A stretch of DNA of 64,000 nucleotides from NCBI GenBank assembly GCA_010093815.1, contig ML996582.1, one strand, 5' to 3'. The stretch's first letter is position 1; each line of letters starts with the position of its first letter. Both the position numbers and the translations under genes were made by a program. Of this stretch, positions 1 through 64,000 are shown piece by piece. Under the pieces are notes generated by a model. The model did not search any database, had not been told where the DNA came from, and saw only the letters and a program-made list of their open reading frames with translations. This stretch comes from Pseudovirgaria hyperparasitica. Its lineage: Eukaryota.

Positions 1-94
1 TGTATGTATGTATGTATGTATGTATGTATGTATGTATGTATGTATGTATGTATGTATGTATGTATGTATGTATGTATGTATGTATGTATGTATG
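1..94. repeat. (TGTA)n tetranucleotide microsatellite
   Basis: Perfect TGTA tandem array from the window start. Confidence 0.97.
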
Positions 95-298
95 TTATAT
101 ATACACACAAATAATCAATACATCCTACCAATATACATCTATTGACATTTATGATTTATGAAGGAAAAAAAAATAAAGTGTGAAACAATCTTAACATTCT
201 TCATCCCATTCACTATCTATCTATACATATACATATCCTCCTCCTCTTCTTCTTCTTCCGTGTTCTTCTTCTTCTGTATTCCAGAATTAAAAGCAAAA

Positions 299-350
299 GT
301 AGGTAGGTAGGTAGGTAGGTAGGTAGGTAGGTAGGTAGGTAGGTAGGTAG
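299..350. repeat. (GTAG)n microsatellite downstream of the ABC transporter
   Basis: Perfect GTAG array. Confidence 0.95.
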
Positions 351-575
351 ATAAGACAGGGCAAGTCTAATCGAACAGCTCGACATATGAAGACAGCGGA
401 AACTACTACATTAGTAAAAAAAAAAGGTAGGAAAGAAAAAAAAATGTAACCAAAAAAAAACCTTAATAAATAATATATATAAAAACCCCCCCTTTTACCC
501 TTCGAGGGAACCGCATGCGCTAATATGCTATGTATATATATATAATGTATAATGTATAATGTATATGCAAACAAG

Positions 576-577
<2 letters not shown>

Positions 578-619
<42 letters not shown>

Positions 620-622
620 ACA
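578..622. repeat. (CA)n microsatellite just downstream of the ABC transporter stop
   Basis: CA array with single interruptions. Confidence 0.9.
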
Positions 623-653
623 CCGAGACAGACGAAAACAACGATAAAGAAAT

Positions 654-3600
654 CTACTCGTCCTTCTCCTTCTTCGACGTCTTCGGCATGCGCACCAGCC
701 AATACAACGCAACAGCCCCAAAAATGTTAAACACAATATACACCCACATGATGCCGAAATTCCGCCACGCATCCGAGTAGTAGATGTCAATGCCCGCAAG
801 GAACGTGTTTGTGCTGTCAATCGGGCAGTAGCTGCAGTTCGCCGTCGCGCTCAGGTCCTGGATGTAGCCGCCCGCGCCCGCAATGCCCTGCGTCCCGTTC
901 ACGTACAGGCTCATGTACTCGCCGCACTGCTGGCCCGCGGGCGGGTTGAAGTGCAGGTACTCGTTGTCGGCGCAGGTGACGGCCGAGTCCGCAACGGCGG
1001 TGCTCAGCATGCCCGAGATGAGGTATGTAAAGGGCGAGACGCGGTACATGAAGATCCAGAATCGCGGCAGGGCCTCGGCTGTCTGCAAGACACCGCAGAA
1101 GATCAAGGCCAGAGAGAACAACAGGTTGGCAGCGTTGCCACCCGTCTCTGCTGTATCGATACCGGCAATCATCATGTGTGCAAAGGTCGACGTAAATAAC
1201 AAGAATACCCAGATGAACAAAAACATTTGCGCCCCGCGGAGGTGCACCGAATCGGTCGGCTCGGCGTTCCGATAGAGGCCGATGGGATAGTAAAAGGTAG
1301 CGAACAGCAGCACCGCCATCAACGTACTCCAGGGCATCTCAACAAGCAGATTGCTGAGCATAAACGCCTTCCACGAGTATGTCTTGGATGGACGCTCACG
1401 CACCTCGTACAGGGCACGCTGAGTGACAAAGTTGGGCATGATCTGCTGCGCGAGCTGGCCGAAGATGGTCATCAACATGAACAGAGCGAAGAGCTGATTC
1501 TGCAGACCCTGCTGGGTGTTGCGGACGTTGAAGAATGAGAAGCCGATGAAGAGACCGGAGCAGACACAGAGGGCTGTCTTGGAGAAGATGTACGAGGGAG
1601 TGCGCCAGTATTGCTCAAAGACACGCTTCGTGACGAGGTAGAACTGCTCGGGGAATGGAGCGGCAAACTCGCGGAAACTGGTCTTGTCGTTGGGATCCGT
1701 CGTCGGTTCAGCCTGCGCCGGTCGCTCTCTCTTGAGACGGTCAAGCTCCTTGTGGACCTCGGCGTATTCAGGGCTGTCGCGCCAGGTCTGGTGCCAGTCC
1801 ACGTCAGTGCTCGAGCCAGGCGCGGCACCGATAACCTCAAGCATCCATTCTGCCGGATTGGCATCCTTTGGACAGGGGAAGCCGCCATTTCGCTCAAAGT
1901 ACTTTGTCATCGTTTCAGAGTTCTCGCCAATCTCCCCAAAGTAGACAGTCTGGCCGCCGGATTTCAGGAACAGGAGTCGGTCGAAACGTTGGAACAGGAC
2001 TGCCGAGGGCTGATGGATGGTGAAGAGAACGGCCTGTTGCGAGTCTCGAGCCAGCTTCTCCATCAGGTCGCAGATGGACCAGGATGTCTGACTGTCGAGG
2101 CCGGAAGTGGGCTCGTCGAGGAAGATCAACAACTGTGGACGCGCGGCAAGCTCGACACCGATGGTAAGACGCTTACGCTGCTCGACGTTGAGACCTTCAC
2201 CAGGAACACCGACCACGGCGTCGGCATATTCTTCCATGTCTAGGAGAGCAATGACTTCATTGACGTAGGCCAGCTTTTCCTTTCGCGGGACATGGGCCGG
2301 CTGGCGGAGGAGGGCGCTAAAGTTGAGCGCTTCGCGAACAGTCGAGGTTGAGAGGTGCAGGTCCTGTTGCTGTACATATCCAGTCTTCCGTTGGAACGAA
2401 GTATCGCGGTGCCGGCCATCAACAAGCATCTCACCGCTGACAACACCCATCGTATAGCGAGTTGCGAGCACGTCGAGTAGCGTAGTCTTTCCAGCGCCCG
2501 AGACACCCATGAGTGCAGTCCTTGGGTATGAGTGTTAGCAGAGTAGTCGGTGCAAGGAGAACAGAAGAAATGATGGGATACTTACAGTGTGCCCGGCTTG
2601 ACCCATCCATCGACGTGATCGAGAATGCGACGGGGCTTTCCTTTGATTTTGATGTCGTAGCAGACATCGCGCCAGTGAAAGATGGCAGTCTGCTTCTGGA
2701 TCATGGCCTTGTGGTCGACCTTGGTTGACGACATGGCCACAATCCCACCGTCCTGTGCAGTCTCTTCGTCGACGGCCTTCTTCCTGGTGACGATAGCCGG
2801 GGCGTGACCGCGGCGGAAGACGAGAACCTCACCCTTTGACTTCTTTGCAGAGATGAACTCGGCAGCAGCAAGATAACAGAATCCGAGGCCGAAGATGAAT
2901 ACCCAGAGGATGCCAAAGTTACGCCACTTGTGACTGTGCTCATACTGGTAGGCTGACATGATGTAATCAGCGCCATCCACAACCGTTGCACCAGGACGAG
3001 ACCCCACAGCGCTACAGACTCTGGCAGAGACATCGGTGTAAGGGCCTACTGGGTAGCCACCGTTGGACGGCACAAAGCGGCTGCAGTCGTAGGTGCGACC
3101 GTAAAACTCGTTGATCATGAGAGATTCAAAGCCATATGCGACCGGGTCAAGGTAGTTGATCCATCGTGACCAGCCAAGCATGTAGTTTACCGGAATGACA
3201 AAGCCGGTGTAGATGATGATGGCCAGGATCAAGATGGCTGCCGGTGCCAGAGCCTGTGCCAGCGTCCTCGAGACTGACGCAACGGTTCGGAAAACCATGG
3301 ACATGGCAAGTGTGATGCAAAAGGAGATGAGCAGGAAGAAGAAGAACGGACCGGGTTCTCTCCTCAGATTCGTCATAAAGTAGATGACCAGATTAAAGAT
3401 GATGGAATTCAGAATCTTATAAGGCATATCTGTCAGCATGGATGCAAAGGCCTCTGCTGATGGGTGATAGAGGGCATATCGACTGTGCTTTTCGACAATG
3501 GGGCGTTGAGCGTAGAGTGTAAGGATCTGTGTGTCTCAGTTAGCGCTGCTTGTTATTCATCGTGATGATAATGATGATGATTTATCTCTTCAGCACGCAA

Positions 3601-5517
3601 CAACAAAACTTACCTCAAGAGCGCTACCAAAAGCATTCATGAGAATGGCAAAGAAGAGAAGAGCACCACGCGCAAAGAAGCTGGCAGTGTCTTGCTGGAG
3701 GTTGTAAAAGACGGAGCCGATGATGAGACCCATGATGAAGTTGCCAAAGAGTTGCGTAAAGGTCAGGCTAGGATCGCCCTTGAGTCGCTGGAAACCTCGC
3801 CAGAGGCAGAGGTTGACCTGTTGGGCGTAGGAGAGGGTGTAGGGTGACTTGACACGTTGTTGCTTGGCCTGCTGGGCTCTCCTGGATTGCTTAAATTTCT
3901 CGAGGTACTCGCCGCCGATGGTGTACTTCTGGTCGTATTCGTCGATCTGGGCAATCAACTTCTCTCGCTCCGGACTCTCCTTCCACGCTTTTGCAAAGTC
4001 GTCTGGTGTTCGGGGAACTCGGTTCTCGAAGCCTGGGCGCACGATACGTTCCAGTGGACTGGTCATGGAGGTACAAAAGTCGGCTGTGGTGGCGCGCTCG
4101 GCCGCCTGGAAGCCAAGGCGCTCAAAGTATTGTCTTGCTTGGTTTGCCGGTCCGAAGAAGATCTGGCGACCGTCGTAGAGGACGATGACTTTGTCGAAGA
4201 TGTCGTAGGCACTCTGCGGAGCCTGGTAGATTGCTACAGCTGCCGTAGCGCCTTTGAGATCGGTGCTCATGCGGAGAGTCTTGCAGAATTCAATGGCATT
4301 GGCACTGTCCAGACCTCTGGTGCTGTTGTCCCAGCACTGCAGAGGCGCATCGCTGAGGGCAGCCTCCGCAATACTGACACGCTTCCGCTCACCACCACTG
4401 ACACCACGCACAAAGTCATTGCCGACACGGGTGTTGATGGTGTGGCTGATGCCAAACATGGCCATGATGACGTCGCGCATATGTTCGGCGTATTTGGTAA
4501 CGCTTACACCACCGGGAGTATGTCGGGGAGCGCGAGCGCGTGCGGCGAAGAAGAGGGTATCTCCGACCGACATCATGGGGAAATGTACATCGACTTCAGC
4601 AGTGTAGATGGCCTCACCACGGAAATGCGTGTGCATCTGCTTGGCACTGATACCTGGAGTCATGATTGATGGTTAGACGGGCCACACGAACGTACGTTGC
4701 AGGACTGGAGCATACCTTGGTAGTTGAGATAGGAGCCGTCCTCGACAACGAAGCCGTGTGTCTCACCGGCAATCGTCTTCAGAAGCGTGGAACAACCACT
4801 TCCAGGGGGACCCAAGACGACGAGCATCTCGCCCGATTCGACCAGACCCTCAAAGTCGCGCAGGATGTCGATGCGCTGCTGGCCAATCTTGAAGGCCTGC
4901 TTGAACATGCCAACAACCTGGAAAAAGACATTTCCAACACTCTTCTGGTAGTCCGACTCGGTACCGAAGCCATGCACGTTGAGATTCTTAAAGGCGATGC
5001 CGGCTGTTCTAGAAGGGTGGGCATCGGAGTCGTGAGCCTGCATCTTCAGCATGGCCTTGGCCCATGCGCGAGCACTAAAGTTTTCAGAATTCGGGTCGAG
5101 CACAGAACCAGGCTCAGCGTGGAAGGGATTCTTTTCGCCGACGGAGATATTTGACTGCGAGGTCATCCTCCGAGCCAATGCCAGAACCTCCTGCTCCCTC
5201 CGCGATTCCTCTTCGGAATCGGAATCAGACATGTTCTTCTCGGAGTTTTCGAGCGACTTGGAGGTGGGATCTGCAGGCGTCTGCGAGCTGGTAGCATCGT
5301 CGGCGGTAACAACAGGCCTCGGCTCATCCTCCTCCTCCTCCTTGGCGCGCATGTTTGACAGTTTCTTTGGCGAGGAGACGGATTGACTGCGCATGCCTTT
5401 GTGAGGATTGTCAGTAGTATCGAGGTGCTGCAGCTGGCTAGGTCTCTTGCCCCCAGCACCAGCTTGTTCAGTAGTACGGTCGTTGTTCCCAAAGGCAAAA
5501 TTGCCGACAAGCGACAT
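654..5517 (-). CDS. Full-size PDR-family (ABCG) multidrug ABC transporter, Cdr1/Pdr5-like; exons 5517-4716, 4653-3614, 3526-2586, 2520-654
   Basis: NBD1 Walker [10 protein letters not shown] (PDR Cys variant), [26 protein letters not shown]2 GVSGAGKTT, degenerate LNVEQRKR signature, DEPTSGLDS; two TM domains; three introns join the ORFs in frame. Confidence 0.97.
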
Positions 5518-6516
5518 GATTCGTCGCCCACGATCGATGGAGCGAACCGATCAGGTAAGCGAGGCGACGGGAAGCTGAATGGTGGCCACCAGTAAGGGAA
5601 GATTAATTAGTAGTAGTAGTGGTGGTGGTGGTGGTAGTAGTAGTGGTAGTAGTGGTAGTAGGGAGGAAGAAAACGAGAGGATTAGAGAGCAGAAAGAAGT
5701 ATAAATTAAAGTCGTAGTGGCGGCGGGAGGAAGAAGGAATAAGAATGGGAAGAGAGAGAGAGAGGTAATAGGTAGAGTAGGATTATTAGAAGACGGCGAC
5801 GACGACGACAAGGACGGAAGCCGGATGTTATTAGTGGACAGGGAAGTAAGTGTGGAGTGAGTGTGGAGGAGGAGTCGGGCTTGTGAAAGCGAGAGAGAGA
5901 GAGAGAATGTATGTGTATGTGTATGTGGTATGTGAATGTGGGTAATAATATGGGTGTGAGAGTAATTATTGCCTACTATGAAGCGACTACTACCGACCAT
6001 AACTTGCTATAACCTACTATTGCGTGTGATTACCTACTTATTTATCTACTATTACGGTCTATTACCATCTTCTGACCCCGGAACGAGAACGAAGTAGCGA
6101 GCCGAGACGCTGGGTCGATGGTGGTGGGAGTGAGTAGTAGTGGTAGTGGTGGTCGTCGTAAATTAGCAGTAGTAGGAGTAGTAGGAGTGAGTAGTGGGCT
6201 GACTGGTAGCTGCTGGCCTGCTGCGTGACGGCTGGGTTAGCTGGGTTAGCTGGGTTTGCTGGGTTTGCTGGGTTTGCTGGGGCTAGTTGGGCTACGGTTT
6301 AGCTGGGTGGGTAGCCCGTTGGTAGCGGGCGTGGGCGGGGGCATGGGCGGTAGTGAAGGGCGGCGGCGGTATTGTACTGCTGAGGGCGATGGACTGCTAC
6401 CCTCCACCGCCGATGAATGGCCCCCAACACGCCCCCAAGACCCCCCAAGACATGGGCCAAACGCCCCAATTCTAGGCGGCCACAGATAACGAACCACCCT
6501 CACTCATCAACTGCCT

Positions 6517-6535
6517 CGGATCCAACTCGCTTCCG
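6517..6535. promoter_or_regulatory. CGG-N13-CCG putative Zn2Cys6 factor site, copy 1 (CGGATCCAACTCGCTTCCG)
   Basis: Inverted CGG triplets; near-identical second copy at 8234-8252; upstream of the PDR gene. Confidence 0.4.
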
Positions 6536-8233
6536 GCCCGTTTCGCCCACTCTCTCTCTCGTGTTGCTGCTTTACGCCCTCTCCCTGCATATCATCATTA
6601 TCATGGCCACACGCCCAGACGGAATGCATTCGTCCATGGATGATGGATGGGCTGAGAAGAGGGCATATCACACACATTAATTATCACGGATGAGTTGCGC
6701 ACCAACTTCATGATACATGTAGAATTACAACATGCACCACTATTACATCTGCCCATCCATCCCATCCTCACCATCTCGATCGGTCCACCTCTGCCTAGCT
6801 CCCTCCCCTAAGCAACAAACAAGCATCAGGCCAGCTCGGTCCCTCGGCCGTCAGTCCCTACTGCACACCTTTCTCCCTCTCGCTAATCTCGCTAATCTCG
6901 CTTACTGCTCCCTCCTCTCCTCTACACTCTCTCCTCATCAATTGTTGCCATGAAAGTGATTAATGAAGATATATATATGTACACAAGTATCAATCGAAAG
7001 ATGTCAATCAATGTTGTTGAGTACAGCATCATCCCAGATGCATTTATTCTCCGTCTGTCTCTTCGCTACACCACCTTTCCCCGTCAGCATGGTTCGTGCC
7101 CTCGACCAGCGTAGCAGTAGCACACCCGCCGTCACCTTTTTAGCCCAGAGCCGTGTTTGACACGCGCACATACTCTCACACACACACACACACACACAAA
7201 CACAAGTGCGTCCGTCACCAGGAAAGCTAGTTTGGACGTCGCTGCACCTCCGACTCTATCCTGATGCTCGAGATATGCATGCGACACTCTTTCAAGGAAG
7301 CGTGCGTGTCTGACGGCCATGTACGTAATTACCCATCGTTTTTGCTTTGAGGCTATTTCTATCCATCCATCATAACATATATATATTAAGGAACACACAA
7401 TCCAAAACACGCTGACAAGGTGCCCACTGACAGCAAACGGCCACTACTCACCACACGATGCGTCGCGGAGCGGGTACGGATGTCGATCGCCTGTGCTTCC
7501 GTCCGAAAATGCCTCTCTTCCTTGCTTCCTGGCTATACAACTCTAGCAGCATCAGCCGCATCGGCAGGCAATGGAAGAGTCGAAATGGTTGGCTAGTCGA
7601 TCAGGGAGTGCCGTAGCCTCGCAAAGATTACGGATTTGGCTGCCATCATCACGTCGTCGAACAACTCACAACTCGAAGTCGAAGCCAACAGCAACGAGTC
7701 AATCCCGCACGACCAACATCACTCCACTGATTCACCACAAAGCCGCGGCCGATGAACTCTCAAAGATGCCTTTCAAGCCCCAAAGGAGAAACACGGCCCG
7801 GCAAATATTACAAACCTTCCAGTGACATGACATACTATATTGTCCATCCAATCATCAAGCCCCTGCCTAGGCCTTACTCGGTCTCAGTCTCAGCCTCAGC
7901 CTTAGCCTCAAGCCGCCCTCTCGGCATTCCGCTCCGCCCACCACACACGCCCGGTACCCGCTTTCTCGTATTCGCTCCTCCTCTTCCTCCTCCACCCACG
8001 AACCACTCAACACACACCCCCGAACCTTTTCGTCCGCGGGCAAGTCGACGCGTGCACCCGCTTGTCCACACACGCACGCACGATCGCCATTCCCATTCCC
8101 TCTCTTTCCCATCCCATCGCCCTTTGCCGTGCTGACATGCATGACCGACTGACTGTCTGACTCTGACTGGACTGACTGACTGCTAATTATTAACTACCAA
8201 TCCGTCACTCTTCCCGAGCCTATGCGAGCACGC

Positions 8234-8252
8234 CGGAACACCCTCGCTTCCG
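8234..8252. promoter_or_regulatory. CGG-N13-CCG putative Zn2Cys6 factor site, copy 2 (CGGAACACCCTCGCTTCCG)
   Basis: Shares CGGA-N5-CTCGCTTCCG with 6517-6535. Confidence 0.4.
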
Positions 8253-8271
8253 CCATCCGAGTCCTTTCTTT

Positions 8272-8307
8272 TCCAATTGATCTCGGCGGTCCAATTGATC
8301 TCGGGGG
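8272..8307 (+). repeat. 18-bp tandem duplication TCCAATTGATCTCGG(C/G)GG x2
   Basis: Two adjacent copies differing at one base; each contains CCAAT and CGG. Confidence 0.85.
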
Positions 8308-10526
8308 GCACCGCGTGTCGGGAAGCCGCCGTATCGTGTTCGTTTTCATTGAAATATACAATATACAATATACAATAAATACCCCGTGCCGCTGTCGTAT
8401 AGTATACTAATGATCGTACGTCTTGATTAGTAAGTACCATGTAATTTATGTCATTTAGTAGTATGTGCATCATTCTTTTTGTTTGGATATTTAGGCATGA
8501 GTGATAATATATGCATGATGGTTCTAGCTAGGCAAGCACATCTACACACACACACAAACACACACTCACACGCACGCACGCACGCACAGATTCAATAAAT
8601 ACACATTAACCCACCCTTGCTATTCCATCCCATGCCATCCCAGCCCTATCGTCCCCCCAAACTCCCAACAACCTATCCATGCCACCCAATCCCACCCAGC
8701 CCTACATAGCCCCCCCAAAACACGCGTCCTCTCTCTCTCTCTAAATATCACTAACATCAACCACACCTCATACCACCATATTTGTTTCATCGATTTACTT
8801 ACGCCGCCGTCGCCTAGCCTAGCCTAGCCTACGCCTAGGTATCATCTAAATACACCCTCACTTAATCACTTAATCACCTCACTACGCCTACCACTTAATC
8901 ATGCCTATCACGCTATCACGCTATTATCACGCTGTCACCTCATCTACTAATTACTTCTAGTTTTTTAGTTTTCATACAGTAGCAGTTTCTGGGTTTGGAG
9001 ACTAGTGCTTACATGGGAACTGTCATGGGAAGTATCGCTGACACTGTTATAAGTACTATTACAAGCACCCATCACTACCATAAGCACAAGCACTAACACA
9101 AGCACTACCACAAGCACAAGCACCAACACGAAGCACCAACCCATCCGATCCCCCGTTCTAATTACCCCAGACTCTTTCTTCATCCATGTCTTTGCCGTTT
9201 CTAGGACAATATCCATGTACCTAGCTAGCTAATTAGCTAGCTAGCTAGACCAATACTACACCAATACTACACCAACACCATACCAACCCTAACCCAACCC
9301 TAACACTAATTATCACTCACTCATTCATGCAAGCATAGTAAGTAGTAGCAGAAAAAGTCCTTGCTTGTATCACTCACAAGCACAACAACAACAAGCACAT
9401 ACGCACTAATTAACACTAATACAAAGTTATATATATCACAGGTCTAGTATGTCGAAAAGGCCGGGGATATACGAAGGTCGATGTACGATGTACGATATAT
9501 AGATAGTACTTTACTAGCGTTATAGCGGGGTGTACTTGCATGCATGCATGCCTCTTTTGCGTGAGGTGTTTGTTTAGGGAGGAGGCTTGTCTTGGGTGTA
9601 TATATATGGTACGTAGTGCATAGGTCTGCGATATGCATACACCACACACACACCCGCGGTCAAATCTCGTGATCAGCGTTGGTGTGTCGTTTGAGATGGC
9701 GTGGGATGTTTTAGTATATTTATAGTAGGATATAGGATGGTAGGATGGTAGGATGGTAGGATGGTAGGAGAGTATATATAAGGAGGAGGCTTAGGATGGA
9801 ATATATATATATACTCTATCTACATTCACTCTACCTGTTAACCTCGCTTATCTATTCTCTATCCTCTATCCTCTACACCCTATTTGGTAGGTTTATTCTA
9901 TACAACTTAAGTACCTTGACTTTTTCTTTTTTTGGCCTTGGTAATATGATAGGTACATCTTCTCAAGAAAAATATAAGTCTAGCTTTATATAGGATACAT
10001 CTCTAATCATACTAGAATAGGGGCTATAGATGATAGCTAAGCGTAGGCGGTCGCTAAGGTAAATCTAGGGATATATCTAGGATTTCATGTGGTAGGAGCC
10101 GGGAGAACAGCTAGAAAAGGAATTTGCAGCGGTATCCACTCAGTGGATAACATCATATATGCGACCGTCCAGCATACATGATACATACCGAGCTCTTACC
10201 GTCCAGCCCTAGCCAGTACCATCGTCCATCGTCCATATCAAGAAAAGCCCCATCCACACCACAAAGTCCGCACACAACATTCGTAAAAATACAACACAAA
10301 CTGCTACAGTGCATAGTCGCAAGCCCATCCATAAGCAAGGCACGCCCGTATTCCCCCAAATCATCCCATCCGTCTTAGTATCAAAACGTCCCCGTCACCC
10401 ACACCGCGAAAAGGAAACCAGAACTACGACAGTATACAACGCTCTCAACGATAACAACGATGATAAACATACCCAGACCAACTAGCAAGGAGCCTCCTCC
10501 TTCTTCCCGTTATTAGTATACATATA

Positions 10527-10639
10527 TACATACATACATACATACATACATACATACATACATACATACATACATACATACATACATACATACATACGTA
10601 CATACGTACATACATACATACATACGTACATACATACAC
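10527..10639. repeat. (TACA)n microsatellite with TACG interruptions
   Basis: Tandem TACA array. Confidence 0.95.
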
Positions 10640-10695
10640 AGAAACTAGCTGTTGCACGTCGTGCCTAGTGTGCCTGGTGTGGGTGGTAGGTACGT

Positions 10696-11592
10696 CTAGA
10701 TAGATCGGTGCTTCTAGATAGACACGTGGGTATGCATACGCGCGGGCGTGCCGACTGTGTTGATGGATGATGGATCTGCGTCTGAGGCGAGGACTGAGGG
10801 GCACTTGTAATCGTCAATTCCATGCTCGAATACATCCAACCCGCTCTTGATACCGCCGCCCATCTGCAATGCGATGTGCTGCCTTGGCAATCCTCCTGCC
10901 GGGTATACTAGAGTCCATATACTAGTGTAGATTCGTGCTGATTATTTATACTCACTACATGCATACCACATTCTGTGCACTGAAAGGGCTCCTATAAACT
11001 TCCCATGAACACCTTCGAATCGAAACATCTGCCTTCTGCTATCACCCGTGTACGCTTCTGCCAGCTCGATATCCCAGTCTGCGCCGGGCGAGGGTGGCTT
11101 TGATAGTCCCTGATGGGTATCCTGAAATCGAGTCTTCTGCGGTATGCTAGTAATCGTCTTATGAGCATCGTTTACTTGATATAGCCTTGAGGACATAGAC
11201 GAAGCTTCTATAGATTGTTATGGACAATGATGGTGTCATCTCTCTTGGTAAAGGATTGATTGAACTAATTAACTACCTGACTGATTCTGGCTATCTATAT
11301 GAGAGCCATTTGCTAGTAGTTCCTGGCCTCAGCAGTTCCTGCCATTAATGATAGTGTCACTTCCCGTGACATAGATTCTGGTAGATGTTCTTAAAGCGTG
11401 TCTTCTACGGGATGCTGAAACACAGTTCTGTGGAATAGTCTTACTAGTTATCGTGTGAAGAGGGTAAAGTGGATCCAGATGACATGTAATGCGTAATCAC
11501 AAAGCGAGCGCTCTGGAGTATGCTGGTATGCTGTCGTGGGTCGGGGTACTTGATATATAGCATATAAGACCTGGGTAGGCTTCTGTAATGCC
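10696..11592 (-). pseudogene. Decayed coding relic, possibly ubiquitin-specific protease (C19)-like
   Basis: One frame reads KVFMGSL*EPFQCTECG, intron 10966-10908 (GTATGC..TAG), then ..IDDYKCPS; upstream GLICYISS resembles a Cys box; in-frame TAG/TAA stops. Confidence 0.3.
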
Positions 11593-12221
11593 TGATGGAT
11601 ATGCCGGAATCGAGTTCTCTGCTTTAGGCTGGCGTCGTCATTCGTAATGTTCTGGAAGGACTGTCGCTGTATCAACCGGCCGTGGCGCGGCATTCGTTGC
11701 CGCTCCATTTCTTGTTTCGCTATCAAACGAAGGCGGGACCTGATGCTGGGCGTACAGCAAGGCAGTCGATTATGGCAGTCTCGACAAGCATCTGACTACA
11801 TGTACAAGGGCTGGAGTCTCTCATGGCAGGTAGTCACCTCGGAGCGCGCCTCACATGCCATGTCAGACAGCTCGCTCACCACTCAGCAGGATCAGAACAG
11901 CATCACCATCACCATCACTTGGAAGCAGTTGCACAGGCAAGAGTAAAGAATCTCTGTATTGTTTGCCTCTGTCACCAGTCAGCCTCAACTGCCTGCCCTT
12001 GCAGGCAGACAGAAGAGTTTCCCGGGAGACGGCGCGTGGAGCCCGTGACAGTAGGACTTTGGTCTCCCTTCCTCCGCCTTGCACCTCAGAACTGCAGAGC
12101 CAACCGACCAGCGGGTTCTTAGAGTAGACCAGCTACAAACGACCAGCGTGAATCTTACAGGGTGCAGTCCTGAGAGCAAACCAATTCCCCGCCATGCCCG
12201 TTTGTTTCTGCAAGATTAGCT

Positions 12222-12407
12222 TCAGAAGCACCCAAACTTCCGAAGCCAGCGCTTGAGATTCCACCACCGTCCTTTGTAAGCTCGATCCTCACTTTGGATG
12301 CTATCGAGTCTTACACGCAGGTCCAATTCGGGAAGCCCGAATGGACCTGGCTGGTCCACGTGAATCCACGCGGTTTCCAGAGGACGTTTGGTACCAAAGA
12401 TAGCCAT
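12222..12407 (-). CDS. Putative small protein (61 aa, MAIFGTKRPLETAW...WLRKFGCF)
   Basis: ATG in CCAATGG context after a CT-rich leader typical of fungal 5' UTRs; no recognisable homology. Confidence 0.3.
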   Translation of the reverse strand: MAIFGTKRPLETAWIHVDQPGPFGLPELDLRVRLDSIQSEDRAYKGRWWNLKRWLRKFGCF

Positions 12408-15400
12408 TGGAAGCTTTATTGAAGTAGAAATCTTTGGATTTGAAAATTGAAGTGTGTTTGGGGCACGTAAGAGCAAAGAGTTAGGTTTGAGTTTCCTTTT
12501 CAATGCTGATGTAGGAGGAAAGAAGAGGGAGAGGGATTGGGCTGTAGATAAACGTGGGCTGTGCACAGTCCTGGGGCAGGATCAAAATCATGCCGGGCCA
12601 GAGTTCGATTGACTGATTGTGCGGCTCAATTTGGTGAGGTGGGTTGATTTTGACTCAGTACCGCGGAAAAGGGGGCCGTAGACATCCGCGCGGCAGCAGA
12701 ATAGGGGAAGAGGTGGACCTCGGACCCGGTCGGAGTCCTGCGGAAGGTCACATTGCTGCAATGAATAGACGCGCGATAGCGTTTATGGCGATAGTTTCCA
12801 TGGGCGTCCGCTCAACATGTCCGGAGTAGGGTTGTTCATTACTCATAGCAATTCCCGGCTCTTGAAGGAAGAGAGGTTACAAGACAAACGGGTGCCGCCG
12901 GATCCCTCGGTACCAAAGTCGAGTGATAGGAGATGGAATCGCCCAAGAACGACCAAAAGTATAAATCGTCAGTGGGTATAGGAGACCGATGCGGCGGCGA
13001 TGTGAGCGCCGTTAGTCCTGGAACGGACTGTGCGAGATCGATGTGGCCGCATTAGGTGGGTGTTTCGATCTTCGATTTTCGATCTTGCGTTCTTGCAGAC
13101 GGGCACAGTCGATAATCGATACCAGACACCCGCTGAAGAGCCGGAGGGGCATCTGGGAGTTGGGTCCACCTTTTCGAAGCCCCTCTGATTGTGCGTGTAA
13201 GACGTTAGCGAAATAAGCGATGTGGCATGATTGTTCGTGGGTAGCAATCGAGTGCAAGCAGTGTTTCGCAGCGTTAATTTATGAGTAGGTATATGTAGGG
13301 AGGTACCATCGCTGGGCTTTAGATGGGATATGGCATGGATATAACAGCTCAGGAGTGCAGTCTCACTAGTGGGTTCGGATAAGAATCGAGGTGTCCGACG
13401 GGTAGCAAGAGCTTATTAAGGATGAAGTATCAGCAACGAAGCGTAGGGTGAAGGGTACATCGACCGGATTTGAAGTGTTAGCTGACGTGGAGGCGTATAG
13501 ACATCAGCATGACAAGTAGGAAGCTGACCTAACAAAGCTTTCCCAACGGGTATATGCCTCAACCATTTGATAGTCAATTACAATCAAGGAGTGATAACAA
13601 AATCTAGTTAAAGGATCCTAGTCGTAAGGATACAATGTGGAACTGTTTCTCTGCGGCAAATGAACACTCTGCGGGATCTTTAGATCTCTCCGCCATATAC
13701 CCCATGTCTCTTATTATAAAAGGCGGGCGCGATCATCACAGTGTGAGGTCGTGGTGAGGCTTGTGCAGCGACTAGCAAGACAGTATTCGAGCATAGAAGA
13801 GGTCTGGTGTGTAGTCGGCGAGGAGAGAGTGGTAGTATTCCGCATGGGTATTCGGCGAGCGACGGATGTATCTGGTGACTGTGATGCGGGCTGCGGGCGG
13901 TAGGTCTAGGTATACGAGTGGTATGCTGTATGAACGACGCAGTAATAGCTGCAACGAAGAGCAAAGAACCTGGTCAGAGGCGTGAGCTCATTTTGACTAT
14001 GTGCACCACAGGCGTCAGAAACAAATGACCGGATGCCGTTCATAATTCCAGTAGGAGGCGACCAGCCATGTTACGCGTGTGAAAAAACACACTCCATAAG
14101 TCGAAAATGCACATATATCTCCACGGCCACAAAGTCCACAATGTCATACGTGATAACCTCTTAGTAATGGCCAGCAGATATTCGAAAAGTCAACATCCGC
14201 GGTGAATGCGAGGCGGGAGAAATAGGATAGATACCTCAAGTAGGTATGATCAAAGCCCTGGGGGTCTTAAGGTTGTAGGGCTGTTAGAATGTCCAGTATC
14301 TGGTGGGATTTATAGGCAATGATCTAGCTAGAGAGGTGACTAGTCCTTTAGGTAGCTTGGTAGTTAGACTTCGTAGAGGGAGGAAGTCGCGTCCCAGGAG
14401 AAAGCGCAGGCTGATACGCGGGTATGGGAGGGAAATGACCGCAGGCAAAGGACTGTCCATTCGGTATCAGTCAAAATAAGAGTACGACCACTGGCTTAAG
14501 GTTTTCAAGACTCTAAGAGCTCTGGACATTTCAGATCTACAAGGAGTAAGATGTTCAATAATTATAGAGTTTCAGATTTAGAACCTTCCAGAATGATTAA
14601 ATATAAGAATAAAGAACTTTAAGAATCATGACCTGTAAGCATTAAGATAGTTACTAATGATAGTACTTAATATAAGAACCTTTAAGAATTATACCTGACT
14701 AGCATTCAAACTCTTAAAAAGATTAAAAGTTAAGATGATAGCATCCGGCTATACATATACATTTACAGCCTCTAGAAGGAATAGATATGTAACATCTCCA
14801 AAAGACCTTCGAAACACCGCCCATGCAAATCACGGCGCAAGCAAGGAATCAAATCTCCATATACACTACGCACCATATTGTGACCGATACAACCATGAAC
14901 ATCCATCAACTCCAAACCTCCTTACAAGGCTGCAGCAACGCTTCATAAGATCATCTAATAACAGACAGTATTCTCCCTAGCAATCTTAAACTTAAAATCC
15001 CCCCGAGGCCGCGAGGCAGCGAAAGCTTCATTATCTAATTAAGTCTGTCCTAGACGCTCCACTAACTTCGAGATATACTATATCCGCGTTCCTAATTACG
15101 TACTGACTGAGCGCGGCTAAGAAAAGCGAAGTGCAATCCGGACTTCTAGTGCCTGTGATCAGTACTAAAAAACAGGATATATTAGGAATGCATGTCTTCT
15201 AGAATATAGTCGAGTAGAGGTATAGAAGAAGCATGTCTATTCAATACTACTAACATTATACATATATTATAAAGATTACATGAGGAAATACATACATAGA
15301 CAAGAAACACGAATGTGACTGTTTGGATATGAGAGGTGTCTGGTTGTGAGGACAGTTTGTCCTTCTGTAGCGCCCCCGCCTGTCAGACGACGCCACAGAA

Positions 15401-16956
15401 TGCTCAAGCTCATGCATCTAGCGTCGTAGGACGGATGAATCGAGAGGGCATGGCATGTAACCGCATCCTATCGCGGTCAACTATGAATAGATAAGGAAGG
15501 TATGTCCTAATACAACCTAAGAAGTCTCCAGCTACCTCAGCTAGTCAAGGATCTACATGACATAACAAGTCTACTCACGTCCTCTCAACGGAGATGCCAT
15601 TACCTTCTAGACCACAGGAACGTGCAGGTACCCAACCATCCACCCATATGCCCACAATCGCAAAGGAGCAATGCATCCCATCTGCGGAGAGTCAATGAGC
15701 TCAAAGGGTTCATTCTCCCTGGTATCACCACTAGCTTGGGACTATGAATCAATCATATTATCCACAATCTTATCTCCTCATGGTGTGATACGTCCCTACC
15801 TAAGTCGGCTCCCAAGACGAGACTTTCGACGAGGCTAGAATTGCTAGACCTTCCTGCTTGCTGCTAGAGAACGCATGACATTGGAGTCTGACTAATGTAA
15901 GTGGGTAAGTGGATACCGAGCACTGCCCACAAGTCAAACGGGAGAGTGACGAATTCTTCCTTTCTCAGGAGAGGACATGTTGATTTAGTTAGATAACATC
16001 CTTCTCCTCTTCCTCTTTCTCTTCCTCCTACGACAACGATGACGATAACGACGAAGACGATGACAACGAATGCACCTGGTGCAATAAACGTGGCTCCACA
16101 TTCAGAAGGCCACAAATACCAAGATTGTCAGAAGCCTACCCATCAAACAAGCAAACCCCCCCGGTCCCCTTCCAAACACGAAACGAAAGAAATACAAAGT
16201 CAGAGCATAGTTTGGTGACGCTGTAGCAAGGCCGCTCGCCCTAGGATGGCCCAAGACTTTGTGACACGGAAGACTCTAGATCAATTTGAAGACTGTTCAA
16301 TAAGGCTATGAACCAGCCTATTCATCACGAAAGCAAAAGAGCACAATATAATCGAAGTTTTGCCATGCTTCGTAGCAGGCACAGTCTGATGTCTACAGAA
16401 CTATCCCATACTACACATCTGGCGCCATGTCAGCATACCTTTCCACTGTTTCTGACTAGCCGCATCTCTATTGGGGAGCCTCTAGCTTTACAGCAACAGT
16501 GCCTAGATACTTGGCCATGGCTTGGAAACACCCCAATAACATGAACGTGACGTCATTGTGGGTATCGTTATCTATGCTGTGATGGAGTCTATGAAGTAGA
16601 ATTGTTAGTGATCAGGGGCGCTCGGAGATGTTGGTTCAATGTTCCGATCGTAGAGCACTCAAACGATCATCCGTGGCTAGGACCGGCTGATGAAGCAAGT
16701 CTATGAGGAAGCGAGCGCAAGCGAGCGAAACTTTGAAAATGTCGAACCTGTGGCACAATTTCGATGCTACACGATACTAGTTAGCGCAGAAACAATGTCT
16801 GAAGCATCATGTAGCTCACCATTTTGGACAATTGCCCCATCCTCCCAATCCATGTCTTAGACTATTTATCCTTTGACAACCTTCTTTCCTGCCTGCATAC
16901 ACGCATGACAATAGTTGTGACGAAAGCCGCAACACCGACAGTGCCTACATGCGGAC

Positions 16957-18305
16957 TCAAGTGAGGAGATCAGCCACTGTTTGAAAATTAGTGCTCTACA
17001 ACTTGTGGTTTTGACCTGTCTTACCGTTCATAGGCATTTCATCGATCTGAGTGGAGTAGTATACTAAGTCTGATTAGCCCTTGTACAATATCCGTGTTTG
17101 TATTCGACTTACGTTCAATGTCTCGAAGTATCCTGACGTCTTCGCTGGTGACGAAGTTGATCGCAACGCCCTTGCGGCCAAATCTGCCACTGCGGCCAAT
17201 CCTGTGAATGTAATTCTCACGGTTGCTTGGCAGATCGTAATTGATTACAAGGGATACTTGTTGGACGTCAATCCCTCTAGCCCAGACATCCGTGGAGATC
17301 AAGACGCGAGAGTTTCCCTGGCGAAAGTCCTGCATGATACTATCTCGCTCTTTCTGAGGCATATCGCCGTGCATCGAAGAAACCGTGAAATTTGCCGCGC
17401 GCATCTTGTCGGTCAACCAGTCAACCTTTCTGCGAGTATTGCAGAAAATGACAGCTTGTGTAATAGTTAGCGTGTCATAAAGGTCGCATAGAGTGTCGAA
17501 TTTCCACTCTTCTTTTTCGATTGCAATGAAATACTGCTTCAACCCCTCTAGTGTCAATTCATCACGCTTGACCAGGATTCGGACAGGATCCGTCATGAAT
17601 TTTGTCGTCATATCGAGAACATCGTATGGAAGGGTAGCAGACACGACAACGACTTGCGTGGCAGGAGGTAGGTATCGGTATACGTCGTATATTTGTTCAC
17701 GGAATCCGCGATTTAGGAGCTCGTCGGCCTCATCGAGCACCAGCATTTTGATCTGGCGAGTGCGCAGGTTTCGACGGCGGATCATATCGGCGACACGACC
17801 GGGGGTCCCAGAAACAACATGCTGACCGTAGTCAAGTTTGCGGATATCCTCGCCGACGTTTGTACCTCCAATACATGCGTGGCACTGGACATTCATGTAA
17901 TCTCCAAGTGCCATGACAACGGACTGAATCTGAGTTGCCAACTCGCGGGTAGGGGAGAGAACAAGGGCTATGAGACAGTCAATTTTGGTTGTAACCTTCG
18001 TATGTATTGTCGAGCTTACCCTGTGTTTCTCTCACAGCGGTATCAATGACTTGGAGGATACTGATGGAAAACGTAGCAGTTTTACCGGTACCAGACTGTG
18101 CTTGAGCGATGGTGTCGCGACCTTTGCAAACTTGGACAATAGCGCGAGATTGAACAGCCGAGGGCGATTCATAGCCATATGCGTAAATACCACGAAGTAG
18201 GTTCTCTTTTAGGTGCATAGCCTCGAAGGTGGGCGCAACAGTGACCTCCTTCGAGGTCGAGAACTCCATGCGTTCATCTGCTTTTCTGTCGATACCGTCC
18301 GTCAT
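16957..18305 (-). CDS. FAL1: ATP-dependent DEAD-box RNA helicase eIF4A-III / Fal1; introns 18019-17968, 17112-17064, 17024-16977
   Basis: [40 protein letters not shown]; spliced C-terminus [18 protein letters not shown]. Confidence 0.97.
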
Positions 18306-18386
18306 GATTGTTGCTATTGTAGAAGAAATTCGGGTGGTAGATGGTATAAGGCGCGATGCAAAGGGGCCCACGATTGAGTCGCGGTC

Positions 18387-18395
18387 AAAATTTCA
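18387..18395 (-). promoter_or_regulatory. RRPE-like element (TGAAATTTT) about 80 nt upstream of FAL1
   Basis: Matches the rRNA-processing element consensus upstream of a ribosome-biogenesis helicase; short motif, could be chance. Confidence 0.35.
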
Positions 18396-18794
18396 GTGCG
18401 GTCTTGCAGAGGAACAATCCATAGCAGAACGGACGAGATGCACTGGATGACTAAGCGCGAAGATACCTTAGGGTAGTAGCCTGTAGGTGCCTTACTGGTA
18501 CCCACTAAGGCACTGGACACTGAAAGTCTTGGCAACGAAGCTGCACAATACGATCTTCCACATAGGACGTCAGCATTAGGCGGTAGCAACGTTCACTATG
18601 TACTATAGAGTCGCATTGATAATTCTTCCTAGTCGCTGCCTAGCTGCTTCTTTCACTGTACAAGAACGCCTGTTGATATGCATAGAGTCGCTCGCCGTCT
18701 GCGGAGCTAACTTCTCCAATCCAATCCTCCAAGCACGCTAGGCAGACCACAGCAGCTCTAATATATAAATGTATATATCAAAGGTCTGTATAGT

Positions 18795-22537
<3,743 letters not shown>

Positions 22538-23589
22538 GGTCAAGAGTGGCGTGGAAAAGATGGAGGAGGGGTCGCGGTGGCTTCAAAAGAAGCTACCTTC
22601 TCTGCCGAACGCGAAAGAGAGAGAAAGTGCAGGGCGAGAGAAATCGTGCTTGTTGGCACGGGAGACCGGAGCAACAGTTTCTGGAAGCGCACAATACAGC
22701 GTACAGGATGATTCTGGCTGGGCGTGAGAGGATGGATGTCAAGATTGAGGTACGTAGCGGCAGCTCGCTAAAGCGGCAGAGCGCACAGAGCAATGACGAA
22801 TGGGAGCACTGCACCGGAGATATGCAACAGTGCTATGTATTAAGGTTAGATGTGAGGCAGCAGAGTATCGCGCTATATGGGGATACCGTCCTGGTGTCAA
22901 TTGTTGGTTCATGAATGAGGACTACTATGTACAACCCCGCTGATTCAGACTTTATATCACAAACCGGACCTATATCTGAATAACTCTTCGGAGCCAGCAA
23001 GCTACTATGCAATCAATGCCAGCATGTACATTCGGTAATGTTTGGGATGTTAACAGGAGCGACTGTCACGCGTGAGAACTTTGCTATGAAATGCAAGGTT
23101 CTGTTCTCTTTGCCTAGGCAATTGACAGGACACGAACAACGCATTCAGTTTGTATGTCATAGCGATAGTCTCAACATCGAAAATGTTAAGACACAACCAT
23201 CTGTACAAATCCTGAAGGGAGTTCGGCGCCGGCACTGTAGGTCGTCGTATGAACGACACAAGACGAGTTGTTGGGTGAAAAATGATGTCGAAGTCATGTC
23301 ACCGACTGAACAGGGATCTAAGTTTTCCAGTAGCATGGAACACTTCAACAGGTAGAAAGTAAGCCTAGGGGGTGCGTGTGCTTGTGCGGGGGCACTGAGG
23401 GGAGCAGCCAGCAAAGGCAAAGTTTGGCGGGGCTCAAGCTGTCTGTATCCATCGATCTATCCCCTGTTCGGTAGCACAGGGCGAGGTCTTTTTAACGTCG
23501 TCTGCTAATTTAGAGCTTTGAGCTGTGCTGTGAGCCTAACTCACTCCTCATGTCGCCCTGCCTACGTCCTTTGCACACATATCTTTTCG

Positions 23590-25125
23590 ATGTTTCTACC
23601 CAGGACATCTCCAAATTGCAGCAATGTTTCGAGAAAATCGATACTCTATCTGAGCTCGACAAGATATGCTTGTCGAGCACTGAGCCATGTCCATCGCAAG
23701 CATGCGGCATATCGGCCATCAACTGCTCTCGATGAGTACGCGACCTCCTCTGAGCCACATTTGATGTGGGTTCTTCGACATGTGCTGACATCCGGGCGTC
23801 AGTTGGGTGCAACGTGAAGCCAGACCTATCAGTCTGCGTCAATTGACATTCTTTGGGAGAACATTGACTCAGTCACGTTTGCTCGAATCTGCAAATTATG
23901 TGCGCACAGAACTGCCTACACGGTACCATGCCTTGAACCCGAATTCAACGTAGTAGAGGAGACTGATACTGTGCATATAGCATAGCACATCGCTTGCGCG
24001 ATATGCAGACACTTCCGTACGTAGTCGTAACTAACCCTCATATCTCACACGTATACGATCTATATTTCAAAGCTTTTGAGAGATTTCGACGAATCCCTGA
24101 GATCAAATCGCTGGAAGAAAATGATAATTATGTTAAAATTGTGAATGAGACACTCCGTGAGCATGCCACGATCATACCGCGACTGGCCACAGGCGTTCTG
24201 GAAATCCAGGGTCTTATGGAACCAGAAGAGACGGACAAATTTATGACCACACTCTTGAGATCGGTAGGCAGTGACCAACTATATTTCGTTTCTATCTCAC
24301 TAACCACACTCCATTGCACAGCGCATATCACGACGAGTGATAGCCGAACAACACCTTGCTCTGACCGATACATTTCATTCGCCATGGCATTGTCCAGAAT
24401 CCAAGATCGAGGAGCCTAACAGTGATTTTGTTGGCGAGATCTTTCTGCGATGCAATGCCAAAGAAATCGTGGAAAGATGTGCGACTGCCACCCAGAAGCT
24501 CCTTAGACAGTCGTATGGAGCCTCTTGCCGTATTCCGGAGGTCAGAGTAGAGGGACATTTGGACGCCACATTCCCGTACATCGTGACTCACTTGGAATAC
24601 ATTGTTGGAGAGTTACTGCGTAACTCAATTCAAGCCGTCGTTGAACAGCGGAAATATCGTGATGTGGACCCACCGCCAATCGAGGTCCTGATATGCGAGA
24701 CACGCCAACATGTAATTCTTAGGATTTCAGATCAAGGAGGTGGTGTGCCACGAGAGATCTTGCCATATCTATGGTCTTTCAGTAAAGGGCCAAGGCGAGA
24801 GAAACGTCTGCATAACCTCCACCAAGTTCCAAAAATGCTTGGAACGCTCCAAGAAGTCAAGGCATCCTCAGATCAAAGCTCGATCGTGAATGACACTGCG
24901 GGAGACTCAAAACATCGCTCTTCTCTATCTTCACTTGCCAGTCGCTCGCCCCAGCTACGCTTAGGTATCGGGCTGCCAATGAGCAGAATATACGCAGAGT
25001 ACTGGGCCGGAAGCCTAGAGCTACATAGCCTCGAGGGATATGGCGTTGACTGCTTCCTCCAGGTATCTAAGCTGGGCAACAAGAACGAGAGGCTTACGAC
25101 TAGAGCGAGCATGGACGCCGTTTAA
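23590..25125 (+). CDS. Mitochondrial pyruvate / branched-chain alpha-ketoacid dehydrogenase kinase (Pkp2-like); introns 23736-23802, 23923-23980, 24264-24321
   Basis: SLRQLTFFGR, ELPTRIAHRLRDMQTLP, ELLRNS (N box), ISDQGGG, GIGLPMSRIYAEYWAGSL; Arg/Ser-rich presequence-like N-terminus; start codon inferred. Confidence 0.92.
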
Positions 25126-25315
25126 GAAACCCCTACTTCTATGCAGCCACCATACGCAGTGCGTCTCGGTCCTGCATGTTGGAGCTTGCTCTCAACCGTT
25201 TATTGTGGATTCGCACCTGCTTCTTCCAGTCGGCGAGCGGGAAGTTGCAAGTCAGGCTGTCTTCTAGCCTACCTTCCTCGCGCTTCCAGTAACAACAGTA
25301 TAAACAATCGTCCAG

Positions 25316-25410
25316 ACACTCGGCATCAACACGACACAAATACTCAGCATCAACACAACACAACACAAATACTCAGCATCCACACCACACAAATACTCAG
25401 TATCAACACA
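25316..25410 (+). repeat. Degenerate minisatellite, about 22-30 bp units containing ACACAAATACTCAGCATC
   Basis: Three clear and one degenerate copy between the kinase stop and the next ATG. Confidence 0.8.
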
Positions 25411-25442
25411 GTATCTCCGCTATTAGCACATGTTATCTAGGC

Positions 25443-27701
25443 ATGGAGAATCTTAAGAGCTTCGTTAAATCATTGTCCAACATGCTTTTTCAACCTATCG
25501 GAGTATGCCTGTTCCTGTCTACTTCGTCAGAGGATACTAACACATACAGATCAAGGGGCGATTACCTCTTCGTAACCATGGTTATTCTGATGACCTTGAC
25601 GCCCTCTCCATACGGTTCATCCTCGATGGTCTCGCTCCAAATCCTGACAGTACTGAGGTTGAACTATATCTTCCTCAGACTCGCGAAGGCCCAGCTGGAC
25701 CCCCTGTGCCTACTCTACTTCCAGGAGCCATCGAACAGCACAGTACAAGCTCGGTGTGGAAGGGTCCTATCACGCATATTCGCGAGATTTATCATTGGGA
25801 GAAGTGTTTGCGGGCTTGCCTCGAGAACCTGTTAGCGATGACATTGCTGAAGGAATTTCGACAGGCTGCAAAGCGTCAGATCGGTAAGTTGGGGAACATC
25901 GCTCGAACATTGAACCGAATGCTTACACGGTACAGTGAGATTGAAGCCACGTACCGCTGGCAGAATGCTCTGTCACTTCGCGAATAGTGCTGGTCGAAAG
26001 ACGTTTCACATCGTACTGGAAGACCTCTTGACAGACATGATCGAGCTTTACAACAATGAATTTGCGGATGCGGACCAGTCAGTATTCGCACTTTATGGGG
26101 ACCTTCGAGACGAATTGGTCGCATTTCTGCGAACTCACGACTGTTTCCAAGAAGTTCAGGGTGTATACATGCTGATTGACGTGGATCTTCATGCTGCGTG
26201 CGACGGCCCTCACAAAGTCAATTTGACTGGAACCACCACGTGGAAACATCCCTCAATCACGTTCATAAGCTTAAAGACTAGAGTCTTAGCTGGCGAACCC
26301 GTTGCTCTCTTCTTACACTACGATGCCCCGTTGATGTCTGACGCATATCCCTGCGGCGTTACTCCAGAATATTGCATCGACTCAAATGACATGCCATGGC
26401 AGTGGATTACTGGATCCCAAGGATTTGTTTGCGAGGCACCGATCAGTCTTGTTGACTCCGTCAAGTCTTCTCCTCTGAAACACAATACCTCAAAATCCAA
26501 ATTTGTGACCGTGAGTGACATCAAGGCCATTCTTGACACGCATTTTCCCGGGCGTATGAAGCATGAACGAATTTCTCGCATCCGTGTCAGGCTTGAGATA
26601 GCAGCACACGATGACATGAATTCGCAGACTTGGCGTCGGGATAGACAATTCATGCACATCAACTATGATAATGGGTGCCTTGAGCCAAGATACGATTTTA
26701 CTGGAGTAGATGTATCACAGGACCACTACTCTGCAACAACAAGGGAGCTAAACCCGTACGCGTACCCACCACCGGGCCCTTACTGGCTGAAACAGTACGA
26801 AATCGAGAATGGAGAGCCGTTCCAATTCGAAACTACTAAGGAGATTATGGACAGAGAGGACAAAGAACTTTTCGGACCCTTGGGCTACAGTACTGTTCAT
26901 GGTTACCCATCCAAAACCAAGAACGTAAGTGTACAAAGATATCGGTTGCCTAAGAGGGCATCATGGCAAGCACTTGTGGTGCCTCAAATGGAATCTACAG
27001 AGCAGCAGTCGGAACGACTTGAGGACTTACAGGAGAGGGCTGACAGTTGTTTTGATGCGGATGCCCTCAATGCGGCTCTCTCGCACTCTCCGGCTGCATT
27101 GACGCCACCTGATTCAAGAAGCAGTCCTTCAAGTGAAAGTGAGGCTGGACCTGGGGCAGATGCGAGCGGACTTCGAGCAAAGACTCTCAACGTATTCAAT
27201 TTCACCGTCGAAGATTTGCCGAGCTGTAATGAAGGGAAGCTTGAAGTTCTCAGCGTTCCTTCTCGTCAGGATAGCTTGATAGGTGGACCCTTCAGTGCGG
27301 ATATCGATGGCAGCCCGGGAAAAGAGCAGACACCATCCAGTGTTCGGGTAAACGCTTTAGACGGTACACTAGATATGCATTCCCGAAACAAGATTGAAAA
27401 CGAACTCGCGACAAACGAGGAGACAAAGCCTGATCAGAAGGACATCCGTACGTACTTTGAACAGTGTTTGGCCAAGACAGCCAGCGCGTCGAATATCGCT
27501 GTGCTCACCAAAGACAACAAGGATCTAGAAGAGGAAAAGGTCTACGAAAGCTTTTTCCTCGATATTCGCAGCTCAGGGGCTAACTCTTCAATTGCAGCCG
27601 TGGAACGTCTCGACGAGGATTCCAGGGCCGTTGATGACCAGGATTCTATGCTGGGATCCAACGAAGATCTCGACATGGATATGGTGGCCGACATGGAGTG
27701 A
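25443..27701 (+). CDS. Hypothetical protein (about 720 aa, acidic low-complexity C-terminus); introns 25503-25549, 25884-25935
   Basis: Two canonical introns join three ORFs in frame to the 588-codon terminal exon; no family recognised. Confidence 0.8.
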
Positions 27702-28764
27702 TACAAGGGAGGAGAACGGCTGTGGACTGTCGGGAGTACCAGGAGGAGGACACTTTGGTACTACCTGGTGGTATATGATCATGAGGTGGTTTCAAACTGG
27801 TTTTCAGTTCCTTTGGCGCATGTTTGAGATTTCGCACGCGCGCATCGGGCCGCATTTCTATCGCTTAGCCTCCCTCAACGGGGAGTGATGCAGGTATGTA
27901 GCTGTTATTCGCAGATTATCCTCTCCCTTGTGTTCCTGTTTTGTGTCAGGTGTGTTGGCATGCACGGATCAGAGAGATAGGAAAAGGACAAACCTGAATC
28001 TTTCTTTACCTGATCGCCCATAGCTTGGTAACGGGACTCATTGATTAGCCTCTTGCACGCTAGCATGTCTACACTGTAGGGTAGCAATATATGAAGGTGT
28101 CAAGCAACTATCTTGTATAACATTGCTGTTGTTTCGACAGTGCTAATGCTCAGGCCGCTACTATATACCAGAAATGGATAGACGCATGTGCATGTGGGAG
28201 CGGCTTCTTGGCGCTGATCAAAAGCCACTTTCCTACCTGCTTAGGGGGTAAGGTTCGGCCGTGGAACCAGCCACTGAGCTTCAAGGTGACACTCGAAACT
28301 ACTGCCGCGCATGTCGCTATTGCTGGCCGCCAAAATGACATTCTTCCTGCCCATCCGCCACTGAATACAATCCATTTCCTTTACTGCTTCGTCCGGCGTA
28401 TTCACAATTGGCTTCTCTTACTCGTCTTCTTCATGTTGATCTTCAGATTGCCCTCCCAGCGCGTCGATAACGCGCGAGTTCCATTCCCTACCTACACGAA
28501 TCCTGACTGTCGCAAACTCGATATAGTCTTGCGTACACCTTTTTATACCTATACGTGACGCCTTGGTATATATCCATTAAACATGACGTCCTGAAAGCCG
28601 CAGGCACTCGCAATTCGCGTGGCTCCATTCATATCACCCCTTACAACCCTCTGTCCTAAAACTTCTCGTCATCCAAAGACAGGGCTTGAAGCCGAGCATA
28701 ATTTTGAGTTGTTTTTGCGGATCAATACGAGTTTTTCTGAGCACTGGCTCGCAGCTTTGCAGAA

Positions 28765-31607
28765 ATGTTCGGACCTTGGATTGAAACATGGTCCTGGATT
28801 AAAAGTCTTGCGCCCAAGAAGTTCAAAGTCGAGAGGCCGCATCTCAACTTCATTACTATTCACTGTGAGTTACTTGGGCGATAGGAGGACGTGAAGAAGG
28901 AGGAAACATGCTAACTGGATTCGCTACTTTGCCTAGACCTGTATCTGGTTCTCATGACGATCGTGGGATCTATTATCTTGTTTCCGGGTGGAGGAATGTC
29001 TTATATCGACGCATTGTTCTTCGCCAGTGGCGCTGCCACTCAAAGTGGTCTCAACACGTAAGACGCTTGCAGGCCGTCGACCAAACCAATTGACTTACAC
29101 CTCACAGAATTGATGTCAATCTACTGCACGTGTATCAACAGGTAAGAGAATCACTATGATCGAAGTTGCATTTCATTGATCCCGTCAAGGTCGCTATTAT
29201 GTTGATAGCTTGTGTGTGCAACCCTATCTTCATACACACTTTTGTCGTCTTCGTACGCCTCTACTGGTTTGAGAAGCGTTTTCAGCACGTCGTTCGAGAG
29301 GCGAAGAAACTGCGGACCACGCGATCTCGCTCAAGGGCCCTAGGCGATGACGACGAGAATGCCATCGGACATATTGATCGCGGCGTCAATGGACGTGAGA
29401 TCAGGGTGCTACGATCAGCAAATGGGAATGCGAGTAATGGAAGAGCAAAGGATGGGAGTGGCTCTGAAACTGGCGAATACTCCAATTCTGATGAAATGAC
29501 ACGGGAGCTCACACAATCGGAACGACCCATGAGTCCGAGCTCAGCAACGTTCAGACGAGACATTGTATTCGCGGATGAGCTACCTCGGGCTGAACGAGAC
29601 TTGTCTAATCTGGACCGTATTCCTGAGAGACGTCCTGCCGAGCAACATATAGCCTTCGTTGAGAAACAGCGGAACCACAAAGACAAGGGCACCCTCTATA
29701 TTCCAGGACCAACAGAGTTCGATCGCGGACATAAGCCTCAGGAGTTGAATGAGAATGAGGACGAAGGAGTGAGAAAGTTGCGAAATGACGAAGATGACTT
29801 GTCACGAGACATCCGCCCAGCTCATGCTAGGCGTATGAGCGAATTTCATGATGATGATGATCATCCGCTCAAGACCATGAAAAGACACGCTACGGCCGAT
29901 GATGGGAACGACATGACATATCATTCACGTTTCAAGGACAAGATATCTGCGCCGTTCAAGCTGCCGAATTTAAAGGGAGACACTGGGATCCCCATACTAC
30001 AAGGACTTCGACAGAGGGCAACGACACAGCGGACCAAAACCATGGCGAGTGTCCGTACAGAACGTAGCACAGATCGAGATCCTATGCCGTATCTGACTTG
30101 GCAGCCTACTATTGGGAGAAATTCAATGTTCATCGATTTGACTGAAGAGCAAAGAGAGGAACTAGGAGGCATCGAGTACCGAGCACTGAAAACCCTAAGT
30201 ATCATTCTAGTTTGTCAGTTAATCCTCATGTTCTTTCGTACAATCAGGACTAACTAGGTTCAGTATACTATGTTGGGTTCCATCTAATTGGGATGATATG
30301 CCTGCTCCCATGGATCATAGAAACCCGCAGCTACCATACGGCACTCAATGAATCCAGCATCAACATTCCCTGGTGGGGCATATTCACACCAGCGTCGATG
30401 TTCAACGATCTCGGCTTCACATTAACACCTGACTCGATGATATCGTTCCAGTCCGCTGTCTTCCCTCTGCTGCTTGGAAGTTTTCTCATCATCATTGGAA
30501 ACACAGGCTTCCCGTGTATGCTTCGATTCGTAATATGGTTTGCATCAAAGTGTGTGTCAGATAATACTCCTCTTTGGGACGAGCTCCATTTTCTTCTGAA
30601 TCACCCTAGACGCTGTTTCACCTTACTGTTCCCAAGTAACGCCACCTGGTGGCTCTTCTGGGTGCTCGTTCTTTTGAACGGAATCGATCTGATATTTTTC
30701 ATTATCCTTGATGTGAGGAGCTGTACTGCAGAATCGGAGTCACATCGCTGACCTGATACAGATCAATGACCCGACCGTCACAGACCTTCGCGTGGGAGTT
30801 CGAGTACTTGTCGGTCTATTCCAGGCCGCCTCAACTCGCACAGCAGGTTTCGCTGCTATCAACATCGCTGACCTTCACCCGGCTGTCCAAGTATCATATA
30901 TGATCATGATGTACATTTCTGTATTCCCTATTGCCATATCCCTTCGTCGAACCAATGTCTACGAAGAAAAGTCGCTTGGAGTCTACCAAGATGCTGACGA
31001 CGAATCTGATGGCAAGAATCACAGCTACATCGGCATGCATTTCCGGCGACAGTTATCGTTCGATCTATGGTATGTTTTCCTAGGCTTCTTCTTCATTGCC
31101 ATCATCGAGGGCGGTCGATTGGAGAACACGAATGACTACGCTTTTACACTCTTCAGCGTATTGTTCGAGATCATAAGTGCATACGGCACAGTTGGTCTTT
31201 CCCTTGGCTATCCTGGTGTCAACACCTCCTTCTCCGGTCAATTTAGGACGTTGTCCAAGCTCATCATCATAGCTATGCAGATTCGCGGTCGGCATAGAGG
31301 TCTTCCATATGCACTTGACCGCGCAATTTTATTACCCTCTGAAGGGTTGAACAAGAAAGAAGCAACAGATCCGTCAAAGTTGCGTCGCCAAAGGAGCAAT
31401 CTTAGCGAGATGGCTGCAGCTGGGGACGGTAATACAGATCTAGGGGCCGAGGGTAGAAACCCGACGATAGGCAGGAATCCTACCATTGGAAGAAACACAA
31501 CCATCGAACGAGATCGTGGATATGGACTATCGAAACTCATTAGCGGGGCGTTGAGTGTGACCCCCACGACGCCGATCAAGGACAGGAACCGTGAGAAGGG
31601 GCTATAA
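28765..31607 (+). CDS. TRK1: TRK-family potassium transporter; 5 introns (about 28865-28937, 29058-29107, 29142-29189, 30214-30263, 30714-30761)
   Basis: NFITIHY, GAATQSGLNT, PTIGRNS..LGGIEYRAL, FNDLGFTLTPDSM, FQAASTRTAGF, SAYGTVGLSLG, RGRHRGLP. Confidence 0.95.
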
Positions 31608-31979
31608 TCATTTCTCTCACGTACGGGTATATGCGCAACCATGGAAGCCGTTTTAGTAATCTTATAGAGTTGTTAACGGGCTAGAATTTTGATATTTGGC
31701 TGGATACTTTATTGTTGGATATAGAAGCCGACCATTTGAAGCAGTTGCTGATCTAGCGCTACATATTTATCATAGAATATGACGCCTATCTAATGATCTA
31801 TGAGAGATGTATCAAATGGCATATGCGAAGCCTCTGCTGACTAAGTGTAACTTAATTGACTATTCTCATGCCTTAGGCATTCGAAATAGCATCCATACTA
31901 AACAAGTATCAAAGTAAAGCCGCAACGCGAAGCTTGCCATTGCGGACCCCTCCACCGTCCAGTGACGACGCAGAACGAA

Positions 31980-32952
<973 letters not shown>

Positions 32953-33355
32953 AGAGGCTATATGATGGGATGCGTTCCACGACGTTTTGTGCATTTTAGC
33001 GGGCGTTGACAGGGTTCTGGAAGAATGGGATAGCAGTTCCAGCTTGAAGAGGTCGTTAAAGAGGAGATTTCATATTGGTCAAGCTTATAAATGAAATGGT
33101 GTAAGTAAGTTCGTAAGACATTTTACACAACGTTGTTGAACCAATGAAAATATGTATGGATCGTCGAAGCTTCAGCGTATTTCACCCACGAATATTTGCC
33201 TAAAGATTCCCGACACCACCGCCGAGGTTGACCGAGCTCAAGCTTCACTTCCACCCCGCGTCATGTACTGAACCGCATTACACTCACAGCTTCCGTCAAC
33301 ACGGATCACTCCCAAAAACCACAGCCTCTCACGCGCCTTTAATACACTCGCCGCG

Positions 33356-34183
33356 ATGCTCCTCCTCGGCCTCACCGGCTCCATCGCAACTGGCAAATCC
33401 ACCGTTTCCTCCCTTCTCTCCTCCGCACCCTACAACCTCCCCATCATCGACGCCGACCTCCTCGCCCGCAAAGTCGTCGAGCCCGGAACCCCAGGCTATG
33501 CCTCTATTCTCAAACACTTCGGCCCCAGTACGCCCGACCTTCTCGAAGCGCCCAATAATTCCAATGGTGGCGAGAACGGACCGAGCGGCAAAGGCCGTCC
33601 GCTGAATAGACCAGCGCTCGGAAAGAGGGTCTTTGGGACGAGTGAAGAGGCGCAGAGGCTGAGAAAGGTACTAGGCGGCATCGTGCATCCAGCGGTGCGT
33701 AGAGAGATGTATAAGGAGCTGCTAAGTGCGTATTTGCGCGGATGCTGGGCGGTGGTACTGGATGTGCCACTGCTGTTCGAAAGTGGGTGGGAGCGGTATT
33801 GCGGGTGTATACTTGTTGTCGCAGTGCGGGATCCGGCGATACAGATGAAGAGGCTACGCGATAGAGATCCGCATTTGAGTGCCGAAGATGCGGAGAATCG
33901 CGTTGTGAGCCAGGGGGATGTGAGGGAGAAGGCGGAGAGGGTGATGCGCAGGGGTAAGGGGTGGGGTGAGGTCGTGTGGAATGATGGTGACCGTGAGGAG
34001 CTGAAGAGGGAGGTTGAGAGGGTTATGAGAGATGTAAGAGTTAGGAGCCCGGCTTGGTGGGGATGGGTGTTGTTGCTTTGTCCGCCAGTGACGGTGGCGG
34101 TTGGGCTGTATAGCTTTCTGAGGAGTTGGAGAATACAGAAGCAATGGGAGGGGGAGAAGAGATCTGAGAAGGCGAAATTATGA
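33356..34183 (+). CDS. CAB5: Dephospho-CoA kinase (CoaE/Cab5) with C-terminal hydrophobic segment and -AKL end
   Basis: GLTGSIATGKSTVS P-loop, IIDADLLAR, LNRPALG, IVHPAV, VLDVPLLFES. Confidence 0.95.
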   Translation: MLLLGLTGSIATGKSTVSSLLSSAPYNLPIIDADLLARKVVEPGTPGYASILKHFGPSTPDLLEAPNNSNGGENGPSGKGRPLNRPALGKRVFGTSEEAQRLRKVLGGIVHPAVRREMYKELLSAYLRGCWAVVLDVPLLFESGWERYCGCILVVAVRDPAIQMKRLRDRDPHLSAEDAENRVVSQGDVREKAERVMRRGKGWGEVVWNDGDREELKREVERVMRDVRVRSPAWWGWVLLLCPPVTVAVGLYSFLRSWRIQKQWEGEKRSEKAKL

Positions 34184-34483
34184 TACCAAAGACTGCATAC
34201 TATGAACATTCGATCTGTCTGGCTTATTCTGTTCGCAGAGGTATCACAACCCCCATATCACTTCCTAGGCTGGACCTTGTGGTGGATCACTTTTGCACAA
34301 TGTAGCTCTCCCGCCGTCAGTCATGCCCTCTTTACCCCAGACGCGGGTGCAACAACAACAACAATCTTAAATTCTGGCTTCTTTGACCGCTACTCCACAC
34401 GCCCTACGTTTCGATCTCAGCCTACCTTTCACACTTCCAAATTTTCCCAAGCACACGGATCAACACTACTCTGTACCATCACG

Positions 34484-35374
34484 ATGACCACCAAGTGGAA
34501 CTTCAAGTCGAAGGACAATGTCATCGACAACAGCGACCTCACCCTCCTCTTTGCCGCCAAACCACCACCCTCCACCCATGCCAAATTCTTCGACCACGAA
34601 CGCTACTGTAACCAGCCTCGCAACGCCATCGACATAGATGCCTTTCATCTCTTCGACCCTATCACCTACCCAAGCACAAAGAAGCATGTGAAGCAGAAAC
34701 AGGACGGATCCACCCAGCAAACCCCGGGCCATTCCTTCCTTGCCGCTCTCTCCGCCCGCGACTTCAAGTCCCCAGATGAGGTGAAACGCGCCCTCACCAA
34801 CACCACACAGAAGAACATGCTAAAAACCCAGGACACTACTCTCGAATACCTCGTCTTCAAGCGCTCAAACGGCGAGCGAGTACACTTCTCTCCCACTGCT
34901 GCTGCTGCTACCGCGACATCGTCCTGCGAGAACGAGAACCCGGTCGACGATGCCGCCGCGCCTAGAAATGCCCAGACCCATCCCTTACGCATCAGGGTCA
35001 GACAGGTCCCGTTGTATATCATCCGGCCGTTAGATGGCGAGCCGTACATTCCTAGTCTGCTGATCCGCCACCCAACGCGCGTAGCCGATGTTTTCATGGG
35101 CGATGCGCAGACGCATGGGAGGTTGGAGAGGGTGCAGAGTGTGCCCGTCTACATCCCACGCGAGATTGTGCTGCCGCCCGTTCAGCAGGGCAGTGAAGAG
35201 GCGTCTTCCGAGGAGGACGAGGCGGAGGAGGGGGCCAGCTGGCCCGATGCGGGATCGGAGGCGGTGGGAGAGCAGGAGGATCCGTTCCCGGCTGAGATGG
35301 GTGAGGTTGAGGCTGAGGAGGGGAGCGTTTGGGGTGATGGGGAGGTGGAGGAGGGGTGGATTCGGGATGTTTAG
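34484..35374 (+). CDS. Hypothetical protein (about 296 aa, Glu-rich C-terminal tail)
   Basis: Long open frame (from 34202), ATG in ACGATG context after a CT-rich leader; no family recognised. Confidence 0.55.
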   Translation: MTTKWNFKSKDNVIDNSDLTLLFAAKPPPSTHAKFFDHERYCNQPRNAIDIDAFHLFDPITYPSTKKHVKQKQDGSTQQTPGHSFLAALSARDFKSPDEVKRALTNTTQKNMLKTQDTTLEYLVFKRSNGERVHFSPTAAAATATSSCENENPVDDAAAPRNAQTHPLRIRVRQVPLYIIRPLDGEPYIPSLLIRHPTRVADVFMGDAQTHGRLERVQSVPVYIPREIVLPPVQQGSEEASSEEDEAEEGASWPDAGSEAVGEQEDPFPAEMGEVEAEEGSVWGDGEVEEGWIRDV

Positions 35375-36157
35375 GTGGTGTGTTTGGGGTGTGGGAATCG
35401 GCCGTTGACTTGATTCTATGTACTAGATAGCTTGAGAAGTTGGCCCTGAGAAGCGTGTCATGTAGTTTCACATGAAAATAACAGCTGTGAAACTTGTGTC
35501 TTGCATATTATTGTGCCCCTCTGATTGACTGTTTCCACGATCTCAACAACCTACACCACTGAAACCTGGGTATCAATCATAGCCTCATCTGTTGATAGGC
35601 AAATGTAGATAGGACTCTTCGATGAGAGCTTCTGCGAAGCGACAATACCAGCTGATATAGTACATCAGGCTCAATCTGTCAGTCCGCACTTCCTGACTCT
35701 GAGTACAGATATAGGTTACCGGAAGCTCACGTTCTAACGCGCTGTCTGCGTTATATAGCTCATCCATACAGTCATTATTGGTGCTCCATGTTCTACTTCA
35801 AGCAGTTCTTCACGATGGAAGAGTGACATTTGCATGTAGAGAGGACAGAGTAAAGGCTCACGTTGGGACTGGTCCCGAGCTAGCCTATACAGAAAACATC
35901 ACAAATATAGCTTTCGCTCTTGTCACTGTGCTAGAGAACTGCCTTCTCATAAGGCATTCTCGTGTTTCTGTCTACTTTATAGATGAACTAGCTATAGCCG
36001 AATGTCAAATAATGTAGTTTTTTTACCAATGAACACACGCACACACCCTGCTCCACACACCATCTCAGGCCTCCCAATCGACCACCTAGCTATTAGCAGC
36101 CCCTTCTATCCTCTCCTTCTCACTTCCTCCACCGCCAATCCAATCGAATCCAATCAC

Positions 36158-37632
36158 CTACCCAAAAATCCCACCTCCCATCCTCCCCATTGGCACAAGT
36201 TCCCCAAACACACCCCTCTTCAAACTCCTCCCAAACCCACCCGGAATGGTACCAATATCCGGATTACCGCAAACACCACCAATACGCACACAAACAGGCC
36301 CACCACAGCAGCTATTGACCGCACATCTCTCACTAATACCGCAATCGGCACTGCTCACACACGGTGCCATAGTGCGGCATTGCTGTCTGCGGTCGACGCA
36401 AATGGCGTCTTTCTCGATGGCGCCGGCGCACACGCACGGGTTGCCGGGCCTATCGATGGGTCCGCAGGGCGAGAAGTGTTCGCAGACGCCGGTGGGGCCG
36501 CAGACTGGGGGTGCGGGGATGGCGGTGTGGGACGGGGTTATGGGGGTTGCAATGATGTGGGTGGATGTCGGGGAGGTTGACGAAGTTGACGAGGAGCTGT
36601 TGGCGTAGGGGGCTGTTGAGAGGGTTGTGTTTGGATATTGGGTTTGCGGGAGGGTGTTTGTGTATGTTGTTGTGGTTGCCGGGAAGGTTGGGTAGAGCGT
36701 GGAGGAGTTGGACCAGGATGGGGTCGTAGGAGAAGAAGAGCTTGCGTTTGTGTAGGTCGGGTGTGAGGAGCTGGAGTTTGTGTATGGGTATGTTGGGAGT
36801 GGGGTACTGGAATTTGTGTATGGGTATGTTGGGAGTGGCGTGCTGGCATTTGTGTAAAGAGCGCTCGACGTCGGGATGCTTGAGTTTGTATATGGAGGGT
36901 CTGACGGTACGGACGAGTATGATTCCGTGAATGAGGTCGGGTCAGGAGTGCTTGAGTTGGTCCATATCCCTGTCGGTGAGGCCGTGAAGCTCGGAATTCC
37001 GCCGGTTCCGGTGCCGTAAGATCCTGTTGGAATGTACACCACAGGCAGGGTCGTGAATTCTGTAACTGTTGTGGTCGTAGTCTCGACCTGTGGATCATTA
37101 GATACAGCTGCGAAGGTTTTCATCATTGACACTTACAGGGCCGTCAATAAGGGTGGTGCTTGGATACACGCCTATGCAGCCACATGCACTGGAGTAGCCC
37201 TCAACGCCGTCACAGAATATACCAGCCAGATACGGCAAGTCCTTTGTGGTCGATATCGTGGTCGATATCGTGGTCACATGTGGATGCCTCGACATAGGGG
37301 GTACATAGCCGTCACGGCGTTCCTTTCTTCTCGCAACCGGATAGATAGGCCGGGGCGTGATCGTTTCGGTCGCAGTCTCAATCTCCGTCACAGTCCTGTA
37401 AAGTACCTTAGAAAGGTCCTCTTATAGTAATTATGTAGTGTCTGACTCACGTAGGGGGATTGGTAATGGTCTCGTGCCAGAAGCTGGAGCAATCTGCTTC
37501 ACCATTGGGAATGAATCCATAACCACCATGAACAGCTAGAAAGCATAGATCGTCAACACATTCCACGTCATCATTCGATGCCACGAGAGCAGGTATAGCG
37601 AGTGCTAGAAGAATAGAAAAGAACGTCTTCAT
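36158..37632 (-). CDS. Secreted Ser/Thr/Pro-rich glycoprotein with Cys-rich N- and C-terminal modules; introns 37450-37396, 37136-37088
   Basis: Signal peptide MKTFFSILLALAIPALVAS; YSSACGCIGV motif; YTN(S/A)S repeats; C-terminal 12-Cys domain ending CAVNSCCGGPVCV; introns in frame. Confidence 0.88.
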
Positions 37633-38698
37633 GTTGCTGATGCTTGAAAGAGAGAGTGTTACTAGAATTGATCGTGGAAGACGTGATTGCAAAGACGTTC
37701 TCCTCCTCTTATAGCGTATCTACTCGAGTCCCCCTATCGCTACGATCTGAGATCACAGACTTGCCACAGTCGATTACCATGGTAATAGATTGTTCATGCA
37801 TCTCCAGACCGGGTAGAACCGAAGCCACAATTTGACACAACAAGTGTAATTTCAGGACGCGTGATACCTGAGGCTTTTGTGGAGTGGTCCTAAGCAGCGC
37901 ATTAGGAACAAGAGGCTGCCGTGAAGCTCCAAAGGCGTTGGACCGATACAACCGGTTACACTGCGCATACGGGTGATTGTTACAGTCATATGGGTACCTG
38001 CGTATAGCTTTGCACGGTGTAATAGCGGATATACCTGAAATCGGTCAATGATGAGATGTTTAGACAAGTATTTTTGAAAGGAGAGCACAAGGCTCAATCC
38101 GAATGTGATTGCTGGACGGTAGGAGCATTGTTATAAATTATTGAATCATCTGGGAAACAGAGTCTCCATGCATGTCCTGGCTATGGTGGCTTGGGGTTCG
38201 TATGTCTCTTTGCTGTTTCGAGGCGGCTGCTGAAAACCAAATGGTCTAGACGACGGATTGTGCAATTTTCCGCTCATGAAGCCGAGTGTAACATGTCAAC
38301 GACTGCGCTCGGACAGCTTGTGTGGATGCAGTCCAATAGTCCTGTGATCCGCCGTACCACGCAGCTAACCGTTTCGGAACATGAATTGCCAGAATTGATC
38401 AGCTCAAGCATCAAAGACGGCAGGGTTTCCGCAGAAGCAGTAAGATCATTTGCGTATGCTGATCTTTACTGCTCGTATTACCTGCACGTCGTTACAGATA
38501 CGTCTTTATAAAGCCAGGGAGCAATCGAAGGGCTGTTTCAGCTTCATCCTCATTATCGATAGTGGTGAATGTCTTCACAGGGGCATTATGATAACCGAAA
38601 TTGATGGATAGTAGCACCATCAGCGGGTCGTTGGTATGGAAAGTTTCGGTTGGATCTACATGGTCAAGGAGACAGAGACTTGTTTACGACCAGTGACC

Positions 38699-40161
38699 TC
38701 AAGCTGGTGGGAGGAAGTTGGCAAAAAGGGCCCCTTGTACCATTGCATAGACCACCATGAATCGAACAACCAATGAAGCTGAAACCGATGGGCGTTTTTT
38801 TTCCACAACGTTCGGCGAGCTTATCAGCCACATTGCCACCGCCATATACCACAGGGGATAACCCGAGGCAAGACGTGTGATGATCTGTATGTGGAAATTG
38901 GTCAGTGCAAGCAGCGCGAGTGTTACTTGAGGAATCATCAAGCATATGAGGCATTTCTTCATCACGAGACTCTCTGCCCGCTGGGTTGTTGACATCCTCG
39001 TATTTGGAGATCTTCGATTCCTGAGATAAGGACGAAGATCCCATTGAAGCAGGAGATACATGACCGGCGCTGCAATGATAAATAGCGGAACATTAGACAG
39101 TTTCCAATAGCGCAAGAATCCGTTGTTCCTTGAGCCATTGTCAGTATAAAGCACGGGAAGTTTGAATTAGTAAAATACCAGTAGTACTGCTGCACCCAGC
39201 TGTAGATGCTCGGTAGCAGCTTCGTACACCAAGGTCTCAGCACTCCTTCATGTCGTGTTTGACAGTAGTGCCGATAAGCAATGAATTGCGGAATGACAGC
39301 TCCCATTCCCGTGAGGAACCCCGCAAGAATACCTGAGGTCATTCGCCGGACATGAGACGGCGTCAAGCCCTGGGTGACAGCATCCCTGAGGATCATGATG
39401 GTATGGTAAGCTAGTGTTAACCCACTTAATAGGCCGTTGCCCCGTACTGTGCATGCTGCACCAAAACACAACCCTGCCGCTAAGATCCATACATCGGTCT
39501 CGTGGGGAGAGAGGCCTTGACCAGGAGCAGATCTCATGCTTAAAACGTAGCATAGGTTACCAGTGATGTTCAAAAGCGCAAACACCGGCTCTGAATATGG
39601 CGATGAGAGGAATAAACCTGCTGGAGAGAATATATGCAGTGTGGCAGTGACAAATGCTAATCTGTCGCTCTCATGAGATCGTGTCACATGTCTGGTGAGA
39701 TCGTAGAGTGCCAGGACGGCGAGAAAATGCGAGATATGTGCAACGCATATGCCCACCAACGCAACTGTCTGGATTGATGGAGGCTGATGACCGCCAAGAG
39801 CTAGCTTTCATCAATGATTTGGGCTTCACTAAAGGAGGCTTGGAGACTTACTTCTAGCAATTGCCCCGATCACCCTGGTCAGACCCCAGCTAAATGCCCA
39901 TTCTTGTTCCCATAGATAGTCTCTTTCGGCAACCTTAACGTAATAGAAGGCGTCCCACCTGACCAAGTTTTGGACGAGTCTGTCCACCGGGCTTTGATGA
40001 TGCTGAGAAGAAGACAACAGAATTGCGGTAGAGGTATCATAACCAGCACCGGGGGACACCAGGGCGATAAGTAACAGTAACGTTTTCCATATGATAAAGA
40101 CCAAACCAAGACTACGAATGGGATTTCTGAGAGGACTTATGAATGGGCTCCATCTTAACAT
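38699..40161 (-). CDS. GPI18: GPI mannosyltransferase 2 (PIG-V/Gpi18); introns 39851-39801, 39178-39129
   Basis: GYDTS, LVRWDAFYY, EQEWAF, SPAGLFLSSPYSE, YWNNGFLRYW, HIQIITRLASGYP, LFANFLPPA. Confidence 0.94.
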
Positions 40162-40605
40162 GTTATGAGTCGTCACGCGTTCGGTAAGTGTCAATCAAGA
40201 GGCACTGAGCCCTTCAAAGAACGAGTCTTGGGCTGATCCAGCACGCGAGTTCGTCTTGTCTTGAGGAGTGACCTGTCGGTTGGTGTTGTGACGTTGGACA
40301 GGAAAGGGACGGTCGGCTGCCAAGTCTTCTATCAGGATAAGATGTACGCGCAGAGGGCTTAGCTTGATGAGACCAATTTGCACCTCAGGCATCAAGGCGG
40401 CAGAGACATTGATCTACCATCAGTTATTACTGCCCATACCTGTAGATACACCACCAAGGGTGCAGCCAATCGAGCTTTGCATTCAAACAAGTTTCACCGC
40501 GTTATATCCTTCGCATATTTTAATGACAGTCAAGTAATACCACTCTGATGCGGCCTGCGATACACATTCCATCAATCGCAGGCGTCTGCCTAACGACCAT
40601 AAACG

Positions 40606-43600
40606 ATGCTCTCCCCGTCTCTTTCCCGTAGGAAATCTACCGATAGCTTCGACTCTCTCATCGCTTCGACTCCGCCTCCCCGATCATCTTCAGCATTTCC
40701 ATTTCCCCAGCATGAGTGGCCGTCCATGGCAGGGCCCGCCAGCCGGCGGCCCTCTCGACGTGGTTCAATAGCGAGCTCAGTAACGTCTGTAGGAGGAGCT
40801 CTGGATACGGTGTCAGAGAATCGCATGGGATCAGTTGCGGAGAGCGGTCAGAATGGTGAGATCTGCTCGAATAACGTGGTGACAATCAAGCCTTTGGACA
40901 CTAAGTGGTGACACTGTGCAGCCATTTCAACCCTTCTTCAACCACCTATCGTTCGAACCGGTATGCTGCCACATACATCAGCTCCTTCTTCCGCCACACA
41001 CAAGCCTCCTACCACTCGAGACATACCTCCCGTCGCCCTCACGAATATCCCGCACGTAGATCCTGCATCATTCAAGCCATATTTGTCGCAAGTTGGATCA
41101 TTATGGAATGCTTTTCAGAGGGCAAGAGCAGAGCCAGAAAAGGATATTAATCGGCTCCCCAGAAAAGACCTGGATCAAGCTAGGGCAGACGACTTCGCAG
41201 AGAAGCTAGAGCGCGGATTGCGGAGGGAGCAGATGAGTCGTAAGAGCTCGTCCGTCACTTTGACGCCTACTGAAAGTCCAGCACCCAAGCGACGCATGAG
41301 TGGAGGACTTTCGAGGCGAAAGATGGAGGTCACCCCACTTTCTACCATTCCTCCAGTATATTTTGACGAACACTTCCAATTGGAGAACCCGCGCACATTT
41401 GATATCGTGAGCGAGCGGTCCGAGGTTGTCCGACGACCGGAGACGCCGTCAGAGAAAGATGCAAATGGATTCATGAATGGCTCAGCTCAGGGCCCAAGAA
41501 AAGCTCTGGCTACCAATGCGATTCTACAAGAGAAGCTGTCTTGGTACATGGATACAGTGGAAGTGCATCTCATTTCTTCGATATCGTCGGCATCATCTTC
41601 ATTTTTTGCAGCTTTGGGATCTCTACGCGAGCTACAGTCGGAGGCTGCAGAGTCTGTCAGGAGGATCAAGGTACTCCGAGAAGATCTTGGGAACTTAGAC
41701 CGACAGATGGCTTTGGGCGGTCTCAAGGTCATCAACATGAAGAAGAGGCGAGAGAACCTGAGAAAACTTCGAGACGCTGTTGAACAACTCAACACCATCA
41801 TCCTAGGTGTGACACACTGCGAGGAGCTTGTTGAATCGGGCGAGTTCGTGCTCGCTCTTGACAGATTGGATCTAGTGGAGAGGATAATTACAGGAACATT
41901 AGCGGTCGACGGACAAACAGACTTGACATGGATAGACTCGTACACTCCTTCGAAACTCATTGATCTTCGGGAACTAAGGGCTCTAGACGGCCTTGCAGAT
42001 GGAATGCAACAATTGCGGTTTCGTATTGGCAAAGGTTTCGAGGCACGCTTTCTTGAAACTCTACTAGCAGATATCCGGCAGCATACCAAGACGGTTCCTC
42101 CAGGAGATACGCTACAGCGATGGGGCTCGGCTTTTCAACGTGGACGAGGGGACACTCCGAGGCCGCCCCCAGGAGTACCCGCGTACATGAACCAAAGTAA
42201 TCAGGTTAGACAAAATTGCAAAGCGAGCTTGCTAGGGCTTCACAGGTCAAGATATACGCAACAGGCAACTGCCGCTTTCCGCGAAGCCGTGATGAAGGAA
42301 ATGAAAGCGCTCATAAGACAGCACTTGCCCAGTTCGTCTGACGACGACACTGAGTCTACGGCATCTATATCAACACGCGGTGGAGGCAGGTTGCAATCTC
42401 AGCAAGAAAAGTCTTCCATACTAGCCCGAAACTTGCGAGCTTTGGAGCCCGACGCTGCGGAAGAACTCCTGACAAGTGTCTATACCAACGTCGGAGAGGC
42501 TTTGAGGAGGCTTAGCACGCAAGTCAAGCTTCTTCTAGATGTCACAAGCGGCGCTTCCAGTCCGCCTCTGTCAGGGACTCGATCTCCAATGCGCAGTCCG
42601 AACCTAGCAAGTTTAGCAAATATTGACGACTTCCTCTCCGCTGGCAAATCCCCTATACTCTCAGGACAGCTTCAGGAAGAGCTTACGCAGGCGCTCGACA
42701 TGTCCAGTCTTTTGGGTCAAGCTGTCGATATTGCACAAACTCAGATCACCAAGGTGTTGAAAGTACGATCCGAACAAACCATAAGACTGCCGCTTGTCCG
42801 ATTTTTGCGGTATTTTAACCTCAACCGCCTCTTTGCAGACGAGTGTGAGGCTGTATCCGGGCGCTCTGGTGCGGCACTGAAAGGTGTTGTGAATAGCCAA
42901 ATCAGCGACTTTATTGTCCACTTTGGCGACGCTGCGAAGCAGCAGCTTGCATCTACAATGGATAATGACAAGTGGGAAGCCAAAGACTTCGGGTCGAATG
43001 AAGAGCAAACGCTTGCAAGGATACTACAGGGCATGACAGCAGACCACCAACACTGGATCAGGAGTTCCCTCGTTTGGGAAAGGTTTGAAGAAGAGCCAGA
43101 ACAGAGTAACGGCGAGCATGCAGAGAACGACGGTACGACGAAGGACAAGGCTCGCAATGCCACCTTTGACGAACAGTCTTACGTGCTCGTAGAATCCGCC
43201 ATATTCGCGCTCCGGGGAATTAATGATTTTTCGCAATTCATTGTGGCAATTCCCAGCATGACTTTGGAAGGCAGCAATAGCCTACTTGAGTATCTCAAGC
43301 TCTTCAACTCTCGCTCCTGCCAGCTGATCCTTGGCGCTGGAGCAACTAGAAGCGCAGGCCTCCGGAACATCAATACGAAGCATCTAGCCCTTGCATCGCA
43401 AGCCCTGAGCTTCGTCATCGCGCTCATGCCATACCTTCGAGAATTTATTCGCAGGCATGCTGCCAATTCACCATCCTTATCCGAATTTGACAAAGTGAAA
43501 CGGTTGTACCAGGACCACCAGGTCAGCATCCACGAAAAGCTCATTGACATCATGAGTGGCCGCGCCACCGCCCATGTAAAGGCAATGAAAGAGATCCAAT

Positions 43601-44019
43601 GGGACTCTGACGCGCGACTCACGAGCCCGTTCATGGAGACGCTCACTAAGGAGACGCTCACATTGCACCGTGTTCTGAGCAAGCATCTACCCGAGAGCAC
43701 GGTCGGGTCTATAATCCAACCCGTCTTCGAGAGCTATCGTGAGCAGTGGGGTAAGGCATTTGAGGAAGCAGTTGTGACGAGGGCGCGCGGTAAAGCTCGG
43801 TGAGCATTTCTAACGTCATCTTGAGATCCGAGATGGGATTGCTAACCAGCTTGTAGAATGCTCCGCGATGCCCAATTATTTGAGACAAAACTAAGCAGGA
43901 TTGACGGCGTAGGTGATCTGGGCTCTTATATCATTGATATAGTCAATAGCAAGGAGGTCGAGGATGCAGAACCAGCTACTGAAGAAGTTGCGGCTGCCGA
44001 CGACGCTCCAGAGTCATGA
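40606..44019 (+). CDS. VPS54: GARP complex subunit Vps54; introns 40856-40921, 43800-43857
   Basis: LQEKLSWYMDTVEVHL, SSSFFAALGSL, FNSRSCQLILGAGA, NINTKHLALASQAL, HEKLIDIM. Confidence 0.95.
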
Positions 44020-44256
44020 TAGTAGTCTCCCTTGTTGTATACACAGTTTTGCCAAGGTAATGTCAGGTTGGGAATATCAAGCCGGATTGCATATGTAGCG
44101 GTGCATGGAGCCCGGCGCAGTAATTCTCATTTAGTTCATACATTTGCCGAGCGCTTAAGCGAACCCGATCAAAATAGATATATGTACGGCTTTTGGGGGA
44201 TATATGTATCAACAGTATACTACATTTCTGACTCCGCCATTCTATATCGCATCTTG

Positions 44257-46675
44257 TCACTCACTCGCCGCAATCTCCCCCTTCACCCACCCTTCCAGAC
44301 CACCTCTCGCAACTATCGCCTGCACATTGGGCGGCATCGAGCCCACCTTCTTCGTCCACCTCTCGCCGCCCTCGCCCTTGACAACACTAACCTCACTTCG
44401 ACCAACATCCCACTCCAAAACCCAGCCCGTCCGCACCGTCAACTCTTTCGACCCAGCAAATTTGTCCCTTAACATACGCACCAGTTCCGGCACCTCGAGG
44501 CCCAAGAGCGCGTTATTGATACTATTGCGCGAAAAGATATTGCCGAAACTGCCGGCAACAACGAGGGGGATACCGGCGGCGAGAAGGGCGGTAGCGGCCT
44601 GCTCGCGCGAGGAGCCACAGCCAAAGTTGAAGCCGCTGACGAGGATGTCGCCGGGCTTGCAGGTGGCAGCGAAGGCGGGGTCGTAGTTCTCCATGACGAC
44701 GTCGGCCATCTGGGTGCGCGTGATGCCGTCTTGGTATGTGTATTTGCCCGGGTAGATGGCGTCGGTGTTGCAGTTGTCCAGGTTGGCGAAGATGATTTCG
44801 CCCGAGACTTTGGCCGGGAAGCCTTCCAGGACGGCGCCTGTAGCGGCGGGCGCAGGAGTGGGTGAGGTGCTGGATGAGGAGGCTGGGGAGAGAGTTTCCT
44901 CGCCTTGTGCAACGGCAGCTTCGGCCTCGCGCACGAGTTGGTCGAGGGCGTCTTCGATGCTGATCATGCGTTCTTCGGGGGCGATGCCGTCGCCTTCGCC
45001 CATTTGAACCCCCGTGTAGCCCTCGGGTTGAGTGTAGACGCCGGGGCCGGTGATGACGCCTTTGAGCGCAGAGGCGGCGACGACTTCGGGGCTTGCCAGG
45101 TAGGCTTTGGCGTCTGTGCTGCCCATGCGGCCCTTGAAGTTACGGTTGCTGGCGCTGACACCGACTTCGCCGGGCTGCAGGAGGCCTGTTCCGAGACCGA
45201 TGCAAGGTCCGCAACCGGCCGGTAGAGGTTGAGCCCCGGCTTCGATGAGGACTTGCCAGTCGCCTTGCTCTTCAGCAGCTTTCTGCTCTGGAAGAGAGGC
45301 GGCGGCGATGTAGAAGTTGACATGTGAAGGAATCTTTGGGATTGTGCCGTCGGCGCGGGCTGCGGCGTCTTTGAAGACTTTTGCAGCGGCAGCGATATCA
45401 GTACGACGACTGTTTGTGCAGGAGACGAGATATGCGCGGTCGCATTTGATGTTCTGTTGTTCGAGCTCAGCAATAGGGGTTGCTACTTTGACGCTGTTTG
45501 GTCCGGATACGTAGGGTGAGAGGGTGGAAAGGTCGAGGAAAAGCTCCTTTGCATATGTCGCGCCAGGATCGGCTGTCACTGGATTCTCGAATAGCTCGTC
45601 GAGCCTCTGGTGATTGAATCGTTGTGCGGTGGGTTTCGAGGTCTCGTAGAGAGCGGCTTCAGTGGCCTTCGCGCGCAGCCATCCCTGGAGAATGCTATCG
45701 ATGGGGAACAGTCCTGAAAGGGCACCCCATTCTGTGGTCATGTTCGCGATCGTGAGTCTATCGTCCACGGGGATACTTCTCAAAGTTTCTGTGGACCCAG
45801 TGAATTCAATCGCATGGTTGAGAACCTCGTCCTTGGAAAACAAGCCGCATAGAGCTACAATGACGTCCTTTCCTGTGACACCCGTAGGCAGTGTTCCTTT
45901 GAAGTTGATCTTGGCAATTGGTGGTATCTGCCACCACATTTTTCCCGTGGCCCAGATCGCGGCAGCATCTGTCCGTACGACTGGCGTTCCAAGACATCCT
46001 ACGCCTCCGTACATGTTCGTGTGGCTGTCTGACGCTACAGCAAGTGTGCCTGGCCAGGCATACCCTTCCTCGACCATGATCTGATGGCCGATACCCCTTC
46101 CAGCGGGATAGAAGTCAACGCCTTGTGCCTTTGCGAACTCTTCGATCTGTCTGTACTTCTTGAGGTTCGCCTCGCTTTTGTTCTGCACATCATGGTCCAA
46201 GGTCATGACGATCTGCTTGTTGTCCTGAATCTTCGATGCACCAATCGACATGAACTTCAGCGCCACTGGCCATGAGTTGTCATGTGTCATGCATTTCGAC
46301 GGCTGTAGAGTGACATAGTCCCCACTCTGCACGAATTTCCCATCGGGAAGGCCGACGGCGTAGGTCTGTACAATTTTCTCGGTAAGAGTCTGAGGAGGTT
46401 TCGAAGGAGTGGATTGCAAGGTGGAAAGGAACGATGCAGCGCGAGGATCCTCAAGTTGCGAACTGAATGCTGAGAGCTCTAAACGTCGTGAAGTCGAGGA
46501 ATTGTAAGAGCGATAGATAGGCACACGGCTCGACAGCACGTATGCGTGTCGCGCAGTCTGGCGAGGCGCGACCGACTTGAAAGATGTTAGTGGTCGTCAA
46601 GGTAGAGACATCATGAGGACTTACCCGGCCTATCCGCAAACCCAATTGTGCCCTACTTATCCGGAGAGCTGCCAT
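44257..46675 (-). CDS. LYS4: Homoaconitase, mitochondrial (alpha-aminoadipate lysine pathway); intron 46624 to about 46576
   Basis: [65 protein letters not shown]; Arg-rich presequence. Confidence 0.97.
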
Positions 46676-47299
46676 GGCCAATTGTGACAGTATCGCGGAC
46701 GTCGTGTTGTCTTGATGTCGCAAAAAGTTGCGGAGCCGGAGGTGCTCGAGCACTTCCGGGCAGGCTACTCTGACCAATCACAGGCCGTCCATTACTTTTG
46801 TTCCGGCATCGGCATCTGCCTACATGTCGCATCCTACTGCCTGCATATATATAGGGGTACAAGCTGCCAGGCGGATATAACATATGGGCATTGGATGGTC
46901 AAGATGTTCTTGAAGAAGAAATCCCAGTACTACGATCACATTTGTGCACTCGTCGGACTGCGATAATATCACTGAAACAGACAATAGTCCTCGAGCCTTG
47001 CAGCATATTGATTCTGACATGTATTTACAGTTTTCTCTCCTCATCGGACTGCTTAGTACTCTATGCTGTGTAGGCATGTTGTTATCTATTGACCCCGGAA
47101 ACTCGGGTCCATTATAGGTGGATCTAGGCGATGTGGGATGATGGCTCCATCCCTCGGCAACTTGCGGGGTGTTTGAGTCGTGTATACAGTCCCTTTGCCG
47201 AGCACCAACGGCCGGTATCTTTCCGGCCATCTCTTCTCTTGTTCGTAGACAGGGCGTGATATACCCACAGCATTTGCAGGATATAATAACTATCCAAAT

Positions 47300-49565
47300 A
47301 TGGCGGGCTCAGACATCCCAATTCCCCGCAAACTGTGGGAGCATCCGAATCCCAAGGGCACAAAGATGTATAAGTTCATGCAGAATGTGAATCAAAGACG
47401 AAATCTGACTCTCAACGTAAGCTCACGTGTTTTTGCTTAACCATCTAATATGTACTCACCCATATGAATCTTCCCGTTCTCCAGATGAGACGACGCCATC
47501 TCAACAATCGTTATAATCTCACATCCATCAAAGCTGATGTATGCAGAGTTTCAATGATTTGTACTCCTATTCTATCAAGAATCGTGCTTCATTTTGGCAG
47601 GATGTATGGGAGCTTCTTCCTCTGGTACATGAGGGCACGTATACAAAAGTAGTCGACGAGTCGGCTCCCATGGACACCATCCCATACTGGTTTGAAGGTA
47701 CACGCCTCAACTTCGCCGAGAATATCCTATACAATGCCGGATCCGACCACTCGCAGCTCTCAACGAGAGGCAAGGAAGATTCAAAGATTGCATGTACCGA
47801 AGTCCGTGAAGGGGGAACTGAGCTTCGAGATGTTACCTGGGCAGATTTGCGGAAGAGGGTTGGACGCCTGAGCAATGCTCTAAGGGCAAAGGGAGTCAAA
47901 AAAGGAGACAGGATATGTGTCGTGGCGAGTAACTCGGTCGACACTCTGGTCGTATTCTTGGCTACCACAGCCCTGGGTGGTCTATTCAGCAGCTCGAGTA
48001 CTGACATGGGAACTAATGGTATACTCGACCGCCTGTTACAAGTCACGCCAAAGTATGTCTTCATCGACGACTGGACAGTCTACAATGGGAAGACCATCGA
48101 CCTGCGCCCCAAAATGAAGGAGATAGTCGAAGGTATGCAGGGTGTGGAGAACTTTGAGGGCATCATCAGCCAGCCTCGATTCCGGCAGCCAGCAGATATT
48201 GCCTCTGTACCTCAAACGACCACCCTGGAAACCTTCCTGGCTGCCGCTCAAGATAATACTGAACTCACCTTCGAGCGCGTGGCTTTTCGCGACCCCTTTA
48301 TGATCGTCTATTCGTCAGGCACTACCGGCATGCCCAAATGCATCGTCCACTCCGTCGGAGGCGTCCTTCTCAGCTCCCTCAAAGAAGGCCAACTGCACTA
48401 CTCTTATGGCCCGGATACTGTCAAACTCCAATTCACCACCACCGGCTGGATCATGTATCTCTCCGCCGTCGGCTCACTCCTGCACTCCGTCCGCCTCGTC
48501 CTGTATGACGGCTCCCCATTCCAGCCCGATCTCAAGACCTTCATCACCCTCGTCGGCTCCCAACGCGTCACCCACCTCGGCATCTCCCCTCGCTACATGG
48601 CCGAGCTACAAAAAGCCAGCATCGTCCCACGTACCACAACCGATCTCTCCAACCTCCGCCTCGTTACATCCACCGGCATGGTCCTCAGCGACGCTCTCTT
48701 TGAATGGTTCTACGACACCGCCTTCCCGCGCCACGTTCATCTCTGCAATATATCTGGTGGCACCGACCTCGCGGGCTGCTTCGGTATCGGTAACCCCCTG
48801 ACTCCAGTCTACGTCGGGGGCACACAGGGCCCAACACTGGGTCTGCAGGTAGAGGTATACGACCAGACGATCCCGACCGGCAAACGCGGTACCGCGGTCG
48901 AGGATGGAGTGCCAGGTGAGCTCGTCGCGACGACTGCTTTTCCAAACCAGCCAACCACGTTCTGGGGCCAGGGTGGGCACGAGAAGTATCTGAGTAGCTA
49001 CTTCCAGCGTTATCCGCAAGTGTGGGCGCATGGTGATTTCATCGTCAAGCATCCCCAGACGGGCAGTATTACCTTTCTAGGCAGGGCGGACGGAGTGTTG
49101 AATCCGAGTGGGGTGCGGTTTGGGAGTGCGGAGATATACAGCGTGATCGAAGAGCATTTTCCGCAGATTCAGGATAGTATCTGTGTTGGACAGCGGCGGC
49201 CGAGTGATAACGACGAGAGCGTAATGCTGTTTCTGTTGATGCAGCCCGGGCAGAGATTCAGCGAGGAGTTGGTCAGGGAGGTCAAGGTGAAGATTGGAAG
49301 CGAGCGGAGTAAGAGGCATGTGCCAAAGTGGGTGTTTGAGACGCCTGCGATTCCAGTGAGTGGTGTTCACTGAAGCTATAGGGACGTGCGCTGACACTGT
49401 GTGCAGACGACGGTCAATCTCAAGAAAGTCGAGTTGCCCGTCAAGCAGATTGTGTCAGGGCAAATAATCAAGCCTTCTGGGACACTATTAAACCCAGATA
49501 GTCTAAAGTACTATTACCAATTCGCGAAGGTCGAGCAGCTAGGTGCGCCCAAGAGCAAACTATAG
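47300..49565 (+). CDS. Acetoacetyl-CoA synthetase (AMP-binding family) with C-terminal SKL; introns 47417-47546, 49356-49406
   Basis: RKLWEHP, LNFAENIL, YSSGTTGMPKCIVH, FTTTGWIMY, SGGTD, WAHGD, GRADGVLNPSGVRFGSAEIY, NLKKVELPVK. Confidence 0.94.
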
Positions 49566-49779
49566 CCCAAGCCAGCAGCTCGCGCAGGACAGTATAGCAA
49601 TGAACTCTAATATCAGACACCAAAGACACTCCAATACCATCTAAAACATATCTCCTCTCTTCTCACCATCTCTCTACACACCAGCAAAAGATCTCTACCA
49701 CTCAACAGCCCTCCAACGAGCTCAAAAACACCAAAATCCACCAAACCCCAAAAAATGACCAAAAATACAAAACTGTAAC

Positions 49780-49902
49780 CCAATTAGCGAGTGTCGAACC
49801 CGGGGAATTAAAGACCCACACGAATTCACCCTGGGAATTGCACAGAAGCCGTCTAGAACCGCGCTTTTTGGGCAACAACGATAACCACTAGAGCATGGCC
49901 CC
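49780..49902 (-). ncRNA. Degenerate tRNA-like / Pol III unit
   Basis: A box TGCTCTAGTGG(TTA), T-arm CGGG-TTCGACA-CTCG, downstream T-runs; no convincing acceptor or anticodon stem. Confidence 0.35.
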
Positions 49903-50920
49903 GATGTGCGAAATCTATACCATTCGGGGAGACTATATCCAGTGGAAAATACAAACATAAGATGATTGTGGTGTGGAGGGAGGGAGGGAGAGACACGTGG
50001 TTTGCGAGGGACCGTGCGGTGCTGGTGAATAGGGTGAACAGTGTTGTGATGCAAGTGCTGATTGACGTCACGCGTGTTTCTGGCCGCGGTGGTTTTGGCA
50101 GAGCGGTGACTGGCCACTTCTGAGAGATTCGATGGCTGGATAGCTATCTCGAGTCTACTCTGACCTCGCAGCAGAGTCGGTCTACAGCTATACAGCTCTG
50201 GCATGCATAGACACGATTTACACAACATACAATACAGTCCGATTGCACCCACCCTACTTGCTTAGAATGTCACTCAGACGCGTACCTTTCAAGTTATATG
50301 TCCATCAAGCACATATACACAGCATGTCGTCATCGTTCAGTGACGTACACTGCGCTGGCTCACGCCTTTTAAGTTCCACCCTTTACAACTAACTAACTCC
50401 TATTCAAGGTGGAAAATATTCACCAACGGTCTAATAGCGCAGCGTCAGTTCTTGTACGGTAACACATCAAATTTGCGGTGAGTGGTTCCCGCGTGTTTAA
50501 CACCGCCTGGTTCAGGTAGCCGTATGATTTGCAGGTTCTGCGTTTGGTGCTTCGTATCCTAGGATTCTGCTCGTGTTGGCATTGTGTTTGTAATATCTAA
50601 TGCTTCGTGCAAGTCAGTAAGGACATGAACACGACTTTGGAAGAGGTCTGCAATGTTTGAACATATCACCAAACAATTATGCATGACACTACTTCTGGAG
50701 TGGAGAGAGCCTTATCTAACGCAAATCTCAAACACAATGAACATTCCTATAGATCTACGTGTGATGTTGTGAGTGAGGACCTCATACTTCCCGAGCTAGC
50801 ACAAGTTAAGAATACAAAAAGAAGAACACAGCACTTCCTTTCATCCATCGTACAGCCTTCAATCCCCCCCTCCAAAAAAACGCCAAGACATCCAAAAAAG
50901 TCAAGGAAAATCAAAAAAGA

Positions 50921-51047
50921 TCGGGCAACGATGGAATCGAACCACCAGCTATCGGGCTTCGCTCACGGCAGACGCCAGGTGCTCTAAGAGTTGGCTTTTG
51001 GCTATTCTTAAAGGCTGACCCGCTAACCCCCTAGACCATTGCGCCGA
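50921..51047 (-). tRNA. Non-canonical, probably intron-containing tRNA or tRNA-like gene; anticodon ambiguous (TTT, TTA or TAA)
   Basis: A box TGGTCTAGGGG, B box GGTTCGATTCC, T-stem GGTGG/CCATC, terminal stem TCGG(C)GCAA/TTGCCCGA, T6 terminator two bases downstream. Confidence 0.6.
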
Positions 51048-51597
51048 GGATGAAATACATATAGTTTGGGAAGGATATATATGGTGGAAAATTGAATCTT
51101 TTTTCTGGGAATGGGAGAGAGGATAGTTAAGGAGGAGTGAGGGTTTGGGAATGACGTGGAGTTGGTCTGTGCCGCTGCTACTGCTGTTGTTATTGTTGTT
51201 GTTGTTGTTGTTCACTTCACGTGGAGAGTGTGGTTACGCCATAAGGGCTGCTATGTGCGTCTTTTGGGTGGTTAGGTGAGAGCTGGTCGGCGGTTACTTG
51301 TAAATGGAAGAGCGCTTTCAGTGATCTGGTGTATCTAGATCCACAAAACTCGCCCGCCGGCACTCAGGTCAGAGCACATCAGTCTATCGGTGTTTACCCA
51401 CCCAGAGAAGAGAAGAGACAACGGGAGAATTTGTTGTATACAGAGATCATAAGCTCGAGGTTGCAAGACATCACTCAAGGTCTGTCATACTGACCAACAG
51501 TGATAGTAGGAACAGAAGAAAAGAGGGGCATTATCCCTCTGTACACAAAACTACATATAGCACTCTCCCCATCGTAACACCAGACACGACTCTCAGG

Positions 51598-53131
51598 TCA
51601 CTCCCTCCCCTGGATGATATATCGCCAAGAATTCTGCACCCACATCTCAAACTCACGATCCAAGAACTCTGGCTGCGGCGCCATGCCCCTCCACACGTTC
51701 TCCTCTGGTGCAACAACAAAGCGTGCGCCCAGCAGGTGCAATAGCGCCTGCTCACTGCGCGCCTCACGGGCGTTATACGTCGTGAATAGCGCCGGACAGC
51801 CGCTCTCAATGATCATTTTTATGGTATCTCTCCACGCAGTGTCCGCGTCGTCGCCGTCGACATGACCGCTGTTGAACGCGACGACGAGATCCGGCAGGGA
51901 ATAAGAGGTTGTGCTTGCAAAGTCGTGGTAGAGGCCCTTGTACGACGACAGCGAGCGCTGGCGGGACTGCGCGCGGCAGGTGTCGCAGCAAGGGAGGGCG
52001 CCCATTGGTTGGAAGCCAGATGTAGCGGCGTTGTTGAGCCATGCAGCGGGCCCGATGGCGGTGATTGATAGCGAGTTGAGTGCGGGGAGGAGATGTAGGA
52101 TTTCTTCGTAGGTGTTGATGGCAAGGAATTCGCGGCCTGTGGCGCCGAGGAGATGGATGCTTAGGGAGGTCTTTGTGGTCAGGGAGAGGTCTTCGAGCGC
52201 AGCGACGATGGTAAGGGGCATGGTTAGGTTGTCAGATGCTTGGATAAGAAACATGCGTCTGCGCTCCTCGAATTCGTGCTGCTCTGGAGAGAGATTGCAT
52301 GTAGCGGCTGTGAGTCTGCTGAAGTCAGGGGTGATGGAGTCCCTGATCTCGCCTTTGTCAGATATGTTTACGTAGTAGTCGTACCACCCGGAACATGTTT
52401 TCAATAATTTATGTGTGGTTCGAGGGGGTTCTGTACATGTTATCACAGAGGTATCTCCAACGTCTTCAAATAGGCTGATTCTGAACTGTTCTAGGTTGTA
52501 GAATGCTTTGTAGGCATCACACACAGATTGAGGGTGGGTAGCCTGGCACTTGTTGCACGATGAGACCAATCGGCAATCAGCACACGCATCCAAAGCGATA
52601 TCAAGCTGAGCTAGTTGTATGCCGCTCCGATGACAATTGATACAGTAAGGCTGACCTCTAGCTGGAAGTTAGATGGCTTGCATTCCCTGGTATGTATGAA
52701 GCCTTCGAGACATGACTGACTGGACAATGTTGTATGCATCAGCGTGGCCGGCAGCAGCAGAGACCTGGCGTACGATCTTCATCTTCGCACCTAAGCGTCA
52801 GTTTCGGCGGTAGCATATGTTAATGAGGTCGTACCTGGTCGTTGCTGTATTGCTCCCAGCTTCTTTTGTCTTGATAAAAGTCCAGCTCGCACTGATTGGC
52901 TTCTCTCAAAGGCTTACAAAGCTTCTTATGTAGATATGCCCAGTCGAGCTTCTGACATTCCTTGGAGCAGTAGCCTGCTCGCTTGCACCCTAAACATCTG
53001 TAGAGCTTTCCTGGAGGTGGACTGAAGCATCGGAAGCAAGTGAACCCTCTAACAGCACTCACAGGCAGTGCTGGGACACCGACGTGACCCGAGGCGACTA
53101 TCCGCTCGCGCTCTTTACATTTTATAGGCAT
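51598..53131 (-). CDS. MYND zinc-finger protein with MSS51/ZMYND15-like C-terminal domain; 2 introns (52834 to about 52783, 52720-52658)
   Basis: CFRC..CLGCKRAGYCSKECQKLDW..HKKLC; second Cys cluster; LTMPLTI, IHLLGA..E, YHDF..PDLVVAFNSG, FTTYN..E. Confidence 0.88.
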
Positions 53132-53456
53132 CGATGTGAATTCTGACGAGTCTAAAGATGTTGCTGTCAAGGTTGTAGGAGTGAAGATGGATGTTCAACC
53201 CAATGCTCCGCCACGCTAAACAGTCACTACATAAGGACCCTTGGCTAGGCCCCTCGCGGTTTAGCTCTGTTGAGGCAAAGAAGCGATATCTCAACCCGAT
53301 GCGTCAATACAAAGCAGCATTATGATAGGCATATGGTGCATTCTTGGATCTTGATTGGCATTAAAGTCTCGCTATATATGACCACATAATACTATGCATT
53401 TTGTACACTCTGGTGCGACACATAAAATCCACAGGTCTGATATCCAAGAAGCAATT

Positions 53457-55328
53457 CTATTGCATTCGAGGGGCACGACCATTGTAGTTGATCCCGGGCG
53501 ACGCAGTGTAGTTTGCGAAGCAGTCATAGTTGAAGTCGATCTCAGCTGAACGCTTCTGTAGGACCGAAACCACGTTATCAAATGAGCACATCCCATGCGC
53601 ATCTGCGGGGCAGCCAGGGTAGGAGGCATTTATTGGAATCACGGCATCATTGCTATTACAGTGATTAGTTTTGGAATAGCTAGAGCGGACACATTCGAAG
53701 ATACGTACACAATAAACCTTATTTGCTTCGTCGGCTGGTATGCCGGGCACGAAAGGACCTGCGCCGTGAAGTGGGTAGCGAACGGCACCAGCTTACTTGC
53801 GCCAAAGGTGTTTTGCTGGCGATTACCTGCAGGGCTAAGAGGAGGACCATCGAACAACGCCGTCAGATTGAAAGCGGTTAGGGTGTCAAGAACGACGACT
53901 TCGTGGGTGGCGTCGGCATAGATGGATTGATTGAGAGGAAAGTACGTTGAAGAATTGTCAAAAGTCTCGTTGAGAGCGGACATTGGCCTGGGATATGTTT
54001 GCGTAAAGCGACCGATGTATTCATCGAGATAACCTTTGCCCTGAGCTGCAGAGACAGGAGAACCTGGTCCGTTGTTGTAGTAAAAGGACAAATCGTAGTA
54101 GTACTCGTAATTCAAGAAGTCCTGTTGGCTGAACAGCTTGCAAAAGGCCGAGTAGCCCAGCGCATGAGTTTCGTATGCACAAAGAGAAAGCATATTGATG
54201 ATATCTGAAGACGTGAAGTTGATGCCGGAGACCTGTACACATGCGTGAGCAATGATAGACCCTGTAGGCTTTGATAACTATAGATACCTGAGATTGGAGG
54301 CGCGCGATGGTCGCGTTGAAGGCATTAGCAGCGAATTGGTTCGCCACAGTGTTGCCAATGCTTCCTCGACCAGCTACATTGGAATTGGTGCAGATCTCAT
54401 ACGGCGCTCCTGAATTGTTGAGGCCTGGGGTCTCGACCAGAATCTCAATGCTGACCTCGTCGAGGTACTCAGGGACGCCAAAGAAGCCAGCAGCGAAATT
54501 TTCTGCCGTCTTCACCATGCGATCCTGGCTCTGGGTGCGAAACACTGGGAGTGCACCCTGTGCAGTGAAGTTGTTCAGGAGATGACCATAGAGCTCCCTG
54601 CCATGATCAGCATTGATTTATCAGAAGCCTGGAGAATAATAAACCTGTATGTAACACCCAGCATAAAGTTCTGACTGCGACCGAACGGCGTCAGCAGCTC
54701 AGCTCCGAGTTTGTAGGTCCAATCGGCCAAGAAAGCCAACTCCCCAGAAGCCGTAAGACCTGTCTTGGTTGCATTCACGATTCTCTGTGAGAAAGTACTG
54801 GGACCGGCACCACTAGTTGGGTATCGTGCGCCGTGGCGATAGAGGAGATGCACCTGGGTGATATCACAACCCTCCGGAGCAAGCGGGCTCGCATCGGGCA
54901 GACCATAGTCGGCAGAGCGCAGGCTGTACCATGGCGAAAGGTTGCCCCAGTACTTTGTGATATCGAAGCTGTCCTGAGCAGCAGTCTTGCCGTGAGGCTG
55001 AGGAGCGATCAATGGGAATTGATGGGCATCGCCTTCGTTATATGGGTAAGAGGGAGCAGTCTGCGCCGCATTTGGCTCTGCACCTGTCGGAGTCGGGCCC
55101 GGGTAGCCAACAATGGACTCAGGCGGGAAGAGTTGAGAATCTACATGTGCTGCAAAAAGTCAGAAGCTGCAAAAGGCTAACGAGGACATCTCATAGCTAC
55201 ATACTTCCCGAAGCTGGATATTCGTCGGTGGAGGTGTGACCGGCATATGAGGCCGCAGAGATGGCTGCAGCTGCTTGTGCATGGCTTGCAAGCAGGACGA
55301 GCAGGGCCGGAGTCAATTGGGACTTCAT
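53457..55328 (-). CDS. Secreted histidine acid phosphatase / 3-phytase-like; 4 introns
   Basis: Signal peptide MKSQLTPALLVLLASHAQA; WGNLSPW; RHGARYP catalytic motif; LCAYET; ADATHE; VPFA. Confidence 0.93.
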
Positions 55329-56031
55329 CTTGACGTCGACGGCGTATTGTGGCCAGCCAGTCCGGATGCGACACCAAAGCTTGAAGCGACTTGGCAAATG
55401 CTTGAGCGAGAGCAGGTAGCTTCACCTCTATGGACGGCTGGGCATGAGTATATATTTATACACTGGGTATACAACAAACCTACGCAGAAATGGAAAAACA
55501 GTAGCCTATCACACACTTCTGTCGCTACATGTGCTAGGCACGCGGCTGATTCATAATGGGAGGATGGAAGGATGGAAGCTTTGGCTGTAGCGTTGTCTAC
55601 TTAACTTACTGTGGTTTGGCGTCTACATGGATGGATCCATTTTATTCAGACCCGTCAAGAGCTTTGATCATCAGTGTCAAGTCGTCAACATCATCTGTTT
55701 GTGTGAAGCGCTCGCTGGATGAGGGGTATAGACTTCAAGCAATTCAGCAATCTTCTCACGAGTAATCTCGCAAGCCAACAGCTCGCAAACAGCAGCCTGG
55801 CGCGAGGGATATCGCAACCTCGTAAGCAACTGGACATCGCCGGACAGTCCATCAGCACCACAATCAATCTGGAGATTGGAAGCTTGCCTGGGCCGCAACG
55901 TTGTGACAAGAGTCGTGTTGATCCCACGTGTGCAAGGTCGCGTCGTATAGTGACACAGAACACAAGGGGAATATGCATCATGACATCGTTCATTCGAGTC
56001 AGCAATGTGTCGAGGAGGTCTGAATCTAGCA

Positions 56032-57158
56032 TCATATCTTCGATGTCTTCTGCTTGTGGCTGTTCTGTGCTCGCTGCCTCTGCGCCATTTTCAAGAGCGC
56101 ATACAAGCTCTGCATCCGTGCCATCTCCACATTATGCCTGCGCGCGACTTTCAAAGGATTGCCCAGAATCACTTCCAGCTCCATGGGCCTTCCAGCCTCC
56201 CAGTCGAGCAGCATACTGGGCTTGCCGCCTTTATTACGCTCGGTGCTCTTCAGTATGAGCTCTGGCTTGGCCAGAGACTCGGGAAACTCACGCCCAAGTA
56301 TCGCAGGAGCTGCTCTGAAGATTTCATCCATGACGCCCTTCAAATGCTCCCGGAGCTCTGGGTCCATGACCATATCTGCGTTGCCAACTCCTCCCGACAA
56401 CACAGCCGAAGGGTTCATGGCCGCGTTGATGCAGATTTTATGCCATCGGACCTGCTGTAGTTTGATCTCGTCATAGGCTTCTGCATCTCTCAGCTTTCCT
56501 ATTCTTGTCAACAGCTCCACCAAGTGCTCTACGTTCTCCGTGCCTCTGCGCACAAGCTCCACGCTCTCGTGTGTCCTCCCACCCAGGCCGTCCGAGTATG
56601 GTCCCATGCTAATCCGAGTCCATTTGTTCTGTTTGATCAGGCCATGCTCAATCTGCTCTACACTCGCTATCGTGACAGCGCTGACAATTGGATTTGCGGG
56701 AAACCTGCTCCTGTGTGCCTCCTCGACCCCAACACCGTTTTGGATAAGCACTATACAAGTCTTGCCGTCTGCACTTTTTCGCACTAGGGGCTCTATATCC
56801 TTTGAATCATCTGTGACTTCTGGGAGAGCTTTCGTTGTCACGACGACATAGTCCCAGCCGTTCGCAGGGGCTTTGGGCGACTCGGCGGCAGCTAATATTG
56901 ATGAGTAGACTTCGTGTGGACTGAAGTGGTAGTCGCCAAAGGAGCGAGTTCGCAGACTGACGCCAGATTTTGCGATAGTAGGGTAGTTCGAGCGACAGAC
57001 CAACGATACGTAGACCTTGGAGGCAGGCTGTATGAAGTTGTTAGCAATGCGACCGGATGTTTATAGGGTGGAATACGAACGTCATGCAGTCTGCTGGCAT
57101 AGAAGCAACCAATCGCGCCAGCGCCAACGAACAGGATATTGCAAGCGCCTCCGGACAT
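56032..57158 (-). CDS. Ketopantoate (2-dehydropantoate) reductase family, ApbA/PanE; 1 intron near 57081-57028
   Basis: VGAGAIGCFY Rossmann motif, TTKALP, LIQNGVG, RWHKICINAAMNP, PSMLLDWEAGRPMELEVILG. Confidence 0.93.
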
Positions 57159-57405
57159 AACACTTGCGACTTTTGAGCTTGGGGAGTGGTTTACGAAAGA
57201 CTAAAGACTGCCAGTGAGGCATTCATGTTGACTATCGCGCCCACCACGTACCGAGGCTTACATGCTCGAGCTCGCCCCAAGATCCTCCAGCACCCGCCAA
57301 AACTAGTCTCGAAGTAGGCTGGTCTGGGGACAACAGCTCTTTCGAAGCTTTTTATATACCACAATTATTTCTACGTTCGCAAACAACCCTCACCAGCACG
57401 ATACC

Positions 57406-58349
57406 ATGGCTCTCCAGACAATCCTAACCAAGCCCACCGTCGAGACCTACCTGTCACTGGCCGAGCATCAAGGCCAAACCCCTGGCACATTTTATGGGGG
57501 GAAGCCCGTCCTCTACCACCACTGCGCTGGAGCCGATATCCTCATCGCACACGACGAGCTCGAGTCCCACCCTGCAATCGTGAGTCTTGCCAAAGCCATT
57601 TCAAATGGTGCAGCTGCACACGGTGAGGCCGGGTCGGCGAAAGCAATAATTAGCGGTGTGGACGTCTGGGTCAATTCAGAGTATGTTATGACATATCACA
57701 GAGACCCATCTCAAGCCCCAAAGACTAACAAGCACACATCAGGAATCTCGCGCTCTTCTCTAATTCTTCAAAAAGTGGCGTGTCTATCCCGTACCCGGCC
57801 GTCGCTCTCCACGCCTTGCAGATTATCTCCGACAGCGCCACCCCAGATTCCGCAAGAGAAGCTCTACTCATGCACATCAGCCTAAATGACACCAGCATGG
57901 CCAATGCCGACGAAGACTACCAAATGCTCGAAATCAGTATCGTCCCGGCAGCCCCCTCCGACGACGTGTCTGCCGCAGCACCCGAAGCCCCCGCTCTCGA
58001 CGCGCCGAGTACATCTGCGCGAGGAGGCAGCAACTCGCGCACGCCCGCACGCATCCTCTTCAACGCAGTCTCAGCCTGTGCTGATCTGCACCCCGACCCA
58101 CAATCAGATGATGACGAAGAGGGAGAAGAGGAAGACACAGCCCCTGGGGCAAGCGGATGGATCACAGCCGAAAATGCTGACCAGTACTTCGATGAAGACG
58201 GACAATTCGTGGGCCAACAGATTCTCGGTCCCGGTGCCGGAACAGTTCGAGCAAGAGACGAGGATGGTCGAGATGCAGACGAGGCGGAAGTGCAAGATGG
58301 CGGTGAGGCATTCGCGGACGTCGATGCGAAATGGAGGAGGACAGACTGA
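57406..58349 (+). CDS. LOT5: ICln/Lot5 (Voldacs) family protein; intron 57681-57742
   Basis: EHQGQTPGTFYGGKPVLY, SIPYPAVALHA, LFNAVSACADLHPDP, GWITAEN, GPGAGTVR. Confidence 0.88.
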
Positions 58350-59057
58350 ACAGTACGAGTGGATTCATCTGTCTCCGGTGCATCATATTCCCGTAACAGA
58401 GGCCGAGTACCTACCACGAGCGATGCCATGCAACAGCAGTCCGTTCCACCCTGCCGTTTTCCGTATTTTGTTCACGGAGCTCGGCGGGAGTAGTAGAGAC
58501 CACATGCACGACCGGCAGTACATCTGCAACTACCACCAAACGCAACATCGATCAAACCGACTTTGCGCAACGCGATGCATGTACTGTAGATGACGTACAC
58601 ACGTGGATCTATTTACACTCTACCTAGGCACCACGAGGATAATTAGTTTCACTAACTACGAATAGCTAGTTGAGTATTACTGAATGAGGGGTCTACCCTA
58701 AACAACCCCGCGCGGCACAGTTCAAGGTTCAAGGGGTCTCCGCAATACACGTTCTTGTATACTGATATCTAATATGCACGTCAAGGAACATCTTAAATTC
58801 CAATCGAGATCCGTCTCCTCCACAACATTGCTTGAACTCTATAATCCGTGCCCCAACACGAAAGCGTAACATATCGTAACCGGAGGATTATACCCACACA
58901 ATAAATTTAAATAACCCTCCCTCCCCAACATTCATTGCTCTTGTTTTGAATCTCACATTCCAACCTCGACAACTGGTGTATAATATTATCTCTCTATTGC
59001 CTCGTTTCTTATTTTATTTCCTCGCAATCGCTCGTCTCACGACCCTGTATATCTACT

Positions 59058-60600
59058 ATGGGTCTGCGCGAGTACACATACACGGCATGGCCTGTCAAGA
59101 TCATCAACAAGACAAGTGCCAGAATCACATTCGACCGCGCTGAGGGATCAGACTGGCAGGCGAATGGTCGAGACATAGACGCCAACTGCGACAGCGGCGA
59201 TGCATTTGTCTTCAAAGCTCCGAACAAAATATTGCAGAGACGCTGGGGTACGACGGCATCCCTCATACAACACATCCTTCTCTGAGCTAACAAATATGCC
59301 CCCTCAACAGGTTGGCTCGCATTCACATATCGCCCCAACGACAGCCGCAACGTAGTCGAGTTCCGCACCTATTGCTACTTTAAAGCCGACGACACAGTCA
59401 CAGAGAGCGGCGCCTGCATCGCGCCTCACAGTGCCTTCGCGGACGACAACCCACTGCCTGCCCGCTCTTGCGGCCGCACAAGCACCATCGACGGGCCCGC
59501 TTCGCACGAGCTGTGCTTCGAGTTTACTGACAGCGACTTCCAGGCGCATGTGTTTGCGGGGCCAAACTGGATGGGGTCGTTCTGCGACGCGCACCCGGAC
59601 GCAGCCCGCTGGTCGGTAGCGAAATGGCATCTACCCGGCTCCCACGACACGGCGACATATGGAAAAGGCACGTTCCCGACGAATGCGTTCCGGTGGAACT
59701 GGAACTGTCAGGCGAAGAATGTGCATGAGCAGTTGCTTGCCGGGGCGCGCTTCTTGGACCTGCGGTTTGGCATTGAGAGTGATGGACATTGGTGGCCGTG
59801 CCATGGCATTGCGTACAAGACGGGCGATAGACTGGAGCTGAGCAATGGTGTCAACGAGCAGGCGCCGTCAATCTTAGGCCAGATTTTGCAATTTACAGCC
59901 ACAAGCACGATGGAGATTGTGATTATAAATTTTGCGGTCAATTCCGATCGTCAGAACGATACGTTCTGGCAGCCTGTTCTGGAGGCGTTCAAGGATATCG
60001 CGTTTCCTGTGCCGGGCGATTGGCCGACGTGTGAAGCGGCACGAAATAGCGGGAAGAAGCTAATCATATTTGGCGGGCAAGATCCTGAAAAGGTTTTTGG
60101 TGAAGGAGACCCAATGCGAGATTTGTACTCGAGATTGGTATGGCGGACGCGTGCACCGCTTTGGCTTGGATCGCCGTATACTGATCCTGACTGGCAAACG
60201 ACTGGTAAGCTTCAGAGGTCACACGAGAAGTCAAACTGACGATCATCTCGATCCCAACAAACCGATCACCTACACAGAAAACTGGATGAATGGGAACAAT
60301 GCAACACTCGAGAGAGCTGGGGTGTGGAATGCGCAGTGCCAACTGACACCCCCTGGGCTACCACCACCACCTCCCGATCCGGCCGGCTCACCTTCTCGGC
60401 TTGCTGCTATTGTAGGAGTCCTTTGAGTCTCCAATGTGATATACGAGTACCGCTAACATGTTCTGCAGATGAATCCCTGGATCAAGAACAATCTTTTGAC
60501 GAGACCAGCCTGGATAGATAGGGCGAACATCATGATGGTGGATTTCGTTGCTGAAGATATCATGCTCCCAATCGCGAGCATCAATTTCAAAAAGGTCTGA
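59058..60600 (+). CDS. PI-PLC X-domain (PLC-like phosphodiesterase) protein with about 150-aa N-terminal extension; introns about 59248-59310, 60205-60277, 60412-60468
   Basis: NWMG..LPGSHDT, CQAKNVHEQLLAGARFLDLR, WPCHG, EIVII, spliced C-terminus ANIMMVDFV. Confidence 0.85.
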
Positions 60601-62339
60601 GAACTTGTTCCAGCAAGCCTTGTCGTGGCGAGGCCTCGACATTAAATAATAGGGACTTTGACCGCACCATGAAAGAACGAAGTGTGGATTTCGACAGGAT
60701 GTTTTGAGAGCACCTAACTTTCGCTAACATAGAGAAGAATCGTTGGCTCATTCTCAGTCCTCCATGTTTTCCCTTGCAACTAGATCCTTGAGGTAGCCTC
60801 AAACGCTCTTTCGCTGCGCATTCTCCTTGCAATCTCCATGCCTGAAAACTACTAGGTATACGGTCAGCTAGACCGTACGCCACACAAGCATATATCCCCC
60901 TGCCCTAAGTACGCACAGACCGTGCCATGGTGACACTCTCGCTGTTATACACACCGAACTCGGCCGACATTTCCTAGAAGTCTTGCATGTCATTCTGCCA
61001 TTGAGATTCATTACTGTTCGTGGTTCGACAGCATATATGCTCAATCGATGCCATTTAGCTCCCGAGACTTCCATCAGTCTGTACAGTCCTGATGCATAAA
61101 TTACAGTTCAATCACGCGTGCTAGTTCTCGGTCCTGGTCAGAGTCCAGTATGGAGTAGAACAGTATTCCTTTGGGTTGGTGGCTTGTCGTACCTGCAGAC
61201 TATACAAGGTGCACAGCCGTGAATTTGAGGTCTCAAAAGGAGGGAATATGACGCAATGGAAAGCTCCTGCTCGCCAAATGGGTTGGAAAACATCGAAGAG
61301 AACTTTCCCATCTCATGACTCTATCCCTTGTGTGCCAGGACCTTGGACAGGGTGCTGTGGAATTTCTGGAAAGACCTGGGTCCAAAATTGGGTCTTAACC
61401 GTCCATACTTACACTTCCGTGCGCTACACTCGTCGCCGCGAGGGTGACGGACAGGGGTTGGCTATTGCGGCTATGTGAGTAATTCTACTCGTCGTCGCTT
61501 GTCACCGATGCAGTAAGTGGTGTGTTTAATATTTTTGACAGGGCATATATATATCCCTGCTACGCTACCCCGCTAGTTCAGCTCAGAGCCTCGATGGGCG
61601 TGGTGTGCGGTAGCCCGTAATGTTGTTTTGGGAGTGACAAATTGTGTAAAATGATGGAGTATAGCACCAACGGATCCATGAAGAAGAGCCAGGACGTCGA
61701 TGGCCTTAGCGCAGAAAGTGCGAAACTGGAGGGATGCAGATGCGACGCCATTACTACGTCGAGCCACAAACTTACCGTCTCCATGGTTGAAGGGAGGACA
61801 GAATCCTGGCTTGTGTTAGCCATGTACACTTGCTGTGCCCCATCAGATGCTAGGACAGATTCTCGAAAGGAGATACTCTTCCTTCCTCTAAACGCATCCA
61901 TTGCAAGACGGTTGAACAAAGTAAGCCTTTTGTGACACACGAATGTTATCGAGCTGGTGTGACAAGCATTTGGCGAAGAAGGGATTCGAGGAAACAACGA
62001 GCGCGTCGTTTCCAAGGCGGCAAACCCGAGTCAAAGTGCATCTATGCGAGTCAGTGGCGTCGCGCTTGGGATGGGAAACGTGGGAAACGATGTCTAGATA
62101 GGAAAAGACAATCTGCATGTCATTGTTAGCGCTCATTGGACTTCGATGGGTGGAATAATAGTACTTGCTAACATAGCAATAACAGAGCGATCTTATTACA
62201 TGGCCGTGGGTCTAGGTCCACAACGCCATGGCGAGTAGGTCTGCGGGAATTCATGTGTCAGACATCAGATGAATCCTAATCCGTGGCCTCTGGTGGTAGA
62301 GGCCGTTCTACACGGCTCAAGAACCGGGCCTGCCGATAG

Positions 62340-62870
62340 TAAGGTGTATACTTATGGTTAGCTCCGCTTATATGATAGTATATCTCGAATAGTAATAGCT
62401 CAAGTATAATAGTATTTATTCTTTATATAGTATATTTATATTTATTAAAAAAATCTTATATCTAATAGATTATCTATGTTTAGTAATTCTATTTATTACT
62501 ATTTTTTATATATTACTACTATAAATAGAATAGAATATTAAAAAGTATAAAAGAAAGTATCTCTTAAATACTATTATTTATAATAATTAGTATTATAGTA
62601 AATATATATAAAATAGTTACTCTAGATATTATATAAATATAAACTCTATTATCTATAGATATTCTTAAATTATAAATAACTCTATTTTATAAGTATTATA
62701 AGTAGCTTATTTATATTCTAATTCTACTAGTATAGTTAACTAATATACTTTTATAACTAGAATTAATATAGATATCTCTAGAATTATAGAAAGATACTAA
62801 GCTAATTAATATCTAATACTTAGCTTATATAACTACTCTTTATTATGTAAAATTCCTATGATAAAAATAG
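62340..62870. mobile_element. Very AT-rich, RIP-degraded repeat / transposon relic
   Basis: Abrupt shift to AT-rich sequence, abundant TpA and almost no CpA/TpG; no ORF; family not identifiable. Confidence 0.7.
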
Positions 62871-64000
62871 CTTTGACTTCTCCTTGTTCTAACCAGAGCG
62901 AGCCTACTGTATTTAAGGGAACTGATCCGAGTGAATACGACAGGGTTCTGAATCCGGAAGAGGCTGGGGGCTCATGGAAAAACACTGTCAAAGCGTGGGT
63001 AAATATAACTAACGAACAAGCGCAGATGGAGTTGAAGTAGTATGTATGTACCTAGGAACAAGGGAGGGAGACGTCAATGGCGCGCGGGAGCATAAGTGGA
63101 CTGGGACCTGCCTTCCCGGATCTGCCAAGCTATTTCCGGCTTGCGTTCCTTCCCTGACCATTGGCTTAGACAGACGCCCTCTGCTCCGGAGCACACTGCC
63201 ATCTGCAGCCTGTCTTATCCTGTCTTGTCCGCCGACTCACCCCCGCTCCTTGTTTTATTTGCTCTTACGAACAGAGTACTTGCAACTCATGCAGTCAGTG
63301 TACAAGCTTTACTGGTCTCGTTCCTACAGGCTACCTGTCGTAGGGCTCTTCTGGGCACCGTGTCGTCGGGCCGAAGGAGGGGGGGGGAGGGGGGCTAATA
63401 AGCTTTCAGAATCCACTGGACCCGCAGAAATATGCATGTACAGGTGTGAGCGGAGATGTTGATGCTGATATGTATCAGCTTTGTATATGAGTACGAGTGT
63501 CGACACCTTCTTCCATGGCTGGTCATGTTTCAGCAGTCTGTGTGTTCTCAGGGCTATTAGTCTCTTGGAGACACCAGGGCGATCGTAGCGCTACTTGTTG
63601 ATTTCGAGGCAGCGAGTCATCCTGGCTAGGCCCGAGCCGGCCGGTTTGCGTGCTCCAAACCGTACTAAAACGGCATCAGAATAGCGTCTTGGTGGTCCAA
63701 CCATAGATCTGTACTGCCCGACGGGGAAGGTTGTCCACCCGCGTAGTCGGCCGTCCCCTGCTCAGCGCACTTGTGCGTGTCTCATGCGGCAGTTGAAGGA
63801 TCCAAGTAGTTGAAGGAAAAGCTGGTGATACATTTACACCATCCCGACTGTCTGGTCAGCCCTGGGCTTTCTTTCGAGGTCCAGGGGAGGTGAGCAAGCC
63901 CAGGCTTCGTACATATTTGTGCGGACTTGCTGTCTCTCTTGTTTAAAATTATTGCTCTTCGACAGTCCATCTCCTACTCAATCTTTCTGTCATCACTCAT

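Follow-up and report, generated by a model that had tools for sequence, protein, structure and literature searches.

Within the 64-kb window (the whole stretch of DNA analyzed, eukaryotic and of fungus-like character), two units resembling tRNA genes, hereafter E1 (approximately 51092-50874) and E2 (approximately 49950-49724), were located on the minus strand, 1143 nt apart, next to a pair of convergent protein-coding genes. The plus-strand gene (47300..49565) is acetoacetyl-CoA-synthetase-like, with AMP-binding and ACAS_N domains and introns at 47417-47546 and 49356-49406, and its product ends in SKL, a tripeptide of the peroxisomal-targeting type. The minus-strand gene (51267..53000) carries an MSS51_C domain and two short introns (52658-52720 and 52783-52834). 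Four sequencing runs covered the locus, two of which (X3 and X4) behave as RNA assemblies, showing four joints of the GT..AG / CT..AC type. The spliced contigs of the synthetase-like gene in these two runs reach position 50180 or 50248, approximately 615-680 nt beyond the stop codon, and cross E2, which lies antisense to the downstream, 3' untranslated part of this transcript. Those of the MSS51_C-domain gene start at 51267 (X3) or 51567 (X4), upstream of E1; since the contig ends of the two genes converge, E1 is placed between two gene 3' ends. Two low-depth pieces were also present in X3, one at 50414-50722 (depth 3.1) and one at 50966-51124 (depth 4.3), the latter comprising 77 nt upstream of E1 and its first 79 nt; both are contigs without strand or ends, so they allow no inference on the expression of E1. 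A (CAA)n/(CAG)n microsatellite (51173-51210, minus strand) lies between the 3' end of the MSS51-like gene and E1, and the contigs of one DNA run break there (skipped repeat, 51170-51219). On the minus strand, an ORF of 168 aa (49722-50228), annotated as protein-coding in the source assembly, spans E2. No Pfam family was detected in its product, which had no homologue but itself among 5.8 billion proteins, and the ORF is probably spurious.

The features that a preliminary description had listed for both elements, namely an A-box-like motif, GGTTCGA and T-runs, were all present on the minus strand. In E1, the most upstream of the conserved parts is the 9-mer ATTTTCCAC (51084..51092), identical in E2 and with the A-box T 54 nt downstream, followed by the TATA-like ATATATAT (51075..51082), which aligns to the ATATA of E2 and lies approximately 20-27 nt 5' of the putative start. 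The A-box-like TGGTCTAGGGGG occupies 51027..51038, and TGGTCTAGGGGGTTA begins at 51038. Both belong to a tRNA-like body (50922..51044), called by ARAGORN with the -ps option only, that in its canonical reading contains a 53-nt insert (50959..51011) after position 37, the canonical place of tRNA introns, unrelated to the interior of E2. The B box, GGTTCGATTCC (50933..50943, with GGTTCGA at 50943-50937), is a full match to the consensus GGTTCGANTCC, and downstream a cluster of T-runs (T6, T4, T6 and T7; 50874..50918) was found, whose first T6 (50918-50913) starts 4 nt past the discriminator position and 25 nt past the first B-box base. A run of seven G (50862-50868, minus strand) lies just past the last of these T-runs.

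The same arrangement was found in E2, where the 9-mer ATTTTCCAC (49942..49950) has the A-box T 55 nt downstream and the TATA-like ATATA is at 49934..49938. The A-box-like TGCTCTAGTGG (49895-49885) lies inside the E2 body (49773..49901), TGCTCTAGTGGTTA beginning at 49895, and in the alignment with E1 a GCC (49873-49871) and an unrelated interior (49870-49801) come next. The B box is reduced to the core GGTTCGA (49794..49800), followed by CACT, the 3' part of the consensus being lost, and the T-run cluster (T4, T5, T6, T4 and T5; 49724..49772) includes a T4 at 28 nt and a T5 at 35 nt past the first B-box base. A (CCCT)n tract (49975-49990, minus strand) is situated just 5' of this unit. The A boxes of E1 and E2 show two departures each from the consensus TRGCNNAGTGG. 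The T content of the 100-nt tails ranked at the 99.0th (E1) and 99.8th (E2) percentiles of the window. No significant sequence likeness was found between the two tails (local score 21); because 449 of 2000 shuffles reached this score, composition is what they have in common, and not sequence.

In order to evaluate whether the pair could be due to chance, a composite pattern (A-like motif, 20-140 nt, GGTTC[GA]A, 5-60 nt, TTTT) was searched in the 64-kb window, where it matched E1 and E2 only. Dinucleotide shuffling of the window (200 replicates) gave 0.035 matches on average, with at least one match in seven shuffles and at least two in none (0/200). GGTTCGA by itself was not enriched, with 8 occurrences in the window vs. 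7.15 expected. These statistics, together with the shared upstream block described below, bear out the earlier view that the pair is not coincidental. The same description had pointed to an internal GCC(C)AAAA(A)GC in both elements, and this string is indeed present in the two units and nowhere else in the window; its significance did not stand, since 29 of 200 shuffles gave at least two matches, and its recurrence is probably due to chance. The string lies 36 nt from the A-box T in E1 and 22 nt in E2, and a single shared 6-mer accounts for the recurrence.

A homologous block of 72 nt, whose first base precedes the A box by 54-55 nt, is common to E1 and E2, and comprises in this order ATTTTCCAC, the TATA-like ATATA, ATTTC and TCGGnGCnATGnTCTAGnGG..TTA. 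The local alignment of the two units, from ATTTTCCAC to TTAnCG, had a score of 33, reached by 1 of 1000 dinucleotide shuffles and by 0 of 972 real pieces of the window, and a global alignment slightly longer than the 72-nt block placed GCC in register (51015-51013 vs. 49873-49871). Judged from these alignments, E1 and E2 are paralogous copies, a relationship that the preliminary description had overlooked. Conservation between them is mosaic: identity was 30/46 in the upstream part and 17/25 in the 5' part (together 47/71) vs. 22/79 in the interior (Fisher p = 3.5e-6). The dissimilarity of the spacers, noted before, was corroborated, as the 22 identities over 79 ungapped positions compare with a background of 19.7 ± 4.0, and their local alignment score was 12 vs. 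a shuffle mean of 12.2 (15 vs. 12.6 for the reverse complement). The two interiors span 70 and 71 nt between GCC and the B box. The spacing of 95 nt previously given for both elements, counted between the A-box T and the first base of GGTTCGA, was found in E1 (51038/50943) and in E2 (49895/49800); the exact equality arises from two 1-nt differences that compensate, given that the alignment offset is 1142 for the upstream block and GCC, and 1143 for the A box and the B box. Repeat-induced point mutation was considered and rejected, the substitutions between E1 and E2 being 12 transitions and 21 transversions. No inverted repeats pointing to a transposon were found at the locus. Regarding SINE-type features, there are two copies in 64 kb, the T-run is directly 3' of the tRNA-like part, and no flanking direct repeat of at least 14 nt was detected.

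Both units have the parts of a type-2 Pol III gene, i.e. an internal A box and B box at a tolerated spacing, and terminator-like clusters of T-runs. The preliminary description had called the spacing non-canonical, which was not upheld: a T8-to-B-box distance of 95 nt leaves approximately 83 nt between the boxes in E1 and E2, inside the range of 31-93 nt reported for yeast tRNA genes, in which TFIIIC adapts by a flexible linker (PMC5356446). Elsewhere, yeast tRNA start sites are placed 17-19 bp before box A and the TFIIIB footprint 10-40 bp upstream of the start (PMC5052057). By these yeast distances, the predicted starts would fall at approximately 51055-51057 in E1 and 49912-49914 in E2, and the predicted TFIIIB footprint of either unit would coincide with its conserved block of ATTTTCCAC and TATA. 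On this analogy, the conserved blocks of E1 and E2 coincide with the places of TFIIIB, start site and box A in yeast (PMC5052057). Given that the conserved parts are type-2 promoter DNA elements and that the core is not conserved, E1 and E2 would represent Pol III units derived from tRNA genes, and not structured RNAs.

The capacity of the two units to specify a tRNA was evaluated with gene finders and by inspection of the stems. ARAGORN at default settings, with and without introns, detected 0 tRNA genes in the 64-kb window, and the Rfam search yielded 0 matches at the gathering score; relaxing the cutoff to E ≤ 10 brought up no tRNA match in 49500-51300. The only Rfam match at E ≤ 10, to sR33, was a chance C/D box on the plus strand (16 bits vs. 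a gathering score of 37) and was discarded. In E1, the acceptor stem (51044-51038/50929-50923) forms 6 of 7 pairs, with a single C-C mismatch, the T stem (50946-50942/50934-50930) forms 5 of 5 around TTCGATT, and an anticodon-type stem (51022-51018/50957-50953, CGGGT with GCCCG) also forms 5 of 5 and encloses CAGCCT, 53 nt and A, with GCC (51015-51013) in the position of the anticodon. A D stem is lacking, the canonical reading has A33 and T37, and the D region measures 15-16 nt vs. the usual 17-21 nt. ARAGORN called E1 at the relaxed threshold (-ps) only; removal of the 53 nt gave a 70-nt tRNA-Gly(gcc), again called at the relaxed threshold only, the spliced form being rejected by default. 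When single-deletion variants of E1 were generated, 93 of 4225 were called by ARAGORN default, 68 of them as Gly(gcc), all 68 combining a D-region deletion with the use of a second GCC, which lies in a CTGCCGT loop. The 53 nt (51011-50959) fit the intron site at 37/38, while ARAGORN default prefers an insert in the D region and the second GCC loop, and the existence of this second reading makes the tRNA identity and the core of E1 ambiguous. What ARAGORN really recognizes in E1 is a good acceptor/T-arm minihelix. The 5' end of E1 presumably resembles fungal tRNA-Gly(GCC) genes, and the assignment to Gly-GCC leans partly on that resemblance.

At the places equivalent to those of E1, the stems of E2 form 1 of 7 (acceptor), 2 of 5 (anticodon-type) and 4 of 5 pairs (T stem), again with no D stem. 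E2 received no ARAGORN call at any threshold, nor did any of its in-silico deletion variants (0/4875). A cloverleaf with a 7-bp acceptor, a D stem, an anticodon stem with U33 and a T arm was formed by neither unit. Whole-element folds showed no extra stability with respect to shuffles (z = 0.20 and 0.15 for E1 and E2, respectively), the interiors showed no excess of structure (z = +0.9 and +1.2), and no RNA structure common to E1 and E2 was found. The question raised in the preliminary description, whether the elements score as ordinary intron-containing tRNAs, was therefore answered in the negative by the 0 genes of ARAGORN default, the relaxed-only call of E1, the lack of a tRNA match in Rfam and the 0/4875 of E2. 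Its suggestion of diverged long-intron tRNAs was sustained in part, as to the origin of E1, in whose canonical reading 53 nt lie exactly at 37/38 between the strands of a perfect 5-bp stem, but not as to present identity, since neither unit scores as an ordinary intron tRNA.

Taken together, these results suggest, with a probability of roughly 0.55, that E1 and E2 are a pair of tRNA-gene relics that have retained a complete Pol III promoter architecture; they look like such relics, and not like a new class of RNA. The ancestral gene was probably a tRNA of the Gly-GCC type. One tRNA gene would have given rise to two paralogues in which the type-2 DNA architecture was kept while a normal tRNA was no longer specified. 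In the predicted course of factor binding and transcription, TFIIIC would engage the B and A boxes and then set TFIIIB on the conserved upstream block, and Pol III would start approximately 17-19 nt before the A box and stop in the T-runs, producing RNAs of approximately 135-150 nt. The RNA from E1 might still form the acceptor/T-arm minihelix and the anticodon-type stem around the 53-nt insert, and that from E2 would be unable to form an acceptor stem.

An alternative, which we regard as rather unlikely, is that both units are silent, functionless tRNA pseudogenes, neither bound nor transcribed, and that the 5' block is left from a small duplication or from an old partial gene conversion. The poor acceptor (1/7) and anticodon-type (2/5) stems of E2 agree with this explanation, as do the rejection of both units by tRNA callers at default thresholds and the failure to find related units elsewhere in the metagenome pattern scan and at the loci of synthetase relatives. 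The RNA-derived contigs of the opposite gene that cross E2 favor it as well: they suggest that Pol II passes through E2 (the contigs being strandless and the transcripts perhaps merged) and, since in yeast Pol II read-through was reported at no tRNA gene (PMC5052057), E2 may not be stably occupied. Uniform neutral decay, however, does not predict the contrast between promoter (47/71) and interior (22/79) identity (p = 3.5e-6), nor does it predict a B-box core at an equal 95 nt and clusters of T-runs in both units, and the 12 transitions and 21 transversions give no sign of repeat-induced point mutation. The mosaic conservation and the equal geometry could also be read as signs of selection, in the sense that E1 and E2 belong to a family of functional Pol III units, specific to the lineage, in which the promoter cassette and the geometry are selected and the transcribed core is free, serving as TFIIIC/TFIIIB-bound boundaries between convergent genes or as carriers of variable small RNAs; an ncRNA family and TFIIIC-bound boundaries had also been suggested in the preliminary description. 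In support of this reading, which we deem improbable, the GCC-to-B-box interiors have stayed at 70 and 71 nt although their sequence diverged to background, E1 sits where the 3' ends of two convergent genes face each other, and yeast TFIIIB and TFIIIC can block Pol II (PMC5052057). Against it, just two members are known, with 0 matches in the metagenome pattern scan, the interiors show no excess of structure (z = +0.9 and +1.2), and the contig crossing E2 speaks against a strong block there. In its most specific form, and just as doubtfully, a fungal lineage would keep a family of tRNA-Gly-derived cassettes, each with a TFIIIB site made of ATTTTCCAC and TATA, A and B boxes at an invariant distance of 95 nt, a multi-T terminator and an interchangeable core of approximately 70 nt. 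If this were true, selection would act on factor binding and geometry and not on RNA fold, for example in partitioning convergent genes or in delivering variable small RNAs.

It appears very unlikely that E1 functions as a tRNA-Gly(GCC) gene interrupted by a canonical intron of 53 nt, with E2 perhaps a tRNA too. The acceptor, T and anticodon-type stems of E1 are nearly intact, the insert can be placed at 37/38 and the terminator-like run begins 4 nt past the discriminator position, and recent intron gain has been described in yeast tRNA-Gly genes (PMC4090602). These features are outweighed by the lack of a D stem, a D region of 15-16 nt (vs. the usual 17-21 nt), A33 and the C-C mismatch in the acceptor, by the rejection of E1 and of spliced E1 by ARAGORN default and the absence of an Rfam match at E ≤ 10, and, for E2, by 0 calls among 4875 deletion variants. 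Another cause altogether, i.e. a coincidental pair of motifs, or constraint from the 168-aa minus-strand ORF (49722-50228), is hardly credible: this ORF does span E2 and was called a protein in the source assembly, yet it has no Pfam family or homologue, approximately two such stop-to-stop ORFs are expected per 64 kb by our own estimate, the strand of E1 has no comparable ORF, and the shuffle statistics oppose coincidence.

For the favored reading of E1 and E2 as relics with Pol III promoter architecture, the nearest precedent is found in Saccharomyces cerevisiae, where ZOD1 and iYGR033C are described as ancient relics of tRNA-Ile and tRNA-Arg genes occupied by the Pol III machinery, ZOD1 being weakly transcribed (PMC5356446). 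Like them, E1 and E2 would descend from tRNA genes that lost the tRNA fold but retained their Pol III promoter elements (PMC5356446), and by analogy may be regarded as weakly active or poised relics. Unlike them, E1 and E2 are two paralogues 1.14 kb apart, with a conserved upstream TATA block and unrelated interiors of equal length, and are known from sequence alone. With intron-containing eukaryotic tRNA genes they share the A box, the B box and the T-run, a spacing in the yeast range and, in the canonical reading of E1, the insert at 37/38 (PMC5356446; PMC4090602), and differ from them in having no D stem, in the A33 of E1, in the missing acceptor and anticodon stems of E2 and in the lack of a default call. 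E1 and E2 are also candidate TFIIIC sites in intergenic DNA near gene ends, in this respect resembling ETC or TFIIIC-only sites; those are occupied by TFIIIC only (PMC5356446), and an ETC-type site has a B box but no functional A box, start site or terminator. E1 and E2, with their additional A-box-like and TATA-like motifs and T-run terminators, have the look of complete genes instead. Finally, E2 is a tRNA-type unit antisense to a Pol II transcript, as is the antisense MIR in mammalian Polr3e (PMC5358760). The latter is an intronic SINE with demonstrated occupancy, whereas E2 is located in the 3' untranslated portion of a transcript and has been characterized at the sequence level only.

If the promoter blocks were selected while the core drifts, the locus would offer a clean natural case, outside budding yeast, of a tRNA gene turned into a Pol III element that is not a tRNA, and its position at a convergent junction would make the effect on neighboring Pol II transcripts directly measurable. 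If both units were simply decaying, they would be ordinary tRNA pseudogenes, of a kind that default tRNA finders miss and motif scans over-call.

In addition to the two units, further members and relatives were searched for. A metagenome pattern scan, in which the 5' motif common to the two units was combined with GGTTCGA, returned no match. At 80 loci with relatives of the synthetase, 18 of them fungus-like at 54-67% identity, no E-like unit, tRNA or MSS51-like neighbor was found, these loci being too distant to judge conservation. A scan for promoters and terminators of bacterial type returned 0 sites and is irrelevant to the eukaryotic DNA analyzed here. A literature search on tRNA-like Pol III units in Pezizomycotina surfaced only a general tRNA review, and one on upstream TATA elements of filamentous-fungal tRNA genes found nothing relevant. 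A third copy of the upstream 9-mer, ATTTTCCAC(C) (50417-50409, minus strand), is located about halfway from E1 to E2, on the strand that carries both; as a further unit it was rejected, since the likeness stops after 17 nt and neither an A box nor a B box nor a T-run follows. Overall, the 9-mer occurred 3 times in the window vs. 0.53 expected, with all copies inside 1.15 kb.
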